A model generated the notes under the pieces. The model was given only the letters and a program-made list of their open reading frames with translations. It made no database searches and was not told where the DNA came from. Positions 1-41,665 of a DNA stretch of 41,665 nucleotides are shown piece after piece. The stretch comes from an uncultured Rickettsiales bacterium (GTDB lineage: Bacteria; Pseudomonadota; Alphaproteobacteria; Rickettsiales; UBA1997). Within the stretch, counting starts at the first letter, position 1. The number at the start of each line of letters is the position of its first letter. Location of the stretch: assembly GCA_937927795.1 (NCBI GenBank), contig CALBSF010000204.1:1-41665 (forward strand), written 5' to 3'. A program made the translations under genes and the position numbers.

Positions 1-3000
1 GGAAGAGAATTAACTTTGAGCTCAACCGCGATTACCAACGATGATTCAATTTATGCTGGTAATAAAATTAACATCACCGCCTCAAATTATCTTACTAACA
101 ATAAAGACATAATTTCTCTTGGGCTTGGCTTAACTGATGAAACTACTGATGACGGCATCTTGATTACTGCAAAAACTCTGAATAACAATAAGCAAATTGC
201 TGCTAAAAATAATATCACCATCAATTCAAATGCTCTTAACAACAATACTTCAAACAGCAAAATCCTTGCGCTTAACGACATCAATTTAAATGCGGTTTTG
301 GTTGATAACAGTAACGCCAATATCAAAGCAGCAAATAATCTTGTTCTTCGCAATCTAACTTTAAATGCGCCAACAATTGCTGGAAATTTTGGCGTTACTA
401 ATCAGGCAACCAGCCTAACTAACACTAACGGAACTTTTTACGCTGGCAACTTTCTTGATTTTGATTTGGGGAATTTAGCTGATTACACAATCATTGGAAA
501 TCTTCAAAGTTCAGGAAATTTAAAGATAAAAGCAAACAACATCACTAACCAAACTAACCTTCAAGCTGATGGCGATATTGAAATTGAAGCGGCTGATAAA
601 TTCATCAACGGCGTTTTATCAGGTGATAATTCTAACACCAAAATTACTTCAGGAGCCGATCTAAAAATCACTTCGAACAATCTTTTAAGCAATTACGCAA
701 CCCTTTCATCGGGAACTGATCTTGCTCTTACCTCAAGATATGGAAACATTAACAACAACACTAATGCCGAGATTATTGCCGGTAAAAGATACCAAGTAGA
801 ATTAGAAGATGGTAGCAAGGTTTGGATTAATACCGGTGCTTTATCACTTTTGGCAAAAAACGGAACTGTTAATCAAAATTCTTTAAACTCGATTGTTGTT
901 AATGGCGATTATTCTTTGGATGTAACTGATTTTGTAAATACCGGACGCGTTGATGTTGCCGGAAATTTAACGCTGAATGTTTCTAACAATTTGGTGAATG
1001 AAGCATATGCCATGATCTTTTCCGGTGGCAATATGAACCTGAATGTTGCTGGTAGTCTTATCAATAATTATAGATCGGTAATTTACTCTGAAGGCAATTT
1101 AACGATTCAAAAATATGCAGAGCTCAATTCTGACGGAAGCGCAAATCCGCTTTACAATCCTTTAAACAACCGCATAACTTCACTTACCAATTATGGTAAT
1201 ATCGAAACTTATCTCGGTAAAAATATCACCATCAAAGCTGAGAATTTTTTAAATAGCAGAACTGTTGATCCGGTAAGTGGGCTTATCGGCACTAACACTA
1301 ATTGTGTATTAACTGGCGGTGGTGGAATTGATTGCGGCGCATCAACAGCATATAGAAAAGCCGCTAATCACGATCTTTACAGTTGGACATATACTGGCGG
1401 CAATAATTGGGGAGAATTCGGTCGCACCAACTATTACACCACAACTCAAGGAACTGCCAATTCTGCTTCAAGAGCTGCAATAATTTCTTCGGGCGGAACG
1501 TTAAACATCGATTCAGGAACATTCAGCAATTACATATCGGAAATTTATTCCAAAGGCAACATGACGATCAGTGCTAACAACACTGATAATTTTAATAAAT
1601 CATTTACTTATGGAAGAACAGTAACTTTAACCGAAGTTTATGACGGAATTGGGGGCTGGCCATCTTGGTGCGGTGGTGGTAGTCCGTGCAGAAATAATTC
1701 TTACTCTTTCTCAAACTACGCCACTTCTAATGCCTATATTAAATCAGGTGGATCGCTAACTGTTACCAGAAATGGTTCCACAACAACTTCCTGGACCAAT
1801 GGTTCTGATATGGATGATTATGCTGCCGTGGGTGGCGGCGAAGGAAGAGATTTAAATTTAGTGAATAACATCGATGTTAATGTTTTAGGAACTACTGGCA
1901 CAGTTAATACTGACATAAGCGGATATTTTAACGGACCTGACAACAACGGATTATTTAACAGAAATCCAAATCCAAACGGACCGCTTTTTGAAACTAGAAG
2001 CCAATTTATTGATCAAAGTAAATTCTTCGGCTCTGATTATTTTTATCAAAGAATCGGTCTTGATCTAACCGATGTTCAAACTCAGTTCGAATTGCAAAAT
2101 AAAAGATTGGTTGGTGATCAGTTTTTCCAAACAAAAATTATTGAGGAACAACTTCGCACCATTTCTAAAAACTCATTTTTACTTTCAGCAAACGAAACCA
2201 ACATCAATAATGAAATCAAAAATCTTCTTGATAATGCCGCTGATGAATATGCTCGTTTAGGATTAAGCACTAACGCAACACTTACTCAAAGCCAAATAAA
2301 CAGCCTACAAAAAGACATTATTTGGTTTGAAACCAAAACCATTGATGGAAATCTTTATATTGTTCCAACGATTTATCTGACTCAAGCAACAAGAGATGCT
2401 CTTAAAAATGGTAATATTGCCTCACAAGCCACCATCTTTGGTAAAGACTCTGTCACCATAACTTCAAATGGTGGCATCAAAAATTCAGGATCAATCGTTG
2501 GTAGCAATGTTACACTTACTGCAAGCAATGATATCATAAATAAAAATTTCTCTGATATCACCGCACTTAATAATTTAAGCCTAACTTCTACTGCCGGTTC
2601 AATCACCAACTTTTCACAGCTTAAAGCCACAGGTGCTTTATCAATTTCTGCTGCTAAAGACATCACAAATACCTCAACAGTTTTAACCAATGCTAAAAAC
2701 CTTCTTGATAGCGAAAATGTTGCTTACTTACAAAGCAATGGCGGTGCCTCAAATAGCGGAAATCTTAAATCAACAATTTTTGAAACTGCGGGAATTTCTG
2801 CAGGAAGCCTAACTGTTAATGCTGGAAATGATTTTACTAACCAAGCGGCAAATATCACAGCAACAAAAAATACCTTAGCTGATAGCTCTACTACTTCAGG
2901 AAATCTTTCAATCACAACCGGTGATGATATCACTATCAGCACTTTAGAACTTCGCAATCGAACCGAAGAATATTGGGGACATAAAAGTAAAGGTGGCAGC

Positions 3001-6000
3001 AAAATCACCGATACAACAACTAATGTCGCAAGTAATATCAATATTGGAGGCAATCTTGATATTACTTCAACCGGACTTTCTGACACTGCAACCACCGCCA
3101 GCATCAATATAATTGGCAGCAATGTAAATGTTACAGGAAACGGCTCTCTAACTTCTGATTTTGGCAATGTTAATATTGCTAATGCGATTGATTCGAAGAT
3201 GACTGAAGAAACTTCTTCTAAATCAGGAACTTTCCATTCTCGTTATGATTCAGTTTATGATTACAAAGAAACTGCCGCTGAATCAAAATTAAATTTCGGT
3301 GGAAATTTAACTGTTAATGCTGAACTTGGAGAAACAAACTTAATTGGTTCAACTATTAAAACCAACGGTAATCTAAATATTGGCAGTTTCATGATTGCAC
3401 AGAATCTTGACGGATCATATAAAACAAATGCTGACGGAACTTTCCAAACTGTTGATGGTGGATCAGTTGTCGGTGTAAATATTAAAGCAGCAGAACTTCG
3501 AAGTGAGCATTTTGAATCTCATCAAAAATCTAAATTAACTCTTGGTGACACTTTAAAAACTTTAGCTAACCCAGTTAAAATGGGCAAACTTGCTCTTGAT
3601 GCTTATTTATTCATGGCAACTCCAAGCCTTAAAAAAGATGTTTTAGAATTTAATCAAGGTCCGAAATATGAAAGAGCTTCTGCAAAAAGCAGTACTGCAA
3701 CCACCACTCAATATTCATCTACTTTAGATGTTGGTGGCAATATGATAGTCAATTCAACTGGTGATGTTAATATTGTTGCTTCAAATGTTAATGTGACAGG
3801 AAACGCTTTAATGAATGTTGATGGCAATGTTAATGTGCTTTCAGCAGCAGAAAAAACCACCTCAAGCAGCAAGACCGAAGAAATTGAAATTGGTAAATTC
3901 AAATTAACCAGAGATTTAGCTCACGCCTCTGCTTCTGCCGGTGTTGAAGGAACTGGCTCAAGATTTGAAGATTTACTCATAAGCTCAACACAGAAATCAT
4001 CAAATATAAACATTGGCGGATCAATGCTTGCTAATGTTACAAATAATGCAGCAACTCCAGATTCTGGCAATCTAACTCTTGCCGCTTCTAACCTAACAGT
4101 TGGCGGAGATTCCATCATTAAAACAGCAGGAGATTTTAACTTAACTGATGCACAAAATACCTCATCTTACTCTAGCAAAGAAAGCACTTTAACAGTTGAA
4201 GCTGGAGCTAAAGTTGGTAACGCCTATGTTGATGTTGCTTACGCTTGGAAAGCTGTAGTTGATGCACAAAAGAAAGCAATTGAAGCTGTAGAAAAACTTA
4301 AAAAAATGGAAAGATTGCAAGATGAAGGTAAAGCAACCGCAAAAGCTGTTGAACTTGCTGCTGCCCAAGTTGTTTTAGCTCAAACCGCAGTAGCAACTGC
4401 AACTATTGCTGCCTCAGCGGCAACTGCCGGTGCTGCGAGTGCTGCTTCAACTTCCCTGGGAAGCGGGATGTATGCAGCGGGATATTTAAACATAACTTCA
4501 AGCGGAATAAAAAACACCACTGAAACTTCACTATCAAAAGCATCTAACTTTGTTGGTTATGGCGACATCGACATTGCTTCAAACAACAATGTAAATGTTC
4601 TTGGTAGTATGCTTGCTTCAGTTAATGGCAATGTATCTCTAGCAGCAGCCAATGACATTAAAATTGAAGCCGGAACTAACACTCTTTCTCAAACCAGTAA
4701 ACAAGAAACAATTTATGGTGGTGGAAGTGTTGGAAATAATGGCGTTCAAGCAAATTTCGGATTATCAAGCGGTCAATCTGATTATAACAAAATTTCTTAC
4801 ACTAACAGCCAAATCAGCGCAGAAAACGGAGCTCTTAACTTAACCACCGGCAATGATGCTAATATAAACGGAGCAAATCTTTTAGCTAAAAACATAAATT
4901 TAAGTATTGGCAATAACCTCAATGTAAGCAGCAAACAAACTGAGGAAGATTTCTCAAGCAGCGGATTTGGATTTAATTTTGGAGTTGGTGTTGGAGCAAG
5001 CGGCAACGGCGGAAATGTTGGTGGTGGATTTAACATGAGCAACGCTGATATGCACCGCCTTTGGGTTGATAATATCACCACCATCAAAGGAACTGACAGC
5101 ATGGCAGTTAATGTCGGCAAAGACTTAAACTTAACTGGCGCAGCACTTCTTTCTGACAATCTTGCACTCGCAGTAAGTGGTAACGTAAACAAAAAAGACC
5201 TAAACGACAGCTACTATTCTGAATCAATGGGCTTTGGTTTCTCGCAAAACTTCACAACTAATGGAAATCAGCCAACAATACCAGGAACTGGTGGACAACC
5301 GAATCAATTCCCTGGTGGCTCAACCACAATTTCAGGAAATTACGCGCAAAATGAATCATCAAGATCGGTTTATGCAACAATTGGCGGACTTAATTCAACT
5401 TTAACTTCCGCAACTAAAGATGTTACTGGTGGTGATTTTGAAGGAAGTTTGACTTTGGATCATAGGCTTTTCTCTGAATCTGGAAGAAGCGATATCTTAA
5501 AACAACTGAACTACAGTAAAGATTTAGTGGTGATTCCAGTCGGAACTCTTTACGAGGCTTACAATCAGAAAGGAGAAATAAGAACGGCGGCAGATGGAAC
5601 AAAACAAGGCGGTGGAACTAATGTCATTGATTCACTAGGCAACAAATATTCTACCCTTCAGGATTTAATGTTTAATCCTAAACTAACCGCTAAAGAAGTA
5701 GCTCCAGATTCAAAAGAACTAATCGCTTATGATGGAAATGATATTAATAAAAATTCTGATGCTGCTGGTGCCAGAGAATTTTATGATAGAAGCAAAGATA
5801 CTTTAGCAGTTAATATAGGAGCAAATCAAACGGATGCGGAATATGCAGGAGCGTTATCTCATGGCAACTATCATGCTCAGGTTGATAACAAAGGTATATT
5901 ATACTCACAAGCTGAAGAAAATACTGCTCATAATATTGGGGATTTCACGCAAAGCAGATGGGATACCTATCAATCTGGTAACACCAATTTCCAATTAACA

Positions 6001-6735
6001 CTTCCGACAGTAATTGCGGGCAACAATAGTTATGCGAATGGAGTGGTGTTCAACAATAATGTAAACCCTCTTATTATTGATAAAGCAGCCAATGCCATTA
6101 AGCCTGGTTTAGGCGACTCCATGAATAGTGGTCTTAAAAATTTCAAAGAAAATTCTTTAAACAACATTGCTGATAAATATGTAAGTTCAAAAGACCCAAT
6201 AGAAAAAGCCGGATTAGCCGTAATGCTAGGAATTGGATCAGTCGCTCTGCCAGAATCAGTCACTGATTTAGAGCTTACTGCTGCTATAGGCGGAGCAAGT
6301 AAAGCTTACGCTCCACAGCTTGCAGTAGGAGCTAATAAGGTGGATGATGCAGCGAGTGGATTGTGGAATAAGTTGTTTAGGGGGTCTGCTGAAGTTGCAA
6401 ATCCAATTCCTGAGAATTTAGCTAGAGTTGTTGCAGGAAGTAAGCCTCCGACCATGCTAGGGTTACCAAATAGCTCAGATGTTTTTGTAACAGATGCTAA
6501 AATTTTAGAAGGATTAAAGCCTTCAGAAATTTCACATTTATTAAAAATAGAAAAAAGTAATAGCTACAGCATAACCACCATTCCTTCAAAAGAGGTTACA
6601 GGAATAGCAACGCCAATAAATAGAACTAATCCTGGTTTTGTCGGTGGTGGAAGAACCGTTAACGGAGCTCCTGAATTTGTTATACCCAATGGACCGATAC
6701 CAAGTAACGCAACAACAAAAATTGTAACGGAATGA
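1..6735 (+). CDS. cdiA: CdiA/FhaB-family two-partner-secretion exoprotein, 5'-truncated by the window edge, with a polymorphic C-terminal toxin region
   Basis: The frame is open from nt 1, so the real start lies upstream of the window. Long arrays of Asn/Gly/Ser/Thr/Ile-rich ~20-aa beta-helix repeats (e.g. 'GNLTLNVSNNLVNE', 'GGNLDITSTG', 'GGNLTVNAELG') are typical of filamentous haemagglutinin repeats. A conserved FhaB/CdiA block is present ('FETRSQFIDQSKFFGSDYFYQRIGLD...LVGDQFFQTKII...DIIWFETKTIDGNLYIVPTIYL'). The non-repetitive last ~225 aa follow a degenerate VENN-like 'VVFNNNV'. An immunity-like ORF and a TpsB gene lie directly downstream. Confidence 0.9.
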   Translation, partial: GRELTLSSTAITNDDSIYAGNKINITASNYLTNNKDIISLGLGLTDETTDDGILITAKTLNNNKQIAAKNNITINSNALNNNTSNSKILALNDINLNAVLVDNSNANIKAANNLVLRNLTLNAPTIAGNFGVTNQATSLTNTNGTFYAGNFLDFDLGNLADYTIIGNLQSSGNLKIKANNITNQTNLQADGDIEIEAADKFINGVLSGDNSNTKITSGADLKITSNNLLSNYATLSSGTDLALTSRYGNINNNTNAEIIAGKRYQVELEDGSKVWINTGALSLLAKNGTVNQNSLNSIVVNGDYSLDVTDFVNTGRVDVAGNLTLNVSNNLVNEAYAMIFSGGNMNLNVAGSLINNYRSVIYSEGNLTIQKYAELNSDGSANPLYNPLNNRITSLTNYGNIETYLGKNITIKAENFLNSRTVDPVSGLIGTNTNCVLTGGGGIDCGASTAYRKAANHDLYSWTYTGGNNWGEFGRTNYYTTTQGTANSASRAAIISSGGTLNIDSGTFSNYISEIYSKGNMTISANNTDNFNKSFTYGRTVTLTEVYDGIGGWPSWCGGGSPCRNNSYSFSNYATSNAYIKSGGSLTVTRNGSTTTSWTNGSDMDDYAAVGGGEGRDLNLVNNIDVNVLGTTGTVNTDISGYFNGPDNNGLFNRNPNPNGPLFETRSQFIDQSKFFGSDYFYQRIGLDLTDVQTQFELQNKRLVGDQFFQTKIIEEQLRTISKNSFLLSANETNINNEIKNLLDNAADEYARLGLSTNATLTQSQINSLQKDIIWFETKTIDGNLYIVPTIYLTQATRDALKNGNIASQATIFGKDSVTITSNGGIKNSGSIVGSNVTLTASNDIINKNFSDITALNNLSLTSTAGSITNFSQLKATGALSISAAKDITNTSTVLTNAKNLLDSENVAYLQSNGGASNSGNLKSTIFETAGISAGSLTVNAGNDFTNQAANITATKNTLADSSTTSGNLSITTGDDITISTLELRNRTEEYWGHKSKGGSKITDTTTNVASNINIGGNLDITSTGLSDTATTASINIIGSNVNVTGNGSLTSDFGNVNIANAIDSKMTEETSSKSGTFHSRYDSVYDYKETAAESKLNFGGNLTVNAELGETNLIGSTIKTNGNLNIGSFMIAQNLDGSYKTNADGTFQTVDGGSVVGVNIKAAELRSEHFESHQKSKLTLGDTLKTLANPVKMGKLALDAYLFMATPSLKKDVLEFNQGPKYERASAKSSTATTTQYSSTLDVGGNMIVNSTGDVNIVASNVNVTGNALMNVDGNVNVLSAAEKTTSSSKTEEIEIGKFKLTRDLAHASASAGVEGTGSRFEDLLISSTQKSSNINIGGSMLANVTNNAATPDSGNLTLAASNLTVGGDSIIKTAGDFNLTDAQNTSSYSSKESTLTVEAGAKVGNAYVDVAYAWKAVVDAQKKAIEAVEKLKKMERLQDEGKATAKAVELAAAQVVLAQTAVATATIAASAATAGAASAASTSLGSGMYAAGYLNITSSGIKNTTETSLSKASNFVGYGDIDIASNNNVNVLGSMLASVNGNVSLAAANDIKIEAGTNTLSQTSKQETIYGGGSVGNNGVQANFGLSSGQSDYNKISYTNSQISAENGALNLTTGNDANINGANLLAKNINLSIGNNLNVSSKQTEEDFSSSGFGFNFGVGVGASGNGGNVGGGFNMSNADMHRLWVDNITTIKGTDSMAVNVGKDLNLTGAALLSDNLALAVSGNVNKKDLNDSYYSESMGFGFSQNFTTNGNQPTIPGTGGQPNQFPGGSTTISGNYAQNESSRSVYATIGGLNSTLTSATKDVTGGDFEGSLTLDHRLFSESGRSDILKQLNYSKDLVVIPVGTLYEAYNQKGEIRTAADGTKQGGGTNVIDSLGNKYSTLQDLMFNPKLTAKEVAPDSKELIAYDGNDINKNSDAAGAREFYDRSKDTLAVNIGANQTDAEYAGALSHGNYHAQVDNKGILYSQAEENTAHNIGDFTQSRWDTYQSGNTNFQLTLPTVIAGNNSYANGVVFNNNVNPLIIDKAANAIKPGLGDSMNSGLKNFKENSLNNIADKYVSSKDPIEKAGLAVMLGIGSVALPESVTDLELTAAIGGASKAYAPQLAVGANKVDDAASGLWNKLFRGSAEVANPIPENLARVVAGSKPPTMLGLPNSSDVFVTDAKILEGLKPSEISHLLKIEKSNSYSITTIPSKEVTGIATPINRTNPGFVGGGRTVNGAPEFVIPNGPIPSNATTKIVTE

Positions 6736-7013
6736 AAACTAAATTAGAAAAAAATGAAACCTATTTAAAAGGAGAATGGATTGAAAAAAATGATGAAGTT
6801 GTGGGAGATGAGACTTGCAACAGAATACGTAGCTTAATTACGAATTTTGAAGAAATTTCCTCCACAAGTGGTGGATGGGAAATTCTATATAGAGATAGCT
6901 CGGATGGCAGATATTGGGAATTGTTCTACGAACATAGTGATTGGCATGGCGGCGGCCCGCCTTCATTAAGAAATATTTCCGAACTTGAAGCTAAAGAAAA
7001 ATACAAATTTTAA
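6732..7013 (+). CDS. cdiI: Putative CDI immunity protein (93 aa)
   Basis: The ATG overlaps the cdiA stop (ATGA at 6732-6735), the usual toxin-immunity coupling. It is a small acidic cytoplasmic protein. The motif 'WEILYRDSSDGRYWELFYEHSDWHGGGPPSL' resembles, from memory, a polymorphic-toxin immunity family (Imm27-like); this is not verified. Confidence 0.65.
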   Translation: MKTKLEKNETYLKGEWIEKNDEVVGDETCNRIRSLITNFEEISSTSGGWEILYRDSSDGRYWELFYEHSDWHGGGPPSLRNISELEAKEKYKF

Positions 7014-7017
7014 GCAA

Positions 7018-7563
7018 ATGAAAATAAAAATCTGTAATCAGAAAATTAGAAAATTTCTTTTACTGGATGATCCTTGTCAAAAACAACCATGGCGCAGGTT
7101 TTTTGCTAGAGCCATTGATTTTACTATCTGTGCAAAAATAGCAAAAATAATTGGTTATTCAATAATATCCGATGATGAGCAGCTAAATCAAAAATTAGCG
7201 ATTTTATTCATATTCTGGCCAGTCCTAATTCTTCCTTTTTGGGCTGTAATAGAATCATATCTTCTTAGCAAATGGAGCAAAACCCCAGGTAAGTGGATGT
7301 TTGGAATTTCGGTAATCACATTAAGCAATGCTAAATTGTCGTTTAAAGCTGCCATATCAAGAACTATACAGGTATTTGTGAAGGGTTTAGGCTTGAACAT
7401 TCCTGTAATCAATCTTTTTACTTTGAATAAATCCTTCAGAAAGCTTGTTGACGATGGAAACGCTCTTTGGGATCAATCTTGTGGCACAAAAGTAGTATTT
7501 TCTAAGCCGAGTATTTTCGGTATAGTGGTGTTAATATTAATAATATTGGATACTATTTTTTAG
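7018..7563 (+). CDS. RDD-family-like integral membrane protein in the bcpO position
   Basis: I prefer ATG 7018 over the TTG 6985 of the ORF track, which overlaps cdiI. 'WRRFFARAIDF' is followed by several hydrophobic helices (LAILFIFWPVLILPFWAVI, IFGIVVLILIILD), consistent with an RDD-type fold. It lies between cdiI and cdiB. Confidence 0.55.
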   Translation: MKIKICNQKIRKFLLLDDPCQKQPWRRFFARAIDFTICAKIAKIIGYSIISDDEQLNQKLAILFIFWPVLILPFWAVIESYLLSKWSKTPGKWMFGISVITLSNAKLSFKAAISRTIQVFVKGLGLNIPVINLFTLNKSFRKLVDDGNALWDQSCGTKVVFSKPSIFGIVVLILIILDTIF

Positions 7564-7564
7564 A

Positions 7565-9355
7565 ATGAGATATTTTACAATTGTCCTAATCCTTATAACA
7601 ATCTTTCCCTCTTTAGCTCTAGCTCAAGCAACTCAAGAAATTATCAACCAACAAGACTGGATTACGCGCCAACAGCAAAACAAAATCGAAGAAGATCGGC
7701 GTTTAAGAGAGCAAGAAACCATCCGCAAAGAACGGACTCGTAAGAAAAAAGAAGCCGAAGAGGAAAGTAAAAAACAAACTCCAATTTCAGGAAAACCTGC
7801 AGAATGTTTTCCAATAAAATCAATTGCTTTAATCGATGCCAATTCAGTTTCTAAACGCCAGCAGAAAAAACTGACTTCACCTTTTATCGGTAAATGCGTT
7901 GAGGCAAAAACCCTAACCGAAATTATCACCGCAATTCAGACCTTTTATAATGACGAAGGATATGTAACTGCGCGAGTTGTTGTGCCAAAGCAAAATATCC
8001 AAAGCGGCAATTTAGAGCTGAAAATTTTGGAAGGAAAAATTGATGAGGTGATCGTTGGCGATAACCATTTCACTGACAAGATGCAGGAATTTACTGCCTT
8101 TGGCTTTATGGAAGATGACACGTTGAATCTACAAGATATCAATCAAGGCATTTATCAAATGAACCGCCTTCCTTCAAACAACGCCACGATGAAAATCGAG
8201 CCAGCAATTAATGAAGGCGAAGCAAAAGTTTATATCGCCAATCAAAAGAAATTTCCGGCGCGCGCAACAGTTGGTTATGATAATTTAGGAAATGATTTCA
8301 CCGGAGTAAAAAGAACAAACTTCTCTGGTGGAATTGATAATCTGCTTTCATTGAATGACAGCATCAACCTTAGCTACTCAACCAATCTCAACGATGACAG
8401 CCAAGAAAAAGATATTAAGTCATTCACTTCCGGCATTTCAGTTCCATTCGGCTACAACACATTTTCTTACGATTATTCAAGATCAGAATTTCGCGGCACG
8501 AATCCAGGCACAAACGGACCAATTCGCTTAACAGGCTTTTCCGAACGCAATAACGCTACGATTGATCGCGTTCTTTTAAATAAAGGCAATTTTCGCCTTT
8601 CAACAAATGCTTCACTCACAACCAAATCTTCTGCCAGCTATTTGAATGGTGAGAAAATCGAAACTTCTGAGCGCAAATTAACTATTGGAAATATTGGTTT
8701 TACAATTTCCAATTACTTCAAAAACGGCGTTAATCTTTATCTTAAGCCAAGTTATTCCAAAGGCTTAAAATTGCTCAACGCCAAACAAGACGGATCAAAT
8801 TTAACTGCCGACACACCAAAAGCGCAGTTTGATTATTTCAAACTTTACGCCTCAGTTTCAAAAAGATTAACAATTCCAAAAACCGAGATTCCGTTCACGC
8901 TTTCAACAGAGATGGACAGCCAATATTCCAAGCAAACACTTTTTGGAACGGAGCAATTTTCAGTCGGCGGATATTATTCTGTTCGTGGTTTTAGAGAAAA
9001 TTACATTGTTGGAGATTCAGGCTATTACTTCCGCAACAAAGCCAATTTAAACATTGGAGCACTTGCCGCGCCTTTCACAAAAAACAGTGAAGGAATTATC
9101 AGCAAAAACCTCGTTCATCTCAACAAATTTGCCGTTGAGCCATTTTACGATTACGGTTATGTCAAAAATAAATATGTCAGCAATGGTGCAGATGGAAGGC
9201 TTGCTGGCGCTGGTGTAAAAACCTTGTTTAACAGCAGATATTTTAACGCCTCCCTCACTTATTCTTGGGCGACAAACCAATCGCGCTTAATCACCTCAAA
9301 CACAAAAGAAAATAAACTAATCTATTTTGAAATCAGCACAACTTGCTGCCAATAA
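7565..9355 (+). CDS. cdiB: ShlB/FhaC/HecB-family TpsB outer-membrane transporter
   Basis: Signal peptide 'MRYFTIVLILITIFPSLALAQA'. POTRA-like region ('IALIDANSV...TLTEIITAIQTFYNDEGYVTARVVVPKQNIQSGNLELKILEGKI'). C-terminal beta-barrel with alternating hydrophobic residues, including 'FSVGGYYSVRGF', the conserved TpsB loop-6-like motif. Confidence 0.9.
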   Translation: MRYFTIVLILITIFPSLALAQATQEIINQQDWITRQQQNKIEEDRRLREQETIRKERTRKKKEAEEESKKQTPISGKPAECFPIKSIALIDANSVSKRQQKKLTSPFIGKCVEAKTLTEIITAIQTFYNDEGYVTARVVVPKQNIQSGNLELKILEGKIDEVIVGDNHFTDKMQEFTAFGFMEDDTLNLQDINQGIYQMNRLPSNNATMKIEPAINEGEAKVYIANQKKFPARATVGYDNLGNDFTGVKRTNFSGGIDNLLSLNDSINLSYSTNLNDDSQEKDIKSFTSGISVPFGYNTFSYDYSRSEFRGTNPGTNGPIRLTGFSERNNATIDRVLLNKGNFRLSTNASLTTKSSASYLNGEKIETSERKLTIGNIGFTISNYFKNGVNLYLKPSYSKGLKLLNAKQDGSNLTADTPKAQFDYFKLYASVSKRLTIPKTEIPFTLSTEMDSQYSKQTLFGTEQFSVGGYYSVRGFRENYIVGDSGYYFRNKANLNIGALAAPFTKNSEGIISKNLVHLNKFAVEPFYDYGYVKNKYVSNGADGRLAGAGVKTLFNSRYFNASLTYSWATNQSRLITSNTKENKLIYFEISTTCCQ

Positions 9356-9481
9356 AATAAAGCAATCACCCCTTCTTTCAACTTGATAGACACTTCTTTT
9401 TAAGTAACATCAACACATTGTAAAGCCTTGATATAAGAGGCTTCACACATGTTTTGATTATTAACTTTTTAAAGGAGTTTT

Positions 9482-9676
9482 ATGTCAGTAGAAAACAAAA
9501 TCGTTTATTATTTTTTGCGCATTTCAGCAGAAAGATTTGCCTCAGATTTACAACATTTTCAAAAGGAAATTTCTAACTTAAGCGATGAAGAACTTTACGG
9601 AATCGTTTCTTATTTTGATAGTATCCGCGATAATCTTATGAATGTTAAAAGAGAACTAGAAAAAAGATTAAAATAA
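9482..9676 (+). CDS. Hypothetical small protein (64 aa)
   Basis: A strong SD (AAAGGAG) lies 6 nt upstream of the ATG. The protein is helical and charged with no recognisable motif. It lies in the gap between the CDI locus and the recombinase module. Confidence 0.4.
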   Translation: MSVENKIVYYFLRISAERFASDLQHFQKEISNLSDEELYGIVSYFDSIRDNLMNVKRELEKRLK

Positions 9677-9769
9677 AAGCTCTACACAGATTGTAAAAAT
9701 TTTTAAGCTGTTGATATGGGCCGCAGAAGCGGTCTCTTTAAAAATCCAAAAATTTAAAAAAATTCACTT

Positions 9770-10183
9770 CTAAAATCCCCAATTTTCCTCTTGTTCTTGC
9801 CATAAATCAGGAATTTCTTTATTGATCAAATCAGTCAATCGCAACTCTCTTGGATGAGTTCCATTTAAAATTCTCTCAACAATTTTTGGCGACAAAAAAT
9901 TCAAGTTAAAAACTCGACTTACATAAGAAGCCGTAACTTTTTCCTTCTCCGCAATTTCTCCAAGAGATGCCACTTGCCCTTCATCAATCATGATTTTCCA
10001 TTTATAAGCTTTGGCGATGGTTTTTATCATACTTTCATCAATATGTTTCTTTCCTTCTTCTTTTGTGATGTTTTTTGGCTCTATAATGAGCGCCACGCCT
10101 CTTTTTCTTATAATTTTGATGGGAACGAAGATATCGATCGTTTCATCATCTATTAAAGGCTTTTCCTGATTTTCATCTTTCAT
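9770..10183 (-). CDS. Recombinase-associated HTH protein (137 aa)
   Basis: It lies immediately downstream of the recombinase gene on the same strand. The C-terminal 'ASLGEIAEKEKVTASYVSRVFNLNFLSPKIVERILNGTHPRELRLTDL...IPDLWQEQEENWGF' matches an HTH-type tail often seen beside alphaproteobacterial serine recombinases (from memory). Confidence 0.55.
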   Translation of the reverse strand: MKDENQEKPLIDDETIDIFVPIKIIRKRGVALIIEPKNITKEEGKKHIDESMIKTIAKAYKWKIMIDEGQVASLGEIAEKEKVTASYVSRVFNLNFLSPKIVERILNGTHPRELRLTDLINKEIPDLWQEQEENWGF

Positions 10184-10185
10184 AA

Positions 10186-11535
10186 TTAATCATTTAGTTC
10201 TGTTGTTAATGAAGTCAGACCTTTTTTAAAAATTCTGATATTTAAACCATTTGGCGTGACGATAATATCTTTAATCAGCAGATTGATTATTCTTGCCTGT
10301 TCAATTGGAAATAATTCTTCCCAAATCTTCTCAATTTGTTTAAAAGAATTGATCACAACACTTTCAGGAATGCGATTGATTGACTGACTAATCGTGTGAA
10401 CCACAAATTCCGGCTTTTTTAACAAGATCAAAATCTGACCAGTTACCAAGCTTTCTGCTTCTCCTGCAGATATTCTGCCAACTGAACATGATTCATTATT
10501 ACCGATAGCTTTTGATGAGCACAGATAATAACGATATCTCTTTCCTTGTTTCTTGGTGTAAGTTGGAATCATCTGACGACCGCAATTTCCACATTTGATA
10601 ATGCCTTTAAGCAATGGCGCTGATGATATTCGTGATAACGGAATTGAAATTTGCGGAGCAGGATTTTCTTGATAATTTTTTTTTGAGCGTCCTAAAAAAA
10701 TATCTTTCACCTCTTGCCATGTTTGCTCATCAATGATTGCTTTATGTAAGCCATCATAAACTTGATCTTTGTGTTGGATTTTTCCTGCATAAACAGGATT
10801 TTCCAACATGCTTCTGACATTTTTTATAGTAAACTTGCCGCCTTTTTGCAGTCTGCCTTTTCCTGAAATTCTTACTTTTGTGGTAAAGCCTGAATTATTA
10901 AGGTCTCTCGCGGTTTCAGTTACGGATTCGGTTTCAATAAATTTATTGAATAAAGCTGTTATAATTTTTGCTTCTTTTTCATTTATGATCAGTTTTTTAT
11001 CATCGATATCATAGCCAAGCGGAGGATTGCCGCCCATCCACATTCCTTTCTTTTTTGAAGCGCTAATTTTATCTCTGACGCGTTCGCTGGCTAATTCTCT
11101 TTCATATTGAGCAAAGCTCATAATCATTCCGAGCATTAACCTACCTGAAGCGGTAGCGGTGTTAAAACTTTCTGTTACTGATGTAAAACTAACTTTGTGT
11201 TCATCAAATAAATTCAAAATGTTGGTGAAATCAAAAAGGCTTCTACTGATGCGATCTGCTTTGTAAACAACAACACAATCAATTTTTTTATCTTTTATAT
11301 CTTTTAGTAATCTTTGAAAAGCCGGACGATCAGTATTTCCGCCGGAATAAGCTCCATCGTCATAATAATCAGGAAGCAAAATCCATCCTTCGCTTATTTG
11401 TGATGCGATATAATTTTCTGCTGCCAATCTTTGAGCGTCAAGCGAATTAAAAGATTGATCCAATCCTTCCTCACGAGATTTTCTTGTATAAACAGCGCAT
11501 CTGATTTTTGGTTTATTTACAAGATTATCTATCAT
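10186..11535 (-). CDS. Large serine recombinase (phage integrase)
   Basis: N-terminal resolvase catalytic domain ('CAVYTRKSREEGLDQSFNSLDAQR', 'VYKADRISRS'). Central recombinase domain. Zn-ribbon ('CGNCGRQM...RYYLCSS...CSVGR'). C-terminal coiled coil. Confidence 0.92.
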   Translation of the reverse strand: MIDNLVNKPKIRCAVYTRKSREEGLDQSFNSLDAQRLAAENYIASQISEGWILLPDYYDDGAYSGGNTDRPAFQRLLKDIKDKKIDCVVVYKADRISRSLFDFTNILNLFDEHKVSFTSVTESFNTATASGRLMLGMIMSFAQYERELASERVRDKISASKKKGMWMGGNPPLGYDIDDKKLIINEKEAKIITALFNKFIETESVTETARDLNNSGFTTKVRISGKGRLQKGGKFTIKNVRSMLENPVYAGKIQHKDQVYDGLHKAIIDEQTWQEVKDIFLGRSKKNYQENPAPQISIPLSRISSAPLLKGIIKCGNCGRQMIPTYTKKQGKRYRYYLCSSKAIGNNESCSVGRISAGEAESLVTGQILILLKKPEFVVHTISQSINRIPESVVINSFKQIEKIWEELFPIEQARIINLLIKDIIVTPNGLNIRIFKKGLTSLTTELND

Positions 11536-11948
11536 GATTTCAAATTAAAAAATTTGGGACCATTCCATTTTGTGCCAGTAATTTTTTTGGCGATGGCTGA
11601 TAAACTCTTGAATTTTTGTCCTTGATATTCGTAGCAATCACCCAACACTTCCACTTCATGTTTGAAGCCACCCCACTGGCGGCAAATTTTTGTGCCTGTT
11701 GCTAAATTATTTGCACTTTTCAATGAGTTATTTGAAACACCTGCAATGGTTAAAAGTTTGGCTTTGGTTTCTTCGGCAAGGCTACCGAAGGCTAATTCTT
11801 GTAAGCGATAAGCAATCCTTGGTTTTAGATATTCTTTCTTTGAATTTGCCGGTGATTTTTTTGGCATTAATTCATCATGAAGTTTACGCAACTCAGAAAC
11901 TGGTTTATTTTCTAATTCTATAATTTGTCTAACGATACTTTTACTCAT
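11532..11948 (-). CDS. DUF2924-family protein
   Basis: 'RIAYRLQELAFGSL...CRQWGGFKHEVEVLGDCYEYQGQKFKSLSAIAKKITGTKWNGPKFFNL' is the characteristic DUF2924 pattern. It overlaps the recombinase start by 4 nt. Confidence 0.7.
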   Translation of the reverse strand: MSKSIVRQIIELENKPVSELRKLHDELMPKKSPANSKKEYLKPRIAYRLQELAFGSLAEETKAKLLTIAGVSNNSLKSANNLATGTKICRQWGGFKHEVEVLGDCYEYQGQKFKSLSAIAKKITGTKWNGPKFFNLKS

Positions 11949-12145
11949 AATGTTGTTGGTTGTTGAACATGGTTAAAACCAACACTATGAAGGCTCAAAA
12001 AGGATTTACTATCAAGTTGAATCTGATCTTTTTTGATTGATTTTTTTTCTTCTAAGCGATAAATTCCTCTTGCAAGAATTGAGGCAATTTCGGATAATCT
12101 TTCTTGTTTTTTGAGGTTGTTTTCAATTTTATTTTGCATCTTCAT
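11945..12145 (-). CDS. Hypothetical small protein, first gene of the recombinase operon
   Basis: It shares a 4-nt overlap with the DUF2924 start. It is a small basic helical protein with no motif. Confidence 0.4.
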   Translation of the reverse strand: MKMQNKIENNLKKQERLSEIASILARGIYRLEEKKSIKKDQIQLDSKSFLSLHSVGFNHVQQPTTL

Positions 12146-12489
12146 ATGGCGGCAGTTTTTTCATAAAAAATTCTCCCCAATATTAAAAATCATCTGCCAT
12201 TTACCCGCAACATACCAGACCTTGGAAGAATTTCCTTTAACGACACAAGCAACGACAATCATCACCAATTTGTTCATTTTTAGACACAAAATGATACAGT
12301 TGCAAAAATCTCGCATCAAAACATTTACAAAAATTATTGTAATCGGATAAGATCTTTAAGGTTATTTTAAGATTGGAGTGTCGCGCCTTTTATCACCTCA
12401 TTGTAGGCGAGTGAGAGATTTTGATGTTTTAAATGTCCTAAATTATCACCCGATCGGCACAACGCTCTGCCACCTAAAGCGTTAACGAC

Positions 12490-13674
12490 ATGGAAGCAAA
12501 AATTAAAAAGCTGATCCGCAGCACCCCAGAGGAAGACCTCAAATCCCTGCTTGATAAATATGAGCTAAAATTGCCGGAAGATTTTAAATGGCAAAACGGC
12601 ACAAAAAAATACCACTCCCAACTTTTTAATTCGATTTGGAATCTTGATGATGAAGAGCGCAAAGCTCACCTCTTTGAGATAATTGAGCGCGTTCATGAAA
12701 TGATTGACGAGCTTGGACAATCTGCTCTAATGGCAAGACATACAATTGCCAGTAATGACAATTTTATCAGTTTAAAAAGCGAACATTCCCGTTGCTTGTG
12801 GGCATTGCAAAATCATCCGCAGGAATTTGAAAAAGCCGAATATTGCGCCTCGCTTGATTACAAAAGAAAATCGCGCGAATGGAGTTCGTTTGTTGCGCCT
12901 CGGATGAGAGAAATTCATAACACCAAAGAACATCTAGAAGAGTTTAAGCAGATGGTTCTTGAGTGCTTTAACATCAGCAAAAAAATCAAAGTTGAAATTT
13001 TTGAACGAATCAAAACCGATCATCACGACAAAGAAATCGCTATCTTCCAGCTAATCGCCTATCATGACGGATTACACAAATCGCTTCAAACTTTTGAAAA
13101 AGAAGAAGTCGTCACAAAATATTTTCCAACAGTAAATGAATTTTCAATCAGCTACGAACCTCACACTGGCATTGTTGAGGTTGTTTCTGATTGTAAAGAA
13201 AATCGCGGCAAACTTGCCAAAGCCTTCGTTAATACTTTTCTAAAAGCCGAAGATGAAATTGATGAGATTCCGATCAAAAAATTTGATCTCTCGATGTTGA
13301 AGGTTCCTTACAATTTTATGAAAGATGTTGATCCAAGCGATTTGATTGATGATGTAAAAGTAACGCTACTAAAGCTGCAACCACTTGATAGCAGAAATTC
13401 AACAACGCTTGAGGCTCTTTTTAGAGATCATCGCTCCATTTATTCTTTGGCGCAAGATTGGTATGCTCAGTATAATCCGCTTCATGGCTCCTTTACTATC
13501 AAGAGAGCCAGACTTTCGATTAAATTCAAACCAACGGATAAAAATCCGCGCGGTAAACTTTTACATGTTAACATCACTGACCCAAATGGATGCGATTTAA
13601 AAGACCGATCAGAAAGAGAAAAAATGATAGGCAATAAATATTTAGAAAAATGGGGTTTAATGGAAAGAATCTGA
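12490..13674 (+). CDS. Hypothetical protein (394 aa), no recognisable domain
   Basis: Long clean ORF with an ATG start and protein-like, non-repetitive composition. The next ORF overlaps its 3' end by 25 nt. Confidence 0.7.
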   Translation: MEAKIKKLIRSTPEEDLKSLLDKYELKLPEDFKWQNGTKKYHSQLFNSIWNLDDEERKAHLFEIIERVHEMIDELGQSALMARHTIASNDNFISLKSEHSRCLWALQNHPQEFEKAEYCASLDYKRKSREWSSFVAPRMREIHNTKEHLEEFKQMVLECFNISKKIKVEIFERIKTDHHDKEIAIFQLIAYHDGLHKSLQTFEKEEVVTKYFPTVNEFSISYEPHTGIVEVVSDCKENRGKLAKAFVNTFLKAEDEIDEIPIKKFDLSMLKVPYNFMKDVDPSDLIDDVKVTLLKLQPLDSRNSTTLEALFRDHRSIYSLAQDWYAQYNPLHGSFTIKRARLSIKFKPTDKNPRGKLLHVNITDPNGCDLKDRSEREKMIGNKYLEKWGLMERI

Positions 13675-14612
13675 CACCGCAAATATGCAAATTGTTGATG
13701 GAGATAGTTGAGCAAAAAAATCCTAATATTTCTCACTCAGTTTTATTTTCAGAATTCGGTAAAGATGTAGCAAAATTTTTAATTGATCAGAATTACTTAA
13801 CCCAAGGTGAAAGCCTTGAAAGCTATTGGCTTGGCAGTGAAGACAAAGATGTTGATGTTGAGTGGAATGAAAAACTAAACTCGTATGCTTACCTTTCATC
13901 TAGCGGAAAATTTGTCGCAGTAAAAAACGATGATCTCAAAACTTATGACGCAAATTTTGAAAAAATTGTCAGCTTTTTAGCTAAAGAATTTGATGTTTCG
14001 GAAAGCAGCAAAACCAAGCAAAATCAACATCTTGAAGGATTGCTGTTTTTTGTTGGCGAAGCGCGGATAAGCAAAAAGAAAGTTGCAGTATTTTTTGTCC
14101 GCAGACTCAACGACAATGAGGTTCTTAAGAAAGTTGAAGAATTTTTTATCAAACCAACATCCTCTTTACCTAAGTTAATCCTTACTTCGTCAAATCATCT
14201 CTCTCCCGAATCTCTTAAAAATAAATCCAAAATTATTTCAATTCCAAAACTGCTTGGACTGGCTAACAGCAAGGCTTTGTTCAACATGGATTATATTGCC
14301 AATGTAATTTTTGGAATTGGTAGTGATGAAGCAAAGCCCGATGTTTATTGCACCGAAGATGCCAGCACTCTTTTTATTGGTGATAAAAGTTGGAGCATCA
14401 AAGGCGACAAACAGCGCCAGATCATTAAGCTCATGTGTGATCATTACCTTGAAAATCCTGAGAAAAAAATCAGATGGCCGGATTTATTAAACGATGCCGA
14501 CATCGAAACATCTTCACGATTTAGAGATTTTTTCAAATACAGCGCCGTGCTGGAAGCTATAAATCATCAAAACGGATTCGTTTGGTTTAACACTGGCGAA
14601 AAAATCGACTAA
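13650..14612 (+). CDS. Hypothetical protein (320 aa), no recognisable domain
   Basis: Long clean ORF overlapping the 3' end of the preceding gene. An alternative start is the Met of 'MEIVEQ' near 13698. The C-terminal ~80 aa ('IKGDKQRQIIKLMCDHYLENPEKKIRWPDLL') look wHTH-like; this is weak. Confidence 0.7.
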   Translation: MGFNGKNLTPQICKLLMEIVEQKNPNISHSVLFSEFGKDVAKFLIDQNYLTQGESLESYWLGSEDKDVDVEWNEKLNSYAYLSSSGKFVAVKNDDLKTYDANFEKIVSFLAKEFDVSESSKTKQNQHLEGLLFFVGEARISKKKVAVFFVRRLNDNEVLKKVEEFFIKPTSSLPKLILTSSNHLSPESLKNKSKIISIPKLLGLANSKALFNMDYIANVIFGIGSDEAKPDVYCTEDASTLFIGDKSWSIKGDKQRQIIKLMCDHYLENPEKKIRWPDLLNDADIETSSRFRDFFKYSAVLEAINHQNGFVWFNTGEKID

Positions 14613-14631
14613 AAACATCAAAAAAATTTAA

Positions 14632-14676
14632 TTCCTCCCGTTTCCTCCCCCTTTCTCCCCCCGAACTCCTCCTCCC
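14632..14676 (+). repeat. 45-nt polypyrimidine tract with four CCTCC motifs (G-rich on the minus strand)
   Basis: ttcctcccgtttcctccccctttctccccccgaactcctcctccc has 41/45 pyrimidines. CCTCC occurs at 14634, 14644, 14668 and 14671. It lies in an intergenic region of an otherwise AT-rich window. Confidence 0.8.
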
Positions 14677-14730
14677 AGACTTTCTAATCTGTTCGTAGTT
14701 ATTCGTTAATCAACTAACCGAACTACGTCA

Positions 14731-14973
14731 ATGACAAATCAAGATCAATATTTACCTGAGAAATGCGTTGCCAACCGGTGGGGCATTTCATCCCGAACAT
14801 TACAAAGATGGCGCTGGCTTGGGCTTGGCCCTCCTTACATGAAAATCGGCGGCCGTGTCCGCTACTCCTTACTAGGCATAATGGAGTTTGAAGAGAAGAG
14901 CTTCGGGAAAAATCCCAACACTCAAAAGCCAGCCAAAAAAAATTTAATAATCGTTAGGGAGCCTCAATTATGA
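14731..14973 (+). CDS. AlpA/excisionase-family HTH DNA-binding protein
   Basis: 'RWGISSRTLQRWRWLGLGPPYMKIGGRVRYSL' is the HTH_17 / AlpA-type pattern. It is the first gene of the plus-strand early operon. Confidence 0.7.
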   Translation: MTNQDQYLPEKCVANRWGISSRTLQRWRWLGLGPPYMKIGGRVRYSLLGIMEFEEKSFGKNPNTQKPAKKNLIIVREPQL

Positions 14974-15461
14974 ATCAAAACAAAATTAACTTACAAGATG
15001 TTCCAAATATTCCAATCGGAACATTATCAAAATTAGCGCCAGAGCAATTGCTCTGCCTTCAAGAACAAGCATTACAGCATCTACAAAAAGCTAAAATGCT
15101 TAAAGATTGGCTGGATAACAGCATCGCTCTTAAATATCGCGATATTGCCTCCAACCTTCGCAAAATTGATTCCAAAGATAGTGGCACAGTCCATTTCACA
15201 GATGGCGATTTTAAGATCACTTCTGTTTTGGCAAAAAAAGTCGACTGGAATCAGGAAAAATTAAAGGATGTTGTCACCGCCATCAGAAAACACGGCGATA
15301 ATCCTGATGAATATGTCGAAAGCTCTTATCGCATCTCTGAAACCAAATACACCTCGTGGCCAGAGCATATCAAAAACATTTTCAAGCCAGCGCGTCTTCT
15401 AAAAACAGGTGCTGAGACTTTTAAGATTCAGCCGCTTGCTGAAGGAGGTGCAAATGAATAG
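14970..15461 (+). CDS. Hypothetical phage early protein (163 aa)
   Basis: ATGA overlap with the upstream gene. Its position immediately precedes the AAA_24 ATPase. No motif recognised. Confidence 0.6.
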   Translation: MNQNKINLQDVPNIPIGTLSKLAPEQLLCLQEQALQHLQKAKMLKDWLDNSIALKYRDIASNLRKIDSKDSGTVHFTDGDFKITSVLAKKVDWNQEKLKDVVTAIRKHGDNPDEYVESSYRISETKYTSWPEHIKNIFKPARLLKTGAETFKIQPLAEGGANE

Positions 15462-16293
15462 CCTCCCAATTATCAGCGCAGATGAACGCTTAAAAGAAAC
15501 CAGAGGAATCAAAGGCTGCATCTTTGGTAAATCTGGTATCGGTAAAACTTCTCTACTTTGGACGCTCGATCCAAACAAAACTCTCTTCTTCGATCTTGAA
15601 GCTGGCGATCTCGCAGTTGAAGGCTGGCAAGGTGACACCATTCGACCAAAAACTTGGTCAGAATGTTGCGACTTTGCAGTCTTTATCGGCGGACCAAATC
15701 GCGCGCTTCGTCCTGATCAAAAGTTTAGTCAGCGCCACTTTGACGAGGTTTGTCAAAAGTTTGGCGACCCTGCAATCCTAGATAAATACGACACGATTTT
15801 CATCGACAGTATAACAGTCGCTGGTCGTTTGTGTTTTGGATATTGCCAAGGTCAACCGGAAGCGTTCAGTGAAAAATCGGGAAAGCCTGACACTCGCGGC
15901 GCTTATGGTTTGCATGGGCGCGAGATGATCTCTTGGTTAACTCACCTTCAACATACTCGCAGCAAAAATATTTGGTTTGTCGGCATCTTGGATGAAAAAC
16001 TCGATGACTTTAACCGCAAATATTACCAGCCGCAGATTGAAGGCAGCAAAACTGGTTTAGAACTTCCAGGCATTGTCGATCAAGTAATCACAATGGCGGA
16101 AATCCAACCAGAAGACAAAGGGCAATCCTACCGCGCTTTCATCTGTCACACCATCAATCAGTTCAATTATCCGGCTAAGGATCGCTCAAGAAGACTCGAG
16201 CAAATAGAGGAACCACACCTCGGCAACCTCATGCAAAAGATCAGGTCTGAAGCCAAACCAATCAACGAACAACTCATTTTTAATAATAACTAA
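15454..16293 (+). CDS. AAA_24 / Sak4-like RecA-fold ATPase
   Basis: I chose the start at ATG 15454, which has a GAAGGAGG SD. Walker A 'GKSGIGKTS' and Walker B-like 'TIFIDSI'. Typical partner of DUF669 and a helicase in phage recombination modules. Confidence 0.75.
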   Translation: MNSLPIISADERLKETRGIKGCIFGKSGIGKTSLLWTLDPNKTLFFDLEAGDLAVEGWQGDTIRPKTWSECCDFAVFIGGPNRALRPDQKFSQRHFDEVCQKFGDPAILDKYDTIFIDSITVAGRLCFGYCQGQPEAFSEKSGKPDTRGAYGLHGREMISWLTHLQHTRSKNIWFVGILDEKLDDFNRKYYQPQIEGSKTGLELPGIVDQVITMAEIQPEDKGQSYRAFICHTINQFNYPAKDRSRRLEQIEEPHLGNLMQKIRSEAKPINEQLIFNNN

Positions 16294-16311
16294 AAACAAC
16301 AAGGAGATTTT

Positions 16312-16884
16312 ATGTCTATGGATTTTAACAACAGCGAAAACCAATCAAGTTTTGATCTTATTCCAAACAACACTCTGGCCAAAGTCAGAATGTCCATCAA
16401 GCCAGGTGGCTATGATGACCAAAGCCAAGGATGGGTTGGAGGTTATGCAACAAGAAATGAAAATACCGGCTCAATTTATCTGTCCTGCGAATTTGTAATT
16501 CTTGAAGGCGAATATGCACGGCGCAAAGTCTGGGGGTTGATCGGTCTTTACAGCAACAAAGGCGCAGAATGGGGAAATATGGGTCGCTCATTTATCAAAG
16601 CGATTCTCAATTCTGCCAGAGGCGTCTCTGAAAATGACAACTCACCAGCTGCACAAAATGCCAGAAAAATTAACGGCTTTGCTGATTTAGATGGCATTGA
16701 GTTTATTGCCAAAATCACCACCAAAAAAGATCAAAACGAGGAACTCAGAAATGAAATCCGTTTTGCCATAACTCCTGACCACAAAGATTATCAGGCATTC
16801 ATGGGAAGCATTGCACAGGTTGCTGTCAAAGCTCCAACTCCTGCAGCACCCGCTGCTAACAATCGTCCAGCTTGGGCTAGATAG
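16312..16884 (+). CDS. DUF669-family phage protein (putative ssDNA-binding)
   Basis: AAGGAG SD. 'FDLIPNNTLAKVRMSIKPGG...YLSCEFVILEG' resembles DUF669. It has the canonical position between the AAA_24 ATPase and the helicase. Confidence 0.6.
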   Translation: MSMDFNNSENQSSFDLIPNNTLAKVRMSIKPGGYDDQSQGWVGGYATRNENTGSIYLSCEFVILEGEYARRKVWGLIGLYSNKGAEWGNMGRSFIKAILNSARGVSENDNSPAAQNARKINGFADLDGIEFIAKITTKKDQNEELRNEIRFAITPDHKDYQAFMGSIAQVAVKAPTPAAPAANNRPAWAR

Positions 16885-16898
16885 ATTAAGGAGCAGCC

Positions 16899-18605
16899 AT
16901 GATACTTCGCAAAAGACAACAGGAGTTCGTAGAAAAGAGCGTTACCGCGCTAAAACAGCACGGCAACACTCTTGGCATCGCGCCCACAGGAGCAGGCAAA
17001 ACACTGATGTTTTCTGCTGTTGTTGGCGAACTTCTTGGCGCTGATAATAAAGCCTTAATTCTTGCTCATCGCGATGAATTAACTTCGCAAAATCAGGAAA
17101 AGTTTTTGCGGATTAATCCCAATGTCAGCACTTCTGTTTTTGATGCTAAAAGCAAATCATTTGCTGGTCAGGCAGTTTTTGCGATGGTGCAAACCTTATC
17201 GCGCAAAGAAAATTTAAACCTGATTCCAGCAATTGATATTTTGGCAATTGATGAAGGACATCACTGCGTTTCACCAAGCTATCGCAACATCATCAACGAG
17301 GTAAAAGAAAAAAATCCGTCAGTTCTGATTTACGGCGTGACTGCCACACCAAGTCGCGGTGATAAAAAAGATTTAGGCGATATTTTTTCCAATGTTGCCG
17401 ATCAGATCAAAATTTCTGAGTTGGTTGCATCTGGTCATTTGGTTCGTCCACGAACTTACATCATCGATGTTGGAACTCAAAGCGAGCTGAAGAATGTCAA
17501 AAAAACTGCCGGCGATTTCGACATGGCAGCAGTTGAAAAAATCATGAACAAACTTCCGATCACCGAAGAAGTTTTTGCCAAATGGCAGGAACTTGCCGGC
17601 AATCGCAAGACTGTGATTTTTTGTTCAACTGTTGCTCATGCCAAATCGGTTGCAGGAGTTTTTAACGCTCACGGAATCAAAACAGTTTTTATCAGCGGTG
17701 ATTTATCAGAGTCAGAAAGGAAAAATGTTTTAGCTGAATTTGAACAAGGTGATGCACAAGTAATCGTCAATGTCGCTGTGCTCACTGAGGGTTGGGATTA
17801 TCAACCAACCTCCTGCGTTGTTTTGCTTCGTCCAAGCTCCTTTAAATCAACCATGATTCAGATGATTGGGCGTGGACTTCGTGTAGTTGATACTGAGCTT
17901 TATCCCAATGTTATCAAAGAAGATTGCGTTGTTCTTGATTTTGGAACTTCGAGCTTAATTCACGGCTCGCTTGATGTGGATGTTGATCTTGAGAAGGCAA
18001 AGCAACCAAAGAAAAAAGCTGAATCAAGATTTCAAAAAGAATGCCCGTCATGTTCGATGCTTGTTCCATCGGCATCAAATAGCTGTCCGATTTGTGATTA
18101 CGAATTTGAAAAAGCAGAAGCGGATTCATCAAAAGGCGAATTATCAGGATTCGTTATGTCGGAAATTGATCTGCTAACTCAGAGATCAAACTTCGAATGG
18201 TGCGATATTTTTGGTGATGGCGCGGCTTTGATGGCATCAGGTTTCAATGCTTTTGCCGGAATCTTTTTCTTAAACGATCATTGGTATTCAGTTGGTGGAA
18301 CTGAGTTTGGAATTAAAATTTTAAGCACCGGATCACAAGAAATTTGCCTCGCTGGGGCTGATGATTTTTTAAATGAAAATGAAACTGCAGACAACGCGCA
18401 CAAATCAAAAAGTTGGTTAAAACAAACTGCATCAACAAGGCAGTTGCAGTGCCTGCCTTCAGCTTACCGCAACGATTACAGCATCACCAAATACAAGGCT
18501 GCCAATCTTTTAAAATTCTACTTCAACAAATCCTCCATCCAAAAACTGCTGTTTGAAGCTGATGCTAAAAGAGCCGTGGCAAATGTTATGGGAGGTCACG
18601 CATGA
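16899..18605 (+). CDS. Superfamily-2 DEAD/DEAH-box helicase with an internal Zn-ribbon
   Basis: Motif I 'APTGAGKT', motif II 'DEGHH', motif III 'TATP', motif VI-like 'QMIGRGLR'. Zn-ribbon 'CPSCSMLV...CPICDY'. Confidence 0.85.
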   Translation: MILRKRQQEFVEKSVTALKQHGNTLGIAPTGAGKTLMFSAVVGELLGADNKALILAHRDELTSQNQEKFLRINPNVSTSVFDAKSKSFAGQAVFAMVQTLSRKENLNLIPAIDILAIDEGHHCVSPSYRNIINEVKEKNPSVLIYGVTATPSRGDKKDLGDIFSNVADQIKISELVASGHLVRPRTYIIDVGTQSELKNVKKTAGDFDMAAVEKIMNKLPITEEVFAKWQELAGNRKTVIFCSTVAHAKSVAGVFNAHGIKTVFISGDLSESERKNVLAEFEQGDAQVIVNVAVLTEGWDYQPTSCVVLLRPSSFKSTMIQMIGRGLRVVDTELYPNVIKEDCVVLDFGTSSLIHGSLDVDVDLEKAKQPKKKAESRFQKECPSCSMLVPSASNSCPICDYEFEKAEADSSKGELSGFVMSEIDLLTQRSNFEWCDIFGDGAALMASGFNAFAGIFFLNDHWYSVGGTEFGIKILSTGSQEICLAGADDFLNENETADNAHKSKSWLKQTASTRQLQCLPSAYRNDYSITKYKAANLLKFYFNKSSIQKLLFEADAKRAVANVMGGHA

Positions 18606-18967
18606 GAATCTGTTCGGTATGCAAAAGAGAAGCCGGCGGTTTTGGTTTTATTCCACCACCACTTCGAGCAAGTCATCCCGCTAACCGCAAGATGATGAAG
18701 TATTTCTGCTCCATGATATGCCAAGGAATTTATAGCAACGCTTACAAAGAAAATAATATGATCGACTTAACCAAAAATGAAAAAGAAGCCATTGAATCTG
18801 CATTGAAACCGCTTGGTGAATATGTGACGGAAATTGGTATGGATCGCCCAGTTTCAAGTTATTCAAGAGAAGAAGTTCTGTGCTTAATTGAAGTAGCTGT
18901 CACCGCTTATTTTGAGTTCATGCAAGGCAAAGCATCTGAAACAGAAATGTTGGAGGTGTCATGCTAG
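18602..18967 (+). CDS. Hypothetical phage protein with a Cys-containing N-terminus
   Basis: ATGA overlap with the helicase stop. 'MRICSVCKREAGGFGF...FCSMIC' suggests a small zinc-binding N-terminus. No firm family. Confidence 0.55.
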   Translation: MRICSVCKREAGGFGFIPPPLRASHPANRKMMKYFCSMICQGIYSNAYKENNMIDLTKNEKEAIESALKPLGEYVTEIGMDRPVSSYSREEVLCLIEVAVTAYFEFMQGKASETEMLEVSC

Positions 18968-19719
18968 ATTTTAATCACCGACCAAAAATTTCAGAGAAAA
19001 TAAATCTGCTGATTGATAAAGGGTTAACGGCAGAGCAAGCAAAACAAACAGCGCGCGATTATCTTGGTGCGTCAAGGCTTGGTGTGTCGTGTGATCGTGC
19101 TTTGCAGTTTGAATATACTGATGCTCCAAAAGATGAAGATCAAAATTTTACCGGAAAAACTTTAAGAATTTTTCAAGCCGGTCATGTTTTTGAAGAATTG
19201 ATGATCAAGTGGTTAAGACTTGCTGGCATCAATCTCATTACTCAAAAACAAAACGGAAATCAGTTTGGATTTTCTGTTGCTGGCGGCAAAGTCAAAGGAC
19301 ACATTGACGGCGTTATTGTTGATGCCCCTGAAGATTTAGAATTCAATTTTCCAATGTTATGGGAGTGCAAATCTCTCAATGATAAATCTTGGAAGGATGT
19401 TGTTAAGAAAGGTCTTGTTGTTTCAAAGCCAATTTATGCCGCACAAGTCGCAATCTATCAGGCTTACATGGAAAGCCAAATTGAAGGCATTTCTAAAAAT
19501 CCCGCACTCTTTACTGCAATCAATAAAGACACAGCGGAAATTCATTTTGAACTAATTCCTTTTGATCAGGAACTCGCACAAAAAAGCAGTGATCGAGCGG
19601 TAAAAATTTTATGCGCTACCGAAGCGCACGAATTACTTCCAAGAATTGCAACTGATTCCACACACTTTGAGTGCAAATTCTGTCCTTGGCAGGAGCGTTG
19701 CTGGAGGTTGAATGTATGA
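18961..19719 (+). CDS. PD-(D/E)XK nuclease, Cas4/RecB-like with a predicted Fe-S cluster
   Basis: 'GHIDGVIVD...MLWECKSL' gives a D...E-x-K catalytic core. An N-terminal Cys ('GVSCDR') plus C-terminal 'CKFCPWQERC' (C-x2-C-x5-C) is the four-Cys arrangement of Cas4/AddB-type nucleases. Confidence 0.75.
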   Translation: MLDFNHRPKISEKINLLIDKGLTAEQAKQTARDYLGASRLGVSCDRALQFEYTDAPKDEDQNFTGKTLRIFQAGHVFEELMIKWLRLAGINLITQKQNGNQFGFSVAGGKVKGHIDGVIVDAPEDLEFNFPMLWECKSLNDKSWKDVVKKGLVVSKPIYAAQVAIYQAYMESQIEGISKNPALFTAINKDTAEIHFELIPFDQELAQKSSDRAVKILCATEAHELLPRIATDSTHFECKFCPWQERCWRLNV

Positions 19720-21836
19720 ACCAACTTCTAGATTTTAACAGTGCCGATAATCAACAAAAAGAAAATGTAAAAATTGATGTCGAATTAATCAGACAAGCTC
19801 TTCTTAACAGAATCGAAGATGTTTTATTTTATCTTTTGCCAAATGGTCACATTAAAAATAACTGCTTTCATATTGGTAGCATCAAAGGTGAAGCGGGAAA
19901 AAGTTTAATCGTTCAGCTTGCTGGTGAAAAACAAGGACAATGGTTTGATTTCGCTGAAAATAAAGGCGGCGATATTTTTACGCTTTGGGAAGAAGTCAGC
20001 GGTTATCACAAATCCGATTTTAACAAACTACTTGCTGAAATTAGTCAGTGGCTTGGCAGCCCTGTCTCACCTGAAGTTCAGCAAAAAACTGTTAAGCGTA
20101 GTTTTACCGATGACCTTGGCAAACCAACTGCCAAGTGGGATTATTTCGACAAAAACAATAAGCTGATTGCCTGCATTTATCGATACGACACCGAAGATGG
20201 AAAAGAATTCAGAGTTTGGGATGTTAAAAATAGAAAAGCCAAATCACCTGATCCACGACCGCTTTACAACATTCCAGCAATCACCTCTGCCAAAAGAATC
20301 ATCTTAGTTGAAGGTGAAAAATCTGCTGACGCTTTGATTGCTTATGGACTTACTGCTACAACCGCAATGTTTGGTGCAAACGCACCAATTAACAAAACTG
20401 ACTGGTCGCCACTAATTGGCAAAGAAGTGATAATCTGGCCGGACAATGACGAAGCCGGAGTTGAGTATGGCGGGAAAGTTGCTGCTCATCTGCTTAAAGT
20501 CGCTTCTTTTGTTTCGCTTATCACACCACCAAAACACAAACCTCATAAATGGGATGCGGCAGATGCAGTTGCTGAAAGTTTTAACATCAATTCACTTTTT
20601 GAAACTGCTAAAAGTTTTGAGCAAAGATTTCCACGCTATCTCGGCGATGATTTCTGGAATGATAACAGCCCGATGCCTGATGATTTGATCTCACCAAGAT
20701 TTTTAACACCGCGCGGAATGCTTTTAATCGGTGGCGCACCGAAGGTTGGTAAGAGTGATTTTCTGATTAATTTTTTAATGCACATCGCAGCTGGCGAAAG
20801 TTTTCTAGGATTAAAACCACCAAAACCACTTCGTGTTTTTTATCTGCAGTCAGAGATCAGCTATCACTATTTGCGTGAACGCATCAAGAAATTACAAATC
20901 CCAAAAGATATTCTCCATCGCGGATTAAAAAATTTTTGTGCAACACCTCAGATCGAATCAATTTTAAATGATCATGGCGTAGAGCTGGCTTACAACACCA
21001 TTAGAAATTGTTTTGGTGACGACATTCCACCTGACATTTTATGTATTGATCCGATTCGAAATGTCTTTGATGGCGGTAATGAAAATGGCACAGAGAATGA
21101 TAATAACGCCATGCTGTTTTTCTTACAAAACAGAATCGGAAAACTCAGATCAATGGTCAGCCCTGACATGGGAATTATTCTATGTCATCACACCAGAAAA
21201 ATAAAAAAGAAAGATGTCGAGGATGATCCATTCCAAGCCTTCTCAGGTGCCGGAAGTTTAAGAAGTTTTTACACTAGTGGATTAATTCTTCACCGCCCTA
21301 ATGAGCATGAGTCAAAAATTAATCTTTATTTTGAACTTCGAAACGGCAGCGCAATTCCAAAAAAGATCGTTGAAAAAGTTGATGGAAAATGGGTTGAGTT
21401 AAATCCGTTTTCAGAAAGATTAATTCAGCAAGATTATGGTCAGAAACTCGATGCAGAAAGAGTTCGTAAAGCAGATGTTATTTTACAACTCATTGCCGAT
21501 GAAGCTCTCAAAGGCAAAGTTTATATTGTAAACCAATTCGCTGAAAAATTTGAAAATAGAGCTGGCCTTGGATGCAAAACAACTATTGGTGACAGAATTT
21601 CAGTCCTTGCCACTAAAGGCTACATCAAATTCAACCGCAACCTATCTGAGTTCAAAGCAGAAAAAGCAAAATCAAAATACGGCATACTTTGTGTTGAAGG
21701 CATGCTGTTTAAAAATCAGGATGAGCAACTAATACCAGTTCTTCCAACCCACTTTAAATGCTCTACCAGTGGCGCTGTTCTTCCAGTTGAAAATCCTACT
21801 ATTTGGATTCTTCACGATGAGGAGGTGCAGTCATGA
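19716..21836 (+). CDS. Toprim primase fused to a RepA/DnaB-like P-loop helicase (replication initiator)
   Basis: I chose the start at ATG 19716, with a GGAGG SD at 19703. Toprim 'ILVEGEKSADAL' and 'IIWPDNDEAG'. Walker A 'GGAPKVGKS' and Walker B 'ILCIDPI'. Confidence 0.85.
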   Translation: MNQLLDFNSADNQQKENVKIDVELIRQALLNRIEDVLFYLLPNGHIKNNCFHIGSIKGEAGKSLIVQLAGEKQGQWFDFAENKGGDIFTLWEEVSGYHKSDFNKLLAEISQWLGSPVSPEVQQKTVKRSFTDDLGKPTAKWDYFDKNNKLIACIYRYDTEDGKEFRVWDVKNRKAKSPDPRPLYNIPAITSAKRIILVEGEKSADALIAYGLTATTAMFGANAPINKTDWSPLIGKEVIIWPDNDEAGVEYGGKVAAHLLKVASFVSLITPPKHKPHKWDAADAVAESFNINSLFETAKSFEQRFPRYLGDDFWNDNSPMPDDLISPRFLTPRGMLLIGGAPKVGKSDFLINFLMHIAAGESFLGLKPPKPLRVFYLQSEISYHYLRERIKKLQIPKDILHRGLKNFCATPQIESILNDHGVELAYNTIRNCFGDDIPPDILCIDPIRNVFDGGNENGTENDNNAMLFFLQNRIGKLRSMVSPDMGIILCHHTRKIKKKDVEDDPFQAFSGAGSLRSFYTSGLILHRPNEHESKINLYFELRNGSAIPKKIVEKVDGKWVELNPFSERLIQQDYGQKLDAERVRKADVILQLIADEALKGKVYIVNQFAEKFENRAGLGCKTTIGDRISVLATKGYIKFNRNLSEFKAEKAKSKYGILCVEGMLFKNQDEQLIPVLPTHFKCSTSGAVLPVENPTIWILHDEEVQS

Positions 21837-21844
21837 AAAAATCA

Positions 21845-22039
21845 AGATTCCAAGATTCCAAATCTAGATTCCAAGATTCCAGAAAAACTGGCTTGATCCT
21901 TACTCTCGCAAAAGATTCCGCCAAGATTCCAAAATTAAAAATTTGGAAAAATGTTCAAACTCTGCAAAGCCTTGATACACAAGGCTCAAACCTAGATTCC
22001 AAGATTCCAAAACTGCTGCAAAAAAATTTCAAGATTCCA
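21845..22039 (+). repeat. Iteron-like array of nine copies of AGATTCC(A/G), mostly as tandem doublets
   Basis: Copies start at 21845, 21853, 21866, 21874, 21913 (AGATTCCG), 21924, 21994, 22002 and 22032. The array lies directly downstream of the primase-helicase gene. Confidence 0.85.
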
Positions 22040-22101
22040 AACAGGCTAAACTTAATACCAGCCTATCTTTGGGAGTTCTTTTTAAGATTAGAACCTGCAC
22101 C

Positions 22102-22152
22102 CCCTCCATATACTATGGAGGGTATAGATACCCTCCAAGTATAAAATGGAGG
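22102..22152. promoter_or_regulatory. Two GC-cored inverted repeats next to the iterons (putative origin structure or terminator)
   Basis: IR1 is ccctccata-tac-tatggaggg (22102-22122), a perfect 9-bp stem. IR2 is cctcca-N9-tggagg (22132-22152). Confidence 0.5.
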
Positions 22153-22206
22153 TGACAAATTTTGGTCGTCTCCTCGGATTTTTAAAAAAACAAAAACGAG
22201 GAAAAA

Positions 22207-22686
22207 ATGAACAACAAAAAAATTTTAGCTCTTGATCTCGGAACAAAAACCGGATGGGCAATCAAATCAAAAAATCAAATTACCAGCGGCACTGTCGAAT
22301 TTAAACCAAGCAGGTTTGAAGGTGGTGGAATGCGTTATATTCGTTTTCAAAAATGGCTTGAAGAAATCAACCAACTTACAAACGGAATTGATCAGGTTTA
22401 TTTTGAAGAAGTCAGAAGACATATGGGAGTTGATGCCTCACACGCTTACGGCGGATTTTTAGCTTATTTGACAGGATGGTGTGAAGAAAAAAATCCAAAA
22501 ATTCCTTATCTCGGCATTCCTGTTGGCACAATCAAGAAGCACATAACAAGCAAAGGCAATGCCGGAAAATCGGAAATCATAAAAGAGATAAAAAAACTCG
22601 GTTTCAACCCATCTGATGATAACGAAGCCGATGCTCTGGCATTGCTTGATCTAGTGATCAAAAAAATTGACGGAGGTTTGTTATGA
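22207..22686 (+). CDS. RuvC-like Holliday-junction resolvase
   Basis: 'ILALDLGTKTGWA' holds the first catalytic Asp. 'VYFEEV' and 'DNEADALALL' form the C-terminal acidic catalytic motif of the RuvC fold. Confidence 0.8.
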   Translation: MNNKKILALDLGTKTGWAIKSKNQITSGTVEFKPSRFEGGGMRYIRFQKWLEEINQLTNGIDQVYFEEVRRHMGVDASHAYGGFLAYLTGWCEEKNPKIPYLGIPVGTIKKHITSKGNAGKSEIIKEIKKLGFNPSDDNEADALALLDLVIKKIDGGLL

Positions 22687-22895
22687 CCGACAAAAACCCG
22701 CTCAAATGCAATCTTGGTCGCATGCAACCAAAGCAAATTGATGCAGAAAAAATCAAACGCGAGGCTTGGGGCAATGACGGAATTTTAGTCATCAAAGCTG
22801 ATGATGAAAGACTGAGCTGGCCTGAGAAAGAGCTGATCAAGCAAATTGGCAATAAAATTTACAACAACAAAAAAGGAGATTCGCATGGAAAATAA
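22683..22895 (+). CDS. Hypothetical small phage protein (70 aa)
   Basis: GGAGG SD and ATGA overlap with the resolvase stop. No motif. Confidence 0.5.
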   Translation: MTDKNPLKCNLGRMQPKQIDAEKIKREAWGNDGILVIKADDERLSWPEKELIKQIGNKIYNNKKGDSHGK

Positions 22896-23292
22896 AGAAA
22901 AAATCTGGACGGAAGAAATGGTCGTTGCCGCTTTTGAAGAAGCGATCAGAACAATTAAAAAATTACCCTCAGCAAAGTTGCGTGATTATTTCACAAGCTG
23001 GCCACAAGTGATTTACAAAGAAATTGAAATTTTACGCATGGATCAAAAGCCAAAGAAATGGCCTGCAACACCTGAAGCAATTTCACGAATGGAAAAAGTT
23101 TGTGGTTGGATTTTCTTTTTAGAAGAAGTTGAAGAGCGCAAGATCATCTGGCTTCGCGCGGCACGAACCCCTTGGAAATTGATTTGTGGTGAATTTTGTA
23201 TTTCACGAGCAACTGCAAATCGAAAATGGAAAAATGCTATACGCACAATTACGCAGAATTTAGCACAATTACCTTTAACGACACAAAGCTAA
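22885..23292 (+). CDS. Hypothetical phage protein with a C-terminal HTH-like segment
   Basis: I chose the start at ATG 22885, with an AAAGGAG SD. 'WLRAARTPWKLICGEFCISRATANRKWKNAIRTI' looks like an HTH. It resembles a DUF6362-type phage protein from memory; unverified. Confidence 0.5.
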   Translation: MENKEKIWTEEMVVAAFEEAIRTIKKLPSAKLRDYFTSWPQVIYKEIEILRMDQKPKKWPATPEAISRMEKVCGWIFFLEEVEERKIIWLRAARTPWKLICGEFCISRATANRKWKNAIRTITQNLAQLPLTTQS

Positions 23293-23376
23293 AAAAGCGT
23301 TAGACATTTGAGACATTTTCGGGGACTATGTTTAGCAAGAGTCGAAAAGTGTGTTTAAGAAAATCACTTGAAAGAA

Positions 23377-23967
23377 ATGGCAATCATTAGCCTTCAAATT
23401 AAGAGCAAGGCAAGTGATGAGCTTGCTAACATTGCAAAAAAACATATCCCCTTTGCAGTTGCAAAAACACTGACGCAAATAGCGCAACAAAGTCAGGAAG
23501 AAGTTAGAAAAAATATTCGTGAGAAATTTTTTATCAGAAAAAAATCAGGCGGTTTTGAAAGTTCAATTCGAATCAAGCCGGCAACAAAAACAAAATTAAC
23601 TGCCGAAGTTTATACGATGGCTGCCTTTGCAGCACTGCAACAAACAGGCGGTGTTAAACAAGCAAAAGATGGACGGCTTGCAATCCCCTCTTATCAAGCA
23701 ATCAGTCAAGTAAAGAAGAGAAGCGATTCAAACAGTCCATCGTCCTATCTCGCAGGCGATGCGTTTAAGATTAAAACAAAAACAGGCGCAGACGCTATTG
23801 CGCAGCGTAAAGGTAAGGAATTAAAAATCCTCTTCTTCTTGCGTAAGAGCGCGCACATCGACAAGAGATTAGATATGATTGAAATAACCACCAAAACAGT
23901 AAAAGATCGCTTTGACGCGCAGCTAAAGGGCAATGTGAGCGAGGTATTAAATCAAAAGGTACTGTGA
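23377..23967 (+). CDS. Hypothetical phage protein (196 aa)
   Basis: I prefer ATG 23377 to TTG 23368. Clean ORF with no firm family. Confidence 0.55.
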   Translation: MAIISLQIKSKASDELANIAKKHIPFAVAKTLTQIAQQSQEEVRKNIREKFFIRKKSGGFESSIRIKPATKTKLTAEVYTMAAFAALQQTGGVKQAKDGRLAIPSYQAISQVKKRSDSNSPSSYLAGDAFKIKTKTGADAIAQRKGKELKILFFLRKSAHIDKRLDMIEITTKTVKDRFDAQLKGNVSEVLNQKVL

Positions 23968-23978
23968 CGCACTTTTTT

Positions 23979-24010
23979 TCGCGGGTAACGCGCGACCCCG
24001 CGACATTTTT
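23979..24010 (+). terminator. Putative intrinsic terminator
   Basis: The GC-rich stem tcgcggg (23979-23985) pairs with cccgcga (23997-24003) across an 11-nt loop. It is followed by cattttt and preceded by a T7 run. Confidence 0.45.
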
Positions 24011-24030
24011 AGCGGCAAAATTTTTAAAAG

Positions 24031-24129
24031 GGTGCGCAGTTGGTGCGCATTTTTAAGTTCTAATCAATAAACAACAGCATTCGCAAGGTGCGCACCTGAA
24101 GCAATTTAGGTGCGCATTTTTTTTGCGCA
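24031..24129 (+). promoter_or_regulatory. Array of GGTGCGCA repeats (four copies) plus one TGCGCA, upstream of the C5-methyltransferase
   Basis: GGTGCGCA occurs at 24031, 24042, 24087 and 24109. TGCGCA occurs at 24124. The copy at 24087-24096 is a perfect 10-bp palindrome, GGTGCGCACC. Three copies are followed by T-runs. Confidence 0.6.
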
Positions 24130-24147
24130 TTTTTTAAGAAAGATTAC

Positions 24148-25548
24148 GTGTGGATTTACATCCCTTCAGAATTTTATCCCTCTGTTCAGGAGTTGGAGGC
24201 ATCGAGCTTGGATTTAAGCTCGCAGAGCCAACTGCTCGAACAGTCTGTTATGTCGAGATCGAAGCCTTTGCGTGCGAAATCTTGGCTCGCCGCATGGAAG
24301 AGAAAAGATTGGATGCAGCGCCTATTTGGACGAATCTTAAAACCTTCAATGGCAGACCTTGGCGCGGCAAAGTGGATTGCATCACTGGCGGATATCCCTG
24401 CCAGCCGTTTAGTGTTGCTGGAAAAAAACTTGGCACAAACGACCCAAGACACCTCTGGCCAGACATCAAACGACTCATCACAGAAATCGAGCCACCAATC
24501 TGCTTCTTTGAAAATGTCTCCAACCATTTACGAGTTGGATTTGAAGAAGTCGCAAATGACCTACGACAAATGGGTTACAAAATTAAGGCAGGCTTGTTTA
24601 CAGCGCAGGAAGTTGGTGCTCCTCACCAAAGAGAAAGATTATTTATCCTGGCCTACAGTGATAGTTTCGGATCATCTTTGCAATCCGACAGAAACACCTC
24701 AACGCTGGAAAGAAAGAGCGCAGGAGAAAAAAGCAGAAGGAATCAATTTACACAAACCTCTGAGGATTGTTGCTCAGGAAGCATGGCCGACAATAACAGT
24801 GACCGATGCTTCGGTGATGAAAGCAAGACCACCGGAAAAAATGATCAGGAAAGATGGTCGCAACACGTTGAGGAATCCATCTCTGGCGGAAACAATTTTG
24901 CAGCCACAGGATTTTCCAAAGAGCAAAACGGATTTACAGAACAAGATTCAAGGTTTGCCTTACCAGACGAAGAAAGTCTGGCCAACTGTGACAACCCAAG
25001 ACTACAAGAAACGCGGACCGAATTCGATTCAACAAGGATTGCACGAGGAAAGCAGGAACTGGCCGACAGTCAGAACTTCATCTGCAAATGGTGCGAGCAA
25101 GAAAGAAATCGAGATGGGGAATCCAAAGCAGAGGCTGGAAGTTATGATAACGAACTGGCCGACTCCGAGAGCTCAGGAGCCAGGAAGCACGAGCGAGAAT
25201 TATGGCAAGGGTCTGAAAAATACAGCAATCAATTGGTTAACCCCAACTGTGTCAGATTCGGAAGCGGGTTTCAAAGAGAGAACTGGCGACAACATAATGA
25301 TGAGACTTCAGGATCAATCACTGAGAACGACAAAGCAATTTTCGGATGGCCGCCAAGTCCCTCAGATTATGAAAGATGGAACAGAGTCCCAAATCACCTT
25401 AAACCCGCGCTTCACCGAATGGCTGATGGGATGGCCTGTCGGGTGGACAGAATTCGAGCTTGCGGAAACGGAGTGGTTCCACTGGTTGCGGCTTATGCGT
25501 GGCGAACTCTTACGAATGGAATGTATCTTACAAAAGACAATTAACTGA
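24148..25548 (+). CDS. Second full-length ORF in the +1 frame of the methyltransferase gene (WPT-repeat protein ending in 'NPRFTEWLMGWPVGWTE')
   Basis: It is open for 466 codons on the same strand. Its 3' two-thirds contain six 'W(P/L)T' repeat units (SWPTVIVSD, AWPTITVTD, VWPTVTTQD, NWPTVRTSS, NWPTPRAQE, NWLTPTVSD) and a C-terminal motif that I recall from phage methylase-type proteins. The true start is unknown; one candidate is ATG 24556, and frameshifting is an alternative. The 5' third looks non-coding. Confidence 0.4.
   Translation: MWIYIPSEFYPSVQELEASSLDLSSQSQLLEQSVMSRSKPLRAKSWLAAWKRKDWMQRLFGRILKPSMADLGAAKWIASLADIPASRLVLLEKNLAQTTQDTSGQTSNDSSQKSSHQSASLKMSPTIYELDLKKSQMTYDKWVTKLRQACLQRRKLVLLTKEKDYLSWPTVIVSDHLCNPTETPQRWKERAQEKKAEGINLHKPLRIVAQEAWPTITVTDASVMKARPPEKMIRKDGRNTLRNPSLAETILQPQDFPKSKTDLQNKIQGLPYQTKKVWPTVTTQDYKKRGPNSIQQGLHEESRNWPTVRTSSANGASKKEIEMGNPKQRLEVMITNWPTPRAQEPGSTSENYGKGLKNTAINWLTPTVSDSEAGFKERTGDNIMMRLQDQSLRTTKQFSDGRQVPQIMKDGTESQITLNPRFTEWLMGWPVGWTEFELAETEWFHWLRLMRGELLRMECILQKTIN
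24150..25544 (+). CDS. DNA (cytosine-5)-methyltransferase
   Basis: Motif I 'LCSGVGGIELG', motif IV 'GGYPCQPFSVAGK', motif VI 'FENV', motif VIII 'APHQRERLFILA', motif X 'RVDRIRACGNGVVPLVA'. The start is GTG as given in the ORF track. The middle ~220 codons are low-complexity and charged. Confidence 0.85.
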   Translation: MDLHPFRILSLCSGVGGIELGFKLAEPTARTVCYVEIEAFACEILARRMEEKRLDAAPIWTNLKTFNGRPWRGKVDCITGGYPCQPFSVAGKKLGTNDPRHLWPDIKRLITEIEPPICFFENVSNHLRVGFEEVANDLRQMGYKIKAGLFTAQEVGAPHQRERLFILAYSDSFGSSLQSDRNTSTLERKSAGEKSRRNQFTQTSEDCCSGSMADNNSDRCFGDESKTTGKNDQERWSQHVEESISGGNNFAATGFSKEQNGFTEQDSRFALPDEESLANCDNPRLQETRTEFDSTRIARGKQELADSQNFICKWCEQERNRDGESKAEAGSYDNELADSESSGARKHERELWQGSEKYSNQLVNPNCVRFGSGFQRENWRQHNDETSGSITENDKAIFGWPPSPSDYERWNRVPNHLKPALHRMADGMACRVDRIRACGNGVVPLVAAYAWRTLTNGMYLTKDN

Positions 25549-25549
25549 T

Positions 25550-26812
25550 ATGGATGATTTTGCACCAAAAATGGCAGATCACATCGAACTGAAATCGGTC
25601 GATGAATTGATCCCTTATAGCAAAAATGCACGGCTTCACTCAGAGGCGCAAGTGGCACAAATTGCCGCCAGCATCATTGAATTTGGTTTTACCAATCCAG
25701 TTTTGATTGATGGTGAAAAAGGAATAATTGCGGGTCACGGAAGATTAATGGCAGCAAAGAAACTTGGCTTAAAAGAAGTTCCAGTTGTCGTCCTTGATCA
25801 CTTAAGTGAAACACAAAAGAAAGCCTACATCATCGCTGATAACAAGCTCGCTGAAAACGCTGGCTGGGATGAAGAAATTTTGGCAAGTGAGCTCGCTGAT
25901 CTTAAAGACGAAAATTTTAATCTCGATCTGATTGGTTTTGAAGATCAGGAATTAGAAAAAATTTTTGCTAATCTTTATGAAAAAGAAAATGAGCAAGAAA
26001 CAGAGGAAATTCCCGAACCTGAAGAAAAGCCAATCTCAAAGTCAGGTGATGTTTGGATTTTAGGAAAACACAAATTGATCTGTGGCGATTCCACTGATCA
26101 AAAAACTTACCAAACACTTCTTGGTGATGAATTAGCAGATATGCTTTTCACCGATCCACCTTATAACGTGGATTACGGCAACACCATGAAAGACAAAGCC
26201 AGAGGCAATAACAAAAAAATTCTCAACGACAATCTTGGTGAAAATTTTGAAAAGTTCCTTTTCGATTTTTGCAAAAATGCTTTAGAGATAACCAAAGGCG
26301 CGTGTTATGTCTGCATGAGTTCTTCAGAGTTGCACACTTTACAAAAAGCCTTCACAGATGCTGGTGGTAAATGGTCAACTTTCATTATCTGGGCAAAAAA
26401 TCACTTCACTCTTGGACGCTCAGACTATCAGCGGCAATATGAGCCGATCCTTTACGGATGGAAACAAAGCAACGATCATTATTGGTGCGGCGATAGAAAC
26501 CAAGGCGATGTTTGGTATTACAACAAACCAAACAAAAGCGATCTTCACCCAACGATGAAACCAGTTGAGCTTTGCAAAAGAGCAATTCTCAACTCCAGCA
26601 AAACTGATGATATAATTTTGGATTGCTTTGGCGGCTCTGGCTCAACGCTGATTGCATCGGAACAAACCAACCGCAGATGTCGCATGATCGAGCTCGATCA
26701 AAAATATGTCGACGTGATTGTAAAAAGGTGGCAAAATTTGACCGGCAAAGAGGCAATCCTTTTAGAAACCGGTGAGAGCTTTAATGAAATTTTAAAAAGA
26801 GAAAATGACTAA
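25550..26812 (+). CDS. ParB-like nuclease domain fused to an N6-adenine/N4-cytosine DNA methyltransferase
   Basis: I chose the start at ATG 25550. The N-terminal ParB-N fold has 'PYSKNARLHS...GHGRLMAAKKLG'. The methylase has 'FTDPPYNVDYG' (motif IV) and 'ILDCFGGSGST' (SAM-binding motif I), which is beta-class order. Confidence 0.9.
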   Translation: MDDFAPKMADHIELKSVDELIPYSKNARLHSEAQVAQIAASIIEFGFTNPVLIDGEKGIIAGHGRLMAAKKLGLKEVPVVVLDHLSETQKKAYIIADNKLAENAGWDEEILASELADLKDENFNLDLIGFEDQELEKIFANLYEKENEQETEEIPEPEEKPISKSGDVWILGKHKLICGDSTDQKTYQTLLGDELADMLFTDPPYNVDYGNTMKDKARGNNKKILNDNLGENFEKFLFDFCKNALEITKGACYVCMSSSELHTLQKAFTDAGGKWSTFIIWAKNHFTLGRSDYQRQYEPILYGWKQSNDHYWCGDRNQGDVWYYNKPNKSDLHPTMKPVELCKRAILNSSKTDDIILDCFGGSGSTLIASEQTNRRCRMIELDQKYVDVIVKRWQNLTGKEAILLETGESFNEILKREND

Positions 26813-26978
26813 CGAAGAATTAAAAAACAGAGCAAAAGAACTGGTGGAAAAACACGGAAAAGCTGCGGTGGAAATTGCGAAGAGAAAAGCTGATGCCTTC
26901 AAAAATGAATGTCGTGAAAAAGACTTTGCCCTAATGCTTCTCACTGAAGTTGAGAAGCTGGCTGACAATCTTGCTTAA
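26805..26978 (+). CDS. Hypothetical small protein (57 aa, below the ORF-track cutoff)
   Basis: The ATG at 26805 overlaps the methylase stop. The product is MTNEELKNRAKELVEKHGKAAVEIAKRKADAFKNECREKDFALMLLTEVEKLADNLA, helical and plausibly coupled to the methylase gene. Confidence 0.4.
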   Translation: MTNEELKNRAKELVEKHGKAAVEIAKRKADAFKNECREKDFALMLLTEVEKLADNLA

Positions 26979-27280
26979 TAAGGAATGTAAAGCTCCTCAA
27001 GTGATTTGCAGATATTTTGGCAAATTTTGTAAGCCTCTTTATTCCAAGACTTAACAGCATTTTCTTTTTCGTTTAAAAATTTACTGAGCGATGACTCAAC
27101 TAGAATTCTGACATCCGAGTCGCCTTTTTCTTTGGCTTCAAGGATGTGGTCAAAAAGATCGTCATCGCCAAGCAAATCGTAAAGTTTGTCTGTAGCAATT
27201 TCTGGTGACAAAGGTTTTGCCACCAATTTTTGTAATTCTTTAGCTTGTTTAACAGTTTGCGGTAATGCCCAAACTCCCAT
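26975..27280 (-). CDS. Hypothetical acidic protein (101 aa)
   Basis: Minus-strand ORF with a GAGGT SD and a predicted promoter upstream. No motif recognised. Confidence 0.6.
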   Translation of the reverse strand: MGVWALPQTVKQAKELQKLVAKPLSPEIATDKLYDLLGDDDLFDHILEAKEKGDSDVRILVESSLSKFLNEKENAVKSWNKEAYKICQNICKSLEELYIPY

Positions 27281-27309
27281 AAAATACCTCGCTTTTTGTT
27301 ATTATTAAT

Positions 27310-27379
27310 GCCTCTTGAAGGCTTGTCTATTATGGCTTCGCTAGTGATTACTAGCAAGTCAATTAGAGCAATTTTTTAA
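27310..27379 (-). promoter_or_regulatory. Promoter/leader copy A
   Basis: On the minus strand: -35 TTGCTA (27352-27357), a 17-bp spacer, then -10 CATAAT (27329-27334). Roughly two-thirds identical by eye to copy B at 27725-27793. Confidence 0.4.
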
Positions 27380-27696
27380 TCTTTCTTTGGTAGTTTGTAA
27401 ACCCGATCACCACTCGCAATTTTATCGGTTACAATACCAAGATTTTGATTTTTGTTTAAGCGCGAAATTACTGATCTTGCTGTATGTGGCTGCCATTTCA
27501 AATTTTCACAAATTTGTTTGAGGCTAATTCCTTCTTCAGCTCCTTTAATCATTTCGATTAACTGAGAATTTTTAGTGGCAGGTTTAGTGGTTTCATTTTT
27601 TTGCACTGAAACTTCTTTAACCGAATTTTCTTTAATTTCGGTAACTGCTTTTTTGATTACTTTTTTAATAACTGGTTTTGAACTTTTTTTAGGCAT
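27376..27696 (-). CDS. DUF3489-family protein
   Basis: 'SQLIEMIKGAEEGISLKQICENLKWQPHTARSVISRLNKNQNLGIVTDKIASGDRVYKL' matches the characteristic DUF3489 pattern (GW-Q-x-HT-x-R ... Y-[RK]-[IL]). Confidence 0.7.
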   Translation of the reverse strand: MPKKSSKPVIKKVIKKAVTEIKENSVKEVSVQKNETTKPATKNSQLIEMIKGAEEGISLKQICENLKWQPHTARSVISRLNKNQNLGIVTDKIASGDRVYKLPKKD

Positions 27697-27724
27697 ATTT
27701 TCCTTATATTTAAAATTGATAAAA

Positions 27725-27793
27725 GCCTTATGAAGGCTTACCCAGTATGGCTTGCCGAAGCATCACTATCAAGTCAATTAAGATGATTTTTTA
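27725..27793 (-). promoter_or_regulatory. Promoter/leader copy B
   Basis: On the minus strand: -35 TTGATA (27767-27772), a 17-bp spacer, then -10 CATACT (27744-27749). A perfect palindrome AAGCCTT-CAT-AAGGCTT (27723-27739) sits at or just after the predicted start site. Confidence 0.4.
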
Positions 27794-27841
27794 AACAATT
27801 TTTAAAAAAGTTTTGAAATACCAAAACGATGACAAATAACC

Positions 27842-28360
27842 ATGGAACTCTCGATTCGAGGCTATGCCAGACATCGCGGTGTTGCCGAGTCGGCAGTTAG
27901 AAAAGCAATTGCACAAGGAAGGATTACCAAAGGCAAAAATGGCAAGATAAACCCTAAAATTGCCGATAAAGAATGGGTTCAAAACAGTGATCCAGCCCAA
28001 GTTAAGGCGGAAAATGCCTTTGAAACATCTGATTATAGCCAAAATTCTGCACCAAATCCCCAGCTAAATGCAGTTGGTGGACCAAGTTATCAGCAAAGCC
28101 GAGCGATTAAGGAGGCTTATGGCGCGAAACTACTTCGACTTCAGTTTGAAAAAGAGTCAAAAAAGTTAATTTCGATAGATGATGTTAAGGTGTCTGCATT
28201 TAACGCTGCACGAATGACCAGAGATCGTATTTTAAACATTCCTGATCGCGTAATTCCCCAACTTGTGGGCAAAACCGATATTTTTGAGATGAAAGAAATT
28301 TTGAAAGCCGAACTGATCAAAGCGCTCGAAGAATTATCCAAAGTTAATGAGAAATTATGA
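27842..28360 (+). CDS. Terminase small subunit (Nu1-like N-terminal HTH)
   Basis: 'GYARHRGVAESAVRKAIAQGRI' is an HTH. Its position is directly upstream of, and overlapping, the GpA-type large terminase. Confidence 0.65.
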   Translation: MELSIRGYARHRGVAESAVRKAIAQGRITKGKNGKINPKIADKEWVQNSDPAQVKAENAFETSDYSQNSAPNPQLNAVGGPSYQQSRAIKEAYGAKLLRLQFEKESKKLISIDDVKVSAFNAARMTRDRILNIPDRVIPQLVGKTDIFEMKEILKAELIKALEELSKVNEKL

Positions 28361-30215
28361 CGACATTTATTTTCAGAGCTTTTGCGATGGGCTAAAGCCA
28401 GACCCAAATTTTACAGTATCAAGCTGGGCAGATAATCACCGCATTTTAAGCAGTATTTCTTCAGCTGAACCTGGTCCGTGGAGAACTGACAGAACGCCAT
28501 ATCTCAAAGAGATTATGGATTGTTTATCGCCATCAAATTCTTGCGAAAAAGTGGTGTTTATGAAAGGCGCTCAGATCGGAGGAACTGAATGCGGCAATAA
28601 TTGGATGGGTTTTGTAATCCACCACGCACCAGGACCAATGCTGATTGTAAATCCAACAGTTGAGACTGCCAAGCGCACCTCAAAAATGCGGATTGATCCA
28701 GCAATCGAAAATTGCCCTGCGTTAAAAGAAAAAGTTTCTGATCCAAGATCACGCGATTCAGGCAACACGATTTTGATGAAAGAATTCCCAGGAGGAGTTC
28801 TGGTAATGACAGGCGCGAATTCTGCTGTGGGCTTACGCTCAATGCCAATTCGTTATTTGTTTTTAGATGAAGTTGACGGATATCCAGACGATGCCGCTGG
28901 TGAAGGTGATCCGGTAAACCTTGCGATTCAAAGAACTGCTACTTTTAGCAATCGCAAAATTTTCATGATCTCGACACCAACGATCAAAAATTTTAGCCGA
29001 ATTGAAACGGCATTTTTGGAAGGTGATCAACGATATTATTTCGTTCCATGTCCTGATTGTGGTGAGTTTCAAACTCTTAAATGGGCGCAGATAAAATGGC
29101 CAAAAGGTAACCCAGAAGCCGCTTATTACGCTTGCGAAAAATGCGGATCAGTTTGGGAAGATTATCAAAAAGCAGAAATTTTGCGGAAAGGAAAATGGAT
29201 TGCTACAAGTCCAAATTCTAACAGCAAAACAATTTCATTTCATCTGTCATCACTTTACAGCCCGCATGGCTGGACAAGTTTTGGTGATATCGCACAGGAA
29301 TTTTGCGAAGTTCACAAAGACCCACCAAGGCTTCAGGTTTGGACGAACACAAAACTTGCGGAAACTTGGGAGGACATGGCTGGCGAAGTTATTGATCCGA
29401 CAGGATTAATGAAACGCCGTGAAAATTTTGGCACTCGTCTTTTCAAAGACATCGCCATCATCACCGCTGGCGTGGATGTGCAAGACAATCGCCTTGAAAT
29501 AGAAATTGTTGGCTGGGGAAAAGATGAAGAAAGCTGGTCGCTTGATTACCAAGTGATTTACGGCGATCCATCAACTCCGCATCTTTGGAGTGATCTTGAT
29601 AAAATTTTGGAAACCACTTTTGAGCATCAAAGAGAATTGCCAAATTTCCCCATTACAGCGGTTTGTATCGACAGCGGCGGTCACTATACGGATCATGTTA
29701 TCAACTACTGCGATGCAAGGAAGCACAAAAAAGTTTTTGCCATCAAAGGAAGTTCTTCAGGTGCAGGAGTTCCAATCTGGCCACCTCGTGCCAGCCAAAA
29801 CAAAAGATTAAAAAAACCTGTTTATGTCATTGGCGTAAACGATGCCAAAGAAACTTTGATGCAACGACTTCGCATTAGCGAAGAAGGCGCTGGTTACTGG
29901 CATTTTCCAATAGAGCGCGATGCAGAATGGTTTGCACAACTTACCTCGGAAATTGTTAGAACAAAATATGTCAAAGGCAGACCAATCCGCGAATGGACAC
30001 CGCGCCGCGAAGGAGCAAAAACTGAAGCACTAGACTGTCGTGTTTATGCTTTTGCAGCACTGCGTGGTTTAGTTCGCAACTGGAAATTTGATTTAAACAA
30101 AGCAGTTGAACGAATTAAAGAAGTTCATTTGCGACCAGAAAATAAGCAGTTTCAAAACATTGCACCAAGCGCATCTCAAAAAGTTAGAAGAGTTCGAAGC
30201 AAAGGAATTTACTAA
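28347..30215 (+). CDS. Terminase large subunit, lambda GpA family
   Basis: 'VFMKGAQIGGTE' is a Walker A-like motif and 'LFLDEVDGYP' is Walker B. Zn-ribbon 'CPDCGEF...CEKCG'. The length and order match the GpA family. Confidence 0.9.
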   Translation: MRNYDDIYFQSFCDGLKPDPNFTVSSWADNHRILSSISSAEPGPWRTDRTPYLKEIMDCLSPSNSCEKVVFMKGAQIGGTECGNNWMGFVIHHAPGPMLIVNPTVETAKRTSKMRIDPAIENCPALKEKVSDPRSRDSGNTILMKEFPGGVLVMTGANSAVGLRSMPIRYLFLDEVDGYPDDAAGEGDPVNLAIQRTATFSNRKIFMISTPTIKNFSRIETAFLEGDQRYYFVPCPDCGEFQTLKWAQIKWPKGNPEAAYYACEKCGSVWEDYQKAEILRKGKWIATSPNSNSKTISFHLSSLYSPHGWTSFGDIAQEFCEVHKDPPRLQVWTNTKLAETWEDMAGEVIDPTGLMKRRENFGTRLFKDIAIITAGVDVQDNRLEIEIVGWGKDEESWSLDYQVIYGDPSTPHLWSDLDKILETTFEHQRELPNFPITAVCIDSGGHYTDHVINYCDARKHKKVFAIKGSSSGAGVPIWPPRASQNKRLKKPVYVIGVNDAKETLMQRLRISEEGAGYWHFPIERDAEWFAQLTSEIVRTKYVKGRPIREWTPRREGAKTEALDCRVYAFAALRGLVRNWKFDLNKAVERIKEVHLRPENKQFQNIAPSASQKVRRVRSKGIY

Positions 30216-30217
30216 AA

Positions 30218-30421
30218 TTGAAAACACTCGAAGAACAATTAACGGAAGTCCAACAGGCAATTTCTGACATTTTGTTAAACGCCCAAGAAGCGTGGTATAA
30301 CGGGCAGAAAGTTAGAAAAGCTGATCTGGCGGTTTTGGAAGAAAGAGAAAAAAGACTCTTAGTTCAAATCAAAAGAAGAAATCGCGGCGGTATCAGAGTT
30401 AGAGGAGTAACGCCAGTATGA
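30218..30421 (+). CDS. Head-tail joining protein, lambda gpW family
   Basis: 67-aa protein between terminase and portal. 'YNGQKVRKADLAVLEEREKRLLVQI' is gpW-like. The start is TTG as given in the ORF track. Confidence 0.7.
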   Translation: MKTLEEQLTEVQQAISDILLNAQEAWYNGQKVRKADLAVLEEREKRLLVQIKRRNRGGIRVRGVTPV

Positions 30422-31986
30422 GAAAATTTCCTAAAATTTCTGAAAGCTGGTTGGACAAGGCAATTTCTTATATTAATCCACAAGCAGGTTTAAAAAGATT
30501 TGAAGCAAAAACCAGATTAGCAATTGCTGGTGGCTACACTGGCGCAAGGCGTGATCGCAGACAAACTTCGAATTGGAGTGTTGCCGATGGCTCTGCTGAC
30601 AATGTCACTTTGCCTGATCTACCAGAGCTTCGCCAAAGATCACGCGATTTACTTCGCAATGCTCCGCTTGCTTGCGGCGCGGTAAATACTGTCGTTACTA
30701 ATGTTGTTGGAACTGGATTAAAGGTTCAGTCGCACTTAGATCGCGATGTGCTTAAGGATTATTTCAAAAGCGAAGATGAGTTTGATGCTTTTGAAAGAAA
30801 TGCCGAACGAATATTTCGCAACTGGGCAGAAAATCAGGATTGCGACATCACTCGCTGCCAAACTTTTTCAGAAATTCAAAATTTGATTTTGCGTTCGGTT
30901 CTTGAAAGTGGCGACATTTTTATTTTGAAGCGCTATGTCGAACGACCAAACAGAAGCATAAATCTTGCTCTGCAAATTGTTGAAGCCGATCGCGTTGCTA
31001 ACCCTGATTTTAAAGCTGACTCAGCAACTCTTGCTGGTGGCGTTGAAATGGATTCTGACGGCGCACCTGTTTCTTACTCGGTTTGTAATCAACATCCAAC
31101 TGATTATCAAAACCAAAAGGAAAGAAAATTTGTCAAAGTTCCGGCTTTTGATAAATACGGCAACCGCCAAGTCTTTCATATTTTTAGCAGAACCAGACCA
31201 GGACTCACTCGCGGAGTTCCTTATTTAGCACCGGTAATTGAAAGTTTAAAACAACTAGATCGCTACACCGAAGCAGAAGTTATGGCTGCTGTTGTGTCGG
31301 CGATGTTTACTGTTTTCATAAAATCAGAAGATGAAGAAGGTCTTGCACCCATGACTCCTTCGGAAGGAGGAAAAAGAGATGACGGCGATTACAAATTAGG
31401 ACCAGGCGCAATTCTTGATTTGCAGCCAAATGAAAATATCGAAATCGCTGATCCAAAAAGACCAAACCAAGCCTTTGATCCTTTTGTGCAAGCAGTGCTA
31501 AGGCAAGTTGGTGTAGCTTTAGAATTACCCTTTGAAATTCTAATTAAGCATTTTACCGCCAGCTATTCCGCTGCTCAAGCGGCTTTGGTTGAAGCATGGA
31601 AATTTTTCTCAAGCAGACGAAAGTGGCTCGCAATTCAGCTTTGCCAGCCGATTTACGAAATGGTTATCACTGAAGCGATTGCTAAAGGCGAATTAAATGC
31701 ACCGAATTTTTTTGCTAACACAACTATCAGAAACGCTTACTTAGGAGCTGAATGGATTGGACCACCAAGAGGACAGATTGATCAACTCAAAGAAGTAAAA
31801 GCCGCGCAAACAAGAATTGAAATTGGTGTCAGCACACTCGCTGAAGAAACAGCAATTTTAACCGGCGGTGATTTTGAGAGAAAATATCCGCAAATCCTCA
31901 AGGAGTATAAGTTAAAGCAAGAAGCGGGACTGATTCCAAAAGAAGTTATTCAAACGCAGCAACCAACTAAAAACAACGATGCATGA
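30418..31986 (+). CDS. Portal protein, lambda family
   Basis: 522 aa in canonical position, with lambda-portal-like blocks ('GGYTGARRDRRQTSNW', 'SVLESGDIFIL', 'RTRPGLTRGVPYLAPV'). Confidence 0.88.
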   Translation: MRKFPKISESWLDKAISYINPQAGLKRFEAKTRLAIAGGYTGARRDRRQTSNWSVADGSADNVTLPDLPELRQRSRDLLRNAPLACGAVNTVVTNVVGTGLKVQSHLDRDVLKDYFKSEDEFDAFERNAERIFRNWAENQDCDITRCQTFSEIQNLILRSVLESGDIFILKRYVERPNRSINLALQIVEADRVANPDFKADSATLAGGVEMDSDGAPVSYSVCNQHPTDYQNQKERKFVKVPAFDKYGNRQVFHIFSRTRPGLTRGVPYLAPVIESLKQLDRYTEAEVMAAVVSAMFTVFIKSEDEEGLAPMTPSEGGKRDDGDYKLGPGAILDLQPNENIEIADPKRPNQAFDPFVQAVLRQVGVALELPFEILIKHFTASYSAAQAALVEAWKFFSSRRKWLAIQLCQPIYEMVITEAIAKGELNAPNFFANTTIRNAYLGAEWIGPPRGQIDQLKEVKAAQTRIEIGVSTLAEETAILTGGDFERKYPQILKEYKLKQEAGLIPKEVIQTQQPTKNNDA

Positions 31987-33355
31987 GTTATTAAAAATCG
32001 CGAAATATTGGGCGATTGAGCCTGATATTTTGAAGAGTCTTTGTCGCCTGGACGAAATTAAATCGCTCTCATTTCAATCAGAAAGACGATTAAGCAACAC
32101 CCGATCAGTTATGATTCGGGACGGCACTGCGGTAATTCCACTACACGGACCAATCACTGCAAGAAGCGATCTTTTTACCTTCTTTTTAGGCGGAACTTCT
32201 TTGTCAGATTTGGCAAAAGATTTTCAAACGGCACTCGATGATGATCAGGTAAAGGCAATTTTATTTGATGTCGATTCTCCTGGTGGTGTTGCACTCGGAC
32301 CCTCAGAAATGGCAGACGCTATTTTTAAGGCACGAGGCAAAAAACCAATCTGGAGTTATGTCGGCAGAAATTGTTCATCCGCAGCTTATTGGATCGCATC
32401 TGCAACCGAAAAAATCATCGCCAATCCTTCTGCACTTTTGGGAAGCATTGGTGTTGTTACAACAATTCCGGTGCAAGAGCAGCCTGATTCTGAAGGCTAC
32501 AAAAACATCGAGATTGTTTCCAGCAACGCCAAACAAAAGCGTCCTGATCCAAGAACGGAGGAAGGAATGGCTGAGATAAAACGCGAGCTTAACGATCTTG
32601 AGGCGCAGTTTATTGAAGCAATTGCCAAATACCGAAATGTAAGTGTGAACGCAGTTAAAAATGACTTTGGTCAAGGTGGAGTGCTAATTGGAAAAAACGC
32701 AGTTGCGAGTGGCATGGCTGACTCTCTTGGAAGTTACGAAGAAGTCATCGCTGAGTTAAATCAAAAAATTTCAACAAATAAACAAATCAATTTTATGTCT
32801 AAAGAAACAATCGAAAGGTCTGCGATTAACGCAGATTTTATTAAATCAGAATTTCCTGACATCGCTGAAAAATTGGCGAAAGAAAATTCTGAAAAAATCC
32901 GCAGCGAAACAAAAGAAAGCTCTTTTGCGGAAGGCAAAAAAGCTGGATTCGCTGAAGGAATTAAATCGGAAAGAGAGAGAATTTTAGCAATTGAAGAAGC
33001 CTCTCTTCCTGGTCATGAAGACTTAGTAGCAAAAGCAAAACAAGATGCCGACATGACGGCGGATAAGTTAGCGCTGCAAATTGTCGCAAGAGAAAAACAG
33101 CGCGGCACGAAATATGTCGATGCACAAAAAGAGGCAGAAAAAGAAATGCCAAAAGTTGCGCCAAATTTTGAAAGCGCATCGCAAGAAAAAGCAAAAATCG
33201 ATAAAGACGCACCTCTTGAAGAAAGAGCAAAAACTGAGTGGCAAAGCGATGCAAAACTCCGCTCTGAATTTGCCGATGATTACGATGCTTACTTCGCATA
33301 CAAAAAAGCATCAGAGGCAAATCAGGTTAAAATCCTATCAACCAATAAAAATTAA
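31979..33355 (+). CDS. S49 (ClpP/SppA-like) head-maturation protease fused to a scaffold-like C-terminal region (lambda gpC-like)
   Basis: 'ILFDVDSPGG', 'NCSSAAYWIASA' (catalytic Ser context) and 'GSIGV'. The C-terminal Lys/Glu/Ala-rich helical half resembles a scaffold ('ERERILAIEEA'). Confidence 0.85.
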   Translation: MHELLKIAKYWAIEPDILKSLCRLDEIKSLSFQSERRLSNTRSVMIRDGTAVIPLHGPITARSDLFTFFLGGTSLSDLAKDFQTALDDDQVKAILFDVDSPGGVALGPSEMADAIFKARGKKPIWSYVGRNCSSAAYWIASATEKIIANPSALLGSIGVVTTIPVQEQPDSEGYKNIEIVSSNAKQKRPDPRTEEGMAEIKRELNDLEAQFIEAIAKYRNVSVNAVKNDFGQGGVLIGKNAVASGMADSLGSYEEVIAELNQKISTNKQINFMSKETIERSAINADFIKSEFPDIAEKLAKENSEKIRSETKESSFAEGKKAGFAEGIKSERERILAIEEASLPGHEDLVAKAKQDADMTADKLALQIVAREKQRGTKYVDAQKEAEKEMPKVAPNFESASQEKAKIDKDAPLEERAKTEWQSDAKLRSEFADDYDAYFAYKKASEANQVKILSTNKN

Positions 33356-33365
33356 GAGGTGAACC

Positions 33366-33785
33366 ATGACAGCATTATCAAAAGACACAAACCGAGTTTA
33401 TGAACTTGGCAATATTAACGAATTACCGCTCGCTGGTGGTGAGCTGATTTATCAAGGTGCTGCAATTGGCTGCAATTCTTCTGGCTACGCAAAAAGCCTG
33501 GAAAACGGCGATATTTTTGCCGGATTTGCAGAAGACAATGTCGACAACTCTGCTGGCTCTGACGGAGCTAAAAGAATCAGGATCAGAAAGAAAGGTGCCA
33601 TCCTTCTTGATATCTCCGGCGTAGCTCTTGGCGACATAGGAAAAGCAGTTTATGCCACCAATGACAATACCTTCACTTTGTCATCTACAGACGCGGTTTA
33701 TATCGGGCAAATTTCACGCGTTGAATCAACTGGAGTTGCTCTTGTTGACTTCGCTTCCTACGCCCCAGTTCCAGCAACTGAATAG
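33366..33785 (+). CDS. Head decoration / cement protein (gpD or DUF2190-like)
   Basis: 139 aa between the protease and the major capsid gene. Gly/Ala-rich beta-type sequence. GAGGTG SD. Confidence 0.55.
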   Translation: MTALSKDTNRVYELGNINELPLAGGELIYQGAAIGCNSSGYAKSLENGDIFAGFAEDNVDNSAGSDGAKRIRIRKKGAILLDISGVALGDIGKAVYATNDNTFTLSSTDAVYIGQISRVESTGVALVDFASYAPVPATE

Positions 33786-33828
33786 CCTGGAATCAAACAA
33801 TTTTAACAACCTTAAATAACAGAAATTT

Positions 33829-34794
33829 ATGGCACTAAAAGAATTATCATCACGGGCAATTATTGGTCTTTACTATAAGCGCCTTGAACAAAAAAGCGGT
33901 ATGGATTGGGTTGAAGCTCTTTCCAACTATTTTACCTCTGATCAGGAAAGCGAGACTTACAAATGGTTAGGTCAAGTTCCTGTGATGCGCGAATGGATTG
34001 GCGGAAGACAGGCAAAAGGCTTCACCACTAATGGTTTGACTATCGAGAATAAACACTTCGAAGCAACTTTGGAAATTCCATTGGTTGATTTAAGACGTGA
34101 TAAAACCGGTCAGATTACTGTCAGAGTTAATGAGCTTGCTGACCGCACCAATTCACACTGGGCGCAATTGCTTTCTAAATTACTCATCAACGCTGAAAGC
34201 ACTGTTTGCTATGATGGTCAATATTTCTTCGACACTGATCATAGTGACGGAAAAAGCGGAGTTCAAAGCAATAAACTGCAATTAGATTTGACTGGTTTTG
34301 CTGATCAAATTGACGGCGGAAAAGTTGGAGCTATATCTGCCCCAAGTGAAGCAGCTTTTCGTTTAGCAGTTTTAAAAACCATTCAGCAAATCTTGTCATT
34401 CAAAGATGATCAAGGTGAGCCGATGAATGAAAATGCCAGCCAGTTTTTGGTGGTCGTTCCCACCTCGCTTTGGTATATCGCTAAAACTGCAATGGCTGTT
34501 CCTTTGTCAGTTGGCGGTAGCACAAACGCCATCAAGGTTCTTGATGAGGTGAATATTTCAATCGCACAAAACCCGCGCCTTTCTTGGTCTGACAAATTCG
34601 CTGTTTTCAGAACTGACTCTTCAGTAAAACCATTCATCCGTCAGGAAGAAGAAGGAGTTAAACTTAAAGCAATTGCCGAAGGTTCAGAACTCGAATTTAA
34701 GCATGATAAACACTGGTATGGTGTTGATACATGGAGAAACGCTGGTTATGGCTTCTGGCAACATGCCTGCCTCACCAGATTAATTAAATCTTAA
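33829..34794 (+). CDS. Major capsid protein (Mu gpT-like family)
   Basis: 'SDQESETYKWLGQVPVMREWIGGRQAKGF...IENKHFEATLEIPLVDLRRDKTGQI' matches the gpT-like major head subunit pattern. Confidence 0.85.
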   Translation: MALKELSSRAIIGLYYKRLEQKSGMDWVEALSNYFTSDQESETYKWLGQVPVMREWIGGRQAKGFTTNGLTIENKHFEATLEIPLVDLRRDKTGQITVRVNELADRTNSHWAQLLSKLLINAESTVCYDGQYFFDTDHSDGKSGVQSNKLQLDLTGFADQIDGGKVGAISAPSEAAFRLAVLKTIQQILSFKDDQGEPMNENASQFLVVVPTSLWYIAKTAMAVPLSVGGSTNAIKVLDEVNISIAQNPRLSWSDKFAVFRTDSSVKPFIRQEEEGVKLKAIAEGSELEFKHDKHWYGVDTWRNAGYGFWQHACLTRLIKS

Positions 34795-34809
34795 TGGGAG
34801 GACTGACAT

Positions 34810-35283
34810 ATGAAGAATTATGAAGTAAGCGCCCCTTTTATCAGCTTTGGCATCGGAATTGTTTTAAAACTTTCCGAGAGCCAAGCAGATATTCGCTCTC
34901 AATCTTTGAGCAGAAAAAAGAATGATCTTTTTGAAGTGATTGAACCTGTGCAATTCAAACAAGGCGAAAAAATTTCTGCCGATCCTGCACAACTAACCAA
35001 ATCAATTCTCGAAAGATTATCTGAGATTTCTGACAAAAAAACTGACGGCGGCAAACCTGATGCCCCAACCGAATATCCCTGCATCCAGCATGTGAGCTTT
35101 GGCAAATATAATGTATTTGATGCAGAGAAAAATTTATTAACTCCAAAACCAATTAAAAAAGATGAAGCTGAAAAAATATTTACGGAACTTTCGAAGAAAA
35201 CTGATTCTGATAACGACTCCAACAAAGACGAAAAAAACTCAGAGACAAAACAATCTGAGAATGATCCAAAGCATGATGCTTAA
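34810..35283 (+). CDS. Hypothetical head-module protein with an acidic/Lys-rich low-complexity tail
   Basis: GGGAGG SD and a clean ORF. No motif. Confidence 0.55.
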   Translation: MKNYEVSAPFISFGIGIVLKLSESQADIRSQSLSRKKNDLFEVIEPVQFKQGEKISADPAQLTKSILERLSEISDKKTDGGKPDAPTEYPCIQHVSFGKYNVFDAEKNLLTPKPIKKDEAEKIFTELSKKTDSDNDSNKDEKNSETKQSENDPKHDA

Positions 35284-35292
35284 AGAAGATTT

Positions 35293-35634
35293 ATGTTAGA
35301 TTTCGACAACTTCATCAATAAGCCATGCGTTGAAATTTTTGGCCGCGTTGCAACTTACATTCCGGCGAATAACGATTTCGATTCTTTCACAATTAAGGGT
35401 GATTTCCACAAGGATTACAAAGGCATAAAAGCTGATTCTTCTGAGGTAGAAATTAGCTCTAACGAAATCGTTTTATTCGTCCGTGATGTTTCGATGCCGC
35501 CAAGTTATTCAAAAGCAAATCAAGGTGATTTTGTTGAAGTAGAAAATACCAGATACCAAATCATCGACATTCAGCAACACTTACCAGGCAGCAAAAAATT
35601 AGTCCTTCATGAGTCATCCGAGAACAGCGATTAG
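35293..35634 (+). CDS. Putative head-tail adaptor/joining protein
   Basis: The call rests on size, position and the C-terminal 'GDFVEVENTRYQIIDI', which is reminiscent of head-tail joining proteins. Weak. Confidence 0.4.
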   Translation: MLDFDNFINKPCVEIFGRVATYIPANNDFDSFTIKGDFHKDYKGIKADSSEVEISSNEIVLFVRDVSMPPSYSKANQGDFVEVENTRYQIIDIQQHLPGSKKLVLHESSENSD

Positions 35635-36109
35635 ACAGGCTTTAGTTGATAAACTAAAAACCAAAATCGGAGATGATTTTCCAACTGACGCTTTAGATCG
35701 AATTTATGGCAGCAGAGCCAAACCATTATTTGACCAGTTTCTGCCAGCAATTCTGATCTATTCTAGAAACGAAAATATCATTGAAGAAAGATTTGCGAGC
35801 GATGGATATGGCGCAAGCAAGCGCGAGCTTGAAGTTGCGATTGAAGCTGTGGTGCTTGGTAATGAGCAAGTTGATGATGCGCTCGATAAAATTTCTAAAC
35901 AGATTGAAGACGCGCTTGATGGCTTCGAGATGGCAAACAGAAAAGCTGATGTTTTGCAGTTAAAATCAACAGAAATGGATGTGTCGATTGAAGGCAGCAA
36001 AATCTATGGCGCTGCCCGCCTAACATATTCAGTAACTTACTACACAAGCAACCAACAGCCTGATAATTCAGGCACAATACCAACTGAAATTGAGGCAAAT
36101 TTCCCATGA
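35609..36109 (+). CDS. Putative neck / tail-completion protein
   Basis: The call rests on position, plus the N-terminal 'RTAIRQALVDKLKTKIG...LPAILIY' as in DUF3168/gpU-like connector proteins. Weak. Confidence 0.4.
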   Translation: MSHPRTAIRQALVDKLKTKIGDDFPTDALDRIYGSRAKPLFDQFLPAILIYSRNENIIEERFASDGYGASKRELEVAIEAVVLGNEQVDDALDKISKQIEDALDGFEMANRKADVLQLKSTEMDVSIEGSKIYGAARLTYSVTYYTSNQQPDNSGTIPTEIEANFP

Positions 36110-36330
36110 GCAATACAATAAAAATTCAAATCATCAGCGACTATCAAGACTACAAAAAAGGACAGATTGTCGAGCTTGATGAAAAAGCAGCGATAACATT
36201 GCTGACCAACGGCAAGGCTTTAAAAATTCACCGCAAAAAAGATGATGTCGCAGCAGAAAAAACAGAAGAAAATTCTGAAGAAAAAACCACCGAAAAAGAG
36301 AACAAAAAATCCAAGAAAAATGATCAATGA
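36106..36330 (+). CDS. Hypothetical small protein with a Lys/Glu-rich tail
   Basis: ATGA-coupled at both ends within the structural operon. Confidence 0.5.
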   Translation: MSNTIKIQIISDYQDYKKGQIVELDEKAAITLLTNGKALKIHRKKDDVAAEKTEENSEEKTTEKENKKSKKNDQ

Positions 36331-36899
36331 ACTTCGATGAAAAAGACGGATTTAATTTAAACGATCTTGCACGAAGACTAGCAAATATCATTCGCTTGGG
36401 ACAGATATTTGCTATCAATTATGAAACAGCAAAAGCGCGAGTAAAAATCGGTGATCTCGAAACCGATTGGTTGCCCTGGATTACTTCAAACAGCGGCAAC
36501 AACAAAGACTGGAATCCTCCTGAAATTGATGAGCAAGTGATGATTTTATCTGCTTGCGGAGAGTTAAATCAGGGGGTGATTTTTCCATCACTTTATCGAG
36601 GGAACGCTCCTGAAAATTCCGGCAATATTCAAAGCATTACTTTTGCCGATGGTTCGAAAATTTCTTTCGATCGTGCCAGTGGAAATTTGACTCTCGATAT
36701 CAAAGGCAGCGCCAATATCAAAGTTGCAGGAAATGCACAAATTGAAGCCGCAAATATAACTCTAAAAGGAAATGTTGATCTTGGTGGCAGCGGTGGAAAT
36801 GCGGTCGCCAGAGTTGGCGATAAAGTAAAAATTGATTCAGGTTCTTCTGCTGGTGAGTGGCCGATCATTGGTGGATCAAGCAAAGTGAAAGCAACATGA
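36327..36899 (+). CDS. Baseplate assembly protein V (P2 gpV-like spike)
   Basis: 'RLGQIFAINYETAKARVKIGDLETDWLPWIT...DEQVMILSACGELNQGVIF' is the gpV OB-fold pattern. The C-terminal region is beta-helix-like. Confidence 0.85.
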   Translation: MNFDEKDGFNLNDLARRLANIIRLGQIFAINYETAKARVKIGDLETDWLPWITSNSGNNKDWNPPEIDEQVMILSACGELNQGVIFPSLYRGNAPENSGNIQSITFADGSKISFDRASGNLTLDIKGSANIKVAGNAQIEAANITLKGNVDLGGSGGNAVARVGDKVKIDSGSSAGEWPIIGGSSKVKAT

Positions 36900-37231
36900 A
36901 TGTAAATACCGGAAAAACAATTTCAGAAATTACTCACATCAAGCAGTCGATTGCAAACATTCTGACCACACCGATTGGCTCAAGAATTATGCGCCGCGAT
37001 TATGGTTCACGGCTTTTTGAAAGAATTGATCAGCCAATAAATGGAGATCTGATTGCAGAAATTTATTCTGATGTTGTCGAGGCACTCTTCACTTGGGAGC
37101 CTCGTTTTGAAGTTGAGCAAGTCACTGTTCAAAGCATTGAGAAAGGTAAAATTACAATCGATCTTGAAGGCAGTTATGTAAAAGACGGACAAAAAATAGT
37201 TTTAGAAAATATTTCTATCAGCAGCAGATAA
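36896..37231 (+). CDS. Baseplate protein W (GPW/gp25 family)
   Basis: I chose the start at ATG 36896, overlapping the gpV stop. 'IKQSIANILTTPIGSRIMRRDYGSRLFERIDQPIN' is the gp25/gpW signature. Confidence 0.85.
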   Translation: MNVNTGKTISEITHIKQSIANILTTPIGSRIMRRDYGSRLFERIDQPINGDLIAEIYSDVVEALFTWEPRFEVEQVTVQSIEKGKITIDLEGSYVKDGQKIVLENISISSR

Positions 37232-38079
37232 TGGGCAATTTTACCGCAATAGATTTATCAAAATTACCGGCACCGAAAGTAATTGAAGAGCTAAGTTATG
37301 AGACAATTTTTCAGGACATCTTAAGTGATTTTCTGACAAAAAATCCGAATTACTCAACATTGCTCGAAAGTGATCCGGCGATGATTCTGCTGGAGGTTTG
37401 TGCTTATCGTGAATTGCTTCTTCGCAATCGCATTAATGAAGCCGCAAAGGCAACAATGCTCGCTTATGCAACTGGAAGCGACCTAGAAAATTTAGGTGCT
37501 CCTCTTGGTGTGCAAAAACTTGAAGGTGAAACTGATGATCAGTTAAGGCAAAGAATCCAGCTTGCGCCAGAAGCATTCACCAATGCTGGATCAATTGGCG
37601 CTTACACCTTTCATGCACTTTCTGCATCAAGCGACATCAAATCAGTTTCGGTTAAGAGTCCGAATCCTGGTGAAGTTTTGGTGACAATTCTTTCTAAAAC
37701 CGGAAATGGGGTTGCCTCGGAAGAGTTGATTGATGCCGTTTTAGAAAAATTAAGTGAAGAAGATGTCAGACCACTCACAGATCAAGTTTCAGTGCAAAGC
37801 GCTGAGATCGTCAATTATTCTGTTGAAGCAGTAATCACAGTTTACTCTGGGCCATCTTCATCAGTCGTTGAAACCGAAGCACGAGCAGCTCTTGATAAAT
37901 TTTTAGATGAAAGACACGCAATTGAAAAGCTAGTTGCAGTGTCAGGAATTTATGACGCTCTTCATGTTGATGGCGTAAAGAAAGTTCAGCTTATTCATCC
38001 AACATCCGATGTTGTAACAACCGATGAACAAGCAGCTTATTGCAACAGCAAAACAATCTCGATCGTAGTTGATGAGTGA
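37231..38079 (+). CDS. Baseplate protein J (P2 gpJ-like)
   Basis: 282 aa in canonical order after gpW, with gpJ-like blocks ('ESDPAMILLEVCAYRELLLRNRINEAAKA'). Confidence 0.85.
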   Translation: MGNFTAIDLSKLPAPKVIEELSYETIFQDILSDFLTKNPNYSTLLESDPAMILLEVCAYRELLLRNRINEAAKATMLAYATGSDLENLGAPLGVQKLEGETDDQLRQRIQLAPEAFTNAGSIGAYTFHALSASSDIKSVSVKSPNPGEVLVTILSKTGNGVASEELIDAVLEKLSEEDVRPLTDQVSVQSAEIVNYSVEAVITVYSGPSSSVVETEARAALDKFLDERHAIEKLVAVSGIYDALHVDGVKKVQLIHPTSDVVTTDEQAAYCNSKTISIVVDE

Positions 38080-38716
38080 CGAAATTAATCAATCTTTATT
38101 GCCGCCAAATGCGAGCACTTTACTTAGAGATTTAGAAGAAATATTTGGTGATTCTTTTGATCTGCCAACGCTAAATCGCTATGTGGTAAATCCCGATCTT
38201 GCACCAGCACATATTCTGCCATGGCTTGCTTGGGCTTTATCAGTCGATGATTGGAGTGATGCCTGGCCAGAGCAAATTCGCAGGAATGTAATCAAAGCAA
38301 GCGTTGAGGTTCATAGAAAAAAAGGAACTATTGGCGCTCTCAAAAAAGCGCTGCAGGCTTTCAACTACACCAATGTCAAAGTTGAAGAATGGTTTGAGTA
38401 TGGCGCAGACCCTTATTTTTTCAGAGTATTTTTTGATGTAAACGAACCTGGCTTTGATGTTAACATTTTGCCACAAGTTCAAAAGGTCATAGAAAGCACC
38501 AAGAACGCAAGATCGCATCTTGAAAGCCTGAGAGCTTATCTTTCAGCAGAAATGGGCTTGGTAAGCATTGGAAGCCTTATTATTTCAAAAGAAGTTACAT
38601 CACTTAATCCCGTGATTTTCGATCACGATGATGAACTAGAAAACGAATCACCCGCACCAACTTTGGGAGCATTTTTTATCACTAAAGAGATTACCACGAT
38701 TTATCCTCTAACATGA
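38072..38716 (+). CDS. Tail protein I (P2 gpI-like)
   Basis: 'LLPPNASTLLRDLEE...HILPWLAWALSVDDWSDAWPEQIRRNVIKASVEVHRKKGT' is the gpI signature. I prefer ATG 38072. Confidence 0.85.
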   Translation: MSDEINQSLLPPNASTLLRDLEEIFGDSFDLPTLNRYVVNPDLAPAHILPWLAWALSVDDWSDAWPEQIRRNVIKASVEVHRKKGTIGALKKALQAFNYTNVKVEEWFEYGADPYFFRVFFDVNEPGFDVNILPQVQKVIESTKNARSHLESLRAYLSAEMGLVSIGSLIISKEVTSLNPVIFDHDDELENESPAPTLGAFFITKEITTIYPLT

Positions 38717-40425
38717 CGCAACAATACTACAGCCTTATTACCAATAATGGTCTGTTGAAAGAAGCGGCGGCAAATGCACCAGGAGGATCGGCAATTGATT
38801 TAACTCATATTGCGGTTGGTGATGCAAACGGAACAAGTTACAATCCAAACGGCGCACAAACTGCTCTGATACATGAAGTTTATCGCACAACTTTAACTCA
38901 TGTTGCAATTGATGAAGCCAATTCAAATCAGCTAATTGTTGAGGGAGTCATCAACGAAGAGATTGGTTCTTTTTATATCAGAGAAGTTGGAATTTTTGAT
39001 TCTGACGGACATCTTTTTGCCATTGGAAAATATCCGGAAACTTACAAATCTGCATCATCAACTGGCTCAGGAAAAAGACTTTATATCAGGATGATTTTGG
39101 GGTTTACCAATTCTCCTCAAGTCAATCTGGTTCAGTCAGAAGATTTAAATAATGATCCGAATTTCAATGCTAATGTCATAAGTGCGATTGCCACAATCAA
39201 TGCTGCTTTAGCACAAAAACTTGCAAAAGCACAAAACCTTGCTGACGTTGAGGATGATGCGCAAGCCAGAGCAAATATTGGTTTAGAGATAGGAGTTAAT
39301 GTTCAGGCTTTTGCTGCGAATTTAGCTGCACTTGCCGGACTAACTGGTGCTGCAAAAAAAATTCCCTACTTTACTGGTTCTGGACAGATGGGTGTTGCTG
39401 ACCTGTTTTCAAATAAAAATGCGGTCATCAATGGCGACTTTAACATTTGGCAAAGAGGAGTCTCTTTTGTAAGTGTTGTTGATCAGCAATACACTGCTGA
39501 CAGATGGCTTTATGCAAAAAGTGGTGCAATGGTTCATGACATCAGCAGATCAACTGATGTTCCAACTGTAGCACAAGCAGGAAGAGTTTTTAATTATTCA
39601 CTGCTGATTGATTGCCAAACGATCGACAGCTCAATTTCTGCAACTGATTTTTGTGTAATTGAGCAACGGATCGAAGGATATAATTTTTTACCAATCGCAC
39701 AAAGACCGCTGACTCTTTCCTTTTGGGTTAAGGCAACCAAAATCGGCATACATTGTGCTTACATAAAAAATACAGGTGGCGACAAAGCCTATGTTGCAGA
39801 GTTTACAATTAACGCTTCTGACACTTGGGAATTTAAAACTATAAACTTTCCTGCAACACCATCAGCAGGAACATGGAATTATACTAACGGCATCGGACTT
39901 TTTGTTGGCTTCACTCTTGCTTGTGGTTCAAATCTTCAAACTATAGCTGGAGCATGGCAAAATAATGGCGCCATTGGAAGTTCTAATCAGGTTAACGCAT
40001 GCGACAGTGCTTCAAATAATTTCAGAATATGCGGTGTTCAGTTGGAGAGTGGATCAATTGCTACAGATTTTGAACAAAGATCAATAAATCATGAGCTAAC
40101 ACTTTGTCAAAGGTATTACGAGAAAAGCTATAATTTTGCGGTTAATCCTGGAGCAATAACTGCGGAAGGTTCTTATGTTTACACTGGTCAAAATGCTCAA
40201 ACTGGCCATAGTACCTTTAAATTTTCAGTTCCAAAAAGGTCGGTTCCATCAATTTCAATTTATAGCCCAAATACAGGCTCTGCAGGCAAAATATTATTTG
40301 CAGGAGCTGATATAAATGCCACCGTTGTAAATCCAGGAGAAATGTGTTCTTCCGTTAGGCCGTCAAGTGTTTTTGGAACTATTTCGGAAGCTGTCTATCA
40401 TTGGGTTTCTATTGCAGAGTTATAG
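38713..40425 (+). CDS. Tail fibre protein 1
   Basis: The N-terminus 'QQYYSLITNNGLLKEAAANAPGGSAIDLTHIAVGDANG...FYIREVGIFDSDGHLFAIGKYPETYK' is P2 gpH-type. The C-terminal receptor-binding region is distinct. Confidence 0.88.
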   Translation: MTQQYYSLITNNGLLKEAAANAPGGSAIDLTHIAVGDANGTSYNPNGAQTALIHEVYRTTLTHVAIDEANSNQLIVEGVINEEIGSFYIREVGIFDSDGHLFAIGKYPETYKSASSTGSGKRLYIRMILGFTNSPQVNLVQSEDLNNDPNFNANVISAIATINAALAQKLAKAQNLADVEDDAQARANIGLEIGVNVQAFAANLAALAGLTGAAKKIPYFTGSGQMGVADLFSNKNAVINGDFNIWQRGVSFVSVVDQQYTADRWLYAKSGAMVHDISRSTDVPTVAQAGRVFNYSLLIDCQTIDSSISATDFCVIEQRIEGYNFLPIAQRPLTLSFWVKATKIGIHCAYIKNTGGDKAYVAEFTINASDTWEFKTINFPATPSAGTWNYTNGIGLFVGFTLACGSNLQTIAGAWQNNGAIGSSNQVNACDSASNNFRICGVQLESGSIATDFEQRSINHELTLCQRYYEKSYNFAVNPGAITAEGSYVYTGQNAQTGHSTFKFSVPKRSVPSISIYSPNTGSAGKILFAGADINATVVNPGEMCSSVRPSSVFGTISEAVYHWVSIAEL

Positions 40426-40450
40426 AAATAGATCATGCCGCAAATAAAAA

Positions 40451-41665
40451 ATGACTCAACAATACTACAGTATTATCACAAATATAGGCTTGCTAAAAAA
40501 CGCTGCGGCAAATGCTCCTGGCGGTTCTCTTGTAAATCTTACGCATCTTGCAGTTGGTGATGCGTCATACAATCCAACAGGGTCTGCAACAGCTTTACAA
40601 AATGAAAGATATCGCACGACACTTACCCATGTTGTAATTGACGAAAATAACCCGAACCAACTTATTGTTGAAGCTGTAATCAATGAAACCGTCGGACCAT
40701 TTTACATTCGTGAAGTAGGAATTTTTGATTCCGCAGGAACTTTATTTGCGATTGGTAAATACCCCGAAACATTCAAACCAGATTTACCAGCTGGATCAGG
40801 AAAGCGTCTTTATATCAGAATGATTCTTGGTTTTGCCAGCTCACCAAATGTTGAGTTGGTAATTTCTAGCGACATCAATAATGATCCGAATTTTTCGACT
40901 GATGTAAACAATGCTCTAGCACAGCGTCTTGTTAAAACTCAGAACTTATCTGATTTAAGCGACCTTGCAGCAGCAAGAAATAACCTACAAATTTACAGTA
41001 AAACTGAAATCAAAAACCTGCTAAAAAAGAATTACCTCATCAATGGCAATTTTGATTTTTGGCAACGCGGTTCAACCACAACTACTAACGGCGTTTATCT
41101 TGCTGACAGGTTTGTTGGCTATAATGGCGATGGAGCAAGAACATATTCACGCGGAAGTTTTACTATTGGACAAACTGATGTTCCAAATAATCCGAAATAT
41201 TACTTAAGGCATCAACAAACTACACCCGCTTCAGCTTCAAGCCCTTCTATTCATCAAAGAATTGAAGAAGTCAGAACTCTATCAGGACAAAAAGCAACTT
41301 TGTCATTTTATGCCAAGGTTGCCAGCGGAACTCTGGCGGTAATTCCAAGATTCACACAAAACTTTAGTTCTGGAGGAAGCGCGGCCGTAACAGTTGATGG
41401 CGCTACTGTCACTCTTAACACCTCATGGCAGAGATTTGAGGTTACAGTTGATATTCCATCAATCAGCGGAAAAACAGTTGGCAGCAACAACAATCTGGCA
41501 CTGATCTTTGTTCTTCCTACGGGAGTGACATTTGATTTCAACCTGGCTCAGGTGCAGTTAGAAAAAGGTTCTATCGCCACTGATTTTCAGTTTCGGCATA
41601 TCACTGAAGAGCTGGTTTTGTGCCAAAGATATTTCCAAAAATCTTATCCGGCAGATGTCGATCCA
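40451..41665 (+). CDS. Tail fibre protein 2 (paralogue, 3'-truncated by the window edge)
   Basis: It is not in the ORF track because no stop falls within the window. ATG 40451 is followed by 405 open codons. The N-terminal ~150 aa closely parallel fibre 1 (MTQQYYSIITNIGLLKNAAANAPGGS...FYIREVGIFDSAGTLFAIGKYPETFK). The C-terminal part diverges. Confidence 0.85.
   Translation, partial: MTQQYYSIITNIGLLKNAAANAPGGSLVNLTHLAVGDASYNPTGSATALQNERYRTTLTHVVIDENNPNQLIVEAVINETVGPFYIREVGIFDSAGTLFAIGKYPETFKPDLPAGSGKRLYIRMILGFASSPNVELVISSDINNDPNFSTDVNNALAQRLVKTQNLSDLSDLAAARNNLQIYSKTEIKNLLKKNYLINGNFDFWQRGSTTTTNGVYLADRFVGYNGDGARTYSRGSFTIGQTDVPNNPKYYLRHQQTTPASASSPSIHQRIEEVRTLSGQKATLSFYAKVASGTLAVIPRFTQNFSSGGSAAVTVDGATVTLNTSWQRFEVTVDIPSISGKTVGSNNNLALIFVLPTGVTFDFNLAQVQLEKGSIATDFQFRHITEELVLCQRYFQKSYPADVDP

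Follow-up and report, generated by a model that had tools for sequence, protein, structure and literature searches.

Two fully overlapping reading frames of a C5-methyltransferase locus probably encode the two subunits of one enzyme

What is encoded where two same-strand reading frames both stay open across an entire cytosine-5 (C5) methyltransferase gene? Long genes overlapping on the same strand are a matter of dispute in bacteria and phages, where they are routinely discarded by annotation pipelines, and the present case offers unusually clean comparative evidence together with a mechanistic rationale, that of a split enzyme. In the window (the whole stretch of DNA analysed, 41,665 nucleotides), we recovered the two near-coincident open reading frames of ~1.4 kb reported in the initial annotation, with frame A at 24150..25544 (+ strand, 464 aa, GTG start) and frame B, in +1 register relative to A, at 24148..25548 (+ strand, 466 aa, GTG start). 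They form the single pair of same-strand overlapping open stretches of at least 200 codons in the whole 41.7 kb window. The third frame carries 28 stops over 24148-25548, A and B carry only their own terminators, and the 19 stop triplets previously counted at 24659-25372 all (19/19) fell in the third frame on recounting. The reported avoidance in frame B of T-ending codons before AA-, AG- or GA-initial codons also held, with codons 171-410 containing 51 T-ending codons and 80 codons with such a successor, and 0 coincidences between them against 17 expected under independence. Reading on downstream, a gene with a ParB-like domain and an N6/N4 DNA methyltransferase (25550..26812, +; phrog_498, E 5e-172) has its ATG 2 nt past the frame B stop.

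Evaluating frame A, we found that codons 1-170 (24150..24659, +) hold C5-methyltransferase motifs I-VIII (FRILSLCSGVGG, GGYPCQPFS, ENV, QRERLFILAY), matching the FxGxG, PCQ, ENV and QxRxR of single-chain C5 DNA methyltransferases. A PF00145 match at residues 6-237 (E 6e-38) substantiated the motifs first claimed there, and the catalytic part, which aligned with M.HhaI residues 11-174, was modelled by AF2 at pLDDT ~90 and matched M.HhaI (large domain) and M.HaeIII in Foldseek (E 1e-12). Across the AF2 model of A, residues 1-175 and 440-460 are confident and residues 193-397 disordered. The centre (codons 171-397; 24660..25340, +), described before as charged and low in complexity, is a stop-free linker with pLDDT ~30 that evolves neutrally (omegaA 0.83-1.11) yet stays open. 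Neither a variable region nor a motif IX was found in frame A between motifs VIII and X, residues 171-397 being neutral and disordered; the selected sequence homologous to the variable/motif IX region sits in frame B, not A. Given this neutral centre, without a selected variable region or motif IX, frame A alone has no recognisable DNA-recognition domain. Towards the 3' end, a WPPxP..W element (FGWPPSPSDYERW; 25341..25379, +) is conserved in frame A across clades, with P402 and W410 invariant and P401 and P404 nearly so (alignment A3), and it overlaps the frame B segment GRQVPQIM, which is weaker in conservation in the deep conservation profile. The motif X region (RVDRIRACGNGVVPLVAAYAWRTLT; 25440..25514, +; pLDDT 88) lies in the same chain as motifs I-VIII, reading RVDRIRACGNGVVP with G439, N440, G441 and V442 invariant; a phrog_363 match upheld its earlier assignment, and it aligned with motif X of the single-frame Jarcob gp70 (hhalign E 9e-10).

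Frame B is built of a leader, a W-P-T module region, a motif IX-like segment and a tail. The leader (codons 1-165; 24148..24642, +) lies over the catalytic half of A and is kept open, with an omegaB of 0.47-0.61 whose being below 1 could partly reflect the known bias of NN/NS comparisons. The initial annotation had called the start of B noise, which fits its weak constraint overall but not the few codons with very strong synonymous constraint in A: the leader has a few strongly constrained residues (W55, L59, W76, R153), and synonymous constraint in A coincides with invariant residues of the B leader, codon P58 of A being CCT in 45/45 sequences (9.7 expected), V75 being GTG in 44/48 and A152 being GCG in 49/50. 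A weakly constrained leader of 165 residues is, in itself, an odd thing to retain.

The module region of B (codons 166-434; 24643..25449, +) is variable and target-recognition-like, and the six W(P/L)T units described for it are indeed present, at residues 168, 213, 278, 305, 337 and 363. It closes with LNPRFTEWLMGWPVGWT (25399-25449, +; consensus LNPxFxEWLMGWPxGWT), a motif IX-like segment whose region aligned with residues 188-225 of Jarcob gp70, the segment preceding motif X in that single-chain enzyme (hhalign E 6e-8), and weakly with motif IX of M.HhaI (hhalign E 1e-3). By sequence likeness, LNPxFxEWLMGWP may tentatively be equated with motif IX. Taken together, residues 401-438 of B and residues 403-456 of A match pieces that lie one after the other in mycobacteriophage Jarcob gp70. 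The tail (25450..25548, +; FELAETEWFHW...), which shadows motif X of A, is variable in amino-acid sequence.

With HMM searches run on both translations, B residues 276-440 matched phrog_1008, 'DNA methyltransferase' (E 5e-22), and no Pfam or NCBIfam family was found for frame B; PF00145 scored neither the C-terminal part of Jarcob gp70 nor any B-type protein, and profiles of the B family and of the motif IX-like segment found no match among PDB sequences. In AF2, residues 181-270 of B reached pLDDT 84-96 over the same central DNA that is disordered in A, and the monomer model was mostly of low confidence and found no Foldseek match. Given a low-confidence model without a fold match, the assignment of B as the 'small domain' comes from sequence homology only. 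The description of the gene as overprinted, in the de novo sense, was not borne out, as the selected part of B is homologous to ordinary C5-methyltransferase regions; de novo overprinting was rejected on the homology of B to in-frame regions of actinophage methylases and on the phrog_1008 match, and a taxonomically young B on the span of the arrangement across phages of Alphaproteobacteria, cyanobacteria and Firmicutes.

Translating 144 complete homologous loci (independent metagenomes, MAGs and isolates, 44-70% GC) in three frames, we found both frames open end to end in 128 (~89%), and the third frame, unlike A and B, closed. When synonymous codons were permuted within the gene with the A protein held fixed, 3.5 B-frame stops were expected in codons 1-165 and 0 observed; with the B protein fixed, 12.3 A-frame stops were expected in the centre and again 0 observed, and 0/300 shuffles were stop-free in either test. 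All low-GC loci behaved in these shuffles as the window did, whereas RB16 and Vibrio phage 1F53_PE004, taken as canonical controls of low GC, held 10-24 stops in the +1 frame. Chance or composition was rejected on the shuffles, on the sole overlap in the window and on the closed frames of the low-GC controls. Nine loci carried a single stop or frameshift, and among the homologues single stops were not commoner in the A linker and B leader parts than in the catalytic part. An exception clade of seven loci had 4-15 stops in the A linker, yet its motif X in frame A was perfectly conserved. Strictly, then, the linker of A need not be open, and some other route to the expression of motif X apparently exists.

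Substitution patterns gave the same sharp mosaic in four clades. Variability was highest at the third codon position of A throughout motifs I-VIII and in motif X, and at the third codon position of B from the first WPT to GWT, in 4/4 clades. In the N-terminal part, over the B leader, omegaA was 0.15-0.21; in the centre, over the neutral linker of A, omegaB was 0.16-0.27; and in motif X omegaA was 0.03-0.20. Purifying selection thus acts on each frame in its own segments, and these observations, with the conserved-open frames, support the first of the options raised earlier, a genuine dual-coding gene. Over the ~55 codons of the 3' end the selected segments alternate between A (WPPxP..W), B (LNP..GWT) and A (motif X), such that four frameshifts would have to occur for a single chain to include them all. 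To first order, the mosaic runs as the elements of a canonical single chain do (I-VIII, variable region, IX, X), and a recoding model predicts this as well.

How might both frames be translated? An AAGAAAG resembling a Shine-Dalgarno sequence (24136..24142, +) can be read 6-8 nt 5' of the overlapping starts GTGTGG (24148..24153, +), in which the GTG of B occupies 24148-24150 and that of A 24150-24152, and it presumably serves as a ribosome-binding site common to both. Relatives have AAGGA or GAGG at an equal distance upstream of their starts. Start contexts in group 1 were [G/T/A]TGTGG in 35/35 distinct cases, each a valid start for B, and group-2 loci had an A-frame ATG, TTG or GTG at -4 or +5 from the ATG of B; the distance from the A to the B start was 2-5 nt in every locus. 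The N-terminus of B, M-W-[IL]-x-[ILV]-P, is conserved, while the A residues there vary.

We interpret the locus as probably encoding a two-subunit C5-methyltransferase with subunits translated from frames of one mRNA that overlap fully, and we infer that both frames are translated, that the products associate and that together they have methyltransferase activity. Ribosomes recruited to the one Shine-Dalgarno site would start at GTG 24150 for A or at GTG 24148 for B. Frame A would yield an alpha-like subunit comprising the AdoMet-binding, catalytic large domain with motifs I-VIII, a disordered spacer of ~225 residues whose sole requirement would be the lack of stops, and an end formed by the WPPxP..W element and motif X, which would complete the large domain. 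Frame B would yield a beta-like subunit in which the weakly constrained leader of ~165 residues precedes the W-P-T variable region and LNPxFxEWLMGWPxGWT, the last two putatively corresponding to the small domain by which ordinary C5-methyltransferases recognise DNA. Alpha and beta may then associate non-covalently to form the active enzyme, which experiments have shown for M.EcoHK31I.

Against this two-subunit reading, we weighed first the recoding of one canonical chain by a +1 shift after motif VIII and a -1 shift after GWT, which we consider unlikely. It would account for the canonical order of the selected segments, for single-frame relatives that hold exactly these pieces in one chain, and for the exception clade, in which frame A is closed immediately past motif VIII while motif X stays conserved in that frame. 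It leaves unexplained the stop-free A linker and B leader, B's own conserved start adjoining that of A, and the synonymous constraint in A at the B-leader residues. At the B-to-A junction an X_XXY_YYZ slippery heptamer was found in 0/50 representatives; the A-to-B junction has no conserved shift signal and, in the window, no 0-frame stop; and the A-frame WPPxP..W upstream of the B-frame LNP..GWT raises the number of shifts needed to four. A programmed frameshift gene would have a conserved slippery site and stimulator and a 0 frame that closes soon after the shift, whereas here both frames stay open throughout the gene, and two efficient frameshifts in series would, to our knowledge, be unprecedented. 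The simple double frameshift was rejected on the A/B/A alternation and the missing slippery sites, and the +1 frameshift offered earlier as an option is disfavoured by the open linker and leader, the adjacent starts and the absent slippery sites.

It is improbable, in our judgement, that the two frames do unrelated jobs, with A alone a methyltransferase carrying a disordered insertion and B an independent protein such as a regulator or an anti-defence factor. Both frames appear translated, B matches no Pfam or NCBIfam family and no known fold, and its leader has constrained residues of its own, all of which such independence would accommodate. Yet A has no selected variable region or motif IX, its centre showing omegaA ~1 and pLDDT ~30, and it is the selected part of B that shows homology to single-chain enzymes, in their variable region and motif IX region; moreover, the alpha subunit of M.EcoHK31I is inactive alone (PMC2836561).

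We likewise hold a small probability for mixed or multi-piece expression, in which products besides alpha and beta matter and the open linker mainly avoids polarity, for example an internally started small A-frame ORF running from WPPGP to motif X, or an M.AquI-like B-to-A shift by which beta would gain motif X. In the exception clade, a conserved TGA-(A/G)GG-TGT-GGC-ATG precedes an A-frame ORF of ~87 aa with WPPGP and motif X, and in actinophages the variable region, motif IX and motif X stand together in the +1 frame (Lilbooboo gp32/33, FoulBall gp6/5), both of which favour such arrangements. In the window, however, the stretch of frame A inspected immediately upstream of WPPSP has no internal start codon, and across the homologues the openness of the linker is kept as strictly as that of the catalytic part. 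Finally, an artefact, decay or chance (a sequencing indel, a compensated pseudogene or a composition-driven open frame) is highly improbable: the database entries P0089 and P0068, which are A-to-B fusion ORFs, and the nine disrupted loci indicate that errors and pseudogenes do occur, but the same frame relationship recurs in ~150 independent assemblies as well as among cultured isolates and phages, namely C75C1, Synechococcus phage Yong-M2-251 and Paenibacillus phage Shelly, and the shuffle tests, the purifying selection in both frames and the stop-rich +1 frame of the canonical low-GC controls speak against it. The decay with compensating indels listed as a third option is rejected.

Returning to the two-subunit reading, we assessed how far the arrangement extends. 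Frame B had 536 homologues, many full length, and its profile matched 30,418 cluster representatives, with 2,794 at E<=1e-30 and >12,000 at E<=1e-10. A tblastn search of frame B against GenBank phages gave nothing at E<=1e-5, and the distant phage examples came through a frame A search; against plasmids, frame B gave two weak matches only. Searching the literature for this phage family or for overlapping methyltransferase frames, we found only papers on M.EcoHK31I and M.AquI. On balance, we see about an even chance that these loci form a large, previously unrecognised phage and prophage family of C5-methyltransferases whose catalytic and recognition subunits come from two fully overlapping frames with one initiation site.

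If this is true, the ~460 codons would rank with the longest conserved dual-coding stretches on one strand in prokaryotes, with recognition modules shuffled in and out while the other frame is obliged to stay open, and M.EcoHK31I would be no one-off curiosity but the first representative of a phage strategy that is widespread. Because gene callers keep one frame, thousands of frame-B proteins would be unannotated hypothetical proteins, with the recognition subunit absent elsewhere, and the missing annotation would affect the prediction of methylomes and restriction-modification specificity. The neutral-but-open linker and leader could provide a natural model of how sequence evolves when 'no stop codon' is the only constraint, the overlapping starts a model for start-codon choice that possibly sets subunit stoichiometry, and naturally split methyltransferases useful scaffolds for targeted-methylation tools.

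Comparing the locus with known systems, the closest in principle is M.EcoHK31I of E. coli HK31 (Lee, Kam and Shaw 1995), a natural heterodimeric C5-methyltransferase in which alpha holds motifs I-VIII, motif X and the predicted TRD, beta holds motif IX and is encoded wholly inside the alpha gene in another reading frame, activity needs both chains, and the affinity between alpha and beta falls when N-terminal parts of beta are deleted (PMC2836561, PMC3404938). We compared it by description, a blastn search for M.EcoHK31I against all complete E. coli genomes having given no match. The window has the same division, with motifs I-VIII and X in one frame and the motif IX-like segment in the alternative frame, and it differs in two ways: beta is nested inside alpha in M.EcoHK31I, whereas here the 466 codons of B cover the 464 of A in full from a common start site, and here B holds the whole variable region with its six W-P-T modules, whose counterpart in A is a neutral spacer. 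Since the principle is the same, with beta in the other frame of the alpha gene, we rate the locus as a variant of the M.EcoHK31I kind, more extreme in layout and more widespread.

The remaining systems place the split, or the elements, differently. M.AquI consists of two polypeptides (PMC3404938), and M.AquI-type enzymes, with Streptomyces phage Lilbooboo gp32/33 and Mycobacterium phage FoulBall gp6/5, share with the window a split between motif VIII and the variable region; in the two actinophages the second part, too, occupies the +1 frame and holds LLPTP/WPTP modules plus an EW(L/M)MGxPxGW motif. There, however, motif X goes with the second subunit, whereas in the window it is in frame A, and in the actinophages the first ORF ends soon after motif VIII with partial overlap, whereas the frames of the window run full length. 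Single-chain enzymes (M.HhaI, M.HaeIII, Lactococcus phage D7138, Jarcob gp69/70) have the same catalytic fold, motifs I-VIII and X, the same element order and a homologous segment from EWxMGxPxGW to GNGVVP, and differ in holding all elements in one frame (Jarcob gp69/70 apart from its own frameshift), with the +1 frame closed in the controls RB16 and Vibrio phage. In Paenibacillus larvae phage Shelly, gp55/gp56 (NC_041909; annotated 'internal gene') are a methyltransferase ORF with an internal +1 ORF that has WxTP modules and ends in LNPEWVECLMGFPIGWT, and motif X is in the main frame; there B starts at A codon 62 and stops before WPxxxxQYxWE and motif X, such that the overlap is nested, as in M.EcoHK31I, whereas in the window it is complete.

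Across the cytosine-5 (C5) methyltransferase gene of the window, two plus-strand reading frames are open over nearly the same interval, and both lie where the initial annotation had placed them: frame A at 24150-25544 (464 aa) and frame B, +1 relative to A, at 24148-25548 (466 aa). Its count of 19 stop triplets between 24659 and 25372, all in the third frame, was reproduced (19/19), with 28 third-frame stops over the entire double-frame gene. So was its reading that frame B avoids T-ending codons before AA-, AG- or GA-initial ones, as B codons 171-410 contain 51 of the former and 80 of the latter with 0 adjacencies observed against 17 expected. We then permuted synonymous codons within each gene (300 shuffles; conservative, with the gene's own codon usage preserved). 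Holding the A protein constant predicted 3.5 B-frame stops in codons 1-165 of the window gene (0 observed), and holding the B protein constant predicted 12.3 A-frame stops in the central 234 codons (0 observed); stop-free shuffles numbered 0/300 in both tests, and all low-GC loci behaved alike. The double open frame is confirmed and highly non-random, and nowhere else in the whole window do two open stretches of 200 codons or more overlap on the same strand. On the minus strand, ORFs of 113 and 91 aa (24186-24527 and 24248-24523) lie opposite the methyltransferase catalytic half and may reflect chance or a by-product of the plus-strand double constraint.

Frame A matched PF00145 (residues 6-237) and phrog_363 (residues 2 to 457, with an insertion of ~190 residues), and aligned to M.HhaI residues 11-174. 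Its AlphaFold model, built from a 66-sequence alignment, had pLDDT ~90 for residues 1-175, 88 for residues 440-460 (motif X) and ~30 for residues 193-397, and in a Foldseek search the folded part matched the M.HhaI and M.HaeIII large domain (E 1e-12). Frame B, in which all six W[PL]T units seen initially are present, had no match in Pfam or NCBIfam, but its residues 276-440 matched the phage methyltransferase family phrog_1008; its model was confident over residues 181-270 (pLDDT 84-96) and not over the first 160. B's LNPRFTEWLMGWPVGW aligned weakly to motif IX of M.HhaI, LHPRECARVMGYPDSY. In mycobacteriophage Jarcob, motif VIII, LLPTP modules, FSEWMMGWPAGWVT and RIIGNGVVPQQ all lie within one frame, and both window profiles matched its gp70 (B residues 401-438 to gp70 residues 188-225, E 6e-8; A residues 403-456 to residues 191-254, E 9e-10), so that the two frames correspond to consecutive parts of one chain elsewhere.

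Relatives of both frames were abundant, with more than 6,000 for A and 536 proteins for B, many of the latter sharing only 33-40% identity with the query over 99-100% of its length and nearly all lacking a Pfam domain; among 1.84 billion cluster representatives, a profile search gave 30,418 matches, 2,794 at E<=1e-30. From IMG/VR and GTDB genomes we took 160 related loci, mostly from alphaproteobacterial MAGs along with isolates (e.g., Rhodobacter capsulatus, Paracoccus). Translating these in three frames revealed frame B to be conserved-open, as both frames run open from start to stop (350-530 codons), with the third closed, in 128 of the 144 loci with a complete gene. The same +1 arrangement occurs in phage C75C1 (its A only 31% identical to the window's), Synechococcus phage Yong-M2-251 and, nested, Paenibacillus phage Shelly, where the second ORF is annotated 'g55 internal gene', while the +1 frame of canonical low-GC controls holds 10 (Escherichia phage RB16) and 24 stops (Vibrio phage 1F53_PE004). 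Within alignments A1 and A2 (loci L003-L162), the W-P-T modules are cassettes gained, lost and swapped among homologues (e.g., 'ARPPEKMIRKDGRNVLRTPSLAETVLQP', 'WPTPRAQEPGSTS'); gene length varies from ~300 to 550 codons and, an exception clade aside, each cassette leaves frame A open too. One locus can appear in databases in two guises, as a frame A protein or as a frame B 'hypothetical protein' (P0121 vs P0001). Database A-to-B fusion ORFs that switch frame after 'GAPH' (P0089) or after motif IV (P0068), and a 1-nt frameshift mid-B in L093, are probably indels or assembly errors.

Comparing nucleotide diversity by codon position in four clades revealed in each the same sharp alternation of selection between the frames: A's third base is the most variable position from codons ~16 to 165, B's third base from the first WPT through ...EWLMGWPxGWT, and A's again directly past GWT. 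OLGenie-type estimates gave omegaA 0.15-0.21 and omegaB 0.47-0.61 in the N-terminal part, omegaA 0.83-1.11 and omegaB 0.16-0.27 in the centre, and omegaA 0.03-0.20 with a poorly determined omegaB at motif X. Given the central omegaA, the A linker (codons 171-397) is a putative translated-through spacer, open yet neutral. The B leader (codons 1-165) appears weakly constrained, but its earlier description as noise holds only in part. In 50 representatives covering 45-70% GC, CCT encodes A residue P58 in 45/45 (expected 9.7), GTG encodes V75 in 44/48 and GCG encodes A152 in 49/50, giving B residues L59, W76 and R153, while conserved A residues beside these three use their full codon range freely. 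The N-terminal pattern of B, M-(x)-W-[IL]-x-[ILV]-P, is also kept across groups of start context although the A sequence there differs. In the group that includes the window, the context is [G/T/A]TGTGG and B's start overlaps A's GTG in 35/35 distinct contexts; in the second group the motif is ATGCATGAC or TTGAATGAC, with an A-frame start located -4 or +5 relative to the ATG of B, downstream of one GAGG or AAGGA.

We consider it fairly probable that this locus specifies an M.EcoHK31I-like two-subunit C5-methyltransferase from two completely overlapping frames with a common start, and we infer that both proteins are produced and assemble. A would contribute the complete large domain (motifs I-VIII plus X) and B the small domain, comprising the variable region and motif IX. 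Of the explanations raised initially, dual coding is thereby favoured, given both frames open across most loci, frame-specific selection and adjacent starts. A +1 frameshift yielding one chain is compatible with the selection mosaic, but such a chain needs neither an open A linker, an open B leader nor B's own start, which the two-polypeptide model alone does, and leaves the codon-level constraint in the B leader standing against it. Moreover, the selected 3' pieces alternate between A (WPPxP..W), B (LNP..GWT) and A (motif X) within ~55 codons, so that a single chain would take four shifts, and a slippery heptamer was found at the B-to-A junction in 0/50 representatives, with the A-to-B junction being merely motif VIII. 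On these grounds, and because M.EcoHK31I offers an established experimental precedent, we favour two polypeptides.

Seven loci form the exception clade (L007, L010, L014, L017, L127, L128 and L130; e.g., L127 2127-3449), whose A linker carries 4-15 stops, the first directly past motif VIII, while the A-frame WPPGP...RVDRLRLCGNGVVPLAAAYAFRTL is perfectly conserved and the B tail variable. In 6/7, the last A-frame stop lies within a conserved TGA-(A/G)GG-TGT-GGC-ATG, which precedes an ~87-aa A-frame ORF (MGN/D...WPPGP...GNGVVP) as its candidate start; this suggests a third polypeptide, so that the enzyme would have three pieces, or else a B-to-A shift. Another nine loci are each interrupted by a single stop or frameshift; it lies in A's catalytic half in three of them and in the A linker in three more, and affects B in the last three. 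Disruption is thus equally frequent in 'junk' and selected parts, which fits sporadic pseudogenes or assembly errors.

The window is a temperate phage contig with serine integrase, primase/helicase, large terminase, portal and major capsid protein genes, and a very large ORF (16-6735; 2239 aa, TTG start) fills its first 6.7 kb. A plus-strand ParB-domain N6/N4 methyltransferase gene starts at ATG 25550, 2 nt past B's TGA and 6 nt past A's TAA, an arrangement suggesting that this second methyltransferase is translationally coupled to the double-frame gene. A palindrome, GGTGCGCACC (24088-24097), is repeated as AGGTGCGCA (24108-24116) and as TGCGCA (24124-24129), and a T-run follows each of these last two copies, shortly before the double start; this stretch (24088-24135) looks like a terminator or operator. 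Close relatives have comparable 'gcattttttttgcg' contexts.

The M.EcoHK31I-type principle has reportedly been known since 1995. That enzyme is 'naturally heterodimeric', its alpha is inactive alone, co-expression of alpha and beta from separate plasmids restores methylation, and cutting beta at its N-terminus lowers alpha-beta affinity (PMC2836561; PMC3404938); in M.HhaI, the large domain is made up of motifs I-VIII plus X (PMC3404938). Our literature search found no description of a complete 1.4 kb overlap, a common initiation site, such family breadth or a whole recognition region moved into a second frame. Two methyltransferase CDSs appear at such loci in many phage records. Lactococcus phage D7138 (L165 1619-2850) and Streptococcus phage Javan318 (L166 1601-2490) have complete single-frame C5-methyltransferase genes (~40% GC) whose catalytic half is nonetheless overlapped by a +1 open stretch spanning 140-165 codons and ending in a conserved MNWGxMxNGxxLTAKIxExHKTExGxxLSDILEExVxxKYFLS directly past motif VIII. 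Actinophage C5-methylases are two ORFs, +1 apart (L168 1595-2651, Lilbooboo gp32/33; L169 1580-2531, FoulBall gp6/5; L163, Jarcob gp69/70), the first with motifs I-VIII and the second with LLPTP modules, EWxMGxPxGW and motif X behind a leader whose conserved 'FPxSGMxxNGxL(Y/F)' overlaps motifs VI-VIII of the first ORF; many records carry two 'DNA methylase' CDSs. In Lilbooboo (Streptomyces phage) and FoulBall (Mycobacterium phage), the motif I-VIII ORF ends shortly past motif VIII and the +1 ORF bears modules, motif IX and motif X, an M.AquI-like split, whereas the window's family retains motif X in the first frame and both frames must therefore span the full length. From this layout, a +1 frame change directly past motif VIII is a recurrent theme in phage C5-methyltransferases.

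Follow-up and report, generated by a model that had tools for sequence, protein, structure and literature searches.

Can one stretch of DNA encode different parts of the same DNA methyltransferase in two reading frames at once? This question is raised by a locus in a contig from an uncultured Rickettsiales bacterium (CALBSF010000204.1; the whole stretch of 41,665 nucleotides that was analyzed is referred to here as the window). Two open reading frames on the forward strand overlap over their whole length (Table 1), with frame B in the +1 register relative to frame A, and they form the only stop-free frame pair of about 1400 nt within the window. Gene finders call just one frame of such a pair. 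In our assessment, the gene at positions 24148–25548, a phage gene of 1.4 kb, probably encodes a two-polypeptide C5 DNA methyltransferase in these two overlapping frames.

Table 1. Features of the two-frame gene, in positions of the window
Feature	Positions	Strand	Evidence or remarks
Frame A ORF, proposed alpha chain	24150..25544	+	464 aa and TAA stop; ORF list
Frame B ORF, proposed beta chain	24148..25548	+	466 aa and TGA stop; ORF list
Twin start GTGTG (frame B GTG 24148-24150, frame A GTG 24150-24152)	24148..24152	+	ORF list
Frame A catalytic (large) domain, residues 1-172	24150..24665	+	Pfam, AlphaFold2, Foldseek, codon diversity, hhalign
Frame A linker, residues 173-399	24666..25346	+	Polar, predicted disordered, unselected, stop-free
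Frame A C-terminal piece, pre-X segment and motif X: WPPSPSDYERW..LKPALHRMADGMACRVDRIRACGNGVVPLVAAYAWRTL	25347..25541	+	Pattern, pLDDT, selection
Frame B leader, residues 1-166, in overlap with the catalytic domain	24148..24645	+	Stop-free
Frame B selected region, modules and pre-IX segment, proposed target-recognition part	24646..25398	+	Frame B selection signature
Frame B motif IX-like segment LNPRFTEWLMGWPVGWT	25399..25449	+	hhalign to ShiLan; pattern
Frame B tail EFELAETEWFHWLRLMRGELLRMECILQKTIN, over frame A motif X	25450..25545	+	Conserved W..W..LMR pattern
Doubly coding stretch, EWLMGWPVGWT (B) over RMADGMACRVD (A)	25416..25449	+	Translation, selection, register in relatives

Composition of the two frames

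Frame A comprises C5-methyltransferase motifs I–VIII, a disordered linker of about 225 residues, and motif X. Motifs I (LCSGVGG), IV (GGYPCQ, in GGYPCQPFS), VI (FFENV), and VIII (QRERLFILA) are all found in this one chain. Residues 6–237 match PF00145 from Pfam (E 6.3e-38), TIGR00675 is matched with an E value of 1e-30 and 107.5 bits against a cut-off of 100.65, and the frame A product has an exact match among database proteins (P0121). The AlphaFold2 model is mostly confident for residues 1–175 (block pLDDT 50–94, with a dip at 86–92). Its N-terminal Rossmann-type domain matches M.HhaI and M.HaeIII in Foldseek with E values of about 1e-11 to 1e-12 (3.5e-12 for the model against M.HhaI). A frame A profile aligns with residues 2–158 of gp70 from Mycobacterium phage ShiLan (hhalign, E 9.4e-36).

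Beyond the catalytic domain, the model confidence drops to pLDDT values below 50 at residues 193–397 (block means 28–46), and neither a target-recognition domain nor motif IX is found between motifs VIII and X of the frame A chain. At the C-terminus, motif X (GN.V.P) is recognized by pattern only as RACGNGVVPLVAAYA, which is invariant in the A1 and A3 alignments. The C-terminal piece as a whole is invariant or nearly so in the A3 alignment, and a helix is predicted at residues 442–454 with pLDDT 82–86.

Frame B begins with a leader of about 165 residues, continues with W-P-T modules and a motif IX-like segment, and ends in a conserved tail. It matches phrog_1008 (E 4.8e-22), and no match was obtained against Pfam and NCBIfam models. 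A word-indexed search returned 536 homologues, many of them full length and none with a Pfam domain. The frame B family has 29,825 representatives, and 2,743 at E ≤ 1e-30, with the best matches beginning at profile residue 1. This 'frame B family' of the databases is the +1 reading of C5-methyltransferase genes (PF00145). Searches of GenBank phages with the gene (blastn) and with frame B (tblastn) gave no match, and tblastn of frame B against plasmids gave one weak match.

Six W-(P/L)-T modules are present in frame B, with units starting at 24646, 24781, 24976, 25057, 25153, and 25231, and their number differs among relatives, which suggests a modular recognition subunit. The segment preceding motif IX reads SDGRQVP in the window and LLGRQAP in relatives. 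Window residues 401–438 of the frame B profile align with residues 318–355 of ShiLan gp70 (hhalign, probability 95.2%, E 2.7e-8). The two frames are thus homologous to different parts of single-chain enzymes. ShiLan gp70 has the same order of parts (catalytic domain, (L/W)PTP modules, FSEWMMGWPxGW, GNGVVP). Unlike the window gene, it holds all of them in one frame, including L-P-T-P modules in frame with the catalytic domain, and has stops in its +1 frame.

In Pfam scans of four constructs (A-B-A, a short fusion of the catalytic domain with motifs IX and X, a short version of frame A only, and the frame B C-terminus), the profile never extended past motif VIII, and phmmer of the chimera against PDB sequences gave an alignment limited to residues 5–168. 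Because Pfam and PDB profiles reach neither motif IX nor motif X in any construct, these two motifs are identified by their pattern and by the alignment with ShiLan in hhalign, a point against the two-polypeptide interpretation.

The AlphaFold2 model of frame B has a mean pLDDT of 53.5, with a predicted helix at residues 438–465 and block pLDDT values of 76–81 over residues 451–466. Foldseek with this model returned nothing below E=3, and the frame B profile gave only chance capsid matches among PDB sequences. This poor model, without a structural match, counts against that interpretation as well.

Openness and selection in the two frames

We compared the number of stop codons with a null in which synonymous codons were randomized (5000 randomizations). 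Frame B is expected to contain 6.8 ± 2.1 stops over frame A codons 1–172, and frame A 17.9 ± 3.3 stops over frame B codons 173–400. None is observed in either case, and zero stops were reached in 0/5000 randomizations in both tests, which places the pattern well outside chance expectation. Among 175 related loci with GC contents of 0.42–0.72, the +1 frame has 0–2 stops within the frame A range in almost all, and the +2 frame has 4–34. The two-frame layout and its register are kept in 140 of 168 distinct related loci; the isolate genomes with this layout include Rhodobacter capsulatus SP18, Paracoccus yeei CCUG 46822, and Paracoccus versutus DSM 582. A frameshift artifact from sequencing or assembling the metagenomic contig is therefore an extremely improbable explanation: some sequences do look like indel hybrids (P0068, P0089, L115, and L138), but an indel error would produce one broken frame and not two frames open throughout, and the layout recurs in 140 independent loci, isolate genomes included.

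The codon-position diversity of 52 equal-length genes from the Rhodobacteraceae clade shows that selection switches from A to B and back to A and that it acts on A and B alike in the final ~65 codons. Diversity peaks at the third position of frame A (A3) in codons 1–175 and at A1, which equals B3, in codons 177–320, while A and B signatures are interleaved in codons 337–381. The codon-position pattern of the window clade matches that of the Rhodobacteraceae clade. In the catalytic domain, the highest diversity is found at the third codon position of frame A, and in the linker the first codon position is the most variable. The Rhodobacteraceae counterpart of the motif IX-like segment bears the frame B signature, and frame A selection restarts at RVD. 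In the frame B tail, which is kept in distant relatives, the signatures of both frames are interleaved.

In total, about 200 nt is selected in both frames and about 1.2 kb is kept open only. The locus offers a natural case in which selection in both frames can be separated from mere openness of an overlapping gene. In the leader region, synonymous divergence of frame A is depressed approximately 3-fold in the window clade; the same depression was looked for in the Rhodobacteraceae clade and not seen, nor is selection on the leader amino-acid sequence of frame B visible in that clade.

These signatures bear on whether frame B is a gene at all. Its openness might stem from base composition or from the amino-acid content of C5-methyltransferases, its 'homologues' being miscalled shadow ORFs. 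High-GC genomes have few alternative-frame stops, and one such call exists, a +1 ORF in a complete single-chain methyltransferase (P0092_45) that is annotated 'DNA methyltransferase' and lacks modules and motif IX. However, the frames are open also at GC 0.42–0.55, the synonymous-randomization null fails, and codons 177–352 carry the signature of frame B and not that of frame A. Moreover, single-chain relatives such as ShiLan have stops in the +1 frame, and it is the in-frame motif IX region of ShiLan that the frame B profile matches. An enzyme without frame B would have neither a target-recognition domain nor motif IX. We consider a non-coding frame B very unlikely.

Within the two-frame gene lies the 34-nt stretch at 25416–25449, for which the original prediction described two family signatures encoded by the same bases. 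Both translations are as claimed, with EWLMGWPVGWT read at 25417–25449 in frame B and RMADGMACRVDRIRACGNGVVP at 25416–25481 in frame A. Both motifs are indeed recurrent family signatures, and their twin register, in which the V codon of RVD precedes the W codon of GWT by one base, is kept in 140/168 distinct loci. Both readings are under selection: in motif IX, fourfold-degenerate sites of frame B are invariant where they coincide with the first base of a conserved G, D, R, V, or R in frame A, and they vary (π about 0.3) where the frame A residue is not conserved.

The prediction further held that the two motifs could be frame-shifted readings of one ancestral or co-maintained segment. Co-maintenance on the same nucleotides is borne out by the conserved register and by selection on both readings. 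A single ancestral motif is contradicted by the single-frame relatives, in which both motifs sit consecutively in the same frame, as in ShiLan gp70 (FSEWMMGWPAGWVT...RIIGNGVVPQQAA) and in loci L012–L014, where they lie 99 nt apart. The twin motifs differ in function, one being motif IX and the other the stretch that runs into motif X. The five proposed pairs of W-P-T and [L/M]-A-[D/N/Y] units (at 24646, 24781, 24976, 25057, and 25153) are all present, and we find a sixth at 25231 (NWLTP/QLVNP). The L-A-[D/N] units are forced by the codon logic of W-P-T, as had been proposed, but they constitute no motif family, with frame A position 1 the most variable there, and are unselected shadows of the frame B units.

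The A–B–A switch in selection would also be compatible with a single chain produced by two programmed ribosomal frameshifts, +1 from A into B after motif VIII and −1 back to A between motifs IX and X. This double shift would restore the canonical order of motifs I–VIII, target-recognition domain, IX, and X, which is exactly the order in ShiLan gp70 and other single-chain relatives. Stops in the frame A linker are tolerated in L029, L105, and L106, the catalytic domain, the modules, and motif IX share a single frame in one locus (L160), and two loci combine a frame 0 motif IX with a motif X in the +2 frame, in the same register. In the Rhodobacteraceae clade, however, the first junction (codons 171–176) varies at all three codon positions, and thus contains no conserved shift site. 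At the second junction, the window has no X_XXY_YYZ heptamer between motif IX and RVD, and a heptamer at 25401 (A_AAC_CCG) is not conserved in the Rhodobacteraceae clade, so that a conserved site is found at neither junction. Furthermore, frameshifting requires neither a frame B that is open and equipped with a start from its 5' end nor an open frame A linker, both of which occur in ~140 loci. The frame B tail after GWT is itself selected, and the two overlapping motifs cannot both fit in full in a single chain. We regard the double frameshift as improbable.

In L029, L105, and L106, the frame A motif X piece is kept downstream of the linker stops, so either continuity of the alpha chain is not always required or these copies are decaying; these loci weigh against the two-polypeptide model. 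A candidate site for transcriptional slippage, the A7 tract at 24422–24428, was rejected, as it is not conserved in the Rhodobacteraceae clade.

Twin start codons and the proposed two-polypeptide model

The adjacent GTG codons of the window are each the earliest possible start after the upstream stop of their own frame. In 140/140 loci with a detectable W-motif, frame B starts 1–2 codons before the conserved W, and the starts of the two frames are 2–5 nt apart. The frame A start lies 4 nt upstream of the frame B start in 100 loci, 2 nt downstream in 37, and 5 nt downstream in 3. GGAG or GAGG is observed upstream in several relatives. It appears that both chains are initiated together at the neighboring starts.

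We infer that both frames are translated, both from the twin starts, and that the chains form a heterodimer. Frame A would produce the alpha chain with its AdoMet-binding and catalytic large domain (motifs I–VIII), followed by a long disordered linker that may need nothing more than to lack stop codons. At its C-terminus, alpha would have a pre-X/motif X helix, which could pack back on the large domain. Translation of the beta chain would begin 2 nt upstream of the alpha start and read through the leader over the catalytic domain. The beta chain would then supply the DNA-recognition part, consisting of the W-P-T modules, the motif IX-like segment, and the conserved tail. Alpha and beta would assemble into the active enzyme, as in M.EcoHK31I, with the bases of the 34-nt twin motif used by both beta motif IX and the alpha pre-X segment.

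The leader of about 165 residues, without evident function, would be costly, and the beta starts of M.EcoHK31I and of gp56 from Paenibacillus phage Shelly are internal; both points weigh against the model.

Two polypeptides could also arise if beta were translated from an internal start near the modules, with the open leader and the upstream start having another cause. The beta chain of M.EcoHK31I starts inside the alpha gene, and at least its first 42 residues are dispensable in vitro (PMC2836561). Shelly gp56 begins at about frame A codon 62, and the lack of visible selection on the leader sequence in the Rhodobacteraceae clade points in the same direction. Yet conservation across clades is seen for none of the internal Met residues (that of ..KSQMTYD.. 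is absent in L005–L009), and an untranslated leader should gather ~7 stops, whereas even relatives with as little as 36% identity keep it open. The invariable placement of the frame B start next to the conserved W also argues against an internal start, which we consider unlikely. Translation of beta from the twin start remains our preferred reading.

The same organization may extend far beyond the window, and we see about an even chance that a very large family of phage and prophage C5-methyltransferases (at least 2,743 50%-identity clusters at E ≤ 1e-30) consists of full-length, same-strand two-frame genes. These would share twin starts, one ribosome-binding site feeding both frames, selected segments alternating with stop-free 'carrier' segments, and an enzyme assembled from both products. 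The family would then be a natural case of subunit stoichiometry governed by competition between start codons 2–5 nt apart.

Relation to known split and overlapping genes

Two-polypeptide C5-methyltransferases have been treated as rare exceptions, limited to M.AquI and M.EcoHK31I (PMC3404938). In M.EcoHK31I from E. coli HK31 (Lee, Kam & Shaw 1995), a different frame within the alpha gene codes for the beta chain, and neither chain is dispensable (PMC2836561 and PMC3404938). The enzyme of the window would likewise consist of two polypeptides that are read in two frames from one strand of a single gene. As in M.EcoHK31I, a second open frame for a polypeptide lies within the alpha gene in about 140 loci, and from the sequence and the selection pattern alpha has motifs I–VIII as well as X, and beta has motif IX. 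The dispensable N-terminal part of the M.EcoHK31I beta chain (PMC2836561 and PMC3404938) is a further likeness.

Several differences are apparent. The second frame of the window gene extends over the entire gene (466 versus 464 codons), and its start is 2 nt away from that of alpha and not internal to the alpha gene. For M.EcoHK31I, the target-recognition domain has been placed in alpha (PMC2836561 and PMC3404938). In the window gene, compared with M.EcoHK31I by its published description, the region between motifs VIII and X has the frame B signature, this part of alpha being an unselected disordered linker, and the recognition modules lie in beta. The assignment of the M.EcoHK31I domain to alpha and not to beta counts against our model.

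The nested layout is known from one E. coli enzyme, and we find it conserved in thousands of genes from phages and prophages. It appears to be the rule in one large prophage lineage of Alphaproteobacteria, and it is found in Firmicutes phages too. In the literature searched, we found no account of two-frame C5-methyltransferase genes across the family and none of the Paenibacillus 'internal gene'. If our interpretation is correct, thousands of frame B 'hypothetical proteins' without a Pfam or NCBIfam model are recognition subunits of C5-methyltransferases, and the corresponding frame A 'DNA cytosine methyltransferases' lack a recognition part of their own. Naturally split methyltransferases serve as scaffolds for targeted methylation (PMC2836561).

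M.AquI is also a two-subunit C5-methyltransferase split after motif VIII. Its alpha chain contains motifs I–VIII along with a portion of the variable region, and its beta chain the rest of the variable region and motifs IX–X. In the window, by contrast, motif X is in the frame of motifs I–VIII and not in that of beta, and the overlap is not short but extends over the full gene length. The M.AquI layout is found in L012–L014 and in gp78/gp77 of Mycobacterium phage MeeZee; in the phage, the second gene occupies the +1 frame and the overlap amounts to 23 nt.

A further parallel is found in Paenibacillus phage Shelly (NC_041909.1), which has nested +1 methyltransferase genes gp55/gp56, the latter annotated 'g55 internal gene' in GenBank. 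The nested +1 ORF has W-x-T-P modules and LNPEWVECLMGFPIGWT, and the outer frame carries motifs I–VIII and X, as in the window. Unlike the window gene, Shelly has no twin start: its inner ORF begins near outer codon 62 and stops short of the pre-X/X segment, so that its motifs IX and X share no bases.

Overprinted phage genes that encode two proteins on one strand in different frames are represented by the A/B and D/E pairs of phiX174, in which a novel protein is laid over an older one. The two frames of the window gene differ from these pairs in holding two parts of one ancestral enzyme, and their overlap is mostly 'carrier' sequence, selected solely for lacking stops. If the family-wide reading holds, such same-strand overlapping pairs would rank among the longest in prokaryotic viruses, and also among the most widespread.

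Two reading frames over one methyltransferase gene

The original prediction read one 34-nt stretch as EWLMGWPVGWT in one frame and as RMADGMACRVD in another. Both translations of 25416–25449 are reproduced exactly, and all five listed pairs of W-P-T and [L/M]-A-[D/N/Y] units are found in the window, together with a sixth unit, NWLTP/QLVNP. The stretch lies inside two ORFs, frame A and, at +1 relative to it, frame B, which overlap each other along their entire length. Across this pair, the third forward frame contains 28 stops. Nowhere else in the window do two long stop-free stretches overlap, and the +1 frames of its other long ORFs hold 5.4 stops for every 100 codons. Synonymous codons were then shuffled with the protein kept fixed (5000 randomisations). 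Holding frame A residues 1–172 gave an expectation of 6.8 ± 2.1 frame-B stops, and holding frame B residues 173–400 gave 17.9 ± 3.3 frame-A stops; the observed number is 0 in both, a value reached in 0/5000 randomisations of either test. The twin-frame arrangement is highly non-random.

Coordinates of the two-frame gene and of features around it (nucleotides, or residues where stated)
Feature	Position	Strand	Detail
Frame B ORF	24148–25548	+	466 aa; stop TGA 25546–25548
Frame A ORF	24150–25544	+	464 aa; stop TAA 25542–25544
EWLMGWPVGWT	25417–25449		frame B translation
RMADGMACRVDRIRACGNGVVP	25416–25481		frame A translation, register one base earlier than EWLMGWPVGWT
Frame A motifs I, IV, VI, VIII	residues 1–172		
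Frame A motif X	residues 439–444		GNGVVP
A7 homopolymer	24422–24428		just past motif IV
Minor-tail-like gene	23368–23967		upstream
Short GC-rich palindromes with T runs	24032–24048 and about 24107–24125		GTGCGC...GTGCGC; TGCGCA-T8-GCGCA
ParB-domain methyltransferase gene	25550–26812		ATG at 25550, 2 nt past frame B TGA and 6 nt past frame A TAA
2239-aa ORF	16–6735		fills first 6.7 kb of contig

Frame A encodes a C5 cytosine methyltransferase (Pfam PF00145, E 6.3e-38, residues 6–237), in agreement with NCBIfam. Its AlphaFold2 model shows a mostly confident Rossmann-type domain at residues 1–175, pLDDT below 50 at residues 193–397 and a confident C-terminal helix (442–454); the folded part matches M.HhaI and M.HaeIII. 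Frame B matched no Pfam or NCBIfam family, and its AlphaFold2 model is poor. Its predicted product begins with a leader of some 165 aa, followed by six W-(P/L)-T modules, LNPRFTEWLMGWPVGWT, and a tail with conserved W..W..LMR. A word-indexed search returned 536 homologues, many of them full length, and a frame-B profile run against 1.84 billion cluster representatives matched 29,825 proteins at E ≤ 1e-3 (2,743 at E ≤ 1e-30), the best matches beginning at profile position 1–2. One database protein, P0066 (378 aa, Logan contig), joins an N-terminal cytochrome bd-type membrane segment (PF01654) to a frame-B-type C-terminus with 78% identity to the window, and is probably a chimeric assembly.

Single-chain and split relatives

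The gp70 protein of Mycobacterium phage ShiLan is one chain in which the catalytic domain is followed by LLPTP modules, then FSEWMMGWPAGWVT, then RIIGNGVVPQQAA. The frame-A profile matches its residues 2–158 (99.9%, E 9.4e-36) and the frame-B profile its residues 318–355 (95.2%, E 2.7e-8). In three related loci (L012–L014) and in Mycobacterium phage MeeZee (gp78/gp77), the gene is split with a short overlap: the catalytic domain occupies one ORF, and the +1 ORF holds the modules together with motifs IX and X, which in L012–L014 share a frame and lie 99 nt from each other. In Paenibacillus phage Shelly, gp56 is a +1 ORF nested in gp55, annotated as 'g55 internal gene', that carries the modules and LNPEWVECLMGFPIGWT. 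Because of these three arrangements, sequence comparison marks motif IX and the pre-X/X segment as distinct elements that have come to share bases in the window's lineage. The idea that the two motifs are readings of one ancestral motif is thus not borne out. Its companion, that an apparent database 'family' is a frame-shifted reading, proved correct, as the whole family corresponds to C5-methyltransferase genes read in +1. In Streptococcus phage P0092 (L179, KY705252.1, 1455–1874), the +1 ORF P0092_45 lies inside a complete single-chain C5-methyltransferase and is annotated 'DNA methyltransferase', though it has neither modules nor motif IX. This is probably a shadow ORF that got its name through homology to frame-B leaders, an annotation artefact able to propagate.

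We collected 175 related loci from IMG/VR and GTDB genomes. The genomic relatives are mostly Alphaproteobacteria prophages, with isolates including Rhodobacter capsulatus SP18, Paracoccus yeei and Paracoccus versutus. Within the frame-A range, almost all loci have 0–2 stops in the +1 frame and 4–34 in the +2 frame (GC 0.42–0.72), and frame B usually ends 4–25 nt downstream of frame A. The motif IX-like segment lies in +1 and RVD..GN in frame 0 in 140 of 168 distinct loci; in these same loci the W codon of GWT follows the V codon of RVD by exactly one base, as in the window. All 140 loci with a detected N-terminal W-motif have a frame-B start codon 1–2 codons ahead of it. A frame-A start lies 4 nt upstream (n = 100), 2 nt downstream (n = 37) or 5 nt downstream (n = 3) of the frame-B start; the window (GTGTGGAT), L005 and L006 (both ATGTGGAT) and the Rhodobacteraceae clade (ATGCATGACCTGG) provide examples. 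GGAG or GAGG is found a few bases upstream of the starts in several loci.

Three loci (L029, L105, L106) have several stops in the frame-A linker and a fully open frame B. They retain an intact frame-A motif X piece, WPPGP..RVDRLRLCGNGVVP, with an MGN(A/T).. start in frame ahead of it. Such loci may encode three-piece enzymes, or the copies may be decaying. In two IMG/VR loci, an (AC)n tract, read THTHTH, falls in the segment that joins the W-P-T modules to motif IX. L160 has a single frame for its catalytic domain, modules and motif IX, and L169 has the modules in +1 and motif IX back in frame 0. The tract sits where these frame relations diverge and could be a phase-variable frame switch.

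Selection at each codon position

Diversity at the three frame-A codon positions (A1, A2, A3; A1 is the third position of frame B) was compared without gaps in 52 unique equal-length genes of the Rhodobacteraceae clade. In 20-codon blocks, codons 1–180 show 0.03–0.12 at A1, 0.01–0.13 at A2 and 0.12–0.34 at A3, indicating selection on frame A; codons 181–320 show 0.21–0.34, 0.03–0.11 and 0.015–0.08, indicating selection on frame B. The change is sharp, at about codon 175 between RERLFILA and NWPTP, where a short stretch varies at all three positions. At codons 316–320 (TGGCCGCCAGGTCCT; WPPGP in A, GRQVL in B), diversity is 0 at every position.

Codons 337–352 follow the frame-B pattern (LNPLFVEALMGWPTGWT), with frame-B fourfold sites invariant where they double as the first codon base for the conserved frame-A residues G343, D345, R350, V351 and R353, and varying (about 0.3) where frame A lacks a conserved residue. 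Starting at codon 353, most codons vary at A3, and frame A's RLRLCGNGVVPLVAAHALRTL is therefore under selection; the W, W and RMR codons of frame B combine a frozen A3 with a variable A1. From these patterns, about 65 codons, including the 34-base twin motif, are selected in both frames, so the segment is co-maintained, as had been proposed. In the remainder of the gene, selection acts in one frame and the other is merely kept open.

The window clade (7 sequences) shows the same succession from A3 to A1 to mixed. Fourfold-site differences in its frame-A catalytic domain (24150–24665; window, L001–L003, L017, L018) are 0.04–0.17, about 3-fold below the 0.20–0.39 of the adjacent ParB-methyltransferase gene in the same loci, at equal amino-acid identity. 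Stop avoidance cannot apply to GCN, GGN, CCN and ACN codons as a cause of this depression, which is absent from the Rhodobacteraceae clade. It may reflect selection on the frame-B leader in some lineages, or alternatively RNA structure or recombination.

Proposed two-chain model and genomic surroundings

In M.EcoHK31I, the alpha chain carries motifs I–VIII, X and the target-recognition domain. The beta chain supplies motif IX and is encoded wholly within the alpha gene in a different frame, and the enzyme needs both chains (PMC2836561; PMC3404938). Compared with this published description, the window layout maps onto the same domain split. Frame A would provide the large domain, its long linker needing only to stay open to keep motif X attached, and frame B the small domain. 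We consider it moderately likely that both frames are translated from the putative twin starts into two polypeptides forming a heterodimer. Co-initiation is favored because the frame-B leader is open, the start codons of both frames are adjacent in 140/140 W-motif loci, the frame-B tail past GWT is under selection, and no conserved shift site is found at either junction. The first three features would be needed for two co-initiated chains, and frameshifting at the A/B junctions would require none of them. The kind of system is already known, from M.EcoHK31I, reportedly described in 1995, and from nested genes annotated in a few phage records. The full-gene overlap with twin starts, the location of recognition modules in beta and an occurrence far commoner than the 'rare exception' view implies look new, and no description of them was found in the literature searched.

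The window is a temperate phage genome encoding a serine integrase, helicase, primase, large terminase, portal and major head protein. Both stops and the start codon (ATG) of the ParB-domain methyltransferase gene are packed within 11 nt (25542–25552), which suggests that this gene is translationally coupled to frames A and B. Between the minor-tail-like gene and the methyltransferase start, the palindromes are terminator-like in a consensus scan, and the GGTGCGCATTTTTTTTGCG motif of this region also lies upstream in L001 and L003. The Rhodobacteraceae clade does not keep the A7 tract. Exactly at this tract, database protein P0068 changes from the frame-A to the frame-B reading (..FSVAGK|SLEKKTQD..), a change for which slippage or a sequencing error at the homopolymer could account.
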